A program made the translations under genes and the position numbers. A DNA stretch of 48,925 nucleotides from Gemmatimonadota bacterium (GTDB lineage: Bacteria; Latescibacterota; UBA2968; UBA8231): positions 6,655 through 55,579 of the forward strand of contig JAYOYH010000014.1 of NCBI GenBank assembly GCA_038153405.1. Reading direction: 5' to 3'. The first letter of the stretch is position 1; every line of letters begins with the position of its first letter. Positions 1 to 48,925 of this stretch are shown here, in pieces. Under the pieces are notes generated by a model, which saw only the letters and a list, made by a program, of their open reading frames with translations, searched no databases and was not told the origin of the DNA.

Positions 1-133
1 ACACGCTGGGCGGGACGCCCCGGCCAACTTCTGCGCCTTGGTCGACACACCCCAAACAAATTAAAAAACCGCGGGGGGCCGGTACCCGCCCCCGCCCCGC
101 TTCTGTTTTACTTTCCTTCGACAACCCCGTGCG

Positions 134-949
134 CTACGCAGCCTGCAGTTCCCGCTCCGGCATATTTTCTATGCGCGAAAGCCAGTAGGACACGTCGTAG
201 CGGTCATCGCCGATTAAAAAGCGCCACATCTTTATGCGGTTGACCACCTCGATGCGCGACTCGTTGCCATACCAGCGATGGTTGGCGCTGAGCAACGAGG
301 GGATTTCTCCGTCTTCCAGGTCATCCGTGTTCCACAAGAGCTTCTGGCGGACCGTTGGATTCAGGCGCAGCTTAAACATGTAGCGCATCATCCCAGTCGT
401 GTTGGGCTGTGCGCAGTGCCATATGCCGTGATGAGCGACGGCCACCGTGCCCGCTTTGCACACCATGGGCATCTGGCCGACGAAGTTCTGGTAGCGCGCG
501 ATATCCGACTCACTGATGCGCCGATACTGGCTGCCGGGCAGGAACATCGTGCCCCCCATCTCGCGCGGCGTATCGTGGGCAAAGTAGAATAGCTGTATAT
601 CGAAGTGTATGCGCGTGTCGATAATGGCGTCGGCATGCCATATTTGACCGTTGTCGTTGTTGGCCTGCACCGTGTGCACGGCGTGGTGATCGTAGAGCGG
701 CCCCGATCCGACTAGGCTGTGAATGATCCCCTGAATTTTCGGCAGGCGAACCACCTGCCCAATGGCCTGCTCATGCCAGAGATCGGCCAATGCCTGGCCG
801 CTGCCAACGCGGGGAATTTCACCCCGTTCCATCTCTCCGCAAACCGCCTCGTTGAGCTCGCGCGGCACCAATTCATCAAAGCGCAAAAATCCATCTGCGA
901 CAAAGCGGGCCATCTCCTTGCTCGTCAGCAGGTCTCCTTTTTCAACCAT
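134..949 (-). CDS. Phytanoyl-CoA dioxygenase (PhyH) family Fe(II)/2OG dioxygenase
   Basis: Has F..DGF N-terminus, WHAD (HxD), GGT.FLPGS and HHGIWH distal His. Start moved to ATG 949 (MVEKGD), which has a GGAGG RBS and overlaps the upstream gene's stop. Confidence 0.8.
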   Translation of the reverse strand: MVEKGDLLTSKEMARFVADGFLRFDELVPRELNEAVCGEMERGEIPRVGSGQALADLWHEQAIGQVVRLPKIQGIIHSLVGSGPLYDHHAVHTVQANNDNGQIWHADAIIDTRIHFDIQLFYFAHDTPREMGGTMFLPGSQYRRISESDIARYQNFVGQMPMVCKAGTVAVAHHGIWHCAQPNTTGMMRYMFKLRLNPTVRQKLLWNTDDLEDGEIPSLLSANHRWYGNESRIEVVNRIKMWRFLIGDDRYDVSYWLSRIENMPERELQAA

Positions 950-1214
950 TGCCGTCCTCCAATTTTTCGAGAATGTATTCGTAGCGCAGGTATGAGGTAT
1001 TGTATTCCATTCCCGGATAAGCCGGATATTGCTGTGGAAACTGTATGACGCGCCAGCCATCGCGCATCGCGGCGACGACGGAGCTATACGGCGGCTCTTC
1101 GGCATCGCCGGTGGTGTGTTTTTCCTTGCCCGTCCCATCATACGCCGCCCAGGCGACCGTTGCGCTGTTCAGGTCGGGCGAATGGGCATAGAGGACTAGT
1201 AATTTCTGTCGCAT
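942..1214 (-). CDS. Small hypothetical protein (90 aa)
   Basis: Protein-like composition (PPYSSVVAAMRDGWRVIQFP), 8-nt overlap with the phyH start, and a promoter upstream at 1267-1295. Confidence 0.7.
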   Translation of the reverse strand: MRQKLLVLYAHSPDLNSATVAWAAYDGTGKEKHTTGDAEEPPYSSVVAAMRDGWRVIQFPQQYPAYPGMEYNTSYLRYEYILEKLEDGNG

Positions 1215-1266
1215 GTGCGTTGAATCGCCTTGTCACAGGTGGATGGCTCGGCGCCGTCTGCGCACC

Positions 1267-1295
1267 AATATAGGATGCGCCGACCGCAACGGCAA
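1267..1295 (-). promoter_or_regulatory. sigma70-type promoter TTGCCG-N17-TATATT
   Basis: Exact 17-nt spacer, upstream of the 942..1214 gene. Confidence 0.5.
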
Positions 1296-1376
1296 TCGAT
1301 CCGCTCCCTTGTGCAAAAAGCGGTGCCCATTACATTCGGCCAATCCAAACTTACGCGCCCGAAATCCGAGTCCGAT

Positions 1377-2561
1377 GTGAACCAACAACGCATCCTTCTT
1401 TCGACCTTCTTTATCAACTTCGTTTTTTTTGGTGCAGCAGCCATTCTAGTCGGTGCCGCCGTGCCCGAAATAGTGCGCACCTTTGTCTGGAGCTACTCTG
1501 AAATGGGGGCCGTTATGGCCAGCGGCGCGATTGGCTATTTTACCTCGACGCTGCTCTGCGGCATCCTACTGCGCCGCTGGGGTCCGCGCCCGGTCCTAGT
1601 AGGCGGGCTGATGCTGCAGGCAGCGGGCCTGGCCGCCTTTGGCCAGACCCCTTCTTTTTGGTTCAACCTCCTGGCCCTCGCGCTCTTTGGACTGGGCGAG
1701 GGAGCCAGCGAGGTGGTAACCAATTTCTGCCTGGTGCGCATTGAGTATAGAGGGCGCAGTAATCTGATGAACTTTATTCACTCCGCATTTACCGCCGGCG
1801 CTATTGCCGGACCGCTCGTCGTCGGCCAGCTCATTGAACGCGGCCTGCCATGGCAGCACGCCTTCGAGGGTTTGGCGGCCATATCTGTGCTGATGGCCAT
1901 CGCCTTTTCGCTGCAGTCCTTCGTCGCAGTTCCTCCCGCCGGCACGCAGCGAGCGCGGGTGGCGTTGGTCCACTTGCTGCGCCAGCCGCTAATGGCATTC
2001 CTAGCCCTGGCGATCTTGCTGTACGTGGGCGTGGAAATTGGCGTATCAAATTGGATCGCCGAGTACGTTGTGCAAAAGCTTGGCACGTCAGCCGCTATGG
2101 GGGCCTACATGGTGTCGCTCTTTTGGCTCGGCTTGCTGGTAGGCCGCCTGGCCATTGCCGCCTTCTACCGCAGCGACGACCAAGAGACGCTGCTCGTCGC
2201 CTCGTGTGCATTGGCCACCCTGGCACTGGTGCTGGCGCTTTTGAATTTGGGCTTTGCCTGGACAGCGGCGTGCTTTTTTATCAGCGGCATGGGCTTTGCC
2301 TCGATATATCCCGTCGTCGTCGTGCTGGCCGGTCGCCACTTTGCCAGCGAGCAGGGCCTAGCCATCGCCATTATATCGACCGGCGGCGGCATGGGCTCCT
2401 TCGCGTTCCCGTTTGCCATCGCGGCGCTGGCCGACCACTGGGGGATTGAGCGCGCCTTCTGGGCCTACGCCCTCACTGCTGTCGCCATGAGTGCGAGCGC
2501 GGCAGCCGCCTTTGTGTGGGTTCGCCGCGCCAATACATCGGTCGACGTTGAGCCGCGTTGA
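1377..2561 (+). CDS. MFS transporter (FucP/TsgA-like)
   Basis: About 12 hydrophobic helices, G.LLRRWGPR motif-A-like loop, LYVGVEIGVSNW. Start probably GTG 1377 (ORF open from 1230). Confidence 0.85.
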   Translation: MNQQRILLSTFFINFVFFGAAAILVGAAVPEIVRTFVWSYSEMGAVMASGAIGYFTSTLLCGILLRRWGPRPVLVGGLMLQAAGLAAFGQTPSFWFNLLALALFGLGEGASEVVTNFCLVRIEYRGRSNLMNFIHSAFTAGAIAGPLVVGQLIERGLPWQHAFEGLAAISVLMAIAFSLQSFVAVPPAGTQRARVALVHLLRQPLMAFLALAILLYVGVEIGVSNWIAEYVVQKLGTSAAMGAYMVSLFWLGLLVGRLAIAAFYRSDDQETLLVASCALATLALVLALLNLGFAWTAACFFISGMGFASIYPVVVVLAGRHFASEQGLAIAIISTGGGMGSFAFPFAIAALADHWGIERAFWAYALTAVAMSASAAAAFVWVRRANTSVDVEPR

Positions 2562-2804
2562 CCGGCAAAAGCAAAGGCCTTTCCCACTGCGTTGACCTTG
2601 TCCAAGTGCAGCGTGCGATGGGCGGCGAGAAATACGGCGACCAGGCCAACGTCGGGGCGATCAACAGCGCATATTGCGTGACTCTTCGCCATCTTTAGTG
2701 GTGGGTCGAGTGCGATAGCCCCATCGATAGAGTTGCTGTAATCGTTTACATTCACGGGACGAACGGGTGTTTTTCACGTCTTCAACAGGAGCCATTGAGC
2801 TGCT

Positions 2805-4115
2805 ATGTGGCCACTCTTTCTCGCGCTAACCGCGCTCGTGTACGGCTCTGTTGCGGCCTCCGAACTCAGCCGTGAAGATCTCGATATCGTCGCTGGACGC
2901 AGAGTAAACTCAATCGATATCGAGGGCAACCGCATTACGCGCGACTACGTAATCTACCGCGAGTTGCGCACGCCTATAGGCCAACCTTTAAACGTAGAGA
3001 CCCTGCGCGCCGACCTGCAGCGCCTCGACAATCTGGATATTTTTTCTTCGGTCCGCGTGCGCGCCCAGGAGCGAGGGGACGACATCGACCTGGCGCTCGT
3101 CGTGCGCGAACTGCCCTTTGCCATTCCCTACCTGAGCAGCAACGTCACCGACGAAGACGGATGGTCCTTTGGACCGGCTCTTAAATCGGTCAATATGTTA
3201 GGACGCGATATCTTCGTAGCCGGCTACGCGCTTTTCGGTGGCAAGACGACCTTCTTACTCGACCTCGACTACCCCTGGATAGCGGCAAACCACCTCTCGT
3301 TTCACCTCGATCTAAGCCGCATAAAACGCCTCAACGAGCTGGATGGATTTGACGAAGAAAGCGTTGAAATAAGCCCATCGCTGGGTATGTATGTAGGGGA
3401 GCACGGGCGAGCCGCCGCCGGCATTAGCTATTTGCGCTTTCGCAGCGATCAGGCCGGACACACGCTCACACCCGACAATGCCGACCAACTGCTGCAAATA
3501 GCGCTGCGCGCCGGCTACGACACGCGCGATAATTGGGGGGACCCGCACGATGGCTGGCTCAACGAGTTCGAAGTGCGCCGCACGGGAGGCCCCCTGCCCG
3601 GCGATGGCGATTTCTGGACCGCGCACATCGATCTGCGCCGCTTCCAGCCCGTAGGCACGGCCCATACGCTGGTCGCAGCGTCCCTGCTCTCCCTGCAGTC
3701 GGGCCGCGTTGGCATCGACCTACCCGAGTACATGGACTACCACCTCGGCGGCTCTAACAGCCTGCGCGGCTATGATATCCGCGAGGTCGGCACGGCGCTG
3801 GCAGGTAAAAATCAATGGCTCGGCACACTCGAATACCGCCTGCCGCTGCTGCCAAAGCGCGAATACGACCTCTTTGGCATGACGTCGAATATAGGGCTGG
3901 CCGCGGCGCTATTTGCCGACGGCGGCACGGCTTGGGACGGACGCGAGCCGTTGGGACGCCAGCGGCTGCGCATGGGCTTTGGAGCGGGTCTGCGCCTGCT
4001 GGCTCCGGCGATCGATATGATGCGCATGGACGTCGGCTTCGATACCGAGGGCCATTGGAAAATACACATTGCTTCCTTTTCCAAGATGCGCGCTCAGCGC
4101 CTGCGGCTGCGCTAA
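2805..4115 (+). CDS. Omp85 (BamA/TamA) family outer-membrane protein with one POTRA domain
   Basis: Signal peptide, POTRA motif IEGNRITRDYVIYREL, barrel loop-6 motif LGGSNSLRGY, FAD.G.AW and GFGAGLR. Confidence 0.85.
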   Translation: MWPLFLALTALVYGSVAASELSREDLDIVAGRRVNSIDIEGNRITRDYVIYRELRTPIGQPLNVETLRADLQRLDNLDIFSSVRVRAQERGDDIDLALVVRELPFAIPYLSSNVTDEDGWSFGPALKSVNMLGRDIFVAGYALFGGKTTFLLDLDYPWIAANHLSFHLDLSRIKRLNELDGFDEESVEISPSLGMYVGEHGRAAAGISYLRFRSDQAGHTLTPDNADQLLQIALRAGYDTRDNWGDPHDGWLNEFEVRRTGGPLPGDGDFWTAHIDLRRFQPVGTAHTLVAASLLSLQSGRVGIDLPEYMDYHLGGSNSLRGYDIREVGTALAGKNQWLGTLEYRLPLLPKREYDLFGMTSNIGLAAALFADGGTAWDGREPLGRQRLRMGFGAGLRLLAPAIDMMRMDVGFDTEGHWKIHIASFSKMRAQRLRLR

Positions 4116-4130
4116 ATCGCGTAGCCGCAC

Positions 4131-4160
4131 AAAAAAACCGGCTCCGTATAGGGAGCCGGT
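4131..4160 (-). terminator. Intrinsic terminator for the sigma factor gene
   Basis: ACCGGCTCC/GGAGCCGGT stem with a T7 tract on the minus strand. Confidence 0.75.
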
Positions 4161-4188
4161 CGGGTCGAAAAGCGCCTGGCGAGAAACG

Positions 4189-5022
4189 TCAGTTCTGCGA
4201 GAACTCCACCAGTTGGTCGCCGCACTGAACGCGTATCTTTTCGAGAGCGCGGTTGCGCAGCTGGCGCACCCGCTCGCGAGTCACGCCCATCGAATCGCCT
4301 ATTTCTTCCAGCGTCATGGGCGCCACCCGATCCAAGCCAAAGTAGGAACGCACGATCTGCGACTCGCGCGGATCCAAAACGTCTAAGCACGCATTGACCA
4401 TCTCTTCCATCTGCGTGCGCTCCAAGCGCTCGTCGATGCCTTCTTGATCGGCGACAAACATCTGCACCAGCGTCGTTTCCTCGTCGAGGAAAGCCGGTGC
4501 ATCTAGCGATATGTCCTGCTGGGAAACCTCCAGCGCATTGCGCGTGCGCTCGAGGCTGATATCGACCCTTTCGGCAATTTCGTCAAAGGTCGGCGCCCGA
4601 CCCAAGGCCTGGGCAAGCGCGCCGGTTTCCCTCTCCACTTTCTGCCAGTCGTTGACTTGGCTCATCGGCGGGCGCGCTATTTTGCCTTGTTCGGCCAGCG
4701 CCTTGAGAATGGCCTGGCGAATCCACCACACCGCATAGGTGATAAACTTGAAGCCGCGCGTCTCGTCAAAGCGCTTGATCGCCTCCATAAGGCCGACGTT
4801 ACCCTCTGAAACCAATTCGACTAGCGATAGTCCATAATCCTTGTACGTCCGCGCTACGCTGACGACAAAGCGCAGATTGGCGCGCACCAGCGCCTGGCGC
4901 GCCTCTTCATCTCCGGCCCGCGCACGCACGAAATAGCGCACTTCGTCCGCTCGACTCAGCGGCTGGACGTCCTTGATGTCGCGCCAGTACAGCTCTATTG
5001 AATCGCGTGCATCTCTTGCCAT
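4189..5022 (-). CDS. RNA polymerase sigma70-family factor (RpoD/SigA-like, lacks region 1.1)
   Basis: ANLRFVVSVA, EGNVGL, KFITYAVWWIRQAI and the region 4.2 motif TLEEIG..GVTRERVRQ. Confidence 0.95.
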   Translation of the reverse strand: MARDARDSIELYWRDIKDVQPLSRADEVRYFVRARAGDEEARQALVRANLRFVVSVARTYKDYGLSLVELVSEGNVGLMEAIKRFDETRGFKFITYAVWWIRQAILKALAEQGKIARPPMSQVNDWQKVERETGALAQALGRAPTFDEIAERVDISLERTRNALEVSQQDISLDAPAFLDEETTLVQMFVADQEGIDERLERTQMEEMVNACLDVLDPRESQIVRSYFGLDRVAPMTLEEIGDSMGVTRERVRQLRNRALEKIRVQCGDQLVEFSQN

Positions 5023-5083
5023 AGTTCCCCCGATTTACAACCCAGTACACAAAATGACCATACTTTACCCTAACGTTAAGGTT

Positions 5084-5112
5084 AATATAGGCCTATCGGA
5101 AAGCCAAAGCAA
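5084..5112 (-). promoter_or_regulatory. sigma70-type promoter TTGCTT-N17-TATATT
   Basis: 17-nt spacer, upstream of the sigma factor gene. Confidence 0.55.
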
Positions 5113-5157
5113 GTTTTCTAGTCTGTAATCCAGAGCGGCATACATGAAAAAAAACGG

Positions 5158-5583
5158 CTATGCCTGCGGGCGACGGCGGCTGCTTTTCTTTTCGCCATGG
5201 CGCTTTTTAGCGTCCAGTCGGCGCTTCTGTGCGGCGCGCCCGGGTCGCGTCTTTCTGCGCTTGGGCGGAGGGGGCTTTAGCGCATCGGTCAGTAGCTGCA
5301 CCAGGCGCTCCTGGCAGTCTTCGCGATTGCGCCCCTGCGTTCGATGCCTGTCGGAATAGATGACGAGCACCCCATCCTGCGTCAGGCGCGCGGCGAGTTT
5401 GTCGAGCAAGCAGGCGCGCTGCGCCTCGCTCAGCGCGGCGCTCATAGCCACGTCAAAGCGCACCTCTACCCGCGTATTCACCTTATTCACGTTTTGCCCG
5501 CCCGCGCCCGAACTGCGCGAAAAAGCCACGCTTAGTTCGCTCGCAGGTATGGACAGCGTTCTCGTTATGTGCAGTGCATCCAT
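5158..5583 (-). CDS. arfB: Alternative ribosome-rescue peptidyl-tRNA hydrolase ArfB (YaeJ)
   Basis: RSSGAGGQNVNKV (GGQ), R.Q.RNR and a basic C-terminal tail RRKTRP...RRLDAKK. Confidence 0.95.
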   Translation of the reverse strand: MDALHITRTLSIPASELSVAFSRSSGAGGQNVNKVNTRVEVRFDVAMSAALSEAQRACLLDKLAARLTQDGVLVIYSDRHRTQGRNREDCQERLVQLLTDALKPPPPKRRKTRPGRAAQKRRLDAKKRHGEKKSSRRRPQA

Positions 5584-5675
5584 CGGTTGGCTTGCCGGCA
5601 ATTGATTGAACACCGTAGATAATTTAATTTAGCCGCACCGATCGCAATGACCAGCTTTTTTTAAGGAGAATTCGC

Positions 5676-6842
5676 ATGAGCCCCCAGTACCGAGCCGCCA
5701 TTGTCGGCTGTGGATCCATCGGACACGCACATATGGAGGGCTACCAGCTCGTCGACGAAGTCGAAGTCGTCGCCGTCGCCGATCCGGTCCCCGCCGCGCG
5801 TCAGCGCTATATAGAGCAGTACGATATTCCACAACAGTACGATACCGTCGAGGAAATGCTCGCGCGGGCACAGCCCGATATCGTCAGCGTATGCACGTGG
5901 CACTTGCTGCATCCCGCCCCGACGATTGCCGCAGCGCAGGCCGGGGTCAAGGCCGTCATATGCGAAAAGCCGATGGCCATCGGCATGGGAGCGGCCGATG
6001 CCATGGTCGACGCCTGCGCAGCCAGCGGCACCAAGCTCGTCATCAGCCACCAGCGGCGCTTTACACCCGGCTGGGAAAAGGCACGCCAGCTCATTGCAGA
6101 GGGTGCGATTGGCACGCCGCTCTTCGTCACCAACAAGGTTGCCGAGGGTTTGACCAATTGGGGAACGCACTCGATCGACGGCTCGCGCTTTGTGCTGGGC
6201 AACCCCAAGGCGAGTTGGGTTATGGGCGCCGTCGAGCGCCGCACCGATCGCTACGAACGCGATACGGCGGTCGAAGACGCCTGTATGGGTCTCGTGCAAT
6301 TTGACGGCAATTTGCAGTTGTTCATCCAGTCGGACCTGATGCGCGAAGGAGCGGCCGCCGGCCACTTTCAAATTCGCGGCAGCGAAGGCTATATGGAAGT
6401 GACCGAACTCGAAGTCCGCCTCCATACCACGCGCAGCGCAGGCTGGCAAGACGTGCAAATCGAGCTACCCGAAGGGGCAAAGGCCATTGGCGGCTACACC
6501 AACGCCGCTCAGGTGCGCGAGCTATTGGCCTGGATTGAGGGCCGCGTCGAGGAACACCGCAACGCCGGCACCATCGCCCGCGATACGGTGGAGATTATGA
6601 TGGCCCTCTACGAATCGGCGCGGCGCAACGCAGTCGTGCATTTGCCCCTGGCGGAGAAGGACTATCCACTCGAGCGTATGATGGCCGAAGGCAAACTGCC
6701 CGTGGAGATCGAAGGGCGCTACGACATTCGCTCGTTCCTAAAATGGGACGGCATCGACGAGGAAAAGTACAAGGCTCTGCGCGCCAGCGGTTTGGGCCAC
6801 CACCAGATCATGCGCCAGCTGCACGAAGAAATACGGCCATAA
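5676..6842 (+). CDS. Gfo/Idh/MocA family oxidoreductase
   Basis: IVGCGSIG Rossmann motif, CEKP, HQRRF and GTHSID; AAGGAG RBS. Confidence 0.92.
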   Translation: MSPQYRAAIVGCGSIGHAHMEGYQLVDEVEVVAVADPVPAARQRYIEQYDIPQQYDTVEEMLARAQPDIVSVCTWHLLHPAPTIAAAQAGVKAVICEKPMAIGMGAADAMVDACAASGTKLVISHQRRFTPGWEKARQLIAEGAIGTPLFVTNKVAEGLTNWGTHSIDGSRFVLGNPKASWVMGAVERRTDRYERDTAVEDACMGLVQFDGNLQLFIQSDLMREGAAAGHFQIRGSEGYMEVTELEVRLHTTRSAGWQDVQIELPEGAKAIGGYTNAAQVRELLAWIEGRVEEHRNAGTIARDTVEIMMALYESARRNAVVHLPLAEKDYPLERMMAEGKLPVEIEGRYDIRSFLKWDGIDEEKYKALRASGLGHHQIMRQLHEEIRP

Positions 6843-6843
6843 C

Positions 6844-6895
6844 AAAATACGGCCGCTTTCGAGAAGTGCTAACCTGACTTCCCGCAAGCGGCCGT
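6844..6895 (-). terminator. Long hairpin / intrinsic terminator on the minus strand (may also stop the + strand gene)
   Basis: ACGGCCGCTT/AAGCGGCCGT outer stem plus CGGGAAGT/ACTTCTCG inner stem, which needs a G-U pair on the minus strand. Followed by ATTTTGTT. Confidence 0.65.
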
Positions 6896-7038
6896 TACCG
6901 ATGTATCTATTGCGGAGGGAGTGGGGACTCCGTTCCACAGCGTATGTTTTCAGGGTGGGTAGCCCCGAGGGGAGATCTATCTGAAGGATCGGGTAGTTTG
7001 AGAGGTTCGACTCTTACTTAGTATCAAATAGTCTCTGT
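6844..7038 (-). ncRNA. Candidate small RNA (~195 nt), family unknown
   Basis: No credible ORF. Lies between a sigma28-like promoter (7044-7070) and the terminator at 6844-6895, and contains several hairpins. Confidence 0.3.
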
Positions 7039-7043
7039 TAATA

Positions 7044-7070
7044 CTATCGTCTACTAAGCTCATTTCTTTA
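7044..7070 (-). promoter_or_regulatory. sigma28 (FliA/SigD)-like promoter TAAA-N15-GACGATAG
   Basis: Matches the TAAA-N15-GCCGATAA consensus with correct spacing and 6/8 identity in the -10 box. Confidence 0.4.
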
Positions 7071-7099
7071 GTCCTAATTTCACCGCAGCACGCTAATAT

Positions 7100-8479
7100 T
7101 CATAAACTCCTGTTTTTCAATCTCTTTTCACTCTGTTCGCCCAAGGCTATGCCCAGGCAAACCCAAAAAAACAGGCCGTTAAAGGGCAGGCGCAGTGGAT
7201 AGCTGACGAGACTGTGCAGCAGCATGGCGAGCAAGGCTGCGACCAGCGCCCACGCATGGAGCGAAGCGCCGCGCCGCAAACCGCCGACCAGCCACCCCCC
7301 CAAACGCCCCACGAGCCATATAAAGGCCAGCAGGCCGAGCACGCCGCTCTCAGCCCACAGGTGCAAATACTCATTGTGGGCGTAGCGCGTGTTCTCATAC
7401 TGCTGCGTCTCAATGAGGCTGCTGTACCAGGGGTCGCTGCGCAATCCATCGCGATAGCGGGGAAAATGAGCGGCAAAGGCGCCGTAGCCCACGCCCACCA
7501 CCGGCTGGTCGACCACCATGGCCCAGGCGACGCGCCAGATAAAGTAGCGATGATTAATCGTCGTATCGTTGACCTGCACGTCGCCTAACTGAACAGAGGT
7601 GGCCGATGCCGGGGCCCCTGCAGCCGACGGCTTGGCCTCTGCGCCGCGGCTGTGCGGCGAAACGATGTAGCGCGCGCTCAGCAAGCGTTCACCGACCGAG
7701 ACCTTGCCCTGGGCATTGGCGATGATCGGGTCGCGCGTGGCCAAGTAAGTCGCAGCGATCAGCGCCAACGCCAGTAGCGCGACCTCCAGCCAGCGCATGG
7801 GCAACGCCCCGCGCCGCACGGCCAGAACAATGCCAAGACCGACAAAGGCGGTACCCGCCATACCGGCTAACCAAGCACCGCGGCTCCCGGCCAAAATACA
7901 GGCGCCGTAGATGAGCGCCACCGCAAGGCCACTCAACAGGCGCTCATAGGGCTTTCCCGCAGCAAAGAACAGGGCCAGTAGGAGGGGAAGGGCACAGGCG
8001 GCTACATTGCCTAGGTAATTTGGATTCTCGAATGTGGCGACGATGCGCCGCCCATCAAACGGGGTTGCCGACGGCAGGGGATCCAACCCATTGCTCTGCA
8101 CGAACGCGTAGGCGCCCAGCGCGATGCAACCGGCCACGAGCGCGCGCGCAACGACCCCGCGCGCGAATGCATCGCGTGCCATCCAGCAGCTCATCCACAG
8201 CAAAAAAAGCTGCGACAGCAGTTCAAGTAGAGCGATATTGCCCCAGGTGCCATTGAGCCAAAGCGAGGCGCAGACCGCTGCGCCCAGCGGCGCCACAGAC
8301 CGCATCAGCAGGCCCCTAAGCTCGGGCATGAGCGGCGACTGCAGCGCCCAGCCTGCCGATAGAAAGCACGACACCCAGACCCACCAATAGGCGCTGCTGC
8401 GCGCGTAGAGCCCGGGATGCGCCAAGAGCACGATCAGGCCGGCCGCAGAAACGAATAGAGCCCCTACGACGCGGGACAT
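7100..8479 (-). CDS. O-antigen ligase / Wzy_C family polytopic membrane protein (possibly an O-oligosaccharyltransferase)
   Basis: ATFENPN, GSRGAW, R..IW, P..GVGYGAF, AHNEYL...AESG and HSLVSYPL. ATG 8479 has a GGAGGG RBS. Confidence 0.88.
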   Translation of the reverse strand: MSRVVGALFVSAAGLIVLLAHPGLYARSSAYWWVWVSCFLSAGWALQSPLMPELRGLLMRSVAPLGAAVCASLWLNGTWGNIALLELLSQLFLLWMSCWMARDAFARGVVARALVAGCIALGAYAFVQSNGLDPLPSATPFDGRRIVATFENPNYLGNVAACALPLLLALFFAAGKPYERLLSGLAVALIYGACILAGSRGAWLAGMAGTAFVGLGIVLAVRRGALPMRWLEVALLALALIAATYLATRDPIIANAQGKVSVGERLLSARYIVSPHSRGAEAKPSAAGAPASATSVQLGDVQVNDTTINHRYFIWRVAWAMVVDQPVVGVGYGAFAAHFPRYRDGLRSDPWYSSLIETQQYENTRYAHNEYLHLWAESGVLGLLAFIWLVGRLGGWLVGGLRRGASLHAWALVAALLAMLLHSLVSYPLRLPFNGLFFWVCLGIALGEQSEKRLKNRSL

Positions 8480-8506
8480 GCGCCCTCCGACCGGCAACCC
8501 ACCATA

Positions 8507-8535
8507 TTGACTTTAGTGCGCACAGTATCTATTTT
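8507..8535 (+). promoter_or_regulatory. sigma70 promoter TTGACT-N17-TATTTT for the rpsR operon
   Basis: Near-consensus -35 and a 17-nt spacer. Confidence 0.6.
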
Positions 8536-8599
8536 TTTGCTTTCAATTGTCGCCTACAACCATGCACCCTGCCGGGTGCGTCGGCAAGGAGTAGCAGCC

Positions 8600-8827
8600 A
8601 TCGCTAAATTTCGCAGCAATCGCCGAGAGGCCGTAGCTAAACTAAAGCCCGAGGAAATCGATTACAAGCGCATCGACGTCCTCGCCAAATTCGTCACCCC
8701 CACCGGCAAAATCGAAGCAGCGCGCCGCACGGGTGCTTCGCGCAAACAGCAGACGCGCGTCGTGCGTGCCATCAAGCGCGCGCGCTACCTGGCCCTGTTG
8801 CCCTTCACGATCGACGACTCCCGCTAG
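8600..8827 (+). CDS. rpsR: 30S ribosomal protein S18 (Cys-less); apparent ATC start codon
   Basis: IDYK..DVL.KF....GKI...R.TG.....Q.....AIKRARYLALLPF. AAGGAG lies 8 nt before an in-frame ATC at 8600. Confidence 0.92.
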   Translation: MAKFRSNRREAVAKLKPEEIDYKRIDVLAKFVTPTGKIEAARRTGASRKQQTRVVRAIKRARYLALLPFTIDDSR

Positions 8828-8840
8828 CACGCGGCCGACC

Positions 8841-9311
8841 ATGGCGCAGGGGGCGATCGGATTCATCGAAACCCGCGGCCTAGTCGGCGCAATAGAGGCC
8901 GCCGACGCTGCGGCCAAGGCCGGCTCGGTCGACCTGCTGGCTTTTGAGCAGGTCGGCGGCGGCTTGGTCTCGGTGCGCTTTCGCGGCGACGTGGCCGCTG
9001 TGCAAGTCGCCGTTCAGGCGGGCGTGCAAGCGGCCAAACGACTCGGCGAAGTGATAAGCCACAACGTCATACCCTCACCCCATGCCGACCTGTTGGCCAC
9101 GCTGGTAAAGCAGCCCGCAGCGCCGCGCGCCGTTCGGCCTACTCCCGTCGCACCGGCTCATCCCGAGCAACTCGGCGACGTGCCCGTTGCGCGCCTGAGA
9201 CAACTCGTCCGCCAACTGCCGGATCCCCAGCTCAAAGGTAGAGAGGTCTCGCGCGCCAATAAAAAGGCCCTCATTGCCGAGTTAGAGCGCGCCCATCGAG
9301 AGTCCAGATAA
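8841..9311 (+). CDS. Bacterial microcompartment shell hexamer protein (BMC-H, PF00936-like) with a C-terminal extension
   Basis: AIGFIETRGLVGAIEAADAAAKA...GDVAAVQ.AV.AG...VIPSPH, then a Pro/Ala linker and a basic helical tail. Confidence 0.92.
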   Translation: MAQGAIGFIETRGLVGAIEAADAAAKAGSVDLLAFEQVGGGLVSVRFRGDVAAVQVAVQAGVQAAKRLGEVISHNVIPSPHADLLATLVKQPAAPRAVRPTPVAPAHPEQLGDVPVARLRQLVRQLPDPQLKGREVSRANKKALIAELERAHRESR

Positions 9312-9315
9312 AATC

Positions 9316-9630
9316 ATGTTAGACAATATAGCGAAGAGCCTGCGAGAAAGCTTTCACATCGCCGCCGACCTAGCCGGCGATATGACCCGGGTCGCACGCG
9401 CGCGGCTCGATATCGCCTCTACCAAAAAGCAGATTCGGCGCACGCAGTCGGCGCTGGGGGCCTACGTTCATCAGAATCTGTCGCAGGACGACTTAGCCAA
9501 CCAGCCTCAGGTTCAAGCGTGGGCGAGCGAATTGGACCAACTGCTGCGCGAATTGGACCAACGCCAGGCAGCGCTTGCAGAGTTGCAGCGCCAACAGGCC
9601 ACACCCGAGCAGGACGAAGAGCTGTATTAG
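9316..9630 (+). CDS. Hypothetical coiled-coil protein (104 aa)
   Basis: Starts 4 nt after the BMC gene; heptad-like helical sequence. Confidence 0.75.
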   Translation: MLDNIAKSLRESFHIAADLAGDMTRVARARLDIASTKKQIRRTQSALGAYVHQNLSQDDLANQPQVQAWASELDQLLRELDQRQAALAELQRQQATPEQDEELY

Positions 9631-9661
9631 ACTGGGAGAGTGCGAGCGCCCGACGGGCAGC

Positions 9662-10861
9662 TCAGGATGGATTCTTCCGTTTAACCGCGACTTTTCGGCC
9701 GTCTACCACGCGATACAATCGACCGTCTTTGGTCCGGTACACCTTGCCTTCCTGTAGCTTGTTCTTGGCTTCTCTTTTCTTCTCGGCGACCTTCTTACTG
9801 GCCTTCTTTACTTCTGGAACGGCGTTGTCGAACGGCAACGAGTCAACATCGTCGTCCATCCCGTCGGGGGTTTCTTCCTCATCAAACGCCGAACTCCAAG
9901 CAGCTAACTGCTCTTCCATCTCGGTGCGATGGCGCTCGGCCATCTCCTCTTCCGAAGGCTGCGGCCAGTTGAGAAAAAAATCTTCCACCGCCACCGACAG
10001 GATCGTTCCCTTGAGGTAGCGCTCGAACGTAGACGCTACGATATGCGCACTGAGCGCATCGATATCGGGCGCGTTCTCACTCAGCCACATCTCGACAATT
10101 TCGTGCAGCAGGAGGGCATCTAGTAGCGTAAATCGCTCGATGCCGCCTGTGGCCATCGAATCTTGATCCCAGCTCTCGAGCACTTCGCGCACACCCGTGA
10201 CCAGATGGATATCCCCTTCGCGCTCGTAAGCGACCGTCTTGCTGGCAGCCAGTTCCAACAAATCGGTGCTGCGCACGTCCTCGAAAGCGTGACCAATAAT
10301 GCGAAACCCCTTTTCATTGGTCGGACTGAGCCTATCGGCCAGCAGGCGTCCCACGTGCGCGGGCTGGTGGATGATATAGTCGAGCAGAGATTCTTGCGTA
10401 GGTGTCCACGCATCGGCCAGGCGCTTGATCTGAGACCGCAAATTAGCGGTGAAATCGTCGCCTTCCGGCTCGACAAAGATCGCGGCTATTTTGGCTTTTT
10501 TCTGTTCGGGACTGTCTATCGAGCGAAACTTGAACGAGCCCAGTGCCTGGAGCACGGCCACCCGACTGCGCATATCCTCAGGAGCAAAATCCAGCAGAGC
10601 CTGAAAAAATGTGCACATGCCGTCTTCGTCGGTCCAGGATCTGAACTCGCCCGGCGTGCGCTTGAGCGAATCCATCTCGCCGTACAGCCCTCTGACGATA
10701 TCGGCATACGCGCCGGTGCCCTCGATGCTGTTGTAGAGCTCTTCACCGCCGCCTTCGGCCTTCTCCGCGGCTTCTACAACCTGCGCTTCAGCCGGTTCCC
10801 TACCACCGTACCAGGCTCGTACCCTGCGCGTTTTGTCGCTTGCCATCCAATCCATTGCCAT
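9662..10861 (-). CDS. Hypothetical protein (399 aa) with an HExxE...H motif and an acidic then basic tail
   Basis: Long ORF filling the gap, with an AT-rich upstream region. Motif LLHEIVE...AHIVA. Confidence 0.8.
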   Translation of the reverse strand: MAMDWMASDKTRRVRAWYGGREPAEAQVVEAAEKAEGGGEELYNSIEGTGAYADIVRGLYGEMDSLKRTPGEFRSWTDEDGMCTFFQALLDFAPEDMRSRVAVLQALGSFKFRSIDSPEQKKAKIAAIFVEPEGDDFTANLRSQIKRLADAWTPTQESLLDYIIHQPAHVGRLLADRLSPTNEKGFRIIGHAFEDVRSTDLLELAASKTVAYEREGDIHLVTGVREVLESWDQDSMATGGIERFTLLDALLLHEIVEMWLSENAPDIDALSAHIVASTFERYLKGTILSVAVEDFFLNWPQPSEEEMAERHRTEMEEQLAAWSSAFDEEETPDGMDDDVDSLPFDNAVPEVKKASKKVAEKKREAKNKLQEGKVYRTKDGRLYRVVDGRKVAVKRKNPS

Positions 10862-10942
10862 CGCTGATCACTTTGCTACGAGGCGTATACAGTGACACCT
10901 AAGTGTCTTATATAACTAAATTTAACAAAATTCGATATTTCT

Positions 10943-11983
10943 TCAAGCCGTTTCCCACACGCGCAGGCCAAAGCGGCTGAGATATATAGCTATATTCTGG
11001 AACAAAGGGTTAGCTCCTTCGATCTCTTCGATCAGGCTTCGCTTCTGCGAAGAATCGCCGCCCATCAGCAGCGTCAGCGAACCGCCGTCGCCTCCGGCGC
11101 CGTTGACTTTCCAGCCCAGCGCCCCAGCGCGCCGCGCCCGCTCGATAATATCGTGCGCATCGGCCGACACGAGTTCGGGATGCAGGCGCATCTGCGCCTC
11201 GGTATTATCGATCATGGCCTGTCCCAGAGCATGGAAATCGCCGGCATACACCGCATCGCGCGAACGACCGGCCGTGCGGCGCAAGTCTTCCATGCGCACG
11301 TCGTCGGGCGGCGCCCCCTCGAGATCGGCGATGACCTTCTCGTGCACCTGGGAAGAGGAGTGCGACTTGCCGAGAAAGATCAGCGCCATGCGCCGCTCCA
11401 TTTCCCACCAAATCGCGTTGGAAACGTGCAACTGAGACACCGAGGCGTGCGGATACTGATACATCTCGATGTAATTGATACCACCGAAGGCTGAACACAG
11501 CTGATCCTGTATGCCGCACTGCTGTCCGAGCATCTCCGTTTCGACGCGCTGCGCGGTTTGCGCCACTTCGTAGGGCGTCATCCGCCCAGGCGTCAGCAGG
11601 TCGAGCGCGCCGATTAGGGCCACGGTAACAGACGCCGACGTGCCGGTAGAGGCGCCGGCCGGCGCCTCGGAGAAGACGCTCACTTCAAAAGCTACCTCGT
11701 CCGGCACGTTCATGTATTCGACCGCCGCCTCTAATAGCGGATGATGGGTCCAGTCGGGCCGACCTCTTTCCACCACAAAGCGCTGACCGTAGTTCTCGGC
11801 GTGAATGACGAGGCGGTGTTCGACGTCTTCGCGGCGAAATACCTTGAGCTGCGCTTCGGCATAGGGATATACGCCGATATTGAAAATCGCTCCGTACTCG
11901 GCAAACCACGTATCGGTCCACCCACCGTTATCGCAGATGCGGATAGGCGCTACGCTGTTGATAATTCGTATCGGTTCGGCCAT
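10943..11983 (-). CDS. GHMP-family sugar kinase (HddA / D-glycero-D-manno-heptose-7-phosphate kinase-like)
   Basis: APIRI...GGWTD, PAGASTGTSAS, GIQDQ...AFGG and KVNGAGGDGG. Confidence 0.85.
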   Translation of the reverse strand: MAEPIRIINSVAPIRICDNGGWTDTWFAEYGAIFNIGVYPYAEAQLKVFRREDVEHRLVIHAENYGQRFVVERGRPDWTHHPLLEAAVEYMNVPDEVAFEVSVFSEAPAGASTGTSASVTVALIGALDLLTPGRMTPYEVAQTAQRVETEMLGQQCGIQDQLCSAFGGINYIEMYQYPHASVSQLHVSNAIWWEMERRMALIFLGKSHSSSQVHEKVIADLEGAPPDDVRMEDLRRTAGRSRDAVYAGDFHALGQAMIDNTEAQMRLHPELVSADAHDIIERARRAGALGWKVNGAGGDGGSLTLLMGGDSSQKRSLIEEIEGANPLFQNIAIYLSRFGLRVWETA

Positions 11984-12059
11984 ATATACCGCTCTCCCTC
12001 TCCGTCCTACCTATACCATCGGTGAAAAAGGGCATAAACTGAAGTTTTGCCGGCGCTGC

Positions 12060-12800
12060 TCAGCGGGTAAAAATCGTGCCGCGCACGTAGGATCCCTCTT
12101 CCGAAGCGAGAAAAGCCAGTATGCGCGCTACGCCAATAGGCTCGCCCAAATTGGCACTGCGCTGGGCCGCCTCCGGATCCTGTCCGCTGGCCACCGCTCC
12201 TTGTGCGACATTCTCCAGCTTGAGAGGCGTGGCAATGCCGCCGGGGCAGATCACGTGCAGGCGCACGCCCTTGGGGGCCAATTCCTGCTCCATCTTGTAG
12301 TGCATACCGTGCATGCCCGCCTTGCTGGCAGCATAGGCGTAGGAGGACGATCCACCGCGCACCCCCGCGCCCGAAGCGATGAGCAGCAGCACCGACTCGC
12401 CGGCCTTTTCCAACAGCGGTGCCACGTATTTAACGGTCAGAAACGTACCCTTGAGATTGGTGTCTATCGTCGCGTCCCAATCTCCTTCATCTAATTCGTC
12501 TATCCGCTTAAAGGCTCCTTTTAAAACGCCGGCTGCCACCACGGCAACATCGACCTTGCCACGCTCCGATCCCACCTGCGCGACCGAACGCGCTACGCTC
12601 TCCTCGCTGCGCACATCGGTCGCGTAGAACTTCGCCTGTCCGCCGGCCTGGGCAATCGCCTCGACAGCGGCGTTTCCTTGGACCTCGTTGTAGTCGATGA
12701 TGTGCACTAGGGCGCCCTCGGCCGCGTAGAGCTCAGCCGTGGCCCGTCCAATACCCGTAGCACCGCCGGTTACCAGGGCAATTTTTCCACTCAGTTTCAT
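12060..12800 (-). CDS. Short-chain dehydrogenase/reductase (SDR)
   Basis: TGGATGIG, NLKG, YAASK and ICPG. ATG 12800 has an AAGGA RBS. Confidence 0.92.
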   Translation of the reverse strand: MKLSGKIALVTGGATGIGRATAELYAAEGALVHIIDYNEVQGNAAVEAIAQAGGQAKFYATDVRSEESVARSVAQVGSERGKVDVAVVAAGVLKGAFKRIDELDEGDWDATIDTNLKGTFLTVKYVAPLLEKAGESVLLLIASGAGVRGGSSSYAYAASKAGMHGMHYKMEQELAPKGVRLHVICPGGIATPLKLENVAQGAVASGQDPEAAQRSANLGEPIGVARILAFLASEEGSYVRGTIFTR

Positions 12801-12819
12801 GGGACTTTCCTTTCTCTGT

Positions 12820-14092
12820 TTAACGTTGCCAAATTCGCAGGCGCTGGCCATCGTGCCCGGCGCCGACTAACGCGCTGCCATCGCTCAAAACAGCAGCGGC
12901 TATATTCGTCGTCATTGTTCCGCCCAGCGCCACCTGCCACAGGCGCCGCGCACCGCCGTCGGTGCGCCCGATAGCGGCCAAATGGGTGCGCGCCTGGTTG
13001 GGCAGCAGCAGTTCGAGCGCACCGTCGCCGTCAAAGTCGCCGACCAGCCCCATATCGAGGTTGCGCGTTCCGACGACGTGCGAGGTAAAACCATCCAACT
13101 GCGCGGCGACTTGCAAACGACCGGCACGGCGGGCGTAAAACTCGACAATACCCCCTATGTGCGGCGTGCGCACGGCGACCAATTCGCCCTCGCCCCCTGC
13201 CAGCGGAGCCCACGCCAGGACATGCCGCCAGCGGAAGCCGCTGCCCACGGGATCGCTCGTGGCCAGCTCTGTTCCGTCTTCGGCAAATATCGCCACGCGC
13301 GCCCCAGCGCGCTCATCGCTGAGCGTCGCTATGATTTCGCGCTGACCATCGCCGTTCCAATCGACCCAGAGCGGCGCCAGCCCCTCGGCCACCAAGGGCG
13401 GCGAGAAGTCGATCTGCGCCTCTACTCGCAGCGCGCCCGCCGTGGCGATGATAGCCACACCACCCGCCTCGACCGCGTCGCCGAGCACGCCGTGTGCGTA
13501 GCGCGTCGTCGGGTGGTTGTACAGCGCGATCCGCCCACCTTCATCGACGAGCAAGCGCGCATCGGGCAGCGGATCGACGAATAGGCGCTCCTGGCCGTCG
13601 GCAGCGGACACGACGAGGTGGCCGCTGCGATCAATATGCGCTATGCGCTCATCGGGCAAAACGACCGGATGGGAAAACGGCGCGGCCATCTCATTGCCAA
13701 CCATGACGCGCGCGCGCAATGCGGCTTCCACCGAAAGGGCGGGCGGCATGCCTGCGGGCAGTTGTTCGCTTCCCACGCCTACGGGTGCGTACGTCCCATC
13801 GGCTAGGCGGAAAGCCTGCACGCGCCCGTCGTCCAATATCACTACCCACACGCTGCTGCGACCGGTGGGTGCTGCGACGACCCACTCTGGCACGCCGTCG
13901 AGCGCTATATCCACTACGCGCGCGTCCGGCAGGGCTCCGCGCCCCTCGACTAGGCGATTGCCGTCGGCGCGATGATACGTGTAGGCGGCGTTTTGCACCA
14001 GACCAAAATCTACGACCGCAGTTTCACCCCCTGCAACCGTCTGCACAGAGCCGTCTCCGCACCCTAACGCAAGCAGGACACACCCAAGCACC
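12820..14092 (-). CDS. Exported/lipoprotein with FG-GAP/VCBS-like repeats (probable beta-propeller); start uncertain
   Basis: LLALGC lipobox-like sequence; DWNGDGQREI and DFDGDGALEL repeats. ORF is open to 14193. Confidence 0.75.
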
Positions 14093-14187
14093 TTGAGTAC
14101 AGCGCCAACAGAAATGACCGCACGGATATTGCCCAAACGACACGCTGGGCTATGTTCTCTTGTCGACACCAACCTACTCAAAATGCA

Positions 14188-15210
14188 ATGCACATAAGAG
14201 ATACAAACCGCTCTGTAGGTCGCTGGCTGCTCTGCATCTGCGCATTGATCGCCATTCTCATTGTCTTTGGCGGCTGGGTGCGCCTGACGCGCTCGGGGCT
14301 ATCGATTGTCGAATGGAACGTAATCACTGGCATTATCCCCCCGCTTAGCGAGGGAGACTGGCACAGCGAGTTTGCCAAGTATCGACAGTCGCCAGAGTAT
14401 CAAAAAATAAATGCCGGCATGCCACTGGAAGAGTTCAAGTTCATCTACCACATGGAATTTTGGCATCGCTTCTTGGGGCGTATCGCCGGCCTTAGCTACG
14501 TGTTGCCCCTGCTCTACTTCATGCAGCGCGGCATCATCCAGCGCGCGCAGGTGCCCACCTATCTGGGCATTGGCCTGCTCTTTGCCCTGCAGGGACTCGT
14601 CGGATGGCTAATGGTCAAGAGCGGTCTGGAAGACCGCCCCAGCGTAAGCCATGTGCGCCTAACGCTGCACCTGAGCTGTGCCCTGCTGCTGCTGGCGGCC
14701 TGTCTCTGGCAGGCCTTTCAACACCTGTTGCCGCGCGTGCGCTGCAGTTCGCCCAATTCGCTGTGGCGACCGAGTGCGCTGTTCTTTGCCGCGCTCTGCC
14801 TGCAAATTGTCGGCGGCGGCTTCGTGGCCGGCTTAAAAGCCGGCTATATATCGGACACGTTTCCCCTGATGTTCGGCCAACTGGTTCCCAGTGGCCTGTT
14901 CAGCCAATATCCCGCTTGGATCAACCTGCTCGACAACGCCGCCACGGTGCACTTCCAGCACCGCTGGTTCGCCTTTGTCGTGCTGGGATTAGCCGGCTGG
15001 CTCTACTACAAGGGGCGCGCTCCAGACTCCCCCCCCCTGCTGCGCCGCAGCACGCAGGCCGTACTGGCCATTTGCCTGCTGCAGGTATTACTGGGCATCG
15101 CCACCGTGCTGGGCGGCATGCCGATTGCCGTAGCGTCGCTGCACCAAGCCACGGCAGTCGCTCTGTTCAGCGCGGGGCTATTCACCTGTTATTGTTCGTC
15201 CCGCACCTAG
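14188..15210 (+). CDS. ctaA: Heme A synthase (COX15/CtaA type 2)
   Basis: GGWVRLTRSGLSIVEW, EFWHR, QG.VGW.MVKSGL, RL.LHL, VHFQHR and SLHQ. Confidence 0.95.
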   Translation: MHIRDTNRSVGRWLLCICALIAILIVFGGWVRLTRSGLSIVEWNVITGIIPPLSEGDWHSEFAKYRQSPEYQKINAGMPLEEFKFIYHMEFWHRFLGRIAGLSYVLPLLYFMQRGIIQRAQVPTYLGIGLLFALQGLVGWLMVKSGLEDRPSVSHVRLTLHLSCALLLLAACLWQAFQHLLPRVRCSSPNSLWRPSALFFAALCLQIVGGGFVAGLKAGYISDTFPLMFGQLVPSGLFSQYPAWINLLDNAATVHFQHRWFAFVVLGLAGWLYYKGRAPDSPPLLRRSTQAVLAICLLQVLLGIATVLGGMPIAVASLHQATAVALFSAGLFTCYCSSRT

Positions 15211-15213
15211 CCT

Positions 15214-15729
15214 CTACCCCTCATCGCCAATAGAGGCGACCAATACATCTAACAGGCGCTGTAGATCTCGATGGCGCTTTGCTGCGAAACTGCTCCACGC
15301 GGCGCGCGCGGCGGCGTACGAAGCGATAAAACCCACAATTCCGATAAGCGCCATCCCCTCGATCGTACTTGGCTTAAACGCAAAGCCACCGATGGCCGCC
15401 GCCATGAACATTCCAGAAAACAGTATGGCAAAGAAGGCGAAAAACGTCATCGCTGCGTAGTCTGCGCGAATGCGCACGCACGCGCTCCCCTCTTCGTTTT
15501 GCGCGACGACTTGCAGCGCTTCGACATCGCTGCGATTGCGCCAGTCCAAGCGCTCGCCCGACTCGAGAATCTGTCCGCGCCGGTGCGTGAGGCGCGTTAT
15601 GAGTTCAACGAATGCCACGTGGCGCTCAGCCGCCAGCGGCTCCTCGCTGTGCCCAGACAAATCAAAGCGCATGGGCGCACCCAATAGGGCGCTTATCCAA
15701 GCGGCGTGTCCACTATTCACATCGGACAT
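15214..15729 (-). CDS. Hypothetical membrane protein (2 C-terminal TM helices)
   Basis: Soluble alpha/beta-like N-terminal part, two hydrophobic segments and an amphipathic tail; 9 nt downstream of the SGNH gene. Confidence 0.7.
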   Translation of the reverse strand: MSDVNSGHAAWISALLGAPMRFDLSGHSEEPLAAERHVAFVELITRLTHRRGQILESGERLDWRNRSDVEALQVVAQNEEGSACVRIRADYAAMTFFAFFAILFSGMFMAAAIGGFAFKPSTIEGMALIGIVGFIASYAAARAAWSSFAAKRHRDLQRLLDVLVASIGDEG

Positions 15730-15738
15730 GGCTGGTCG

Positions 15739-16455
15739 CTATATCATTTCGTTGGCGGTCAAAAAGCCGCGCAGGCTGGACAATACATTTTCCTTCATGA
15801 TTAAATAGCCTCTGCCGTTGGGATGCAGTTCGTCAAACATGAGTTGGGCCTCCCACCATATGCCCTCAAAGAGGTATTCGACGATTGGCAACTGATACTG
15901 ATTAGCCAGGTCGACCGCCATGGCGTGATAGGCTATCAAGGGCTCTGACATGGACTGCAGCCGATGCCCTGCCGGCGTGCGCTCTACCATGCTAGGGTGC
16001 AGTGCGCTGAGCAAAACCACGGCGCTCCCCGCCGCGTGCAAGCGCTCAATCATCTGCTGCAGATTGGCACGCGCTTCTTCTACCGGCACGCCCTGTATCA
16101 TATCGTTTGCCCCGTACTCGAGCAGGACCAGCACGGGTTCGTGCTGCAGCGCAGCGCTCAGCAGCACGAGCCCATCGCGCGTAGTCGATCGGGGCTGTGC
16201 CAAGTTGACGATGGGCAGGCGCAGATCGGCGTTCAGCAGCGTCGGATAAGCCGAGTCGCCCGCACAGGGGACGCGCGGAGGCAACACCTTGCAGCCCGAA
16301 CCATAGCCAAAGGTCAAGCTGGTGCCCATTGCAACGATCACATCGCCTTCGAGCCATTCGATGCGCGCAGGCTGACCGGGATCCACCGCGTTGGGCCCAT
16401 CTCCAGAACAGCCCTGCAGAGCAACGCAGAATGCGAAGAAAGCGAAGTAACGCAT
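15739..16455 (-). CDS. SGNH/GDSL hydrolase lipoprotein (TesA/arylesterase-like)
   Basis: Lipobox LQGC, block I GTSLT, block III GAND and block V DELHPN. Start is ATG 16455 or 16464. Confidence 0.88.
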   Translation of the reverse strand: MRYFAFFAFCVALQGCSGDGPNAVDPGQPARIEWLEGDVIVAMGTSLTFGYGSGCKVLPPRVPCAGDSAYPTLLNADLRLPIVNLAQPRSTTRDGLVLLSAALQHEPVLVLLEYGANDMIQGVPVEEARANLQQMIERLHAAGSAVVLLSALHPSMVERTPAGHRLQSMSEPLIAYHAMAVDLANQYQLPIVEYLFEGIWWEAQLMFDELHPNGRGYLIMKENVLSSLRGFLTANEMI

Positions 16456-16673
16456 CACGCGCATTTTCCTAGGCCGGCATCCAGCGGCTCGACCTGTTGT
16501 AGTGACGCGATATTGCGCGGCTCTTGCCACAGGCTAACCTCAACGTCAAACAGCACGACGGTGCACATCCCGCACTCGGCGATATCGCGCATAATGGAAT
16601 CGTCCTCATCAACGGAGAGACCGCGAAATCCAACCATAAGCACCGGCCCTATATGGCGCTCTAATTCCACCAA
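16455..16673 (-). pseudogene. 5' fragment of a glycoside hydrolase family 3 (NagZ-like beta-N-acetylhexosaminidase)
   Basis: LERHIGPVLMVGFRG....IMRDI.....VVLFD......RNIASLQQV matches the GH3 N-terminus. It stops after 72 aa, before the DQEGG/KHFPG motifs. Confidence 0.65.
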
Positions 16674-16739
16674 TTCGCTCCCCCGCGAAACGTCCGCATG
16701 GAGCTCGAACAGCTCGTGCCAACCCGTCGAAGACCGGAC

Positions 16740-17468
16740 TCATGCGGACCGATATCGATTCTCGACGATGATTCGCACTGCGCCGCTGTGCGGATCGATG
16801 TGGCGCACGGCCAGAGAAATTTTGTTGTCGCCATCTAGCTGCGACCAAAAATACTGGGCAATCTCTGTTGCTCCGCCCGACAGAGCCAAAACGTAGGGCG
16901 CGCCGTCAAACGAAGGCAGCGGGTTGCCGTCGCCGCTGTACGTGGTTATGGCATAGCCACTGCCAGTCGGCACGTCGTCATAGCGAAAAAAGTGGCGCTC
17001 CGAAGCGTCGTCGCGAAATGGACTCTTCTTTACGATAGAGAGCCAGCATACGCCGGCATCCAGATCGGTGCATCCCGAAATGCGCGGCGTAAAGTTGGGC
17101 GCATCGGGCTCGTGATGCCACGCCGTGAGCGAGTCAGCAAAAGACGCACCCGCTTCCAACCCCTGCCAAATCGCATCTGTCTGCACGCCATTGCTCACGA
17201 CAAAGCGGCGACCGCTGGTGCGCATGGCATTGTATATGATGAGCGAGGGATCTTCGACTTTTGTCGGATCGGCAGCCTGTGTGCGCAATATATCTTCATC
17301 GCAGACAAAGATGCGGTTGCGGCTATTTTCGCTGCGCCCCATGATCCAGTACACCTGTATCCACGCTCCGTCATCCGCCCGTCCAAGCACTATACCGCGA
17401 CCAGGATACGAATTTTTCGCCAGGCGTTCGCGCATATTATTAGCTGCCAGCGATTGAGACATCACCAC
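16740..17468 (-). CDS. Stand-alone IMP cyclohydrolase (PurO-like, Ntn fold)
   Basis: YPGRGI, YWIMGRSENSRNR, DPSLIIY, SNG.QTD and EPDAPNFTPRISG; AGGAGG RBS. Confidence 0.9.
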   Translation of the reverse strand: MVMSQSLAANNMRERLAKNSYPGRGIVLGRADDGAWIQVYWIMGRSENSRNRIFVCDEDILRTQAADPTKVEDPSLIIYNAMRTSGRRFVVSNGVQTDAIWQGLEAGASFADSLTAWHHEPDAPNFTPRISGCTDLDAGVCWLSIVKKSPFRDDASERHFFRYDDVPTGSGYAITTYSGDGNPLPSFDGAPYVLALSGGATEIAQYFWSQLDGDNKISLAVRHIDPHSGAVRIIVENRYRSA

Positions 17469-17548
17469 CTCCTAACCAATGTATTTCTGCGCGGAATATA
17501 CCATAAGACCTACGGGACAACAACGCCCACACCACCTTTGCCAAACGC

Positions 17549-17596
17549 AAAACGGCGGCGTTTCCACACAGGGGATCTGCTTGGGAAACGCCGCCG
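17549..17596 (-). terminator. Intrinsic terminator after the 65-aa gene
   Basis: 13-bp CGGCGGCGTTTCC/GGAAACGCCGCCG stem followed by TTTT on the minus strand. Confidence 0.75.
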
Positions 17597-17639
17597 GGCA
17601 CATGTCCTAATCCAGCGCGCGAAAATGTGACTTGGCGTA

Positions 17640-17837
17640 TTAAGCGCTGCGCTTCAACACGGGCAAACCGTTCTTGCTTTCGGATACTTCATATCCGGCC
17701 GGCACGCTGTCTAAAACCCCTTCTTTCTCCGTTTTAGCAAAGAAGTAAATCGTTTGCGTATTGCCGTTTTTCAGCGTCGTAGTCCGCGAGTGCAAGATAT
17801 AAGTCGACCCTTTTGAATTGGTGTATGTGAAGGCCAT
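17640..17837 (-). CDS. Small conserved-looking hypothetical protein (65 aa, MAFTYTNSKG...GLPVLKR)
   Basis: AAAGGAG RBS before ATG 17837, beta-rich sequence and its own terminator. Confidence 0.85.
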   Translation of the reverse strand: MAFTYTNSKGSTYILHSRTTTLKNGNTQTIYFFAKTEKEGVLDSVPAGYEVSESKNGLPVLKRSA

Positions 17838-18003
17838 TAGCGGCGCTCCTTTGAAAGCGGTGCCGCAACTGCGTACTATCCGCGCGGTGGGGCGCGCCCC
17901 GTTACGACACCCGTGCGACAGAGGGGGTGTTGGGTACAAAGCTAGCGTTTCCCTACAATTGCGCAACCAGATTTTCCCACCTGCAGCGAAAGGCGATATC
18001 TGC

Positions 18004-18990
18004 TTACGCCCCCAAGATCGCATCGATGCGCTGCAGTTCGTCCGCGGAAAAGTCCGCCGCCTCTAGGCACGCCACATTTTCTTCTATCTGCTGCGGCCTA
18101 CTGGCGCCAATTAGCGCCGTGGTCATGGCCTCGTGACGCAGCACCCAGCGCAGAGCCATCTGCGCCAAGCTCTGCCCGCGCTCGGCAGCCAGTTGGTTGA
18201 GTTGCCCGATCACCGACAGTTTATCCTCGGTGATCTGATTGCTCTTGAGGAAGCCGTGGCTCTTGGTGGCGCGCGACCCCTCGGGAACGCCTTCGAGGTA
18301 TCGATTGGTCAGCAGGCCCTGCGCCAGCGGACAGAAGGCGATACAGCCTATGCCTTCTTGGCCCAACACTTCCAACAGTCCATTTTCCTCAATTCGCCGA
18401 TTAAACATGCTATACGAAGGTTGATGGATCAAACAGGGCGTGCCCAAGTCGCGCAGAATGTGCGCCGCCGCTCGCGTGCTTTCCGGACTGTAGGACGAGA
18501 CGCCCACGTAGAGCGCCCTACCGCTGCGCACGGCGTGGTCGAGCGCTCCCATCGACTCTTCTAGCGGCGTCTCTTCGTCCGGCCGGTGGTGGTAAAAAAT
18601 ATCTACGTAATCGACGCCGAGTCGCTCGAGGCTCTGATCTAAACTAGCCAGAAGATATTTGCGCGACCCAAAGTCTCCGTAGGGCCCCGGCCACATGTCA
18701 TATCCGGCTTTGGTCGAGATAATGAGTTCGTCGCGGTGGGCCGCTAAGTCTCCGGACAGAATGCGCCCCATATTCTCTTCGGCCGATCCCGGCGGCGGTC
18801 CGTAGTTGTTGGCCAGGTCGAAATGGGTTATGCCCAGATCAAAAGCGCGCAGCACCATGGCGCGCGAGGTTTCAAAGGGGTCGACCCCGGCAAAATTGTG
18901 CCAAAGCCCTAGGGCGATGGCCGGCAGTTTCAAGCCGCTGTGCCCACAGCGATTGTATACCATATTTTCGTAGCGATCCGATGATGGCAT
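18004..18990 (-). CDS. gpr: L-glyceraldehyde 3-phosphate reductase (aldo-keto reductase, YghZ/Gpr/MgrA)
   Basis: GLKLPAIALGLWHNF, FDLANNYGPPPGSAEE, STKAGYDMWPGPYG and IHQPSYSM. Confidence 0.93.
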   Translation of the reverse strand: MPSSDRYENMVYNRCGHSGLKLPAIALGLWHNFAGVDPFETSRAMVLRAFDLGITHFDLANNYGPPPGSAEENMGRILSGDLAAHRDELIISTKAGYDMWPGPYGDFGSRKYLLASLDQSLERLGVDYVDIFYHHRPDEETPLEESMGALDHAVRSGRALYVGVSSYSPESTRAAAHILRDLGTPCLIHQPSYSMFNRRIEENGLLEVLGQEGIGCIAFCPLAQGLLTNRYLEGVPEGSRATKSHGFLKSNQITEDKLSVIGQLNQLAAERGQSLAQMALRWVLRHEAMTTALIGASRPQQIEENVACLEAADFSADELQRIDAILGA

Positions 18991-19068
18991 GCGTTTCCCG
19001 TCTCCTCTTAGGTGTACAGTGGGTTCACAATCAAAATAGGACGAGCGCACAGCGGCAACAAGCACCTC

Positions 19069-19097
19069 TTGACGGATCGGCCCAGATACCATAAAAT
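19069..19097 (+). promoter_or_regulatory. sigma70 promoter TTGACG-N17-TAAAAT for rpsU
   Basis: 5/6 and 5/6 consensus with a 17-nt spacer. Confidence 0.7.
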
Positions 19098-19164
19098 ATT
19101 GTTCTGCTGTATCCGGACTAGAAAAGCAGCCATTTTTATTTTCGGCATTCTACAGGAGCCCATT

Positions 19165-19404
19165 ATGAGCAATTTCAGCGTGGAAGTGCGGTCGGATGAG
19201 CCTTTTGAGAAGGCGCTGCGCCGATTCACGTCTAAAACGCGGCGCGCTGGCCTGTTGCGCGACCTGAAAAAGCGCCGTTTCTACACCAAGCCATCGGTGC
19301 AGAAAAAAATCGATAAGCAAAAGAGCATTCGGCGCCAGCAGAAGGCGCTGCGCATGGCCGCAACCGGTCAGACGCGGGGGGGACGCGTACGCCCCCCCCG
19401 TTAA
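19165..19404 (+). CDS. rpsU: 30S ribosomal protein S21
   Basis: V.V...EPFEKALRRF......G.L......FY.KPS; CAGGAG RBS. Confidence 0.93.
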   Translation: MSNFSVEVRSDEPFEKALRRFTSKTRRAGLLRDLKKRRFYTKPSVQKKIDKQKSIRRQQKALRMAATGQTRGGRVRPPR

Positions 19405-19423
19405 AGAACGACACGTATCGACG

Positions 19424-19457
19424 AACGGCGGCACTCTTTGAGTGCCGCCGTTTTTTT
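19424..19457 (+). terminator. Intrinsic terminator after rpsU
   Basis: AACGGCGGCACTC-TTT-GAGTGCCGCCGTT followed by a T run. Confidence 0.88.
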
Positions 19458-19474
19458 ATGCAAACTGCAGCGCT

Positions 19475-19897
19475 TTAGTGCGTCTGGAAAAACTCGATGC
19501 TCTCGCCGCTGGGACCGCGAAAAAAGGCAATCGTCACGCTCAGACCGCCCAAGTCGAGATCCTTCGGCTCCACCGTTACTTCATAGCCAGCCTGGCGCAC
19601 GTGTTCAATGGCCGCCCGCGCGTCTGTAGTAGCCAGGGCAAAATGGGTAAGCGGATCGTTGCCACTTTCGCTATCGGGCGCCGGAGACGATGAGGTCGGA
19701 GCGAAGAGTTCCATGTGGCTGCCATCGCCAATATCGAGTAAGATAATCTTGCGCTCCGACGAGCCAAACTCCGCTACCAATGTCATCCCCAGCACATCCC
19801 TGTAAAGCGCTAGAGACGCTTCCCAATCGCGCGCCTGCACGGCAATGTGATGCGTCCCACAGCCCGCTATAACCGCATTCTTTTCTCCAATGGGCAC
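19475..19897 (-). CDS. VOC / glyoxalase family protein
   Basis: HHIAV...LALYRDVLG, MELF, HFAL and FFRGPSGESIEF; AGGAGG RBS before GTG. Confidence 0.9.
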   Translation of the reverse strand: MPIGEKNAVIAGCGTHHIAVQARDWEASLALYRDVLGMTLVAEFGSSERKIILLDIGDGSHMELFAPTSSSPAPDSESGNDPLTHFALATTDARAAIEHVRQAGYEVTVEPKDLDLGGLSVTIAFFRGPSGESIEFFQTH

Positions 19898-20095
19898 GAT
19901 ATCCTCCTATCGCTTGAGTGTGTAGAATCTCTTTCGCCTAGGCGTAAAGTGCAAATGGGCCACTCAACGCACTTAGCCTATCTATAACGGCCCCGCTGCC
20001 GAGTTGCACCCCAGTCGGGGAAAGGCGCTTGCCCAAAACAGCACATGCCCCATCTTTGAATGAGGCACGCCGCTATACGGAGGGACCCATTACCT

Positions 20096-21337
20096 ATGAT
20101 GCGCCGATTTGATCTTCCAGTATATAAGCTGCTAATCGGCCTGCTGCTGCTCTGCGCAGTCGAGCCTGCTGCAGCGATCCGCCTGGGACTGCGCACGACG
20201 CGCATACACTCCCTTACCGACCTGTCCGACCGATCGGGCCTGGGCGCGGGTGCCTTTGCTCGCGGTTCGCTCAATCCGCGCTGGCAAGGCGAACTCAACG
20301 CCGGCTACGGCACCCTGCGCGGCGACAACTATACCACGCACGCCCTCAGCGGCGAGAGTCGTTTGCTCTACGGATCGCACCGCGGTCCGCACTGGTCGTT
20401 GGGCCTATTTGCCGGCGTCGGTATAATGGGCTACAAAATAGCCTCTTCGCCCGCCCAGCGCACCCTAGGCGCACCCGCCAGCAGTTGGACCGCCGTTGCC
20501 CCCGTTGGCCTGCGCCTGAGTAAAGGCGCCCTCTCTAGCATAGAAGTAGCGGCATCCTACACCTATACCTTCAGCGACGAATTGGATCGCGCGGCCCTTG
20601 CCAAGGGCAACGATGCGCTGTGGAGCATAGAGGTCGGTATTTCCTTTGGCAGCGCGGCCCGCACCCATTCTGCACCCACTCGTCAACCGTCCCCCTCGGC
20701 GAGTGCGGCAGCCGCACCTAAACCACCAGACGCCACCGATAGCGACGGCGACGGACTCAGCGACTGGTTGGAAACGCAGCGCCACTTCACCAATCCCGTC
20801 ATGGCCGACAGCGACGGCGATGGCCTGGACGACCGCGAGGAAATTGAGATATACGGCACCTATGCCAACCACCTAGACAGCGACAACGGCGGCGTGCGCG
20901 ACGGCGAGGAAGTCAAACGCGGCTCCAACCCCCTCGACGCCGGTGACGACTTCTTGCCCGAGTATATTCTCGAAGAAGACCCAACGCCCGTGGCGGCCAT
21001 CGCGTACGAGCTACCGGTTATCTACTTTCCGAGCAGCGGCGTGTTCTTAGTCGCCGAAGCGCGCGAAAACCTCGAGCGCACGGCGGCCTACATGCGCATG
21101 CGTCCCGACGTGCTGGTGGAACTGCGCGGACACTCCGACAGCGAGGGAGCACGCGCCGTCAACCTGCAGTTGTCGAGACGGCGCGCAGAGAGGGTTAAGG
21201 CCTACTTAGTTACGCTGGGAGTGCAGGCCGAACGCCTGCGCGTGCGCGCCTACGGAGAAGCCCATCCCGTCGCCTCGAATGCCACGCAGGAAGGACGCCT
21301 GCTCAACCGGCGCGTAGAGCTGATCCCCATTCGCTAA
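20096..21337 (+). CDS. OmpA family protein: N-terminal barrel, Pro/Ala linker, TSP3-like Ca-binding repeats and an OmpA-C peptidoglycan-binding domain
   Basis: DSDGDGLSD, DSDGDGLDD and DSDNGGVRD repeats; GHSDSEG...NLQLSRRRA..V and GR.LNRRVE. Confidence 0.92.
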   Translation: MMRRFDLPVYKLLIGLLLLCAVEPAAAIRLGLRTTRIHSLTDLSDRSGLGAGAFARGSLNPRWQGELNAGYGTLRGDNYTTHALSGESRLLYGSHRGPHWSLGLFAGVGIMGYKIASSPAQRTLGAPASSWTAVAPVGLRLSKGALSSIEVAASYTYTFSDELDRAALAKGNDALWSIEVGISFGSAARTHSAPTRQPSPSASAAAAPKPPDATDSDGDGLSDWLETQRHFTNPVMADSDGDGLDDREEIEIYGTYANHLDSDNGGVRDGEEVKRGSNPLDAGDDFLPEYILEEDPTPVAAIAYELPVIYFPSSGVFLVAEARENLERTAAYMRMRPDVLVELRGHSDSEGARAVNLQLSRRRAERVKAYLVTLGVQAERLRVRAYGEAHPVASNATQEGRLLNRRVELIPIR

Positions 21338-22452
21338 GCATCCGCTGCGCGCGGCAGCGCAACGTCCTCGACCAGGCGGGCAAAGCGCGCTGCGCTCTCT
21401 TCTATATCGATTCCATAGACCGCCCGATTGGCGTCTGCCACCTGCTGCACGGCATCTGGCGGCAGCGCAGCCGCACCGCACGCCGCACCGACTAGACTGC
21501 CGGCAATGCTGGCATAACAGTCGATGTCGGCATAGCGTCGCCAGTGCCCTTCAGCATCGAGGTCGCCCTGATTGGCCGCGATCTGAAGCGCGCACAGCGG
21601 CTCATCGGCGTGTGCCAGCAGAGCGCAAAACGCGATTGCCAATGCCCGATAGGGGTCAAAGACGCCAACGTGGCGCAGTTCAAAAGAGAGAAATTCAGCC
21701 AGCGCAACCCCGCGCTTGCCGCAGGCCCGCCGCAGCAGAGTCGGAAGGTGTTCAACGACAAAGGGCGGGCCAAAATATCCACCTAATTGCAGGGGATCCA
21801 GGGCGAGGACGCGCTCGACTAGAACATCTGGCGCGGCACCAGCCGCGGCCAAGCTCTGCGCTGCGGCCAGTAGCGCCGTCGCCTCGCGCGCATACCCCAC
21901 GTCAAAAAACGCCGCTTCGTAGGCCGCGCAATAGGCGCGCTCGGGCTGGCCGACAAAGAGCAGCCCGGCAAAGGGCAGGGCCAGCATACCGGCAATGGTG
22001 GGATAGTTGAGCCCGACGCTGCGCGTGGCCAGCGCGCTCGGCGAAACGCCTGGATAGAGCGGCGATGGCTGGTCCAGATAGCCGCGACTCACGCCCTCCC
22101 ACATGGAAAACTGCGCGCGCGCAAGCGACGGATCGTCGGGAAAGAAGTCGCTCGGCCTATTGTGGAGGTCAATGAGATGCTGCGCCAAAGCCCCCGCCGT
22201 CGGCATGCCTCGCACCTTGCATGCCAGTTCCATAAAGAGCCAGGCGTAGCGCACATCGTCCGTGCCGGTGCCCACCGGTGCCGGCGAAATCCAAGGACCG
22301 TGTGGCCCCAACGGACCGACAAATGGATGCAGGCGATCGATCCACTCGACGCGCTGCGCACTAAACTCGAACGGCGCGCCGAGTCCATCGCCCAGAGCCT
22401 GTGCCCACACCGCGCCTCGCACGCGCTCTGCTATGGACAACGAGCGCACCAT
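21334..22452 (-). CDS. ADP-ribosylglycohydrolase (ARH/DraG) family protein
   Basis: GDGLGAPFEF, TGTDD and C-terminal DIDCYASIAGSL.GA. Confidence 0.85.
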   Translation of the reverse strand: MVRSLSIAERVRGAVWAQALGDGLGAPFEFSAQRVEWIDRLHPFVGPLGPHGPWISPAPVGTGTDDVRYAWLFMELACKVRGMPTAGALAQHLIDLHNRPSDFFPDDPSLARAQFSMWEGVSRGYLDQPSPLYPGVSPSALATRSVGLNYPTIAGMLALPFAGLLFVGQPERAYCAAYEAAFFDVGYAREATALLAAAQSLAAAGAAPDVLVERVLALDPLQLGGYFGPPFVVEHLPTLLRRACGKRGVALAEFLSFELRHVGVFDPYRALAIAFCALLAHADEPLCALQIAANQGDLDAEGHWRRYADIDCYASIAGSLVGAACGAAALPPDAVQQVADANRAVYGIDIEESAARFARLVEDVALPRAADA

Positions 22453-22482
22453 AGCCTCCTCCTTAAACCAACCACGCGCCCG

Positions 22483-24084
22483 CTACAGCACGGAGAAATC
22501 GGCAAAGACGACGTAAATCAGCACCACGACAGCCAACAGCACCGCGCTGGTCGTGCGCACGTGCTGCCAGGGCGTCAGATCGACATCGCCCGAGTAGTGC
22601 TGTTCCCACGCTTCGGCACGTGGCTGCACGGCGCCGATAATGAGCATGAGCGCGATCAGCGCGGCAAAGACCGCTCCCAAAAAGTGAAACTCGTGCATGC
22701 GATCAACCACGGCAGCCAGCGACGGCACGAAGTAACCGAGTGCAATGCAGGCAAACCCTGCAACAAGCGCCACCTTGGCGGCGATGGCCGGCACCCGGCG
22801 AAAGAGCATACCGACGAGCACGACGGAGAAAATGGGAATAAAGTAGAGGCCATTCATTTTCTGCAGATAGCCAAAAATACTCGCTTGCCCCATGAGCAAC
22901 GGCGCCATGCCCATAGAGACGAGCGCGATGACCCAGCCGAATATTTTGCCGGATATTACGACCTGCTCTTCGCTGGCATGGCGATTGATCATCGTCTTGT
23001 AAATGCCGAGGCTAAACAGCGTTGTCGTGCTGTTGAGCGCCGAGTTGTACGAGCTCAGAATAGCGCCGACCATGATAGCGGCAAAAAAACCCGTCAGCGG
23101 TCCGGGTAACACGTCGCGCACCAGTTGGCCGTAGGCCATATCTGCCTTGATCGAACTATCGCCGCTGTAGAGGTAGAACGCCATCATACCAGGTAAAACT
23201 AAATACAGCGGCCCGAGGAGTTTAAGCGCACCGCACAGCAATACGCCCTTCTGCCCCTCGCGCAGGTTGCGCGCGCCAAAGGTGCGCTGAATAATTTGCT
23301 GGTTGGTCGTCCAGTAGAACATGCCCAGCAGCGTCACACCGGTAAATAGGGTGGAAAAGGGCACGGACTGATCGGCGGCACCGATCGAATTAAAGCGCTC
23401 GGGATGGGCCGACTGCAGTCTGGCCAAACCGGCCAGCACGCCCTCGCCTTCGCCCACCACCTGCAGGCCGAAGTAGGCTATCAGAAAACCGCCGACAAGC
23501 AGGCCAATCCCGTTGAGCGTGTCCGAGACGGCCACCGTGCGCAAACCGCCGAAGATGGCGTACGTCGTGCCGATAAGGCCGACCAGCCACACGGTGAAGG
23601 TGATAATGTTTTGCTCGGACTGAATCCCCGTCAGCGCCGCCATGTCGAGCATGCCGTTGAGGCCGCGCGCGCCGGTATAGAGGACGATCGGCAGCAAAAT
23701 AGCGGCGTAGGCGACCAAAAATATAAATGTGGTAATCGTGCGCGTGCCCGCATCAAAGCGCTCTTCGAGAAACTGCGGCACGGTGGCAATACCGCTCTTG
23801 AGAAAGCGCGGCAAGAAAAATAGAGCCGAGGCGACCAGCGCGACTACGGCCAGCACTTCCCAAGCCATGACGCTGAACCCGTCGTTAAACGCCGCGCCGT
23901 TAAGACCTACCATCTGTTCCGTGGACAAATTGGTAAGCAGCAACGAGCCGGCAATAATGGGGCCGGTCAGGCGGCGTCCGGCTAAAAAGTAGCCATCCGA
24001 ACTGGCGTGGTCGTCATTGCGCGTCAGCGCATACGTAACGACGGCGATAAGACCGGTAAACAGCACGAAGGAGAGCAATACCAT
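22483..24084 (-). CDS. Sodium:solute symporter (SSS, YidK-like sugar transporter)
   Basis: [34 protein letters not shown] and [11 protein letters not shown]. Confidence 0.95.
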
Positions 24085-24245
24085 ATTCGTCGGCTCCTCT
24101 CATACGGGGTGAGTGCATAGACGAACCAATTATACGAAGCAAAACGCGTTGGGCGCACGCTCACGAATAAAAAACGACCCTTGTGCACAGGCCCAATCGC
24201 TGGGAACGCGTGGAGACTCTACTGCGTTGTCCCCACGCACGGCCG

Positions 24246-24614
24246 CTACTCGTAGCCGTACTGGCGCACAGCCTCTTCGTCGAGTCCCATGAAGTGCGCT
24301 ATTTCGTGGACGAGCGTTATCTCTATTTCCTCGACGAGCTCGTCCAGATCGGGAAAATCCTCTACTAGAGGCCCCTGATAAATTTCGATAATGGGCGGAA
24401 GATCACCGCTGTCGTCCACGCGCTGTTCGGGCAGCGGCGTTCCGCTAAAAAGACCGTATATCAACTCGTCCGGATCGCCGGTGATTTCCTCGACGACCTC
24501 TGGATCGGGCCAGTCTTCGACCAGCACCACTACGTTGTGCATGGCCTGGCGAAAAGAGACCGGAATGCGCGATAGCGCACGCTCGACGAGTCGTTCAAAT
24601 TGGCCGCGGTGCAC
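24246..24614 (-). CDS. Zincin_1 (DUF1025) minimal metallopeptidase
   Basis: FE.LV..AL..IP, GLF.G.PL, I.IYQGP and TLVHEIAHFMG (HExxH). Confidence 0.9.
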   Translation of the reverse strand: MHRGQFERLVERALSRIPVSFRQAMHNVVVLVEDWPDPEVVEEITGDPDELIYGLFSGTPLPEQRVDDSGDLPPIIEIYQGPLVEDFPDLDELVEEIEITLVHEIAHFMGLDEEAVRQYGYE

Positions 24615-24617
24615 GCG

Positions 24618-25760
24618 CTACCAGTCGGCGACGCTGCCGTCGTTCTCGTAGTAGTGCTCGCCGCCCAACTCCTCTTGGTACTCGGCCTGTTGGACTACTT
24701 CGCGCTCGTCGACTTCAAAACCCAGACCTGGCCTGTCGGGCACGACGATGTGCCCGTCTTCGACTTCCCACGCTGCGCTGAGTACGTCAAAGAGGTGCGT
24801 CGGCCCGATCTGCTCTTGGATGAGAAAGTTGGGCACGACCATGTCGACGTGCATGCAGGCGGCCAGCGCCACCGGGCCAATAGCACAGTGCGGCATAATG
24901 TGCACGTAGTAAGTCTCGGCCATATTGGCAATGCGTTTCAGTTCGCTGATACCGCCGGCATGCGAACCGTCTGGCTGGATATACGATACGGCGCCCTTTT
25001 CCAGCACGTCGCGAAACTCCCAGCGCGACAGTAGGCGCTCGCCAGTGGCAATGGGAAAGGTCACTTTGTCAGAAACCAGCTTCAGCGCGTCGACGTTTTC
25101 CTGCGGCACCGGTTCTTCGACAAACATCGGCCGCATACCCTTGAGCTCTTGGCAAACTTCGACAGCCAAGCCGGGCGTCATTTTGCCGTGGAAATCAAAG
25201 CACAGTTCAACGTCGTCGCCAACCCATTCGCGCATGCGGTAGGCGCGCTTGACAAAGGCATCGATGCGCGCGGGCGGTTCGTGCGCGCGCCACGTGCCGG
25301 CCGGTCCCGTCTTAAAGGCGGTATAGCCGTACTTGAGCAGCTCATCTAAGCGTTCGCGCGATGCCTGCAGCGCCTCGTCGCTATCGCCGCGAATGCCCCA
25401 GTGCGCGTAAACGCGCACGCGGTCGCGCACCGCACCACCGCCCAGCAGCTTGTAAACGGGCACGCCGTAGTGCTTGCCAGCGATATCCCAAAGGGCCTGA
25501 TCAATGCCGGACAGCGCCGACATAACGACGCTGCCGCCGCGAAAAAACGACGATCGATAAATGTGCTGCCAGTGGTGTTCAATGCGCAGCGGATCCTTGC
25601 CAACCAGATAGTCGGCCATCTCGTCGACGGCAGCGCAGGTGCTGCGCGGCCGTCCTTCCAACGTCGACTCGCCCCAACCGACAAGCCCCGTATCCGTTGT
25701 AATCTTGACCAGACGCATGCGATTGCGCGGAAAAAACTGCTCGACCTTAGCCACCTTCAT
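24618..25760 (-). CDS. dgoD: Galactonate dehydratase-like enolase-superfamily enzyme
   Basis: GWGE..LEGR, SGIDQALWDIAGK, DFHG, FVEEP, ATGER, QPD.SHAGGI and PHC.IGP. Confidence 0.8.
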   Translation of the reverse strand: MKVAKVEQFFPRNRMRLVKITTDTGLVGWGESTLEGRPRSTCAAVDEMADYLVGKDPLRIEHHWQHIYRSSFFRGGSVVMSALSGIDQALWDIAGKHYGVPVYKLLGGGAVRDRVRVYAHWGIRGDSDEALQASRERLDELLKYGYTAFKTGPAGTWRAHEPPARIDAFVKRAYRMREWVGDDVELCFDFHGKMTPGLAVEVCQELKGMRPMFVEEPVPQENVDALKLVSDKVTFPIATGERLLSRWEFRDVLEKGAVSYIQPDGSHAGGISELKRIANMAETYYVHIMPHCAIGPVALAACMHVDMVVPNFLIQEQIGPTHLFDVLSAAWEVEDGHIVVPDRPGLGFEVDEREVVQQAEYQEELGGEHYYENDGSVADW

Positions 25761-25796
25761 CAGACATTCTCCCGTTGCGGTATTGTGCCGTTGGGC

Positions 25797-27506
25797 TCAG
25801 TGCGATTCGCGCTTGACGACCGATCCCGATTTGCCAACTAAAAAGTCGAAATCCACTCCTCTATCTGCCTGCAGCACGTGCCCTGTATACAGGCTGACGT
25901 AGCCGCGCGAATCGTGTGCCTGCGGCGCCTGCCATTGGGCGCGCCGGCGCTCTATTTCTTCGTCGCTCACGTCCAAGTGCAGTCGGCGCGCTTCGACGTC
26001 GAGCTCAATAATATCGCCCTCTTGCACCAGCGCCAAGCAGCCGCCCACGGCGGCCTCGGGCGCCACGTGCAGCACAACCGTGCCAAAGGCGGTGCCCGAC
26101 ATGCGCCCATCGGATATGCGCACCATATCGCGAACGCCCTTTTCTAGCAGTTTCTGGGGCAAACCCATATTGCCTACTTCGGCCATGCCCGGATAGCCGA
26201 CCGGGCCGACATTTTTCAGCACCATGACGCAGTGTTGGTCAATGTCGAGTTCGGGATCGTCAATTCGCTCGTGGTATGCTTCAATCGTCTCAAATACGAC
26301 CGCGCGACCGCGAAACTTCATCAACTCGGGCGATGCGGCTGACGGCTTGATAATCGCTCCGCTCGGACACAGGTTGCCGCGCAGCACGGCGATACCCGCT
26401 TCTTCAATCAGCGGTGCGTCGATGGCGCGAATGACATCGCGGTTATAGCAAGGTGCATCGGCGTTGTTAGCGCCAATGCTCTGTCCATTTACCGTCGGCG
26501 CATCCCAGTGTAGGTGGCCCCTCAGTTCGCGAATAACGGCCGGCACACCGCCGGCGTAGTAAAAATCCTCCATCAAATACTGACCCGAGGGCATCAGGTT
26601 GACCAGCAGCGGCATGCGGCTGCCCAGCGCGTCGAAATCCTCCAGCGCCAGATCGACGCCAACGCGCCCGGCGATGGCCAGCAGATGCACGATAAAGTTG
26701 GTAGATCCTCCAATCGCCGCATTGACTTTAATCGCGTTTTCAAAGGCTTCGCGCGTGAGAATTTGATATATATCAAGACCCTCTTTGGCCATCTCGACTA
26801 TGCGCCGTCCCGACATATGCGCCAAGACTTTGCGGCGCGAGTCGGGCGCCGGTATGGCGGCGGCCCCCGGCAGCGTCATGCCGAGCGATTCGGCCATGCT
26901 GGCCATGGTCGAGGCCGTGCCCATCGTCATGCAGTGGCCAGCGCTGCGCGTCATGCTCGCTTCGGCGAGTCCGTATTCTTCGCGCGTCATCTGCCCGGCG
27001 CGAAACTCGTCGGTAAACTTCCACACGTCCGTTCCCGAACCGATATCCATCCCCTGGTACTTGCCGTTGAGCATGGGACCACCCGGCACGACGATCGTCG
27101 GCAGCCCGACGCTGGCCGCCCCCATCAGCAGCGCTGGCGTCGTTTTGTCACAGCCGGTTAGCAGGACGACGCCGTCGAGCGGATTGGCGCGCAGCGATTC
27201 CTCTACGTCCATGCTGGCCAGATTGCGAAAGAGCATGGTCGTGGGCCGCATCAGCGGCTCGCCCAGCGAGGTAACGGGAAACTCGACGGGGAACCCGCCG
27301 GCCTCGTAAATGCCGATGCGCACCGATTCGGCAATGTCGCGAAAGTGCGCGTTGCACGGCGTTAGTTCCGACCACGTATTGCAAATGCCAATGACGGGAC
27401 GGCCGTCAAACACGTGGTCGGGAATACCGCGCTTCATCCAACTGCGGTGTATAAAGCCGCTCTGATCCGAGCGGCCAAACCAGTCTTCGCTCCTTAACTT
27501 GGCCAT
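25797..27506 (-). CDS. IlvD/Edd family sugar-acid dehydratase (L-arabinonate dehydratase-like)
   Basis: LRS..WF, GICNTWSELTPCN, GCDKTTP, GHCMTMGTASTM, SDGRMSGT and C-terminal ESH. Confidence 0.92.
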   Translation of the reverse strand: MAKLRSEDWFGRSDQSGFIHRSWMKRGIPDHVFDGRPVIGICNTWSELTPCNAHFRDIAESVRIGIYEAGGFPVEFPVTSLGEPLMRPTTMLFRNLASMDVEESLRANPLDGVVLLTGCDKTTPALLMGAASVGLPTIVVPGGPMLNGKYQGMDIGSGTDVWKFTDEFRAGQMTREEYGLAEASMTRSAGHCMTMGTASTMASMAESLGMTLPGAAAIPAPDSRRKVLAHMSGRRIVEMAKEGLDIYQILTREAFENAIKVNAAIGGSTNFIVHLLAIAGRVGVDLALEDFDALGSRMPLLVNLMPSGQYLMEDFYYAGGVPAVIRELRGHLHWDAPTVNGQSIGANNADAPCYNRDVIRAIDAPLIEEAGIAVLRGNLCPSGAIIKPSAASPELMKFRGRAVVFETIEAYHERIDDPELDIDQHCVMVLKNVGPVGYPGMAEVGNMGLPQKLLEKGVRDMVRISDGRMSGTAFGTVVLHVAPEAAVGGCLALVQEGDIIELDVEARRLHLDVSDEEIERRRAQWQAPQAHDSRGYVSLYTGHVLQADRGVDFDFLVGKSGSVVKRESH

Positions 27507-27682
27507 AGTGCTGTCTCCCGTTTTTAAATCCAGATGCCGCTGCGACCCTGTCGGCCGCGCTACGGCGCCGAATATAGTACGCTACCCCATTGACGCCATC
27601 AAGCGGGCTTTCTCTTGCCGGACTGCACCGACTCCATTATACTAGTTGATCCCACCCCTCTCCTTGCAACTCATTATACGAC

Positions 27683-28534
27683 ATGGACTTCAAATCAATT
27701 GGGGTACTGGGCGCCGGCGCGATGGGCAGCGGTATTGCCCAGCTGCTCGTGCAGCGCGGCTACGCCGTCTATCTGTGCGATGTCGATGCACAGGCGCTCG
27801 AACGCGGCGCGGCCGCCATTCGCCGGCGGCTCGATGGACAGGTGCAACAGAACGGGCTATCGGCCTCTCAGCGCGACGCCGCCTGTAGCGCGCTGCAAAC
27901 GACCACCCAACTGGAGGTGGCCTGCGCCGTCGATTTGCTTATCGAAGCCGTGCCCGAACGGCTCGATGCCAAAAGGGCCGCATTTGCCCAACTCGACCGG
28001 GCCGCTCCTCCGAATACCATTCTGGCTAGCAATACCTCGGGGCTGGACATAGACCAGCTAGCGGCCGCGACCCAGCGCGCCGACCGCGTTATCGGCCTGC
28101 ACTTTTTTAACCCACCACCGCGCATGCCACTGGTGGAAATTGCGCGCGGGCGCTCGACCAGCGATGCGACCTTCGACGCCATTTATGCGCTCGCTCAACG
28201 CCTGGACAAGACGCCCATCGCCGTAGCCAATTCACCGGGATTTGCCGTCAACCGCATCCTCTTTCCCATGATTAACGAGGCGATCTACGCGCTGGCAGAG
28301 GGCGTGGCCAGCGCCGCGGACATCGATCGCGCCATGCAGTTGGGCGCTAGCCATCCGCTGGGACCGCTCGCCCTAGCCGATTTCGTCGGCTTGGATGTAA
28401 CGCTCGATATCCTCGACTCCTTTGAGCGCGAATTTGGCAACCCCAAGTACAGGGCGTGTTCTATGCTGCGCGAAAAAGTGGCGCGCGGAGAATTGGGTCG
28501 CAAAACGGGCCGTGGCTTTTTTTCCTACTCTTAA
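27683..28534 (+). CDS. hbd: 3-hydroxybutyryl-CoA / 3-hydroxyacyl-CoA dehydrogenase
   Basis: GAGAMGSGIA, EAVPE, LASNTS, GLHFFNP, PGF.VNR, HPLGPL.LAD and GRKTGRGF. Confidence 0.9.
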   Translation: MDFKSIGVLGAGAMGSGIAQLLVQRGYAVYLCDVDAQALERGAAAIRRRLDGQVQQNGLSASQRDAACSALQTTTQLEVACAVDLLIEAVPERLDAKRAAFAQLDRAAPPNTILASNTSGLDIDQLAAATQRADRVIGLHFFNPPPRMPLVEIARGRSTSDATFDAIYALAQRLDKTPIAVANSPGFAVNRILFPMINEAIYALAEGVASAADIDRAMQLGASHPLGPLALADFVGLDVTLDILDSFEREFGNPKYRACSMLREKVARGELGRKTGRGFFSYS

Positions 28535-29054
28535 CCGCCGGCGTGCTCATTTAGCACACCTGTGCGCCATGGGGCTGATTCTATTCCAGGCCTGCGCGTC
28601 TGTGCGCCCGGCGCCGCGCTACACCCACGCGAGTTCATCCTCCATCGTGCGCGAATTGGAGGCGCGCCAGCGCGGCGGAAACCAGCGCCTGCGCCACGTA
28701 GTGAATAGCTATATCGGCGTGCCGTATAAATGGGGTGGCACGACGCGCAGCGGCATGGACTGCTCGGCCTTTACCCGTGCAGCCTACCGAGAAACCTACG
28801 GTATTGAACTGCCGCGCACCTCCAAGCAGATGTACCAACTGGGCCAATTCGTGTCGCGCCGCCAAGACCTGCACTCCGGCGATCTGGTCTTCTTCAAAGA
28901 CACCTATTCGGGTGCCGGCATATCGCACGTCGGCGTCTACTTAGGCGACGGCCAGTTTGCCCACGCCAGTTCGAGCCGGGGCGTCACCATTACGCCGCTC
29001 AGCAATCCCTATTTCAACAAACGCTACGCCGGCGGACGCCGCATTGAGCGCTGA
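28512..29054 (+). CDS. NlpC/P60 (C40) cell-wall peptidase lipoprotein
   Basis: GVPYKWGG...GMDCSAF, LPRTS, GDLVFF, HVGVY and FAHASS; lipobox FQAC. Start is GTG 28512 or ATG 28569. Confidence 0.92.
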   Translation: MAFFPTLNRRRAHLAHLCAMGLILFQACASVRPAPRYTHASSSSIVRELEARQRGGNQRLRHVVNSYIGVPYKWGGTTRSGMDCSAFTRAAYRETYGIELPRTSKQMYQLGQFVSRRQDLHSGDLVFFKDTYSGAGISHVGVYLGDGQFAHASSSRGVTITPLSNPYFNKRYAGGRRIER

Positions 29055-30381
29055 GCGCCGGCGCCTTGCCGTTCCGTGGCTGCTGGCCGCAGGCATCGAA
29101 GCAGCGCTGCTCTACATCGTCTCCTTGGGCGATCTGCGCCAGAGCGTGCAGCCGTTTTGGGCCGGTGTCTTCGTCGCCTTTGTGCTCTATACCTGTGCCG
29201 CGCTGTGGACGCTGCGCAAGCCCCATGGATCCACGCGAACCATTCTAATCTGTGCGCTGCTGTTCCGCCTGACCATGTGGCACAGTCCCGCTAGCCTGTC
29301 CGACGATATCTATCGCTACGTGTGGGACGGACGCGTGCAGCTGGCTGGCATCAACCCCTATCGCTACGCGCCAGACGCAGCAGAACTAGAGCCGCTGCGC
29401 GACGCGCTGCACGCCGAAATCAACCACCCGCAAATCCCGACGATTTATCCCCCGCTGGCGCAGCTATTCTTCGCCATGGTCGCTGCGGTGCGCGAAAGTC
29501 CGAGCGCCATCAAGCTCGCCCTCACCGCCTTGGATGTGGGCCTCTGTCTCCTCATAGCGGGCCTGCTGACAGTGCGCAATATGGACCCGCGCCGCGTCGT
29601 GCTCTACGCCTGGCATCCACTGCCGCTGGTGGAAATTGCCGGCAGTGGCCACATTGACATCCTCGGCATATTCTTTGTCATGGCCGCGCTCTATGCACTC
29701 TTCACAGCGCGCAGCGCAATGGCGGCAGCGAGTTTGGCCGCTGCCGCACTGGCCAAACTCGTGCCCGCTTTGCTCTTGCCCATTTTTTGGCTGCATACGG
29801 GCCCTCACGAGCCTCGGCGCCTGCGCAATCTGTGGGGGCTGCGCGGTCGCGCTCCACTATGGGCTTTCCCCCTGTGCATGCTTGTGGGCTTCGCGCCGTA
29901 TGCCGAACTGGGCGGCGATCTATTCACCGGATTGAGCACTTATCTGGGCCACTGGCATTTCAACGATTTCGCTTATTCCGCCATCCGCAGCGCGCTCGCG
30001 CCCGTAGATCCGACAGCCGCCACACATGCTCGCTGGCTGTGTGCCCTGCTGCTGGGCATCGCCCTCATACAGACCCTGCGCCAAACGACCGATCCACTGC
30101 GCGCAGCCTACTGGTCTCTCGGCGCCTACGCGCTGCTGTCTCCCACTCTGCACCCCTGGTATTTGCTATGGATTCTGCCCTTTATGCCCTTTTTCCCGAG
30201 CGCCGCTTGGACGCTCCTGGCGGGTCTTGTCTTTCTCGCTTACGAAGTGCTCATCGACTACAGCCTAAGTGGAATTTGGCTTGAGAAATCGTGGGTTCGA
30301 TGGGCGCAGTATACGCCCTTTTATGCACTGCTGGCTTTGGAGCTCTTTGTCCACCGGCACAACCGCATCAAAAGCGCATAG
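29044..30381 (+). CDS. GT-C fold membrane glycosyltransferase (GT87/DUF2029-like, polyprenol-phosphate-sugar dependent)
   Basis: LSDDIYRYVWDG...GINPY, TIYPPLAQ, YAWHPL..E..GSGH.D and PTLHPWY; many TM helices. Confidence 0.8.
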   Translation: MSAERRRLAVPWLLAAGIEAALLYIVSLGDLRQSVQPFWAGVFVAFVLYTCAALWTLRKPHGSTRTILICALLFRLTMWHSPASLSDDIYRYVWDGRVQLAGINPYRYAPDAAELEPLRDALHAEINHPQIPTIYPPLAQLFFAMVAAVRESPSAIKLALTALDVGLCLLIAGLLTVRNMDPRRVVLYAWHPLPLVEIAGSGHIDILGIFFVMAALYALFTARSAMAAASLAAAALAKLVPALLLPIFWLHTGPHEPRRLRNLWGLRGRAPLWAFPLCMLVGFAPYAELGGDLFTGLSTYLGHWHFNDFAYSAIRSALAPVDPTAATHARWLCALLLGIALIQTLRQTTDPLRAAYWSLGAYALLSPTLHPWYLLWILPFMPFFPSAAWTLLAGLVFLAYEVLIDYSLSGIWLEKSWVRWAQYTPFYALLALELFVHRHNRIKSA

Positions 30382-30574
30382 CCCACGGCGTCGATTCGCC
30401 CTTCGACGTACCAATACCACTGCCGCAGAGATCTCACCCATTTTCTGGGAATGAATATCGCTCTGCATATGTCCAAAAATTAGAGTGAATTTTCCCCGCG
30501 CCAAAGCATCCTAGGTGATATTGGTTCACTTACTGCGTATATTCATATGCCAACCTCTTTACCACGGGAAAGCC

Positions 30575-31183
30575 ATGGTGAGATATCGCAGCGCAGTTGC
30601 GCTCCTAGCGGCGACCGTTCTCTGCTCGGGCTGTCTTGAACTAGTTCGACGCCCCAGCGGGAGCGAACGCCAACGCACCACGCCCGATCGGGCGGCTCCA
30701 ACCGCAAGCCAAGAGGTTGGGACCGCGGGAAACCCCGCGCCCACCCCAGCAGTTGGAATAGAGCGCGCAGCAGCCCCTGCGGCATACGCAGAGCGCAGCA
30801 GCCGCCAGCGCCGCAGCGTTAAGCGGGTCAATGAATACGCGCTCTGGTGCATAGAAAACGATATGTGGAACGAAGCGCGCTCGCACATGGAGCGCGCACT
30901 GGACCAAGACAGCCTTTCAGCCAGCCTGCACAACAACTTGGGCATAGTATACGAGCGCCTCGGGCAGACCGATAAGGCAAGCACATTTTACCAGCGCGCC
31001 CTGCAGCTCAACCCCGGCGAGAAAGCCTATCAAATCAACTTGCAGGAGCTACAGGAACGCCAACAGGCCCTAGCGGACACATCGGAAGCATTCGACCTAT
31101 TTCGCCCAAACGGGCGCGACGGGCGCCGCGTACGACCCGGCGACGGGGGTGGCAATATGCCCCCTGCTTTCACAGGAGAGTGA
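30575..31183 (+). CDS. Tetratricopeptide-repeat lipoprotein
   Basis: Lipobox LCSGC, a Pro/Ala linker and TPRs (LHNNLGIVYERLGQ..KA...YQRAL.LNP). Confidence 0.85.
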   Translation: MVRYRSAVALLAATVLCSGCLELVRRPSGSERQRTTPDRAAPTASQEVGTAGNPAPTPAVGIERAAAPAAYAERSSRQRRSVKRVNEYALWCIENDMWNEARSHMERALDQDSLSASLHNNLGIVYERLGQTDKASTFYQRALQLNPGEKAYQINLQELQERQQALADTSEAFDLFRPNGRDGRRVRPGDGGGNMPPAFTGE

Positions 31184-31187
31184 GAAG

Positions 31188-34100
31188 GTGCGGCAAAACT
31201 CCACAAAAAAGCGTTTTCGCCGAGCTTGGCTCGTCGTGGCCGCACTGCTGATCGCCTCAGGTGTCCGCGACACATGCGCCCAAGACATTTTGACCATGCA
31301 ACTGCAGCAAGGCTTCGGTAAAAACAAGGTTCGCTACAAGGACTTCCAGTGGGAGATCCTCGAGAGCGAGCACCTCGAACTGCACTTTGAAGCCGAGTTC
31401 CACGAACTGGCCGTGCGCGCCGTAGACTACCTCGAAGAAGCCTACGACCACATCAGTGCAATCATGCACCACGAGCTCTCGCACCGCCCACCCATTGTTA
31501 TCTATCAGTCCCAGTACGAATTTCAGCAGACCAATATCATCCACGAGTTTCTGCCGCCCGGCGTCGCCGGCTTTGCCGAGCCGCTGCGCTACCGCATGGT
31601 CATTCCCTTTGACGGCGACCTCGACGAATTTCGCAACGTGTTAGTGCACGAGCTGGCACATATTTTCCAATACGACATCATCTATAAGGGACCGATCAAG
31701 CGCATCACTAACCCGCTGTCGTCTCCACCGACGTGGATTATGGAAGGGCTGGCCGAATACGCGACACCCGGGCGCAATACCATAGACGAGATGGTACTGC
31801 GCGATGCGGTCCTAACCGACGGCCTAGTCCCCATAGAGGCGATGGATGCGGCTTGGGGCATGGGCAACGTCTTTCTGGCCTACAAACAGAGCCACTCCAT
31901 AATGGAGTACATCGCCGCCAATTACGGCCCGGAAAAAGTCAGCCGTATCCTGCGGCTGTGGGACAGCCAAAAGGATACAGACAAGCTGCTCGAGCGACTT
32001 ATCGATATGGATATGAAAGAGCTCGACGAACGCTGGTCTGCGCATATGCGCAAGCACTACTGGCCGCTGCTGCAGACGCGCGATTACGCATCGGAAATCG
32101 CCGATAAGATCGGCGGAGACGACGACGTGTACCAGATGTTTGCCAGCCCGCGCTGGTCGCTCAGCGGCGATATGCTCGCCGTGCTTTCCTCCGACGGTAT
32201 CGAAGAGCACGTCGACATTATACGCCTCGAGGACGCATCCCTCGTCGAGCGCATTACGCGCAGCATGCGCGCGTCGCGCTTCGATCACCTCACCGCTGGG
32301 GGCGGCACAATCGCCTGGGCACCCGATGGCCACACCATTGCCTTTGTCGCCAAAGACGGCGCGCGCGACCGCATTCTCCTGTGGGATCTATACGACAAAG
32401 ACATCGTCAAGACGCTGCGCGTCGACAATATAGAGACCATCGAATCAATCCATTGGGCGCCCGACAGTCGTCGCCTAGCTCTGATAGGAACCGGCTACGG
32501 ACAGAGCGACCTATACGTGCTCGACGTCTACGATGAAACTCTTCAGCAGCTGACGGGATCGCCTCAGCGCGAAGACCACCCGGTTTTTTCACCCGACGGC
32601 AGCAAAATCGCCTACAGCAGCAAGTACAACAATCAGTTCGATATTAGGATCTATGACATGGCGACGGGCGAAGCGCACACGGCCATTGCCAGTCCGAACG
32701 ACGACCTGTGGCCGCAGTGGCTTCCCGAAGGCAACAAGCTGCTCTTTGTATCAACGCGCGACACGATAAACGACCTCTTTGTATATCACCTCGACGAGGG
32801 GCGCGAATATCGGCTAACGCGCACGCTCAGCGGCATTTCTAACCCAGCGCTGTCGCCCGACGGACGCCAGGTCGTTTTCAGCACCTATTTCAAAGGCCGC
32901 AGCGAACTGTATCTGATGGATATGCCCGACATGCCATCCATCAAGCGCAGAGATGCCGAACTACTAGCGCGCATTGGCCAGGTGCAGCCCACTGCACCCG
33001 ATTCGACGCTGGCCGACAGCGGCACAGCGGACATCGCATTCAACCTATCTGACGATACCAGCCGTGTGCGGCCTGCTGCACGCCCGATCGCTCCTCTAAC
33101 CGACCAAGGGGGGCAGCCCGATCTGCGCAGCGCGGCGCCGCTGGAAGACACCCGCATCTCCAGCGCCGTGCTGCTGGCCAACGCGTCTGGCGCGAATGCA
33201 CCCGACGCGCCGCCCGCCCCGTCGGTCGAGGTACCGGCTCCGACGGAACAGGACGACGAGAGCATTAGCGACGGCGGCGTAGAGCGCAAACTCTATACGC
33301 CCAAGCTGGAATTTGACGGTATTTCTGTGCAGATGGGCTATTTTGACGGATTCTTTTCCTCCATCGCCCAGTTGAGCATGAGCGACCTGCTCGGCAATCA
33401 CGGCCTATCGCTGGCGACAGACTACGTCGCGTCACAAGAAGTCAACAACGATTTCAACTTTGCCATTAGCTACGAATACTACGGCAAACGACCAACCTAT
33501 CGCGCATCGATCTTCAACTGGAACCAGTACTACAACAACAGCAGGACGTTTATCTACCGGGGCCTGCTCGTATCGGGCATCAGCAAAGTACAGCAGCGCG
33601 GCATGCTGGCCGATGCCAGCTATCCCCTCGATCTCTATCGCCGCCTGGAACTCAGCTACACGTACGTAGGAGAGCAGGAAGTGTTGGTATGGCCCATAGA
33701 GGAAGTGGGCGCCAGCACCAGCACGCACCTATTCAAGTCGGCCTTCGTGCACGACTCCATCAACTATGGCTTGCTCGGTCCCACGGCGGGCAAGCGCTAT
33801 TTTCTCTCCGTTGGGCGCACGCTGGACGTTGGCGGCTCGACCCGCTCGTTCTCCCATCTCGAACTCGACTACCGCACCTACCTGCGCCTAGGGCGTTGGT
33901 CGGTATTGGGCCTGCGCGCCTACGGCGTCGGCTCGCTGGGCAGCGACGCGCTGTCTTACAACCTCGGCGGTCCAACGTGGTTCCTGCCCTTCTACACCGG
34001 ATTTAACCTCAATACCGGCCCCCTGCGCGGCTACGATTTCTCCGAATTTTCCGGCAGCCGCGTCGCTTTAGCCAACGTCGAACTACGCGTGCCCTTCGTG

Positions 34101-34433
34101 CGCGGCATTCTCTTTGGGTGGCCTACGACCTTCTTGGTGCCCGCCATTGACGGCAGCATCTTTTTCGACATCGGCACTGCGTGGAACAAGGGCGACACGC
34201 TGGATCCGTGGCCGCTCTTCAATCCCGACACCGACCCAGTTCAGCTGCAGCGCGAAGACGAACGGCGCATGGAAGCGGGCCTGTCAATGCGCAGCCCGCT
34301 GCGCGCCAGCGTCGGCTTCGGCCTATTGGTTTACTTCATGTTGCCCATCAACCTCGAGTTTGCCAAGCAAACGGACCTACAGGGGCACTACTCCGACTAC
34401 AAATTTCACCTGAGCTTTGGTAAGAGCTTTTGA
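31188..34433 (+). CDS. Omp85-family barrel fused to an N-terminal gluzincin (peptidase MA-like) domain and a TolB/PD40 beta-propeller
   Basis: FGKNKVRY N-terminus; VHELAH...WIMEGLAEY; repeats PRWS/WAPDG/PVFSPDG/PALSPDG; GPLRGY lid motif; C-terminal FHLSFGKSF. Start is probably GTG 31188. Confidence 0.88.
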   Translation: MRQNSTKKRFRRAWLVVAALLIASGVRDTCAQDILTMQLQQGFGKNKVRYKDFQWEILESEHLELHFEAEFHELAVRAVDYLEEAYDHISAIMHHELSHRPPIVIYQSQYEFQQTNIIHEFLPPGVAGFAEPLRYRMVIPFDGDLDEFRNVLVHELAHIFQYDIIYKGPIKRITNPLSSPPTWIMEGLAEYATPGRNTIDEMVLRDAVLTDGLVPIEAMDAAWGMGNVFLAYKQSHSIMEYIAANYGPEKVSRILRLWDSQKDTDKLLERLIDMDMKELDERWSAHMRKHYWPLLQTRDYASEIADKIGGDDDVYQMFASPRWSLSGDMLAVLSSDGIEEHVDIIRLEDASLVERITRSMRASRFDHLTAGGGTIAWAPDGHTIAFVAKDGARDRILLWDLYDKDIVKTLRVDNIETIESIHWAPDSRRLALIGTGYGQSDLYVLDVYDETLQQLTGSPQREDHPVFSPDGSKIAYSSKYNNQFDIRIYDMATGEAHTAIASPNDDLWPQWLPEGNKLLFVSTRDTINDLFVYHLDEGREYRLTRTLSGISNPALSPDGRQVVFSTYFKGRSELYLMDMPDMPSIKRRDAELLARIGQVQPTAPDSTLADSGTADIAFNLSDDTSRVRPAARPIAPLTDQGGQPDLRSAAPLEDTRISSAVLLANASGANAPDAPPAPSVEVPAPTEQDDESISDGGVERKLYTPKLEFDGISVQMGYFDGFFSSIAQLSMSDLLGNHGLSLATDYVASQEVNNDFNFAISYEYYGKRPTYRASIFNWNQYYNNSRTFIYRGLLVSGISKVQQRGMLADASYPLDLYRRLELSYTYVGEQEVLVWPIEEVGASTSTHLFKSAFVHDSINYGLLGPTAGKRYFLSVGRTLDVGGSTRSFSHLELDYRTYLRLGRWSVLGLRAYGVGSLGSDALSYNLGGPTWFLPFYTGFNLNTGPLRGYDFSEFSGSRVALANVELRVPFVRGILFGWPTTFLVPAIDGSIFFDIGTAWNKGDTLDPWPLFNPDTDPVQLQREDERRMEAGLSMRSPLRASVGFGLLVYFMLPINLEFAKQTDLQGHYSDYKFHLSFGKSF

Positions 34434-35119
34434 ACTATGCGCTCGCAATCAGCCTGAGCCTGCTGCTAGCCGGCTGCGCTCATAATAGCCGCTTTGAACG
34501 CGTGGAATTTCGCGCCCCATCGCAGCCGGACGCCGCTCTGAAGCCCTTTTTAGAGGACGTCGATCGCATGGGCGTTATTTGCGTGACCAATATCGAGCCG
34601 TCGCGCGAAATCGACGTAGAAAAGGTCATGGCCCTGCTTTCCAATGCCACGGTGCGCGGCCTGAGCAGACTCCCCGATATGACCATCGTACCCCAGGATG
34701 AAATCACTTGGAAATTAAAGGACGTGCACTTTGATTCGACCAGCGTATACGCAGACTCCGTGCGCGCGGCTCTGCGCGACACGCTGTCACTAGACGCCAT
34801 CGTCTTTGTCGAACTGCGCCATCTACAGGCGCGGGTGATGCCCGTGATGCCCACGGCCTACGGCATGAGTCCCAGTCCCAGCGTCGACATGAGCGTCGAC
34901 TTGCAGGTCAGTCTGCTCAATATCCATACGGGACAGGCGTGGAAACAGGGCGGTCAGGAACGCAACTTTGAGCCCGTGCGACTGCAGTTAATGGGGGCCA
35001 ACAATCAGAGCGAACGCCAGCTGCTCATGGCCTTGGGCAAACCCATGCAGCGTTTTTTATCGCGCATAGCGCCGGCTCCACGACCCCAAATGCGCCATTT
35101 TGAAACGGATGGAAACTAA
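34430..35119 (+). CDS. Lipoprotein, possible CsgG/TolB-N/LpoB-like alpha/beta fold
   Basis: Lipobox LLAGC; pattern L.LDAIVFVEL ... V.LQVSLLNIHTGQ.W; 4-nt overlap with the Omp85 gene. Confidence 0.72.
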   Translation: MNYALAISLSLLLAGCAHNSRFERVEFRAPSQPDAALKPFLEDVDRMGVICVTNIEPSREIDVEKVMALLSNATVRGLSRLPDMTIVPQDEITWKLKDVHFDSTSVYADSVRAALRDTLSLDAIVFVELRHLQARVMPVMPTAYGMSPSPSVDMSVDLQVSLLNIHTGQAWKQGGQERNFEPVRLQLMGANNQSERQLLMALGKPMQRFLSRIAPAPRPQMRHFETDGN

Positions 35120-35132
35120 CGTAAATAGACGC

Positions 35133-35173
35133 AAAAAAGGGGCGGCGATCCACTTGGATCGCCGCCCCTTTTT
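35133..35173. terminator. Bidirectional intrinsic terminator
   Basis: A6-GGGGCGGCGATCC/GGATCGCCGCCCC-T5 between convergent genes. Confidence 0.9.
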
Positions 35174-35191
35174 ATTTTGTTCCCAACGGCT

Positions 35192-35899
35192 TTAACGCCG
35201 CCGCTTTTTCGGGGTTGCGCTCTCTTTGCCGCTAGTCGTCTTGGACGCCGGTGCCGACGTGCTCACAGCGCTGGGACGCGAAGGCGATGAAGAAGGTGCC
35301 GATGGCGTCGCAATCGAACTCGTGCTGCGCGGCGTCGGATCGGGACGGCGCATTTGCGGAGCCGCGCGCCGTATCCACACGTCCTCTTTGTCGCGCATCT
35401 GCTCACGCGCGCGCGCTTGGTCAACCGAAGAGGGCACGCCATTCTGAATATCGGCCAGCGAAGCGCGGATGTCGTCGAGCTCGCGCGTGCTGACCAGCTC
35501 ATAGCCGGGTGGAACGTAAAAGCCGCGACTGTCCGTATAGTAGGGGTCGTAGCCATAGCTGTGCGGACCATATCCGTAGTGGCCATAGGACGAATACGCC
35601 CCGTAAGGCACTGGATACGCGCCATAGCTGCCAGCGCCGTAGTAGCCGCCCCGCAGCGGATAGCCCGCGCCGTAGGCTCCATAGCTGCCCGGCACACCCG
35701 GATAGCGATAGAAATCGTCTTCGGCAGCGGCATCGCGCTCTGCGGATCGATCGTGCTGGCCATCGCGGTCCGCACGCTCGTACTCGTGTTCGTGCAGCGT
35801 ACTCACGGCATACGGATCGGACAGGACGGTATAGCAGCCGCTCAGTGCGACGCTGCTACAGCAGGCAAAAGCCAGGGCTTGTAGTTTTTTGAAGTTCAT
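35192..35899 (-). CDS. Tyr/Gly-rich low-complexity lipoprotein with a Ser/Pro-rich basic tail
   Basis: Lipobox LSGCYT, YGAYG-like repeats and C-terminal PKKRRR; TTGGTC-N17-TATATT upstream. Confidence 0.75.
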   Translation of the reverse strand: MNFKKLQALAFACCSSVALSGCYTVLSDPYAVSTLHEHEYERADRDGQHDRSAERDAAAEDDFYRYPGVPGSYGAYGAGYPLRGGYYGAGSYGAYPVPYGAYSSYGHYGYGPHSYGYDPYYTDSRGFYVPPGYELVSTRELDDIRASLADIQNGVPSSVDQARAREQMRDKEDVWIRRAAPQMRRPDPTPRSTSSIATPSAPSSSPSRPSAVSTSAPASKTTSGKESATPKKRRR

Positions 35900-36012
35900 A
35901 CAATCACCACCTGATCAAGAGGCGCAGCGCATACGAGCCGTCTTCCTCCATAATATACTCAGCAACGGAGGCGAGACCAAATTGTGCCCGAGACGGACTC
36001 GGTCGTCTGGAG

Positions 36013-37338
36013 TTAAAAGCGATAGGCCAAGCCGACAAAGAGGCGCGTGATCACATCTTCTTCGCGCAGCGCGTTGGTGCGCCCATCCACGGCGACCTCT
36101 TCTACCTGTTCAAATCGACCGCGCACCCAAGCTAGGTCGAACTGGACGACTTCGTCTACCAGCAGACCAGCGCCTAGGGTGAAAAACTGCCGATCTTCCA
36201 CGATGCGAATCGGCGGATCGCCGCTAAAGGGATCGGGGTTGCGCGGACCGACAAAGGGCAGCGGGTCCGTATAGAAACCGGCGCGCAGGTCTAACGCAAT
36301 GACCGGCACCTGCCATTCCGCACCGACGTGATAGCGCACCACATCGCGGTACTGGCGCTCAAACGAGGTATCGGCGCGCAGTTGCCCATCGTCGCCGCCC
36401 TCGTATTCGCTCTGCGACCACTCGGCAAGGTGGACGCCCGCCGCCAATAGCACGCCCGGAATCGGCACGTAAGAGCCGCCGAGCGAAAATTCCAGCGGCA
36501 GGGTGATTTCGTAGCGCCCGCGTATCTCTTCGCTATCCGACCGAATCGTCGACCCGTCGTCGTAATCAATGCGGTTATAGCCATCGGGACTGCCGCGAAA
36601 AACATAGCGCACTTCCTGGCCGAGTCCCGAAGTAATCGAAGCGCCCAAGCGCAGGCGGGGCCGCTCGCGCGGAACGCGCACCATGGCGCCCAATTTGGCA
36701 TACCACGAGCTCCTGTAATCGTCGGAGAATGTATCGGAGGCTAAAAAGCGCCGTTCCCCGTAGAGATCCTGGCGATCCTCCCACGAGAAATCGTTGCTCG
36801 CTTCGTCCTCGCCGCCGGTAACGCCCAGCGTCAAACCCAACGACAGCGAGGAAGAAACGTCAATAGCGACAGCCAGCGAAGAGAGCGCCAACTCGCCTTC
36901 GTGTTGGAATAGATGGTCGACATACAGGCTGTCTACCGCATCCACACCCGTCTGGCGCAGGCTCCAATCGAAGTCCTTTAGGCGACTAAACCCTATGGCA
37001 AATACCAGGCTCCCCTGATACACGGGGTAGGGGTAGACAAAACCCAGCGAACCAAAGCGCGTGTTGCTCAACTGACTGCTGGCCAGGGTCCCGTTGAAGG
37101 CGGATTCTGCGTCTCGGCTGTTGCGCAAAAAGCCGACGCGCACTTCGCGCTGGCGCATCTGAGCTAGGCCCGCCGGATTCCAGTACACGGCGGTAAAATC
37201 GTCGGCCACGCCGGCAAAAGCACCGCCCATACCCATGGCGCGCACGCCGACGCCGGCAAAGTTATCAATCGCCCGCTCCTCCTGCGGCCAGGCGGTGCTA
37301 CCCAGCAAAAAGAGGCACAGCAGCCAGTAAAATCGCAT
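36013..37338 (-). CDS. OmpP1/FadL-family 14-stranded outer-membrane barrel
   Basis: GVRAMGMGGAF..VADD.TA.YWNPAGL hatch motif, LRAGF and C-terminal LAYRF. Confidence 0.88.
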   Translation of the reverse strand: MRFYWLLCLFLLGSTAWPQEERAIDNFAGVGVRAMGMGGAFAGVADDFTAVYWNPAGLAQMRQREVRVGFLRNSRDAESAFNGTLASSQLSNTRFGSLGFVYPYPVYQGSLVFAIGFSRLKDFDWSLRQTGVDAVDSLYVDHLFQHEGELALSSLAVAIDVSSSLSLGLTLGVTGGEDEASNDFSWEDRQDLYGERRFLASDTFSDDYRSSWYAKLGAMVRVPRERPRLRLGASITSGLGQEVRYVFRGSPDGYNRIDYDDGSTIRSDSEEIRGRYEITLPLEFSLGGSYVPIPGVLLAAGVHLAEWSQSEYEGGDDGQLRADTSFERQYRDVVRYHVGAEWQVPVIALDLRAGFYTDPLPFVGPRNPDPFSGDPPIRIVEDRQFFTLGAGLLVDEVVQFDLAWVRGRFEQVEEVAVDGRTNALREEDVITRLFVGLAYRF

Positions 37339-38084
37339 CAGAATTCCTCGGTGTAGACAACGGCTAATTCGCGGCTGGGCTCGGTCGCGTCCATACCGCG
37401 CTGCAGCATGTTCTTAAAAAAGATCGACAGCTTTAGCTGCGGTGCCACGGTCCAGCGAGCGCCGACATTTAAATAGCCCACATCGTCACTGCCATCATTG
37501 AGCGCCAGCTCGTACTCCCCGAGCAGCGATACATCTTCGTTGATGCTTTTGTCGGCACCAACCCATCCGCTGACGCCCTCACCACCCGCCTCTTCGCGAC
37601 TTCTATTAGCCCCGGCATGAATGCCGAACTGACCCAGTGCCGAAGTATAGTTTTTGCTCAACGCCACAAATACGCCCTTCGACTTGCTCTGGTAGCGCCC
37701 TCCGCCGTAGTGGCCAAAGCCCTGCGTCTCATAGCCCAGAACCAGCGCTGGCCACACGGCACTTTCCTCTATGAAGCGATAGCGCGCGGCGACCTCGACG
37801 CGCGGATTCCATTCGACCGCTCCCCGACCTATAATATTGCCCCCGCCAAAGGAAAGGCCGATCGTCAGCCGTTTCAGCGCACCGGCTTGGACCTGACCGA
37901 GCACACCCCCATCGGCGAATAGCCGCAGACCAACCGCGTAGCGCCCCTTGCCAACTAGGCCTGCAGTGGGACTATCGACTAGGCGCGCTAGTTCAGCGGA
38001 CTCGGCCGCTTCGGCACGGCCAAGTAGCCACGCGCTCAGCAGCGCGCACAGTGCACACCCGACTATTCTCCTGTATCTGCGCAA
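37338..38084 (-). CDS. YjbH-like outer-membrane beta-barrel
   Basis: LVDSPTAG N-terminus, PALVLG, FVALSK, GYLNVGARW and C-terminal F; GGAGGG RBS before TTG. Confidence 0.75.
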   Translation of the reverse strand: MRRYRRIVGCALCALLSAWLLGRAEAAESAELARLVDSPTAGLVGKGRYAVGLRLFADGGVLGQVQAGALKRLTIGLSFGGGNIIGRGAVEWNPRVEVAARYRFIEESAVWPALVLGYETQGFGHYGGGRYQSKSKGVFVALSKNYTSALGQFGIHAGANRSREEAGGEGVSGWVGADKSINEDVSLLGEYELALNDGSDDVGYLNVGARWTVAPQLKLSIFFKNMLQRGMDATEPSRELAVVYTEEF

Positions 38085-38116
38085 TACGCCCTCCCTATTT
38101 TCGCAGAAACGCGGCG

Positions 38117-38563
38117 CTATTGCCTGTGCTCAATGGCGACGCTGCGCTCTGCATCTCCCCGATATTCCAACTGCACTTCCACCCGCCTAGGCGGCAAGAG
38201 CTGCCCGGCGCGCTCGGCCCACTCCACCAAGCAGATGCCGTCGCCGTAAAAGTATTCCTCCGCACCCAGTGCATACAGCTCATCTTCTCCGCTCAGCCGA
38301 TACAGATCAAAGTGATAAATGGGCAGCGGCTGCTCAGCCCGCGTTCCGGCATATTCATTGATCAGGATAAACGTAGGGCTGGTGACGTAGTCACGCACGG
38401 CAAAGGCCTGGCATATGCCCTGTATCATGCAGGTCTTACCGCTGCCCAAGTCACCGCGAAAAGCCACCACGCTGCCCGGCCCCAGCGCCTCGCCCAAAGC
38501 GCGACCCAGCGCCTGCGTCTCGTCGGGAGAATGCGTAGAAAACGTGCCTCCTAGTACCTCCAT
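38117..38563 (-). CDS. tsaE: tRNA threonylcarbamoyladenosine biosynthesis ATPase TsaE
   Basis: GDLGSGKT, VTSPTF, YHFDLYRL and VEWAE. Confidence 0.97.
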   Translation of the reverse strand: MEVLGGTFSTHSPDETQALGRALGEALGPGSVVAFRGDLGSGKTCMIQGICQAFAVRDYVTSPTFILINEYAGTRAEQPLPIYHFDLYRLSGEDELYALGAEEYFYGDGICLVEWAERAGQLLPPRRVEVQLEYRGDAERSVAIEHRQ

Positions 38564-38564
38564 C

Positions 38565-40127
38565 CTACTTGGGCTCCATGATGGCTACGGGTAAGACCAT
38601 TTCCTGCATCGATATGCCGCCGTGTTGAAACGAGTCTTTGAACTGGCGCTGGTACTCATTGAAATTAGTCGGATAGACCAGATAAAAGTCTTCCTTGGCA
38701 ATGATGAAGTTAGCCCCCAAGCCGGCGCTGGGCAGACCGTAGCGCTCGGGTTGCTCAATGCGCAGGGCATCGCGCTCTTCACAGCGCAGATTGCGCCCGT
38801 ATTTGTAGCGCAAATTATTCGACGTATCGCGGTCGCCGTGCACCACGGTAGCGCGACTGCTCCGCACGGCGCCGTGATCGGTCGTCAACACGACGACGGC
38901 ATCGGTGCGCGCAACGCCCTTGAGCGTTTCAAAGAGCGAGGAGTGGCCGAACCAAGACTGCACCAAGTCGCGAAAGGCCTGCTCGTCTGGCGCCATCTCC
39001 TTGAGCAGTTCGGACTGGGCCCGTCCGTGTACGAGCATGTCGAGAAAGTTATATACTATGGATACCAAAGGCCACTTGCGCAGCGACGTTACTTTGCGAG
39101 TCAAGTTTTGCGCCTCGCTGGTATCGAGCACTTTAACGTAGTGCGACCCCGGATTGAGTGCGGTTCCCATATCGGCGATCTGGTCGTCGATAAACTGGTG
39201 TTCGTGGCGATTTAAACTATTCTCATTATCCTGCGCATTGCCCCACATATTGGGATATTTGGCGGCAATTTCAGCGGGGAACAAACCGCTGAATATGGCG
39301 TTGCGCGAATAGGGCGTGGCCGTCGGTAGAATCGAGTAATGGTAGGAACGCTTGATATTAAAATACTCGGCCAACTGCGGCTCCATGACCATCCAGTGAT
39401 CGAGTCGCAAACAGTCGACGACGATAAAGAACACCTGGCGCCCGGCCTCGATATAGGGCATGACAAATTCGGGCACCACGTCGACCGATAGCGGCGGCGA
39501 GTCTTCTTCGTCGTCAATCCACGTCGCGTAGTGGCGCTCGACAAAGCGCGCGAACTCCTGGTTGCACTCGCGCTGCTGGTCTTCGACCATCTGCTGCAAA
39601 CCCGGGTCGCCGAGTCGACCCACTTCGATATTCCATTCGCAGAGCTGGCGATAGACGTCGATCCAGGTCTTCCAGGTGGTTTCCCCGGAAAGTTGCTCGC
39701 GAATCTGCCCGGACTTCGACACGTAGTTCTGACCGGCCTGACTCTGGCGAATCTGGCGCGTATCGAGGATTCTTTTACAGGCCATAAAGATCTGGCTCGG
39801 ATTGACCGGCTTGGTCAAGTAATCGTCGATGCGCCGCCCGATGGCCTCGTTCATGAGGTGTTCTTCTTCGTTTTTGGTGATCATAATCACCGGCACATTG
39901 GGATCCACTTCTTTGATGCGCTCCAACGTCGATAGTCCGTCCAGACCGGGCATCATTTCGTCGAGTAAGACGATATCGAAGGGCCGCTGGCCAATGAGTT
40001 CTATGGCGTCCTTGCCGTTGTTTACCGGCGTAACCTCATAGCCCTTGTCTCCGAGAAAACGGTGGTGTGGCCGCAGCAATTCGATTTCGTCATCGGCCCA
40101 CAAAATCTGGCGTTTGTTGTCTTCCAT
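38565..40127 (-). CDS. porX: PorX-type response regulator (REC + PglZ/alkaline-phosphatase domain)
   Basis: ILWADDEIELL.PH, LDEMMPG, ITKNEEE, DCLRLD.W, SILPTAT.YSRNAIFSG, TTDHG, RYK.G.NL and FQHGGIS; adjacent to tsaE. Confidence 0.93.
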   Translation of the reverse strand: MEDNKRQILWADDEIELLRPHHRFLGDKGYEVTPVNNGKDAIELIGQRPFDIVLLDEMMPGLDGLSTLERIKEVDPNVPVIMITKNEEEHLMNEAIGRRIDDYLTKPVNPSQIFMACKRILDTRQIRQSQAGQNYVSKSGQIREQLSGETTWKTWIDVYRQLCEWNIEVGRLGDPGLQQMVEDQQRECNQEFARFVERHYATWIDDEEDSPPLSVDVVPEFVMPYIEAGRQVFFIVVDCLRLDHWMVMEPQLAEYFNIKRSYHYSILPTATPYSRNAIFSGLFPAEIAAKYPNMWGNAQDNENSLNRHEHQFIDDQIADMGTALNPGSHYVKVLDTSEAQNLTRKVTSLRKWPLVSIVYNFLDMLVHGRAQSELLKEMAPDEQAFRDLVQSWFGHSSLFETLKGVARTDAVVVLTTDHGAVRSSRATVVHGDRDTSNNLRYKYGRNLRCEERDALRIEQPERYGLPSAGLGANFIIAKEDFYLVYPTNFNEYQRQFKDSFQHGGISMQEMVLPVAIMEPK

Positions 40128-40197
40128 GTGTACGCTTTCTTTGATACATCTCGTTGGGATACGGGCTCAGTAGGTAAGTTGTTCCTAAAACGGTTCG

Positions 40198-42075
40198 CTA
40201 AGCGCCCGCGTTCCCCGCGCTGCCCATGGGCAGCACGATTTCAAAGGTCGTTCCTTCGCCGGGCACGCTCTGTACTACGCTAATACGACCCGCGTGGTAC
40301 TCCTCCACAATGCGCCGCACAAAGGCCAGCCCCAGGCCCCAACCGCGCTTTTTCGTGCTAAAGCCCGGCTCAAAGACGCGCTTTATGTTCTCTGGCTCAA
40401 TACCGCGGCCGTCGTCCTGAAAGGTGATCTGCACGACGCCGTCCTCGGGTATGGTCGCCAGATTGATCTGCATTTCGCCGGTTTTTCCATCCATCGCATC
40501 GATGGCATTCTTAAATAGATTCTCGAACGCCCAACTCATCAACTCCGCGTTAAGCGGAACGACCTGGGTCTCCTCTTGGCGCTCTACGCGAATTTCGTGG
40601 CGACCAAATTGCGGTCCGCGATGCCGGAAGTACTCAATCGTATCTTCCAATACCCGGCCGACGTCGGTTGGCACCAGTTCGGGAACCGAACCGATCTGAC
40701 TAAACCGCGAAGCTATCTGGTTGAGGTGGCGCATATCTTCGTCCATCTCACCGATCATCTGCTCTATGCGCTGCAGCCGTTCACCGCGCTGGTCAGGTGG
40801 TAGGGCATCGACTTCGTTTCGCATCAATTCCAACCAGCCGGCCAGTGAAGACAGCGGCGTTCCCAACTGGTGTGCTGTCTCCTTGGCCATGCCGACCCAT
40901 ATAGAGCGCTGCTCGCTGCGCTTTATATTGCGATAGCCGATATAGCCGACCAACAAAAAGAGAAAGAGCACGCCGATCTGTATGATGGGTGCCACCGATA
41001 TCCGGTTGACCAAGTCGGAACTGCCATAGTGTATGTAGTGCTCGGAGGGAATGTAAAAAGGCAGCGGATCGCCGTTCTGAGTCATGGTATTGAGGTGCTG
41101 TTGCACCGCGATTCGCGTCGCCTCATCAAGCTGGTCCTCTGGCGGCAGTCCGCGTCCGCGCCAGGCAACGACGCGCCCCCGGCCATCGGTAATTACCGCC
41201 TGTGTGCCATCGTAATACAGGTAGCTAAAGCCCTCGGCCGGCACGGCAAAGCGCAGCGGTTGGCGACGGGCCATCTGCTCTAGCGAAAGGCGGGCCTGAA
41301 TCATGGCCGCCGCCGTGGTATCCGTCTCAGCGGGTAACCCCTCGCCGCGCCATCTGAGTATATCGCCTCGAATATCGGTCAGCACGGCGCGACCCTTGTC
41401 CAGATAGAGCAGGCCGTGCGTTTCGGCGGACCAGTAAAATTTTATCGGCGCGTTTTCGGCATCCATTTTGCGCAGCAGACGGTGCAAAATCTCCCCCTGC
41501 ACGCTGTCTTCTTGAGCCGCCGATTCTTGACGGCTGCGCCAAAACGCAAGCGAAGCCCAAATGCCGCTGCGCTCTTCGCTGACCATGTTGCCCAAGCCGC
41601 GCTTCTCGATGATTTCACCGCGAAAATTGGTGATAATACAGGGGAAGTCGACCTGCGGATTGTTGATGACCTGAGTGAATATGGTCATCGTCTGTTCCTG
41701 CGTCGCCAACGGAGCAAAGGAAATCAACCGCGCGTAGAGGTCGACGCGATTCTTTTCCTGTTCGCGCAGTTCGCTAGTCAGCGATTCGTTGTAGAGCAGA
41801 AAGGCGAGAATGGCCACGATACTGCCGAGAAATATATAGGCGCGAAAGATCGGGGAAATACCGAGGGAAGAGAGGGCTTCACGCGGCCAGATGCGCCAGC
41901 GTCCGGCCGCAGTCGGCGGCGCTACAGGCTGCGCACTAGTTACGACCTCGACGGGCGCACGTCCTCTACGGCGGCGGCGTTTGGACGCAGGTTCGGCGAT
42001 ATCTCTTTCCATCATCTCTTCCATAGGTGCGCCCGTGTAGAGTCTCTCCTTCACTCCATGTCGGGAGTCGGCCAA
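40198..42075 (-). CDS. Membrane sensor histidine kinase with a triplicated periplasmic module
   Basis: Two TM helices; H-box WVGMAKETAHQLGTPLSSL; N box ENLFKNAIDA; DDGRGI; FEPGFSTKKRGWGLGL. Start is TTG 42075 or ATG 42024. Confidence 0.93.
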   Translation of the reverse strand: MADSRHGVKERLYTGAPMEEMMERDIAEPASKRRRRRGRAPVEVVTSAQPVAPPTAAGRWRIWPREALSSLGISPIFRAYIFLGSIVAILAFLLYNESLTSELREQEKNRVDLYARLISFAPLATQEQTMTIFTQVINNPQVDFPCIITNFRGEIIEKRGLGNMVSEERSGIWASLAFWRSRQESAAQEDSVQGEILHRLLRKMDAENAPIKFYWSAETHGLLYLDKGRAVLTDIRGDILRWRGEGLPAETDTTAAAMIQARLSLEQMARRQPLRFAVPAEGFSYLYYDGTQAVITDGRGRVVAWRGRGLPPEDQLDEATRIAVQQHLNTMTQNGDPLPFYIPSEHYIHYGSSDLVNRISVAPIIQIGVLFLFLLVGYIGYRNIKRSEQRSIWVGMAKETAHQLGTPLSSLAGWLELMRNEVDALPPDQRGERLQRIEQMIGEMDEDMRHLNQIASRFSQIGSVPELVPTDVGRVLEDTIEYFRHRGPQFGRHEIRVERQEETQVVPLNAELMSWAFENLFKNAIDAMDGKTGEMQINLATIPEDGVVQITFQDDGRGIEPENIKRVFEPGFSTKKRGWGLGLAFVRRIVEEYHAGRISVVQSVPGEGTTFEIVLPMGSAGNAGA

Positions 42076-42144
42076 TCCCGTATATTAATTAAGCTATCGC
42101 ACTGCATTTTGTCACTCGCTTAGAAGGCGACTGCGCTGAGCTAT

Positions 42145-43086
42145 ATGCCCCTACCCACGCTCATTCACCTGCTGTTAACAACCGCCCTCCTCGCACCCAT
42201 AGCAGCGCGTGGTGCAGACCACATACCCGCACCCGTGCGCGAGGCCGGCATACGCCTCGACCGCCTCGCCCTAGTCGGCAGCAGCGCGCTCGCCGTTCGC
42301 TACCTGGGATTCAGATACTTTGATCGCGCCTGGTATCAGGGACAAAAGACGGACCGCATTCGCTGGATATACGATTGGGGGGGCGACACCTATGTAAATC
42401 TAGACAAGGGCGGACACTTTATGGGCGGTGCCTTTATGGCGCAGACGCTCAGTGAGGCTTATGCCTGGACCGGATTCGGCCCGCGCACGGCCGCCGCGCT
42501 GGGAACGGCCACCAGTTGGGCAGCCCTGCTCGAGATAGAAATGCGCGATGCCCACTTTGACCAGTGGGGATTCAGCGTGCCCGATTTTCTAGCCAATACG
42601 CTGGGCGCAAGCCTGCCGCTACTGCACGCCTTTTTTCCCCGCAGCCGCGCCGTGCAGTTTAAGTTTAGCTACCATCCTTCACGCCTGTATATAGATCGGG
42701 GCGAACGCGCGGCCACAGACCGCCCTCACGTGCAGCACCTAATCGACGATTACGAGGGTATGGCGTTCTGGCTGAGCTTCCCCATCGACCCGCTGCTGCG
42801 CCGGCACGCGCAGCAAAGCCAGTCCGACTGGATTCGGCTAGCCGTTGGCTATGGCGCCACGGGCCTACACGGCAGCAATGCAAAAAGCCGCGGTCGCTTC
42901 AGGCTCTATCCGGATCGCCCGGAAGCGCAGCCGGAGCTCTTTCTGGCGCTGGACTACGACGTGCGCGCCCTGCCGGGTGACGGCCTCCTATGGCGCTATT
43001 TCAAGCGCCAGCTCAACTGGCTGCACTGGCCGGCACCTGCCGTGCGCATCTATCCCGACCTGCGATTGTACTTGCTGTTTATGTGA
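42145..43086 (+). CDS. DUF2279/YfiM family exported protein
   Basis: Signal peptide; DKGGHF, IE..DA...WGFS..D..AN.LG, KFSY, DDYEG..FWLS and LAVGYG. Confidence 0.82.
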   Translation: MPLPTLIHLLLTTALLAPIAARGADHIPAPVREAGIRLDRLALVGSSALAVRYLGFRYFDRAWYQGQKTDRIRWIYDWGGDTYVNLDKGGHFMGGAFMAQTLSEAYAWTGFGPRTAAALGTATSWAALLEIEMRDAHFDQWGFSVPDFLANTLGASLPLLHAFFPRSRAVQFKFSYHPSRLYIDRGERAATDRPHVQHLIDDYEGMAFWLSFPIDPLLRRHAQQSQSDWIRLAVGYGATGLHGSNAKSRGRFRLYPDRPEAQPELFLALDYDVRALPGDGLLWRYFKRQLNWLHWPAPAVRIYPDLRLYLLFM

Positions 43087-43094
43087 CGGCCCGC

Positions 43095-43922
43095 CTATTG
43101 CAGCAGCGAGAGTAGGCGACTGATGTCGGCGTCGGCTTCTCTGGCTATATTCGTCGCCGTCTGCGAGAGAATCTGCGAGCGCGTGAGGTTGGATACCGCC
43201 CGCGCGACGTCGACGTCGCGCACGCTAGACTCGGCGTCCTGCATGCGTTCGACAATACTGGCTGTCGTTTCTGCGCTCATCTGCAGGCGATTTTGAAAAG
43301 CGGCGATGCGATTGCGCTGGTCGAGCACCTTAAGGTGCGCTTCATCCAGCAGGTCGACGGCCTTTTGCGCGCCGCCTACAACATCGATGGTAACCGGCGC
43401 TAAATTTAGCTTGGCACCCGATGCGCGCATATCTCCAAACTCTATGTGCGATACATCGTTGCCCGTTTCCGTGGGACCGGCCTGAATAGCCAGCTGGCGT
43501 TCGTTGTCCAACAGCGGCATGCCGTTGTATACCGTAAATTCCGCAATGCGATCTACTTCGTTTTTTATCTGCTGGAATTCGTTATTGGCCAAGCGGCGGT
43601 TGTCGTCATTGTAGGTCATCGAACTGGACTGCACGGCCAGCTCGCGCATGCGCCGCACCATATCGGATATCTGCGAAAGTGCACCTTCAGCCACCTGCAG
43701 CATGTGGACGCTGTGCTGCACGTTGCGACCGCCCTCTTGCAGGGCCCGCGTCTCCGCTTCAATGCCGTTGGCCAATGCCAAGTTGGCCGCGTCATCGCTC
43801 GATCGATTGACCCGATGCCCGGAAGCAATCTGCCCCATCTGGCGATTGGCATTCTCAAAATGCACGTTGAGATTGCGATGCATGCTCTGCAAATGAGCAT
43901 TGTGATTTATGCGCGCTGGCAT
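43095..43922 (-). CDS. fliC: Flagellin (minimal D0/D1 only, divergent)
   Basis: RINHN, SG.RVN..SDDAA, QVAEGAL, RMRELAVQ, QNRL, RDVD.A and LLSLL. Confidence 0.88.
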   Translation of the reverse strand: MPARINHNAHLQSMHRNLNVHFENANRQMGQIASGHRVNRSSDDAANLALANGIEAETRALQEGGRNVQHSVHMLQVAEGALSQISDMVRRMRELAVQSSSMTYNDDNRRLANNEFQQIKNEVDRIAEFTVYNGMPLLDNERQLAIQAGPTETGNDVSHIEFGDMRASGAKLNLAPVTIDVVGGAQKAVDLLDEAHLKVLDQRNRIAAFQNRLQMSAETTASIVERMQDAESSVRDVDVARAVSNLTRSQILSQTATNIAREADADISRLLSLLQ

Positions 43923-43964
43923 AGCTGACCTCTCCAGTGTAGAGGAAGGACTCCCCGCCTCGAA

Positions 43965-43980
43965 AGCAAAGGCTATACCA
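43965..43980 (-). promoter_or_regulatory. sigma54 -24/-12 promoter TGGTATA-N4-TTGCT for the flagellin
   Basis: GG-N10-GC spacing is exact and it closely matches TGGCACG-N4-TTGCW. Confidence 0.65.
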
Positions 43981-44030
43981 GCAAAGCTACTTACTGCATC
44001 TGACTATTTTTGTTGAACTTGTACTGAAAC

Positions 44031-44065
44031 AAAAAAACCATCCCGCGCAAAGGGGATGGTTTTTT
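44031..44065. terminator. Intrinsic terminator after the bactofilin gene (symmetrical A/T tracts)
   Basis: A7-CCATCCC/GGGATGG-T6. Confidence 0.85.
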
Positions 44066-44086
44066 CTCATGGGTGGGAAATTTTTT

Positions 44087-44518
44087 TCAGTTTTCAGCCA
44101 CTTCGCTGGCAAGCGCCTGTTCCGGCTTGACCGCCAGGCCCTTGTGTCCGTTGCCAGTCTTTTCGTCGTGATCCATCACGCAACTACCGTGCAAGACGGC
44201 TCCTTCAGCCACCGACAGCGCTTTGGTGTACAGGTCGCCGACGAAATGCGCCTGGCTGTCCAATCGCACCTTTTCGGCGTGCACCGTACCGCGCACGACG
44301 CCATTGATGTAGATATCCTTGCCTTCCAAATGGGCGTGCGTCTCGCCGGACTGACTGATGGTGAGCGCGCCGGAACAGCTGAGTTCGCCTTTGAACACGC
44401 CGTCAATGCGCACGCTATTGTCGACCTTCATCGTGCCCTCAAATACCGTACCACGCCCTATGATGGTGTTCAGCGTCTGGCCGCCCGCTACCGCTCCATT
44501 GTCTTTCTTACCCAACAT
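44087..44518 (-). CDS. Bactofilin (polymer-forming cytoskeletal protein, DUF583)
   Basis: TIIGRGTVFEG, RIDG.FKG, INGVVRGTV, GDL....L.V.EGA...G.C.M. Confidence 0.92.
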   Translation of the reverse strand: MLGKKDNGAVAGGQTLNTIIGRGTVFEGTMKVDNSVRIDGVFKGELSCSGALTISQSGETHAHLEGKDIYINGVVRGTVHAEKVRLDSQAHFVGDLYTKALSVAEGAVLHGSCVMDHDEKTGNGHKGLAVKPEQALASEVAEN

Positions 44519-44583
44519 TTCTCTATCCTGAATATCACCTATTATTGCTTCATTCCCTTTGCGCCCTGCGCAAGCGAACGCTC

Positions 44584-44612
44584 AATATAGGCCTGTGCTC
44601 TGAGCGATGCAA
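44584..44612 (-). promoter_or_regulatory. sigma70-type promoter TTGCAT-N17-TATATT
   Basis: 17-nt spacer, upstream of the bactofilin gene. Confidence 0.55.
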
Positions 44613-44628
44613 CACAAATTCGCCGCTC

Positions 44629-45813
44629 TTAACCGTCTTTGTTGGCCTTGTTCTTTACACCGGCCTGTAGCAGCTGGCGCACCTCCGCGTGGTCAGCCAA
44701 CTGCTCGTTGACTATCATCGCAGCCGTCGACACGAAATTTTCTGCCGACGAATTGGAGATAACGGGCAGGCCTGCCCGCCTGTAGCACTCCATCATATGA
44801 TCCTGAATCCTAAAAATTTCCTTCATATGTGCCAGATAGCGATGCTTGGAGCGCGATGGAGCCTGTTGAGCGCGGCGCGCAAAGCGCTTTTCGTACTCTT
44901 TTTCGTCGGTTAAACCGATGCACAGCGGCGCAACAAAGGCCGTGCGCGCATAGCGCGACAGCTGGAGGAAATCCGGCAATAGGTGCACACCGTCGATCAC
45001 GACGCTGATATTCTCTTCCAAGCAGCGACCGATGATGGCATCGACCCCGACGCATATCGTGCGCGCCTGTTCGCGATATCCGGCGACGACAGGGTCGTCG
45101 CTCAGCGAGGGGTCAGGCAACCGCTCCCACGCGTTATACGTCGAAGTGTGCAGCGTCGGCATGAGCTCTTTGGTCAGGGTCAGGCGCATCATCTGGCGGA
45201 TGTCATCGGTAGCCACTACGCGGGCGATATCGAGCAGGTTGGCCAAAGCCACCGCCAGCGTAGTCTTGCCGGCACCGCTGGGACCGCCGATCAATATGAT
45301 GAGCGGTTTCTCCGAGTCGCTCCACGCGCGCCAAACCCGATAGCGCTCGGCGTAGTCTTCACCGTGTTCTCCGCTCAGCAAATCGGCCGTCATCCGCATC
45401 AATTCGCGGTGGCCGATCTCTTCGCGCCGGAGATCGATAACCTTGTTCTCTATCTGGCTGGCAATGCCATAGGCCAAGTCGGGTGCCAAACCCGTTACTT
45501 CGAGTGAACGGGCGAGCAAACCCTTGGAAAAGGGATGCGCGCCGTTCTCTCGCACTACGGTAATCCGCGTGACCTGACGCTGCCAAAAGACGAGATCGCC
45601 CGGCGAAGCGCTGTCGGAGCGCTCGCTGATAATCTCTTCTACGAGGCGCACCATCTCTTTCTTGCGCACGTCACTCTGCTTGCCCAAGCGCTCGCGCACC
45701 GCATTGGCAATATCGCGTGCTTCTTCGTGGGCAAACCCGCGCTGAATAAGGTAGTGCACCAGCATTCCGCGCATAAAGGGAATGCGGCTCTTGCCGTCTA
45801 CTATGGTCGCCAT
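44629..45813 (-). CDS. 2-phosphoglycerate kinase-like P-loop kinase with two N-terminal ATP-cone-like domains
   Basis: PFMRGML and PFSKGLLARSL cone starts; PLIILIGGPSGAGKTT, TDDIRQMMR, LHTSTY.AW and IDGVHL.P. Confidence 0.85.
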   Translation of the reverse strand: MATIVDGKSRIPFMRGMLVHYLIQRGFAHEEARDIANAVRERLGKQSDVRKKEMVRLVEEIISERSDSASPGDLVFWQRQVTRITVVRENGAHPFSKGLLARSLEVTGLAPDLAYGIASQIENKVIDLRREEIGHRELMRMTADLLSGEHGEDYAERYRVWRAWSDSEKPLIILIGGPSGAGKTTLAVALANLLDIARVVATDDIRQMMRLTLTKELMPTLHTSTYNAWERLPDPSLSDDPVVAGYREQARTICVGVDAIIGRCLEENISVVIDGVHLLPDFLQLSRYARTAFVAPLCIGLTDEKEYEKRFARRAQQAPSRSKHRYLAHMKEIFRIQDHMMECYRRAGLPVISNSSAENFVSTAAMIVNEQLADHAEVRQLLQAGVKNKANKDG

Positions 45814-45894
45814 CTATAGGAACTTTCCACGTCGCCCTTCTCCAATACGCGCATTGATCCCAATATCGAGCTATTGATACCAATCGGCAAGCGC

Positions 45895-46839
45895 CTATGG
45901 CGATGCTGTAGCATCGCGCATCCATGCGATGACATCGCTCAGTCCATCCTGCAGCGACGTCGCCGGTATATAGCCCAAATCGCGGCGTGCACGACCTATA
46001 TCGGCCAGCGAATCGCGCACGTCGCCCGAGCGCGCATCGGCAAAGTCCGCGTTGATATCCGAAGCCAGCACGCGATTGAGTGCGCCTAGCACATCCAACA
46101 GGCTCGAGCTAAATCCACTGCCGATATTGTAAATTTGCCCTTGCGCGCGCTCGACTTGGCAGGCCAGCATATTGGCCGCGACGACGTCGCGCACATAGAC
46201 GAAGTCGCGCGTCTGCAGTCCGTTGCCAAAGATGACGGGCGACCGACCGTTCAACATCTGCCGCGCAAAGATCGAGATCACACCAGAATAGGGCGAAGCC
46301 GGATCTTGGCGCGGTCCGTAGACATTGAAGTAGCGCAGACAAACAGTCTGCAGTCCGTGCAGGCTGCTGTACACGCGGCAGTAGTGCTCGCCGGCCAGTT
46401 TCGAAATGGCATAGGGCGATTCGGGCGTCGGCACCATATCTTCGCGCTTGGGCACGCGCGGATCGTTGCCATAAGCGGCGGCCGAAGCGGCAAAGACGAA
46501 GCGGCGCACGCCCGCCTTGCGCGCTGCCTCGAGCAGGCGCAGCGTGCCCACGGCGTTGGTCTGTTGTTCCAACAGCGGCTGCTCGACGGAGGTCTGCACC
46601 GATGCTACAGCGGCGTGATGCAGTATGCAGTCTATGTCCTTGACGCCGCACTGCAGCGCGTCTTCATCGCATAGATCCGCCTCGATAAAATCAATATCGG
46701 CGGCAATATCGGCCAGATTTTCGCGCCTTCCAGAGGACAGATTGTCCAGCACGCGCACGGCATTGCCGTCCTGCAAGAGCCTTCTGCACAAATGAGACCC
46801 AATAAATCCGCTGCCGCCCGTGACCAGGAAATGCTCCAT
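45895..46839 (-). CDS. NAD-dependent nucleotide-sugar epimerase/dehydratase (GalE/WbpP-like)
   Basis: VTGGSGFIGS, SPYAISK, LRYFNVYGPRQDP.SPYSGVI and QTRDF. Confidence 0.93.
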   Translation of the reverse strand: MEHFLVTGGSGFIGSHLCRRLLQDGNAVRVLDNLSSGRRENLADIAADIDFIEADLCDEDALQCGVKDIDCILHHAAVASVQTSVEQPLLEQQTNAVGTLRLLEAARKAGVRRFVFAASAAAYGNDPRVPKREDMVPTPESPYAISKLAGEHYCRVYSSLHGLQTVCLRYFNVYGPRQDPASPYSGVISIFARQMLNGRSPVIFGNGLQTRDFVYVRDVVAANMLACQVERAQGQIYNIGSGFSSSLLDVLGALNRVLASDINADFADARSGDVRDSLADIGRARRDLGYIPATSLQDGLSDVIAWMRDATASP

Positions 46840-46969
46840 CTACCAACCTCCCGCATCTTGTTCTGCGCGTTGTATATCGGCCGCTGAATATAATTTATCG
46901 CCGCAGGTCACTCAACGATTGCACGAGAAAAAAAGGGCGTATATGCCTAAAAATAAACGTATTATGCGT

Positions 46970-46998
46970 TTGACATTTTTCTTGCATACCGTTACAAT
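46970..46998 (+). promoter_or_regulatory. Near-consensus sigma70 promoter TTGACA-N17-TACAAT with an AT-rich upstream tract
   Basis: 6/6 -35, 5/6 -10 and a 17-nt spacer. Confidence 0.75.
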
Positions 46999-47004
46999 TG
47001 GGAC

Positions 47005-47059
47005 AGCTCACACGAGGCGGTGTGGGGGGCCATGGCGCGCAAGTGCTGTGGCCTTTTGT
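47005..47059 (+). ncRNA. Candidate ~55-nt small RNA (hairpin + intrinsic terminator)
   Basis: CUCACAC/GUGUGGG hairpin, then an 11-bp GGCCAUGGCGC-GCAA-GUGCUGUGGCC stem with UUUUGU, directly after a strong promoter. Confidence 0.5.
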
Positions 47060-47087
47060 CGTACATAGCCCGCTGTAGGCAGCGCAT

Positions 47088-47116
47088 TTTACCCGTCCGA
47101 TGCCGTGGGTTATATT
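47088..47116 (+). promoter_or_regulatory. sigma70-type promoter TTTACC-N17-TATATT for zwf
   Basis: 17-nt spacer and the same TATATT -10 seen elsewhere in the window. Confidence 0.5.
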
Positions 47117-47193
47117 GTGCAGCGCTACGGCCCTCAGGTGCGACAGCGCCTGCTACCACAATAGAAATGAGTCGATGCATGTCGGGCACATTC

Positions 47194-48690
47194 ATGGCGG
47201 CAGACCGCATTCCCGATCCCTGCAACTTGGTCATTTTTGGCGCGTCAGGCGATCTGACCCGGCGCAAACTAGTACCGGCCATCTGGCATCTGGCGCAGCA
47301 GGGACGCCTGCCCGATTCCTTCGCCCTGATCGGCATTGCGCGCCGCCCCATGGACGACGACGGTTTCCGCCAACACGTGCGCGAGGCCCTCGGCGAATTT
47401 GTCGACCAGCTCGACGCCCTTCTTCTAGAAGACTTTCTCACCAGACTGTACTACGTGCGCGGCGAACCGGACGACCCAACCACGTACACGACCCTGCGCC
47501 AGCGTTTGGAGACGCTCGACCGCGAGCGCGGCACGGGCGGCAATCGCTGTTTCTACTGCTCCGTGCCCCCACAAGTTTACCTCTCCATCGTCGAACAGCT
47601 CGGCGCATCTGGACTCAACCGCGAACAGGTCGACGGCCAGGGCTGGGCGCGCATCATCGTCGAAAAGCCGTTCGGCCACGACTACGAATCGGCCCGCCAG
47701 CTCAACGAAGCCCTGCACGGCGTGTTCAAGGAACACCAGATTTACCGCATCGACCACTATTTGGGCAAGGAGACCGTGCAAAACCTGCTCGTCTTTCGCC
47801 TAGCCAACTCCATTTTTGAGCCGCTGTGGAACCGTCGCTACGTCGACCACGTGCAGATCACCGCCGCCGAGAGCGTCGGCGTCGAGCACCGCGCTGGATA
47901 TTACGATACGTCGGGCGCCTTGCGCGACATGATACAAAACCATCTGCTGCAAATTCTCTGCGTCGTCGCCATGGAACCGCCCTCGACCTTTGATGCGGAA
48001 AGCGTGCGCCTAGAAAAACTCAAAGTGCTCAAATCCATTCGCCCCATTCGCATTGGCGAGGTAGACCGCTACGCGGTGCGCGCCCAATACGCCGACGGCC
48101 ATGCTGGCTCTGAGCAAGTTCAGGGCTACTTGCAGGAACAGGACGTGCCGCCCGATTCGCGCACCGAGACCTTTGCCGCGCTGCGCTTCACCATAGATAA
48201 CTGGCGCTGGCAGGGCGTACCGTTCTACGTGCGCACCGGCAAGCGCCTGCCCAAGCGCGCCAGTGCGATCACCCTGCAATTTCACCGTCCCCCGCATCAG
48301 ATTTTCCAGCAGGACGCCGACCTGCCACCAAGCACGCTGACCATACGCATCCAGCCCGAAGAGGGCATCTCGCTTTCCTTTAACGGCAAGATACCCGGCC
48401 CCGACGTGCGATTGGGCAACGTGAAAATGGACTTTTCCTACGCCGATGCCTTTGGCGGGCGCACGCCCGATGCCTACGAGACGCTGCTGTTAGACTGCCT
48501 TCAGGGCGACGCCACGCTCTACGCCGACAGCGACTGGATCGAAAAGTCGTGGGAATTGCTCATGCCCCTCTTGGAAGCCTGGCACGCGACCTTCTCGGGG
48601 CGCGTGCCCTCCTATCCGGCAGGCACCTGGGGCCCCAAAGAAGCCAATGGACTAATGGACGAGGAATGGAGAAAATGGGCGGAACTGTAA
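47194..48690 (+). CDS. zwf: Glucose-6-phosphate 1-dehydrogenase
   Basis: IFGASGDL, RIIVEKPFG, YRIDHYLGKETVQN, DMIQNHL and WQGVPF..RTGKRL. Start is ATG 47167, 47179 or 47194. Confidence 0.97.
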   Translation: MAADRIPDPCNLVIFGASGDLTRRKLVPAIWHLAQQGRLPDSFALIGIARRPMDDDGFRQHVREALGEFVDQLDALLLEDFLTRLYYVRGEPDDPTTYTTLRQRLETLDRERGTGGNRCFYCSVPPQVYLSIVEQLGASGLNREQVDGQGWARIIVEKPFGHDYESARQLNEALHGVFKEHQIYRIDHYLGKETVQNLLVFRLANSIFEPLWNRRYVDHVQITAAESVGVEHRAGYYDTSGALRDMIQNHLLQILCVVAMEPPSTFDAESVRLEKLKVLKSIRPIRIGEVDRYAVRAQYADGHAGSEQVQGYLQEQDVPPDSRTETFAALRFTIDNWRWQGVPFYVRTGKRLPKRASAITLQFHRPPHQIFQQDADLPPSTLTIRIQPEEGISLSFNGKIPGPDVRLGNVKMDFSYADAFGGRTPDAYETLLLDCLQGDATLYADSDWIEKSWELLMPLLEAWHATFSGRVPSYPAGTWGPKEANGLMDEEWRKWAEL

Positions 48691-48925
48691 TTCTGGCCGG
48701 CGACGTAGGCGGCACGAAGACCTACCTAGCTGCTTACCAGCCGCAGGACAGCGGCTTTGAACCCCTGTTTGAAACGCGCTACACCACGCGCGACTACGCC
48801 GATACCAGCGCCCTGCTCGCCGCGTTTATCGAAGAGAGCGGACACGCACCCCAGCGCATTGTGCTCGGCGTGCCCGGCCCGGTGCGCCAGCTGCCGGTGC
48901 GCGCCGTCAATCTGCCGTGGATGAT
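48675..48925 (+). CDS. glk: Glucokinase, N-terminal part (runs off the window end; absent from the ORF track)
   Basis: ATG 48675 gives MGGTVILAGDVGGTKT...GVPGPV.....NLPW; overlaps the zwf stop. Confidence 0.88.
   Translation, partial: MGGTVILAGDVGGTKTYLAAYQPQDSGFEPLFETRYTTRDYADTSALLAAFIEESGHAPQRIVLGVPGPVRQLPVRAVNLPWM

Follow-up and report, generated by a model that had tools for sequence, protein, structure and literature searches.

The question raised by this locus is whether three tightly packed genes, at positions 30575 to 35119 of the window (the whole analysed stretch of 48,925 nucleotides), encode proteins that act together at the outer membrane, and what they might do there. The genes and the features within them lie on the plus strand. 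A TPR lipoprotein gene (30575..31183; ATG start, 202 aa), recognised from Pfam (TPR_2, E = 9e-13), an alignment and a tally of its N-terminal motif over 70 loci, is followed by a WD40-like Omp85 gene (31188..34433; GTG start, 1081 aa), recognised from Pfam, an AlphaFold model and an alignment, and by a second lipoprotein gene, LP3 (34430..35119; TTG start, 229 aa), assigned from a model and fold searches. The first two genes are separated by a 4-nt gap and the last two overlap by 4 nt (TTGA). An intrinsic-terminator-like hairpin of 18 bp (35134..35173), with an A-tract before and a T-tract after it, is located between convergent genes and probably acts bidirectionally. The tight packing, gap, overlap and terminator described in a sequence-only reading of this DNA were thus all present. 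Sigma-70-like sites were at chance level (one found, 3.3 expected). In small shares of three RNA runs, short contigs fell on the TPR and barrel genes and on neighbouring genes too, and none crossed a junction.

The central protein is a member of the WD40-like (WD40-Omp85) subfamily of the Omp85/TpsB superfamily: it has a 16-strand PF01103 barrel, a TolB-like propeller replacing the POTRA domains and an N-terminal aminopeptidase/collagenase-like domain. It is therefore not new, and the earlier suggestion of an undescribed system fails for the peptidase-propeller-barrel protein, since the subfamily has been catalogued with its peptidase included. The cataloguing was done in 2014 by Heinz & Lithgow (PMC4104836), whose Table S3 gives a 'best aminopeptidase hit' for most WD40-like members and whose main text compares these proteins to a BamA-BamB fusion; the accessible parts of that paper give neither partner genes nor a function for the subfamily. 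Accessible sections of two other papers describe it as having divergent WD40 and peptidase domains (PMC11358297) and, in 2024, place it among the Omp85 subfamilies that are not well characterised (PMC11116518). A literature search, with most subscription journals outside its scope, returned no experimental study of WD40-like peptidase-Omp85 proteins and no paper treating Latescibacter, Omp85 and outer membrane together.

In the AlphaFold model (pLDDT 74, pTM 0.67) the domains are arranged as signal peptide, gluzincin peptidase, TolB-like propeller, disordered linker and 16-strand barrel. Peptidase_MA_2 (PF13485) was matched at aa 103-287 (E = 4.5e-15, 56.4 bits against a cut-off of 32.4), and the zinc site H154-E155-x-x-H158 plus E186 (31647..31745) appears as HELAH at aa 154 (position 31647) and EGLAEY at aa 186. 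With HExxH and a downstream Glu ligand, as in gluzincins, the protein is a predicted peptidase. The catalytic H/E/H/E and one Tyr were invariant in 34/34 aligned proteins with identities down to 26%, and HExxH was kept in 77/77 GTDB loci and 79/80 metagenomic loci, so that the conservation among homologues on which the sequence-only reading depended was found. The Tyr, Tyr232 (31881..31883), was invariant in two alignments, and from the gluzincin mechanism we take it to be a candidate oxyanion-stabilising residue. The zinc site aligns with the HExxH…EGxAE of collagenase ColG, which was the best PDB match although a weak one (E = 0.056); the fold of the peptidase domain is accordingly a putative one, assigned from Pfam and this weak match.

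The peptidase is followed by a PD40 propeller (32136..32921; PF07676, E = 3.6e-19, 68.6 bits against a cut-off of 20.9), with six blades by a count of the strands in the model and a match to TolB (Z 26.7, rmsd 2.5 Å over 244 residues). A linker of 98 aa (aa 599-696; 32982..33275) with pLDDT<50 then leads to the barrel; the Pro/Ala/Asp-rich linker read from the sequence held up (A 17%, P 13%, D 12%, S 11%), but the length of about 110 aa did not, and in homologues the stretch between propeller and barrel is 33 to 136 aa long. The barrel (33309..34430) matched BamA barrels with Z 21-25, and 16 strands were counted from the DSSP list; Omp85 (PF01103) was matched at aa 768-1081 (E = 3e-13, 50.4 bits against a cut-off of 24). 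Its lid motif LRGY (aa 946; 34023..34034) has L-R-G invariant in 34/34, as are F-x-D-x-G of the strand-13 motif (here FFDIG; 34161..34175), and the chain ends in Phe. No POTRA domain was matched by Pfam at E<=0.05. Pfam, the motifs and the model therefore bear out what had been described for this protein, from the missing POTRA domains and HExxH…E site to the propeller, barrel, LRGY lid and C-terminal Phe. According to the accessible text of PMC4490367, FxDxG on strand 13 is typical of the BamA/TamA insertases and GxDxG of the FhaC translocases. By sequence, the barrel signature is thus insertase-type and not translocase-type, the (V/I)RG(Y/F) lid having Leu at its first position here. In some BamA superpositions, residues 78-84 or 22-24 of the model, which have low pLDDT, fell at the place of the last POTRA domain, hinting that the peptidase might lie beneath the barrel.

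Could this protein and its TPR neighbour simply be the BAM core of the host? A separate BamA (TIGR03303, 465 bits, cut-off 297) and a separate BamD (TIGR03302, 135, cut-off 81) are encoded elsewhere in the genome, which makes the triad an accessory module. The Omp85 fusion is not BamA, having no POTRA and scoring 29.9 bits against 297 with TIGR03303. Nor is the TPR lipoprotein the BamD-like partner that had been envisaged: its TPR region covers aa 83-150 only, about two repeats, it matched neither of the BamD/YfiO models of about 200 aa (TIGR03302, PF13525), and it was not among the 13 PF13525 matches of the host genome. In this lipoprotein, the lipobox Cys20 and a conserved motif of the CLELVRR type precede a tether of variable, low-complexity sequence, which leads to a helical domain of about 75 aa.

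LP3 has a lipobox LAGC (Cys16, the Cys being invariant in 20/20), a short tether and a predicted TolB_N/CsgG/PelC/FlgT-type alpha/beta fold. Its model (pLDDT 83.6) matched FlgT, PelC, HpaA, GNA1162, CT253, TolB_N and CsgG with Z 8-12, and LptE was in the same range; the values for its homologue P0121 in the Atlas were 0.95-0.96. The proposal that this gene is CsgG/TolB-N-like is thus upheld at the level of fold and not at that of sequence, given that LP3 matched nothing in Pfam (E<=0.05) or NCBIfam. Among six distant matches to the LP3 profile that have no TPR part, CsgG was matched only by P0153, whose similarity to that profile is the lowest of the six (E = 4e-4). LP3 therefore belongs with CsgG, PelC, LpoB and GNA1162 by its modelled fold only, and this fold is generic.

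Among the 77 GTDB loci of the clade, the TPR gene adjoins the barrel gene in 74/75 evaluable loci and the LP3 gene does so in 71/73, whereas the genes one step further out keep their place in just 39/73 and 44/66. The co-occurrence of the flanking lipoprotein genes with the Omp85 gene, which had been named beforehand as decisive for the proposal, was accordingly observed. Three families in all keep the triad, with gene order retained over long branches and both flanks changed; in families f9 and f8 it is intact between unrelated flanks. In f6, the sister family, the genes of the triad are scattered. On the tree (quick search) the triad forms one clade (SH-aLRT 94), indicating that the 70-odd genomes represent one origin. 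In 153 genomes of the phylum, 150 of which have some homologous barrel, TPR and LP3 orthologues were found only where the barrel clade of the triad was present; within this clade the barrel gene is near single-copy and vertically inherited. Any tight operon resists insertions, and the linkage therefore shows co-transcription rather than binding.

Outside the clade the picture is different, and the expected conservation of the neighbourhood across FCB was not borne out. None of 75 distant metagenomic homologues had TPR/LP3 partners beside it, as judged from Pfam for 16 hand-picked neighbours, which gave no TPR or CsgG-type match, and from the first residues only for the other neighbours. Such partners were also missing beside the host-genome paralogues and the f2-f4 homologues examined. 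Given that most family members have no such partners, the lipoproteins are not needed for the core function of the family. Compared with the subfamily as catalogued, with which it shares the Omp85 barrel, the TolB-like PD40 propeller and the absence of POTRA, the triad clade adds the two dedicated lipoproteins and an N-terminal helix. This helix, predicted in the mature barrel protein just ahead of the family motif FGKNKV (31281..31310; low pLDDT, 44), was seen in each of the three families with the triad but neither in f6 nor in 16 other aligned homologues, and is a candidate partner-binding site.

A connection between the two lipoproteins was also seen in another lineage, where P0148 and P0163 (64% identical, from two sources) carry both domains in one chain (TPR and LP3 domains, hhalign 98.4% and 94.5%). 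Searched against the host genome, the profile of the fusion had the TPR gene of the triad as its best match (E = 4e-6, next best 0.04) and its C-terminal half had LP3 (E = 2e-8, next best 0.66). The fusion ties the lipoproteins to each other and not to the barrel. A metagenome scan for its genomic context gave 118 pattern matches and no relative, and in 168 phylum genomes no fused form was found, only matches to the TPR part at E<=1e-12.

Since the two lipoprotein genes stay next to the barrel gene in one Latescibacterota group, and elsewhere their domains are joined in a single chain, the three products likely make up a helper station, and we consider it probable that they act together. What they do is less certain. 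The reading that we favour, tentatively and at somewhat less than an even chance, is an accessory periplasm-facing station that would work beside BamA/BamD, keeping envelope proteins that are misfolded, stalled or still in precursor form at the barrel and cutting them. As for PlpD, the enzyme domain would be expected to remain on the periplasmic side; the long-tethered TPR lipoprotein would capture or present substrates and so provide in trans what the TPR part of BepA provides in cis; the short-tethered LP3 might be a scaffold at the periplasmic rim of the barrel, like PelC on PelB; and beta-strands of the client might bind at the barrel seam. Against such a station count the lack of POTRA, the usual client-binding arm, the single origin of the triad, its dispersal in f6 and the many family members that have no partners.

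These analogies can be compared with what is described in the accessible parts of the respective papers. BAM (BamA-BamD; in Bacteroidota BamADGH, PMC12611786) has the same 16-strand barrel, (L/V/I)RG(Y/F) lid, FxDxG lock and lipoprotein partners, whereas the triad has no POTRA, a built-in peptidase and a TPR partner far smaller than BamD. BepA, an M48 peptidase with TPR that acts at BAM (PMC8423444), likewise brings together an HExxH zinc peptidase, a TPR domain and an Omp85 barrel; in the triad the peptidase is instead of the Peptidase_MA_2 (collagenase-like) type and shares one chain with a barrel of its own, while the TPR part is a lipoprotein by itself. PlpD (patatin-like Omp85, PMC11116518) also has an enzyme fused to an Omp85 barrel, its enzyme domain remaining periplasmic as predicted for the triad, but it keeps POTRA, has a patatin-like domain where the triad has a peptidase, and its described form is a homodimer. 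In the exopolysaccharide exporter PelBC a PelC ring sits on the barrel rim (PMC12141448); barrel and a lipoprotein of the LP3 fold are shared (PelC Z 10.6, rmsd 3.4 Å, 131 residues), but PelBC exports polysaccharide and has no peptidase.

Other explanations were weighed against the same data. Both NlpI and LbcA are TPR proteins. In adaptor-guided regulatory proteolysis, for which NlpI-Prc and LbcA-CtpA are precedents (PMC6050968 and PMC8996183, accessible parts), the barrel would be mainly an anchor and the TPR lipoprotein would supply the peptidase with periplasmic proteins such as cell-wall hydrolases. The fold that LP3 has in common with LpoB and TolB_N agrees with this, as does a co-oriented NlpC/P60 gene within 7 kb upstream in 60/77 loci, whose product had the Spr/MepS-type NF008096 as its best NCBIfam match (E = 6e-34, below cut-off). 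However, the NlpC/P60 gene is absent beside the triad in f9, f8 and some f1 loci and usually has a GT87 gene in between, the TPR domain offers no more than about two repeats, and a mere anchor would need no invariant lid-lock motifs; we regard this explanation as unlikely. The single origin, the dispersal in f6, the missing partners at the distant loci and a fusion that joins only the two lipoproteins would all be expected if there were no machine, just a standard WD40-like Omp85 gene in an inherited operon with an independently working lipoprotein pair. This is quite unlikely in our view, given that the order persisted over long branches despite changed flanks, that the orthologues are confined to genomes with the barrel clade and that the N-terminal helix tracks the triad.

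Nutrient uptake, in which external peptides or unfolded protein would enter through the barrel, be filtered by size at the propeller and be digested by the peptidase in the periplasm, would fit the weak resemblance to ColG, the closest solved peptidase, propeller matches that include propeller-gated peptidases (tricorn, S9) and the four peptidase-propeller-Omp85 fusions of the host genome (the barrel protein of the triad plus three more). It is very unlikely for a near single-copy, vertically kept gene among envelope and housekeeping neighbours, with no peptide-transport genes seen beside it and with lid-lock motifs that imply a closed lid. Most improbable of all is processing-coupled export or surface display, in which the barrel would translocate its own peptidase-propeller passenger or a client cleaved on exit: the motif is FxDxG and not the translocase GxDxG, the PlpD domain proved periplasmic (PMC11116518, accessible part), and f8, f6 and several paralogues have only 33-41 aa between propeller and barrel, even though the disordered 98-aa linker here could span the membrane and Heinz & Lithgow raised this option for the related 'Metallo' subfamily (PMC4104836, accessible part).

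A bolder form of the favoured station is a three-subunit protease-insertase, a second and POTRA-less Omp85 machine in which the TPR adaptor and the PelC-fold lipoprotein would pass clients to the peptidase, docked below the mouth of the barrel, so that cleavage would be coupled to insertion into the outer membrane. We find it rather doubtful. The earlier idea of a BAM-like insertase with a built-in protease retains the intact protease site, the insertase-type barrel and a conserved three-gene module, but the conservation is only clade-wide. If true, there would be a second Omp85 machine with its own accessory lipoproteins, fused in some lineages. The core protein has been catalogued before, its partners are confined to one clade in these data, and metagenome assemblies are the source from which the hosts are known; the locus contributes candidate subunits, supported by linkage controls and by the gene fusion, together with a candidate helix for binding and the insertase-type signature of the barrel. 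The question of peptidase-Omp85 function thereby becomes a defined problem of three-protein co-expression and substrate trapping.

A sample of 61 genomes from another phylum, that of G168, gave no match to the TPR profile at E<=1e-14; this set had no positive control. Taxon names, available for a few of the TPR homologues (120 listed of 190), were Latescibacterota apart from one 'Gemmatimonadetes' and one 'bacterium'.

Three tightly packed genes on the forward strand, encoding a TPR lipoprotein (30575-31183), a peptidase-propeller-Omp85 fusion (31188-34433) and a third lipoprotein, LP3 (34430-35119), were recovered as reading frames with a 4-nt gap between the first two and a 4-nt overlap between the last two, as the sequence-only reading had described. 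An 18-bp hairpin lies downstream at 35134-35173. This triad is a real feature. In a Pfam search, Peptidase_MA_2, PD40 and Omp85 were each above cut-off in the central protein and no POTRA match was found, in agreement with the composition proposed for it earlier. An AlphaFold model (34-sequence alignment, pLDDT 74, pTM 0.67) had, besides the peptidase domain and the propeller, a disordered stretch of 98 residues and a barrel; when superposed, the propeller matched TolB with Z 26.7 and the barrel, with 16 strands by our count, matched BamA with Z 21-25. The zinc ligands, the catalytic Glu and one Tyr, as well as the lid L-R-G and the strand-13 F-x-D-x-G, were invariant in 34/34 aligned proteins with identity down to 26%, and the zinc site read as intact is thus kept in homologues.

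The WD40-like Omp85 subfamily was defined by Heinz and Lithgow (PMC4104836), where the word peptidase is absent from the main text and Table S3 lists an aminopeptidase match for most WD40-like members. WD40 and peptidase domains are both ascribed to the subfamily in a 2024 paper (PMC11358297). The central protein was therefore already catalogued, and for it the earlier suggestion of an undescribed system is not supported. Structure searches turned up no full-length member with a solved structure, and no experimental study was found in the literature searched. What the locus adds to this catalogued but unstudied protein is a pair of lipoproteins dedicated to it, within a single clade of Latescibacterota.

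Among 153 Latescibacterota genomes at least 80% complete, 150 had a homologous barrel (E<=1e-8), and the close barrel clade (E<1e-50) was confined to three families with the triad (f1, f9 and f8) and a sister family, f6. Named homologues belong to Candidatus Latescibacterota/Handelsmanbacteria. The TPR orthologue (E<=1e-18) was present in 67/68 f1, 3/3 f6, 1/1 f8 and 2/2 f9 genomes and in 0/78 others. A first search found LP3 in f1 (68/68), f9 (2/2) and 0/82 others; scanning locally with the profile then recovered the f8 copy, missed among those 82 (E 8e-15), and a broader profile found LP3 in 1/3 f6 genomes (E 2.5e-10). In 77 loci from a GTDB-wide scan with clade-specific patterns, the barrel gene was adjoined by the TPR gene in 74 (74/75 without loci cut by contig ends) and by LP3 in 71 (71/73), confirming that the lipoprotein genes co-occur with the Omp85 gene in other genomes. 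The two loci left out of the TPR count are from f6, and one visibly has a non-TPR upstream gene; the sole TPR miss was an outgroup at 32% identity, and the loci that lacked LP3 were from f6. The next genes outward, taken as controls, were directly adjacent in only 39/73 (GT87) and 44/66 (Tyr-rich lipoprotein) loci, which indicated that insertions land at the triad borders. The triad is whole in f9 and f8, where its neighbours are unrelated.

In a quick tree the triad formed one clade with f6 as sister (SH-aLRT 94 and 99), indicating a single origin; the three f6 genes lie apart from one another. A metagenomic set gave 80 loci, five in the triad clade, with TPR upstream in 5/5 and LP3 downstream in the 3/3 with sufficient flank, one of these LP3 genes being split across two frames. 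The 75 loci outside, many with short flanks, had no LP3 and one unrelated long TPR, and the partner lipoproteins were absent beside the paralogues and the homologues from three other families (f2-f4) examined. That the triad is a three-subunit protease-insertase common to several phyla is less likely than not. Loci such as L125 and L130 have f1-type gene content and are labelled Planctomycetota, Gammaproteobacteria or Gemmatimonadetes; these are probably mislabelled assemblies. Second LP3 copies, frameshifted or truncated, were seen at L059:7482-8197 (genome G017) and L060:6502-7263 (genome G132), and in G017 the downstream block was apparently shifted by ~12 kb through an insertion. At about a dozen distant loci (L186-L218) the barrel gene repeatedly followed a ~420-aa MurA-like gene, as judged by eye from N-termini.

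The first gene encodes a lipoprotein that has about two TPRs on a variable tether. LP3 (229 aa) gave no family match, and its description as CsgG/TolB-N-like applies to the fold alone, the predicted fold resembling TolB_N/CsgG/PelC/FlgT in fold searches; its family is small (33 representatives among 1.84 billion). The LP3 profile search recovered a 356-aa protein, P0148, and a relative from another source, P0163 (64% identical), both combining a lipobox Cys with a TPR and an LP3 domain. They are natural fusion lipoproteins. Profile comparisons gave 98.4% for the fusion against the TPR alignment and 94.5% against the LP3 alignment. When all 42,164 frames of the window's genome were searched, the top match of the fusion profile was the triad TPR gene (E 1e-15) and that of its C-terminal half was LP3 (E 4e-6 and 2e-8, with the runners-up at 0.04 and 0.66). 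Given these fusions and best matches, the two flanking lipoproteins very likely work together.

The same genome has seven PF01103 matches, canonical BamA among them, and both BamA and a separate BamD were above NCBIfam cut-offs, and the triad module is therefore accessory. Assignment of the TPR gene as bamD was rejected because of this separate BamD, and the proposed BamD-like partner was given up with it. Four peptidase-propeller-barrel proteins are encoded in all, the further HExxH proteins of this architecture being at G000:C1:37498-40305, G000:C10:109132-112314 and G000:C23:39327-42728. The C1 paralogue was also found across f1, and in other Latescibacterota families paired peptidase-barrel genes lie a few kb apart (L073, L075 and L078).

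We tentatively favour an accessory quality-control or processing station, for which we infer binding, topology, activity and substrates alike. In the triad barrel the lock motif is FxDxG, as is typical for BamA/TamA insertases, in contrast to the GxDxG of FhaC (PMC4490367). E. coli BepA, which combines an HExxH peptidase with a TPR domain and chaperones or degrades clients on BAM (PMC8423444), brings together the same kinds of parts, but in the triad the peptidase is fused to its own barrel, the TPR is on a long tether and a PelC-fold lipoprotein is added. By analogy with PlpD, an enzyme-Omp85 fusion whose enzyme remains periplasmic (PMC11116518), the peptidase would stay in the periplasm, and the short-tethered LP3 could, like PelC (PMC12141448), occupy the rim of the barrel. 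Adaptor-guided proteolysis of cell-wall enzymes would fit the NlpC/P60 gene found upstream in 60/77 loci, but this gene is not upstream in f9 or f8, and we regard the explanation as rather unlikely. Lower in our estimate is that the three proteins form no complex, and a role in nutrient uptake is improbable. Surface export ranks last; the propeller-to-barrel segment is only 33-41 residues in several homologues, which speaks against threading through the pore.

Upstream of the triad and co-oriented with it are genes for an NlpC/P60 protein and a GT87-like membrane glycosyltransferase (28422-30381), often parted from it by inserted genes in the GTDB loci. A convergent block on the reverse strand (35192-40127), which adjoins the triad in most of f1 and not in f9 or f8, encodes PorX (NF052313 above cut-off), two proteins that we take to be TsaE-like and YjbH-like, a FadL-type barrel and a Tyr/Gly-rich lipoprotein. 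The FadL-type barrel gave a weak BamG match (E 1e-12, below cut-off) and could be a BamG equivalent. A flagellin gene was found by Pfam search of the window at 43095-43922 on the reverse strand.
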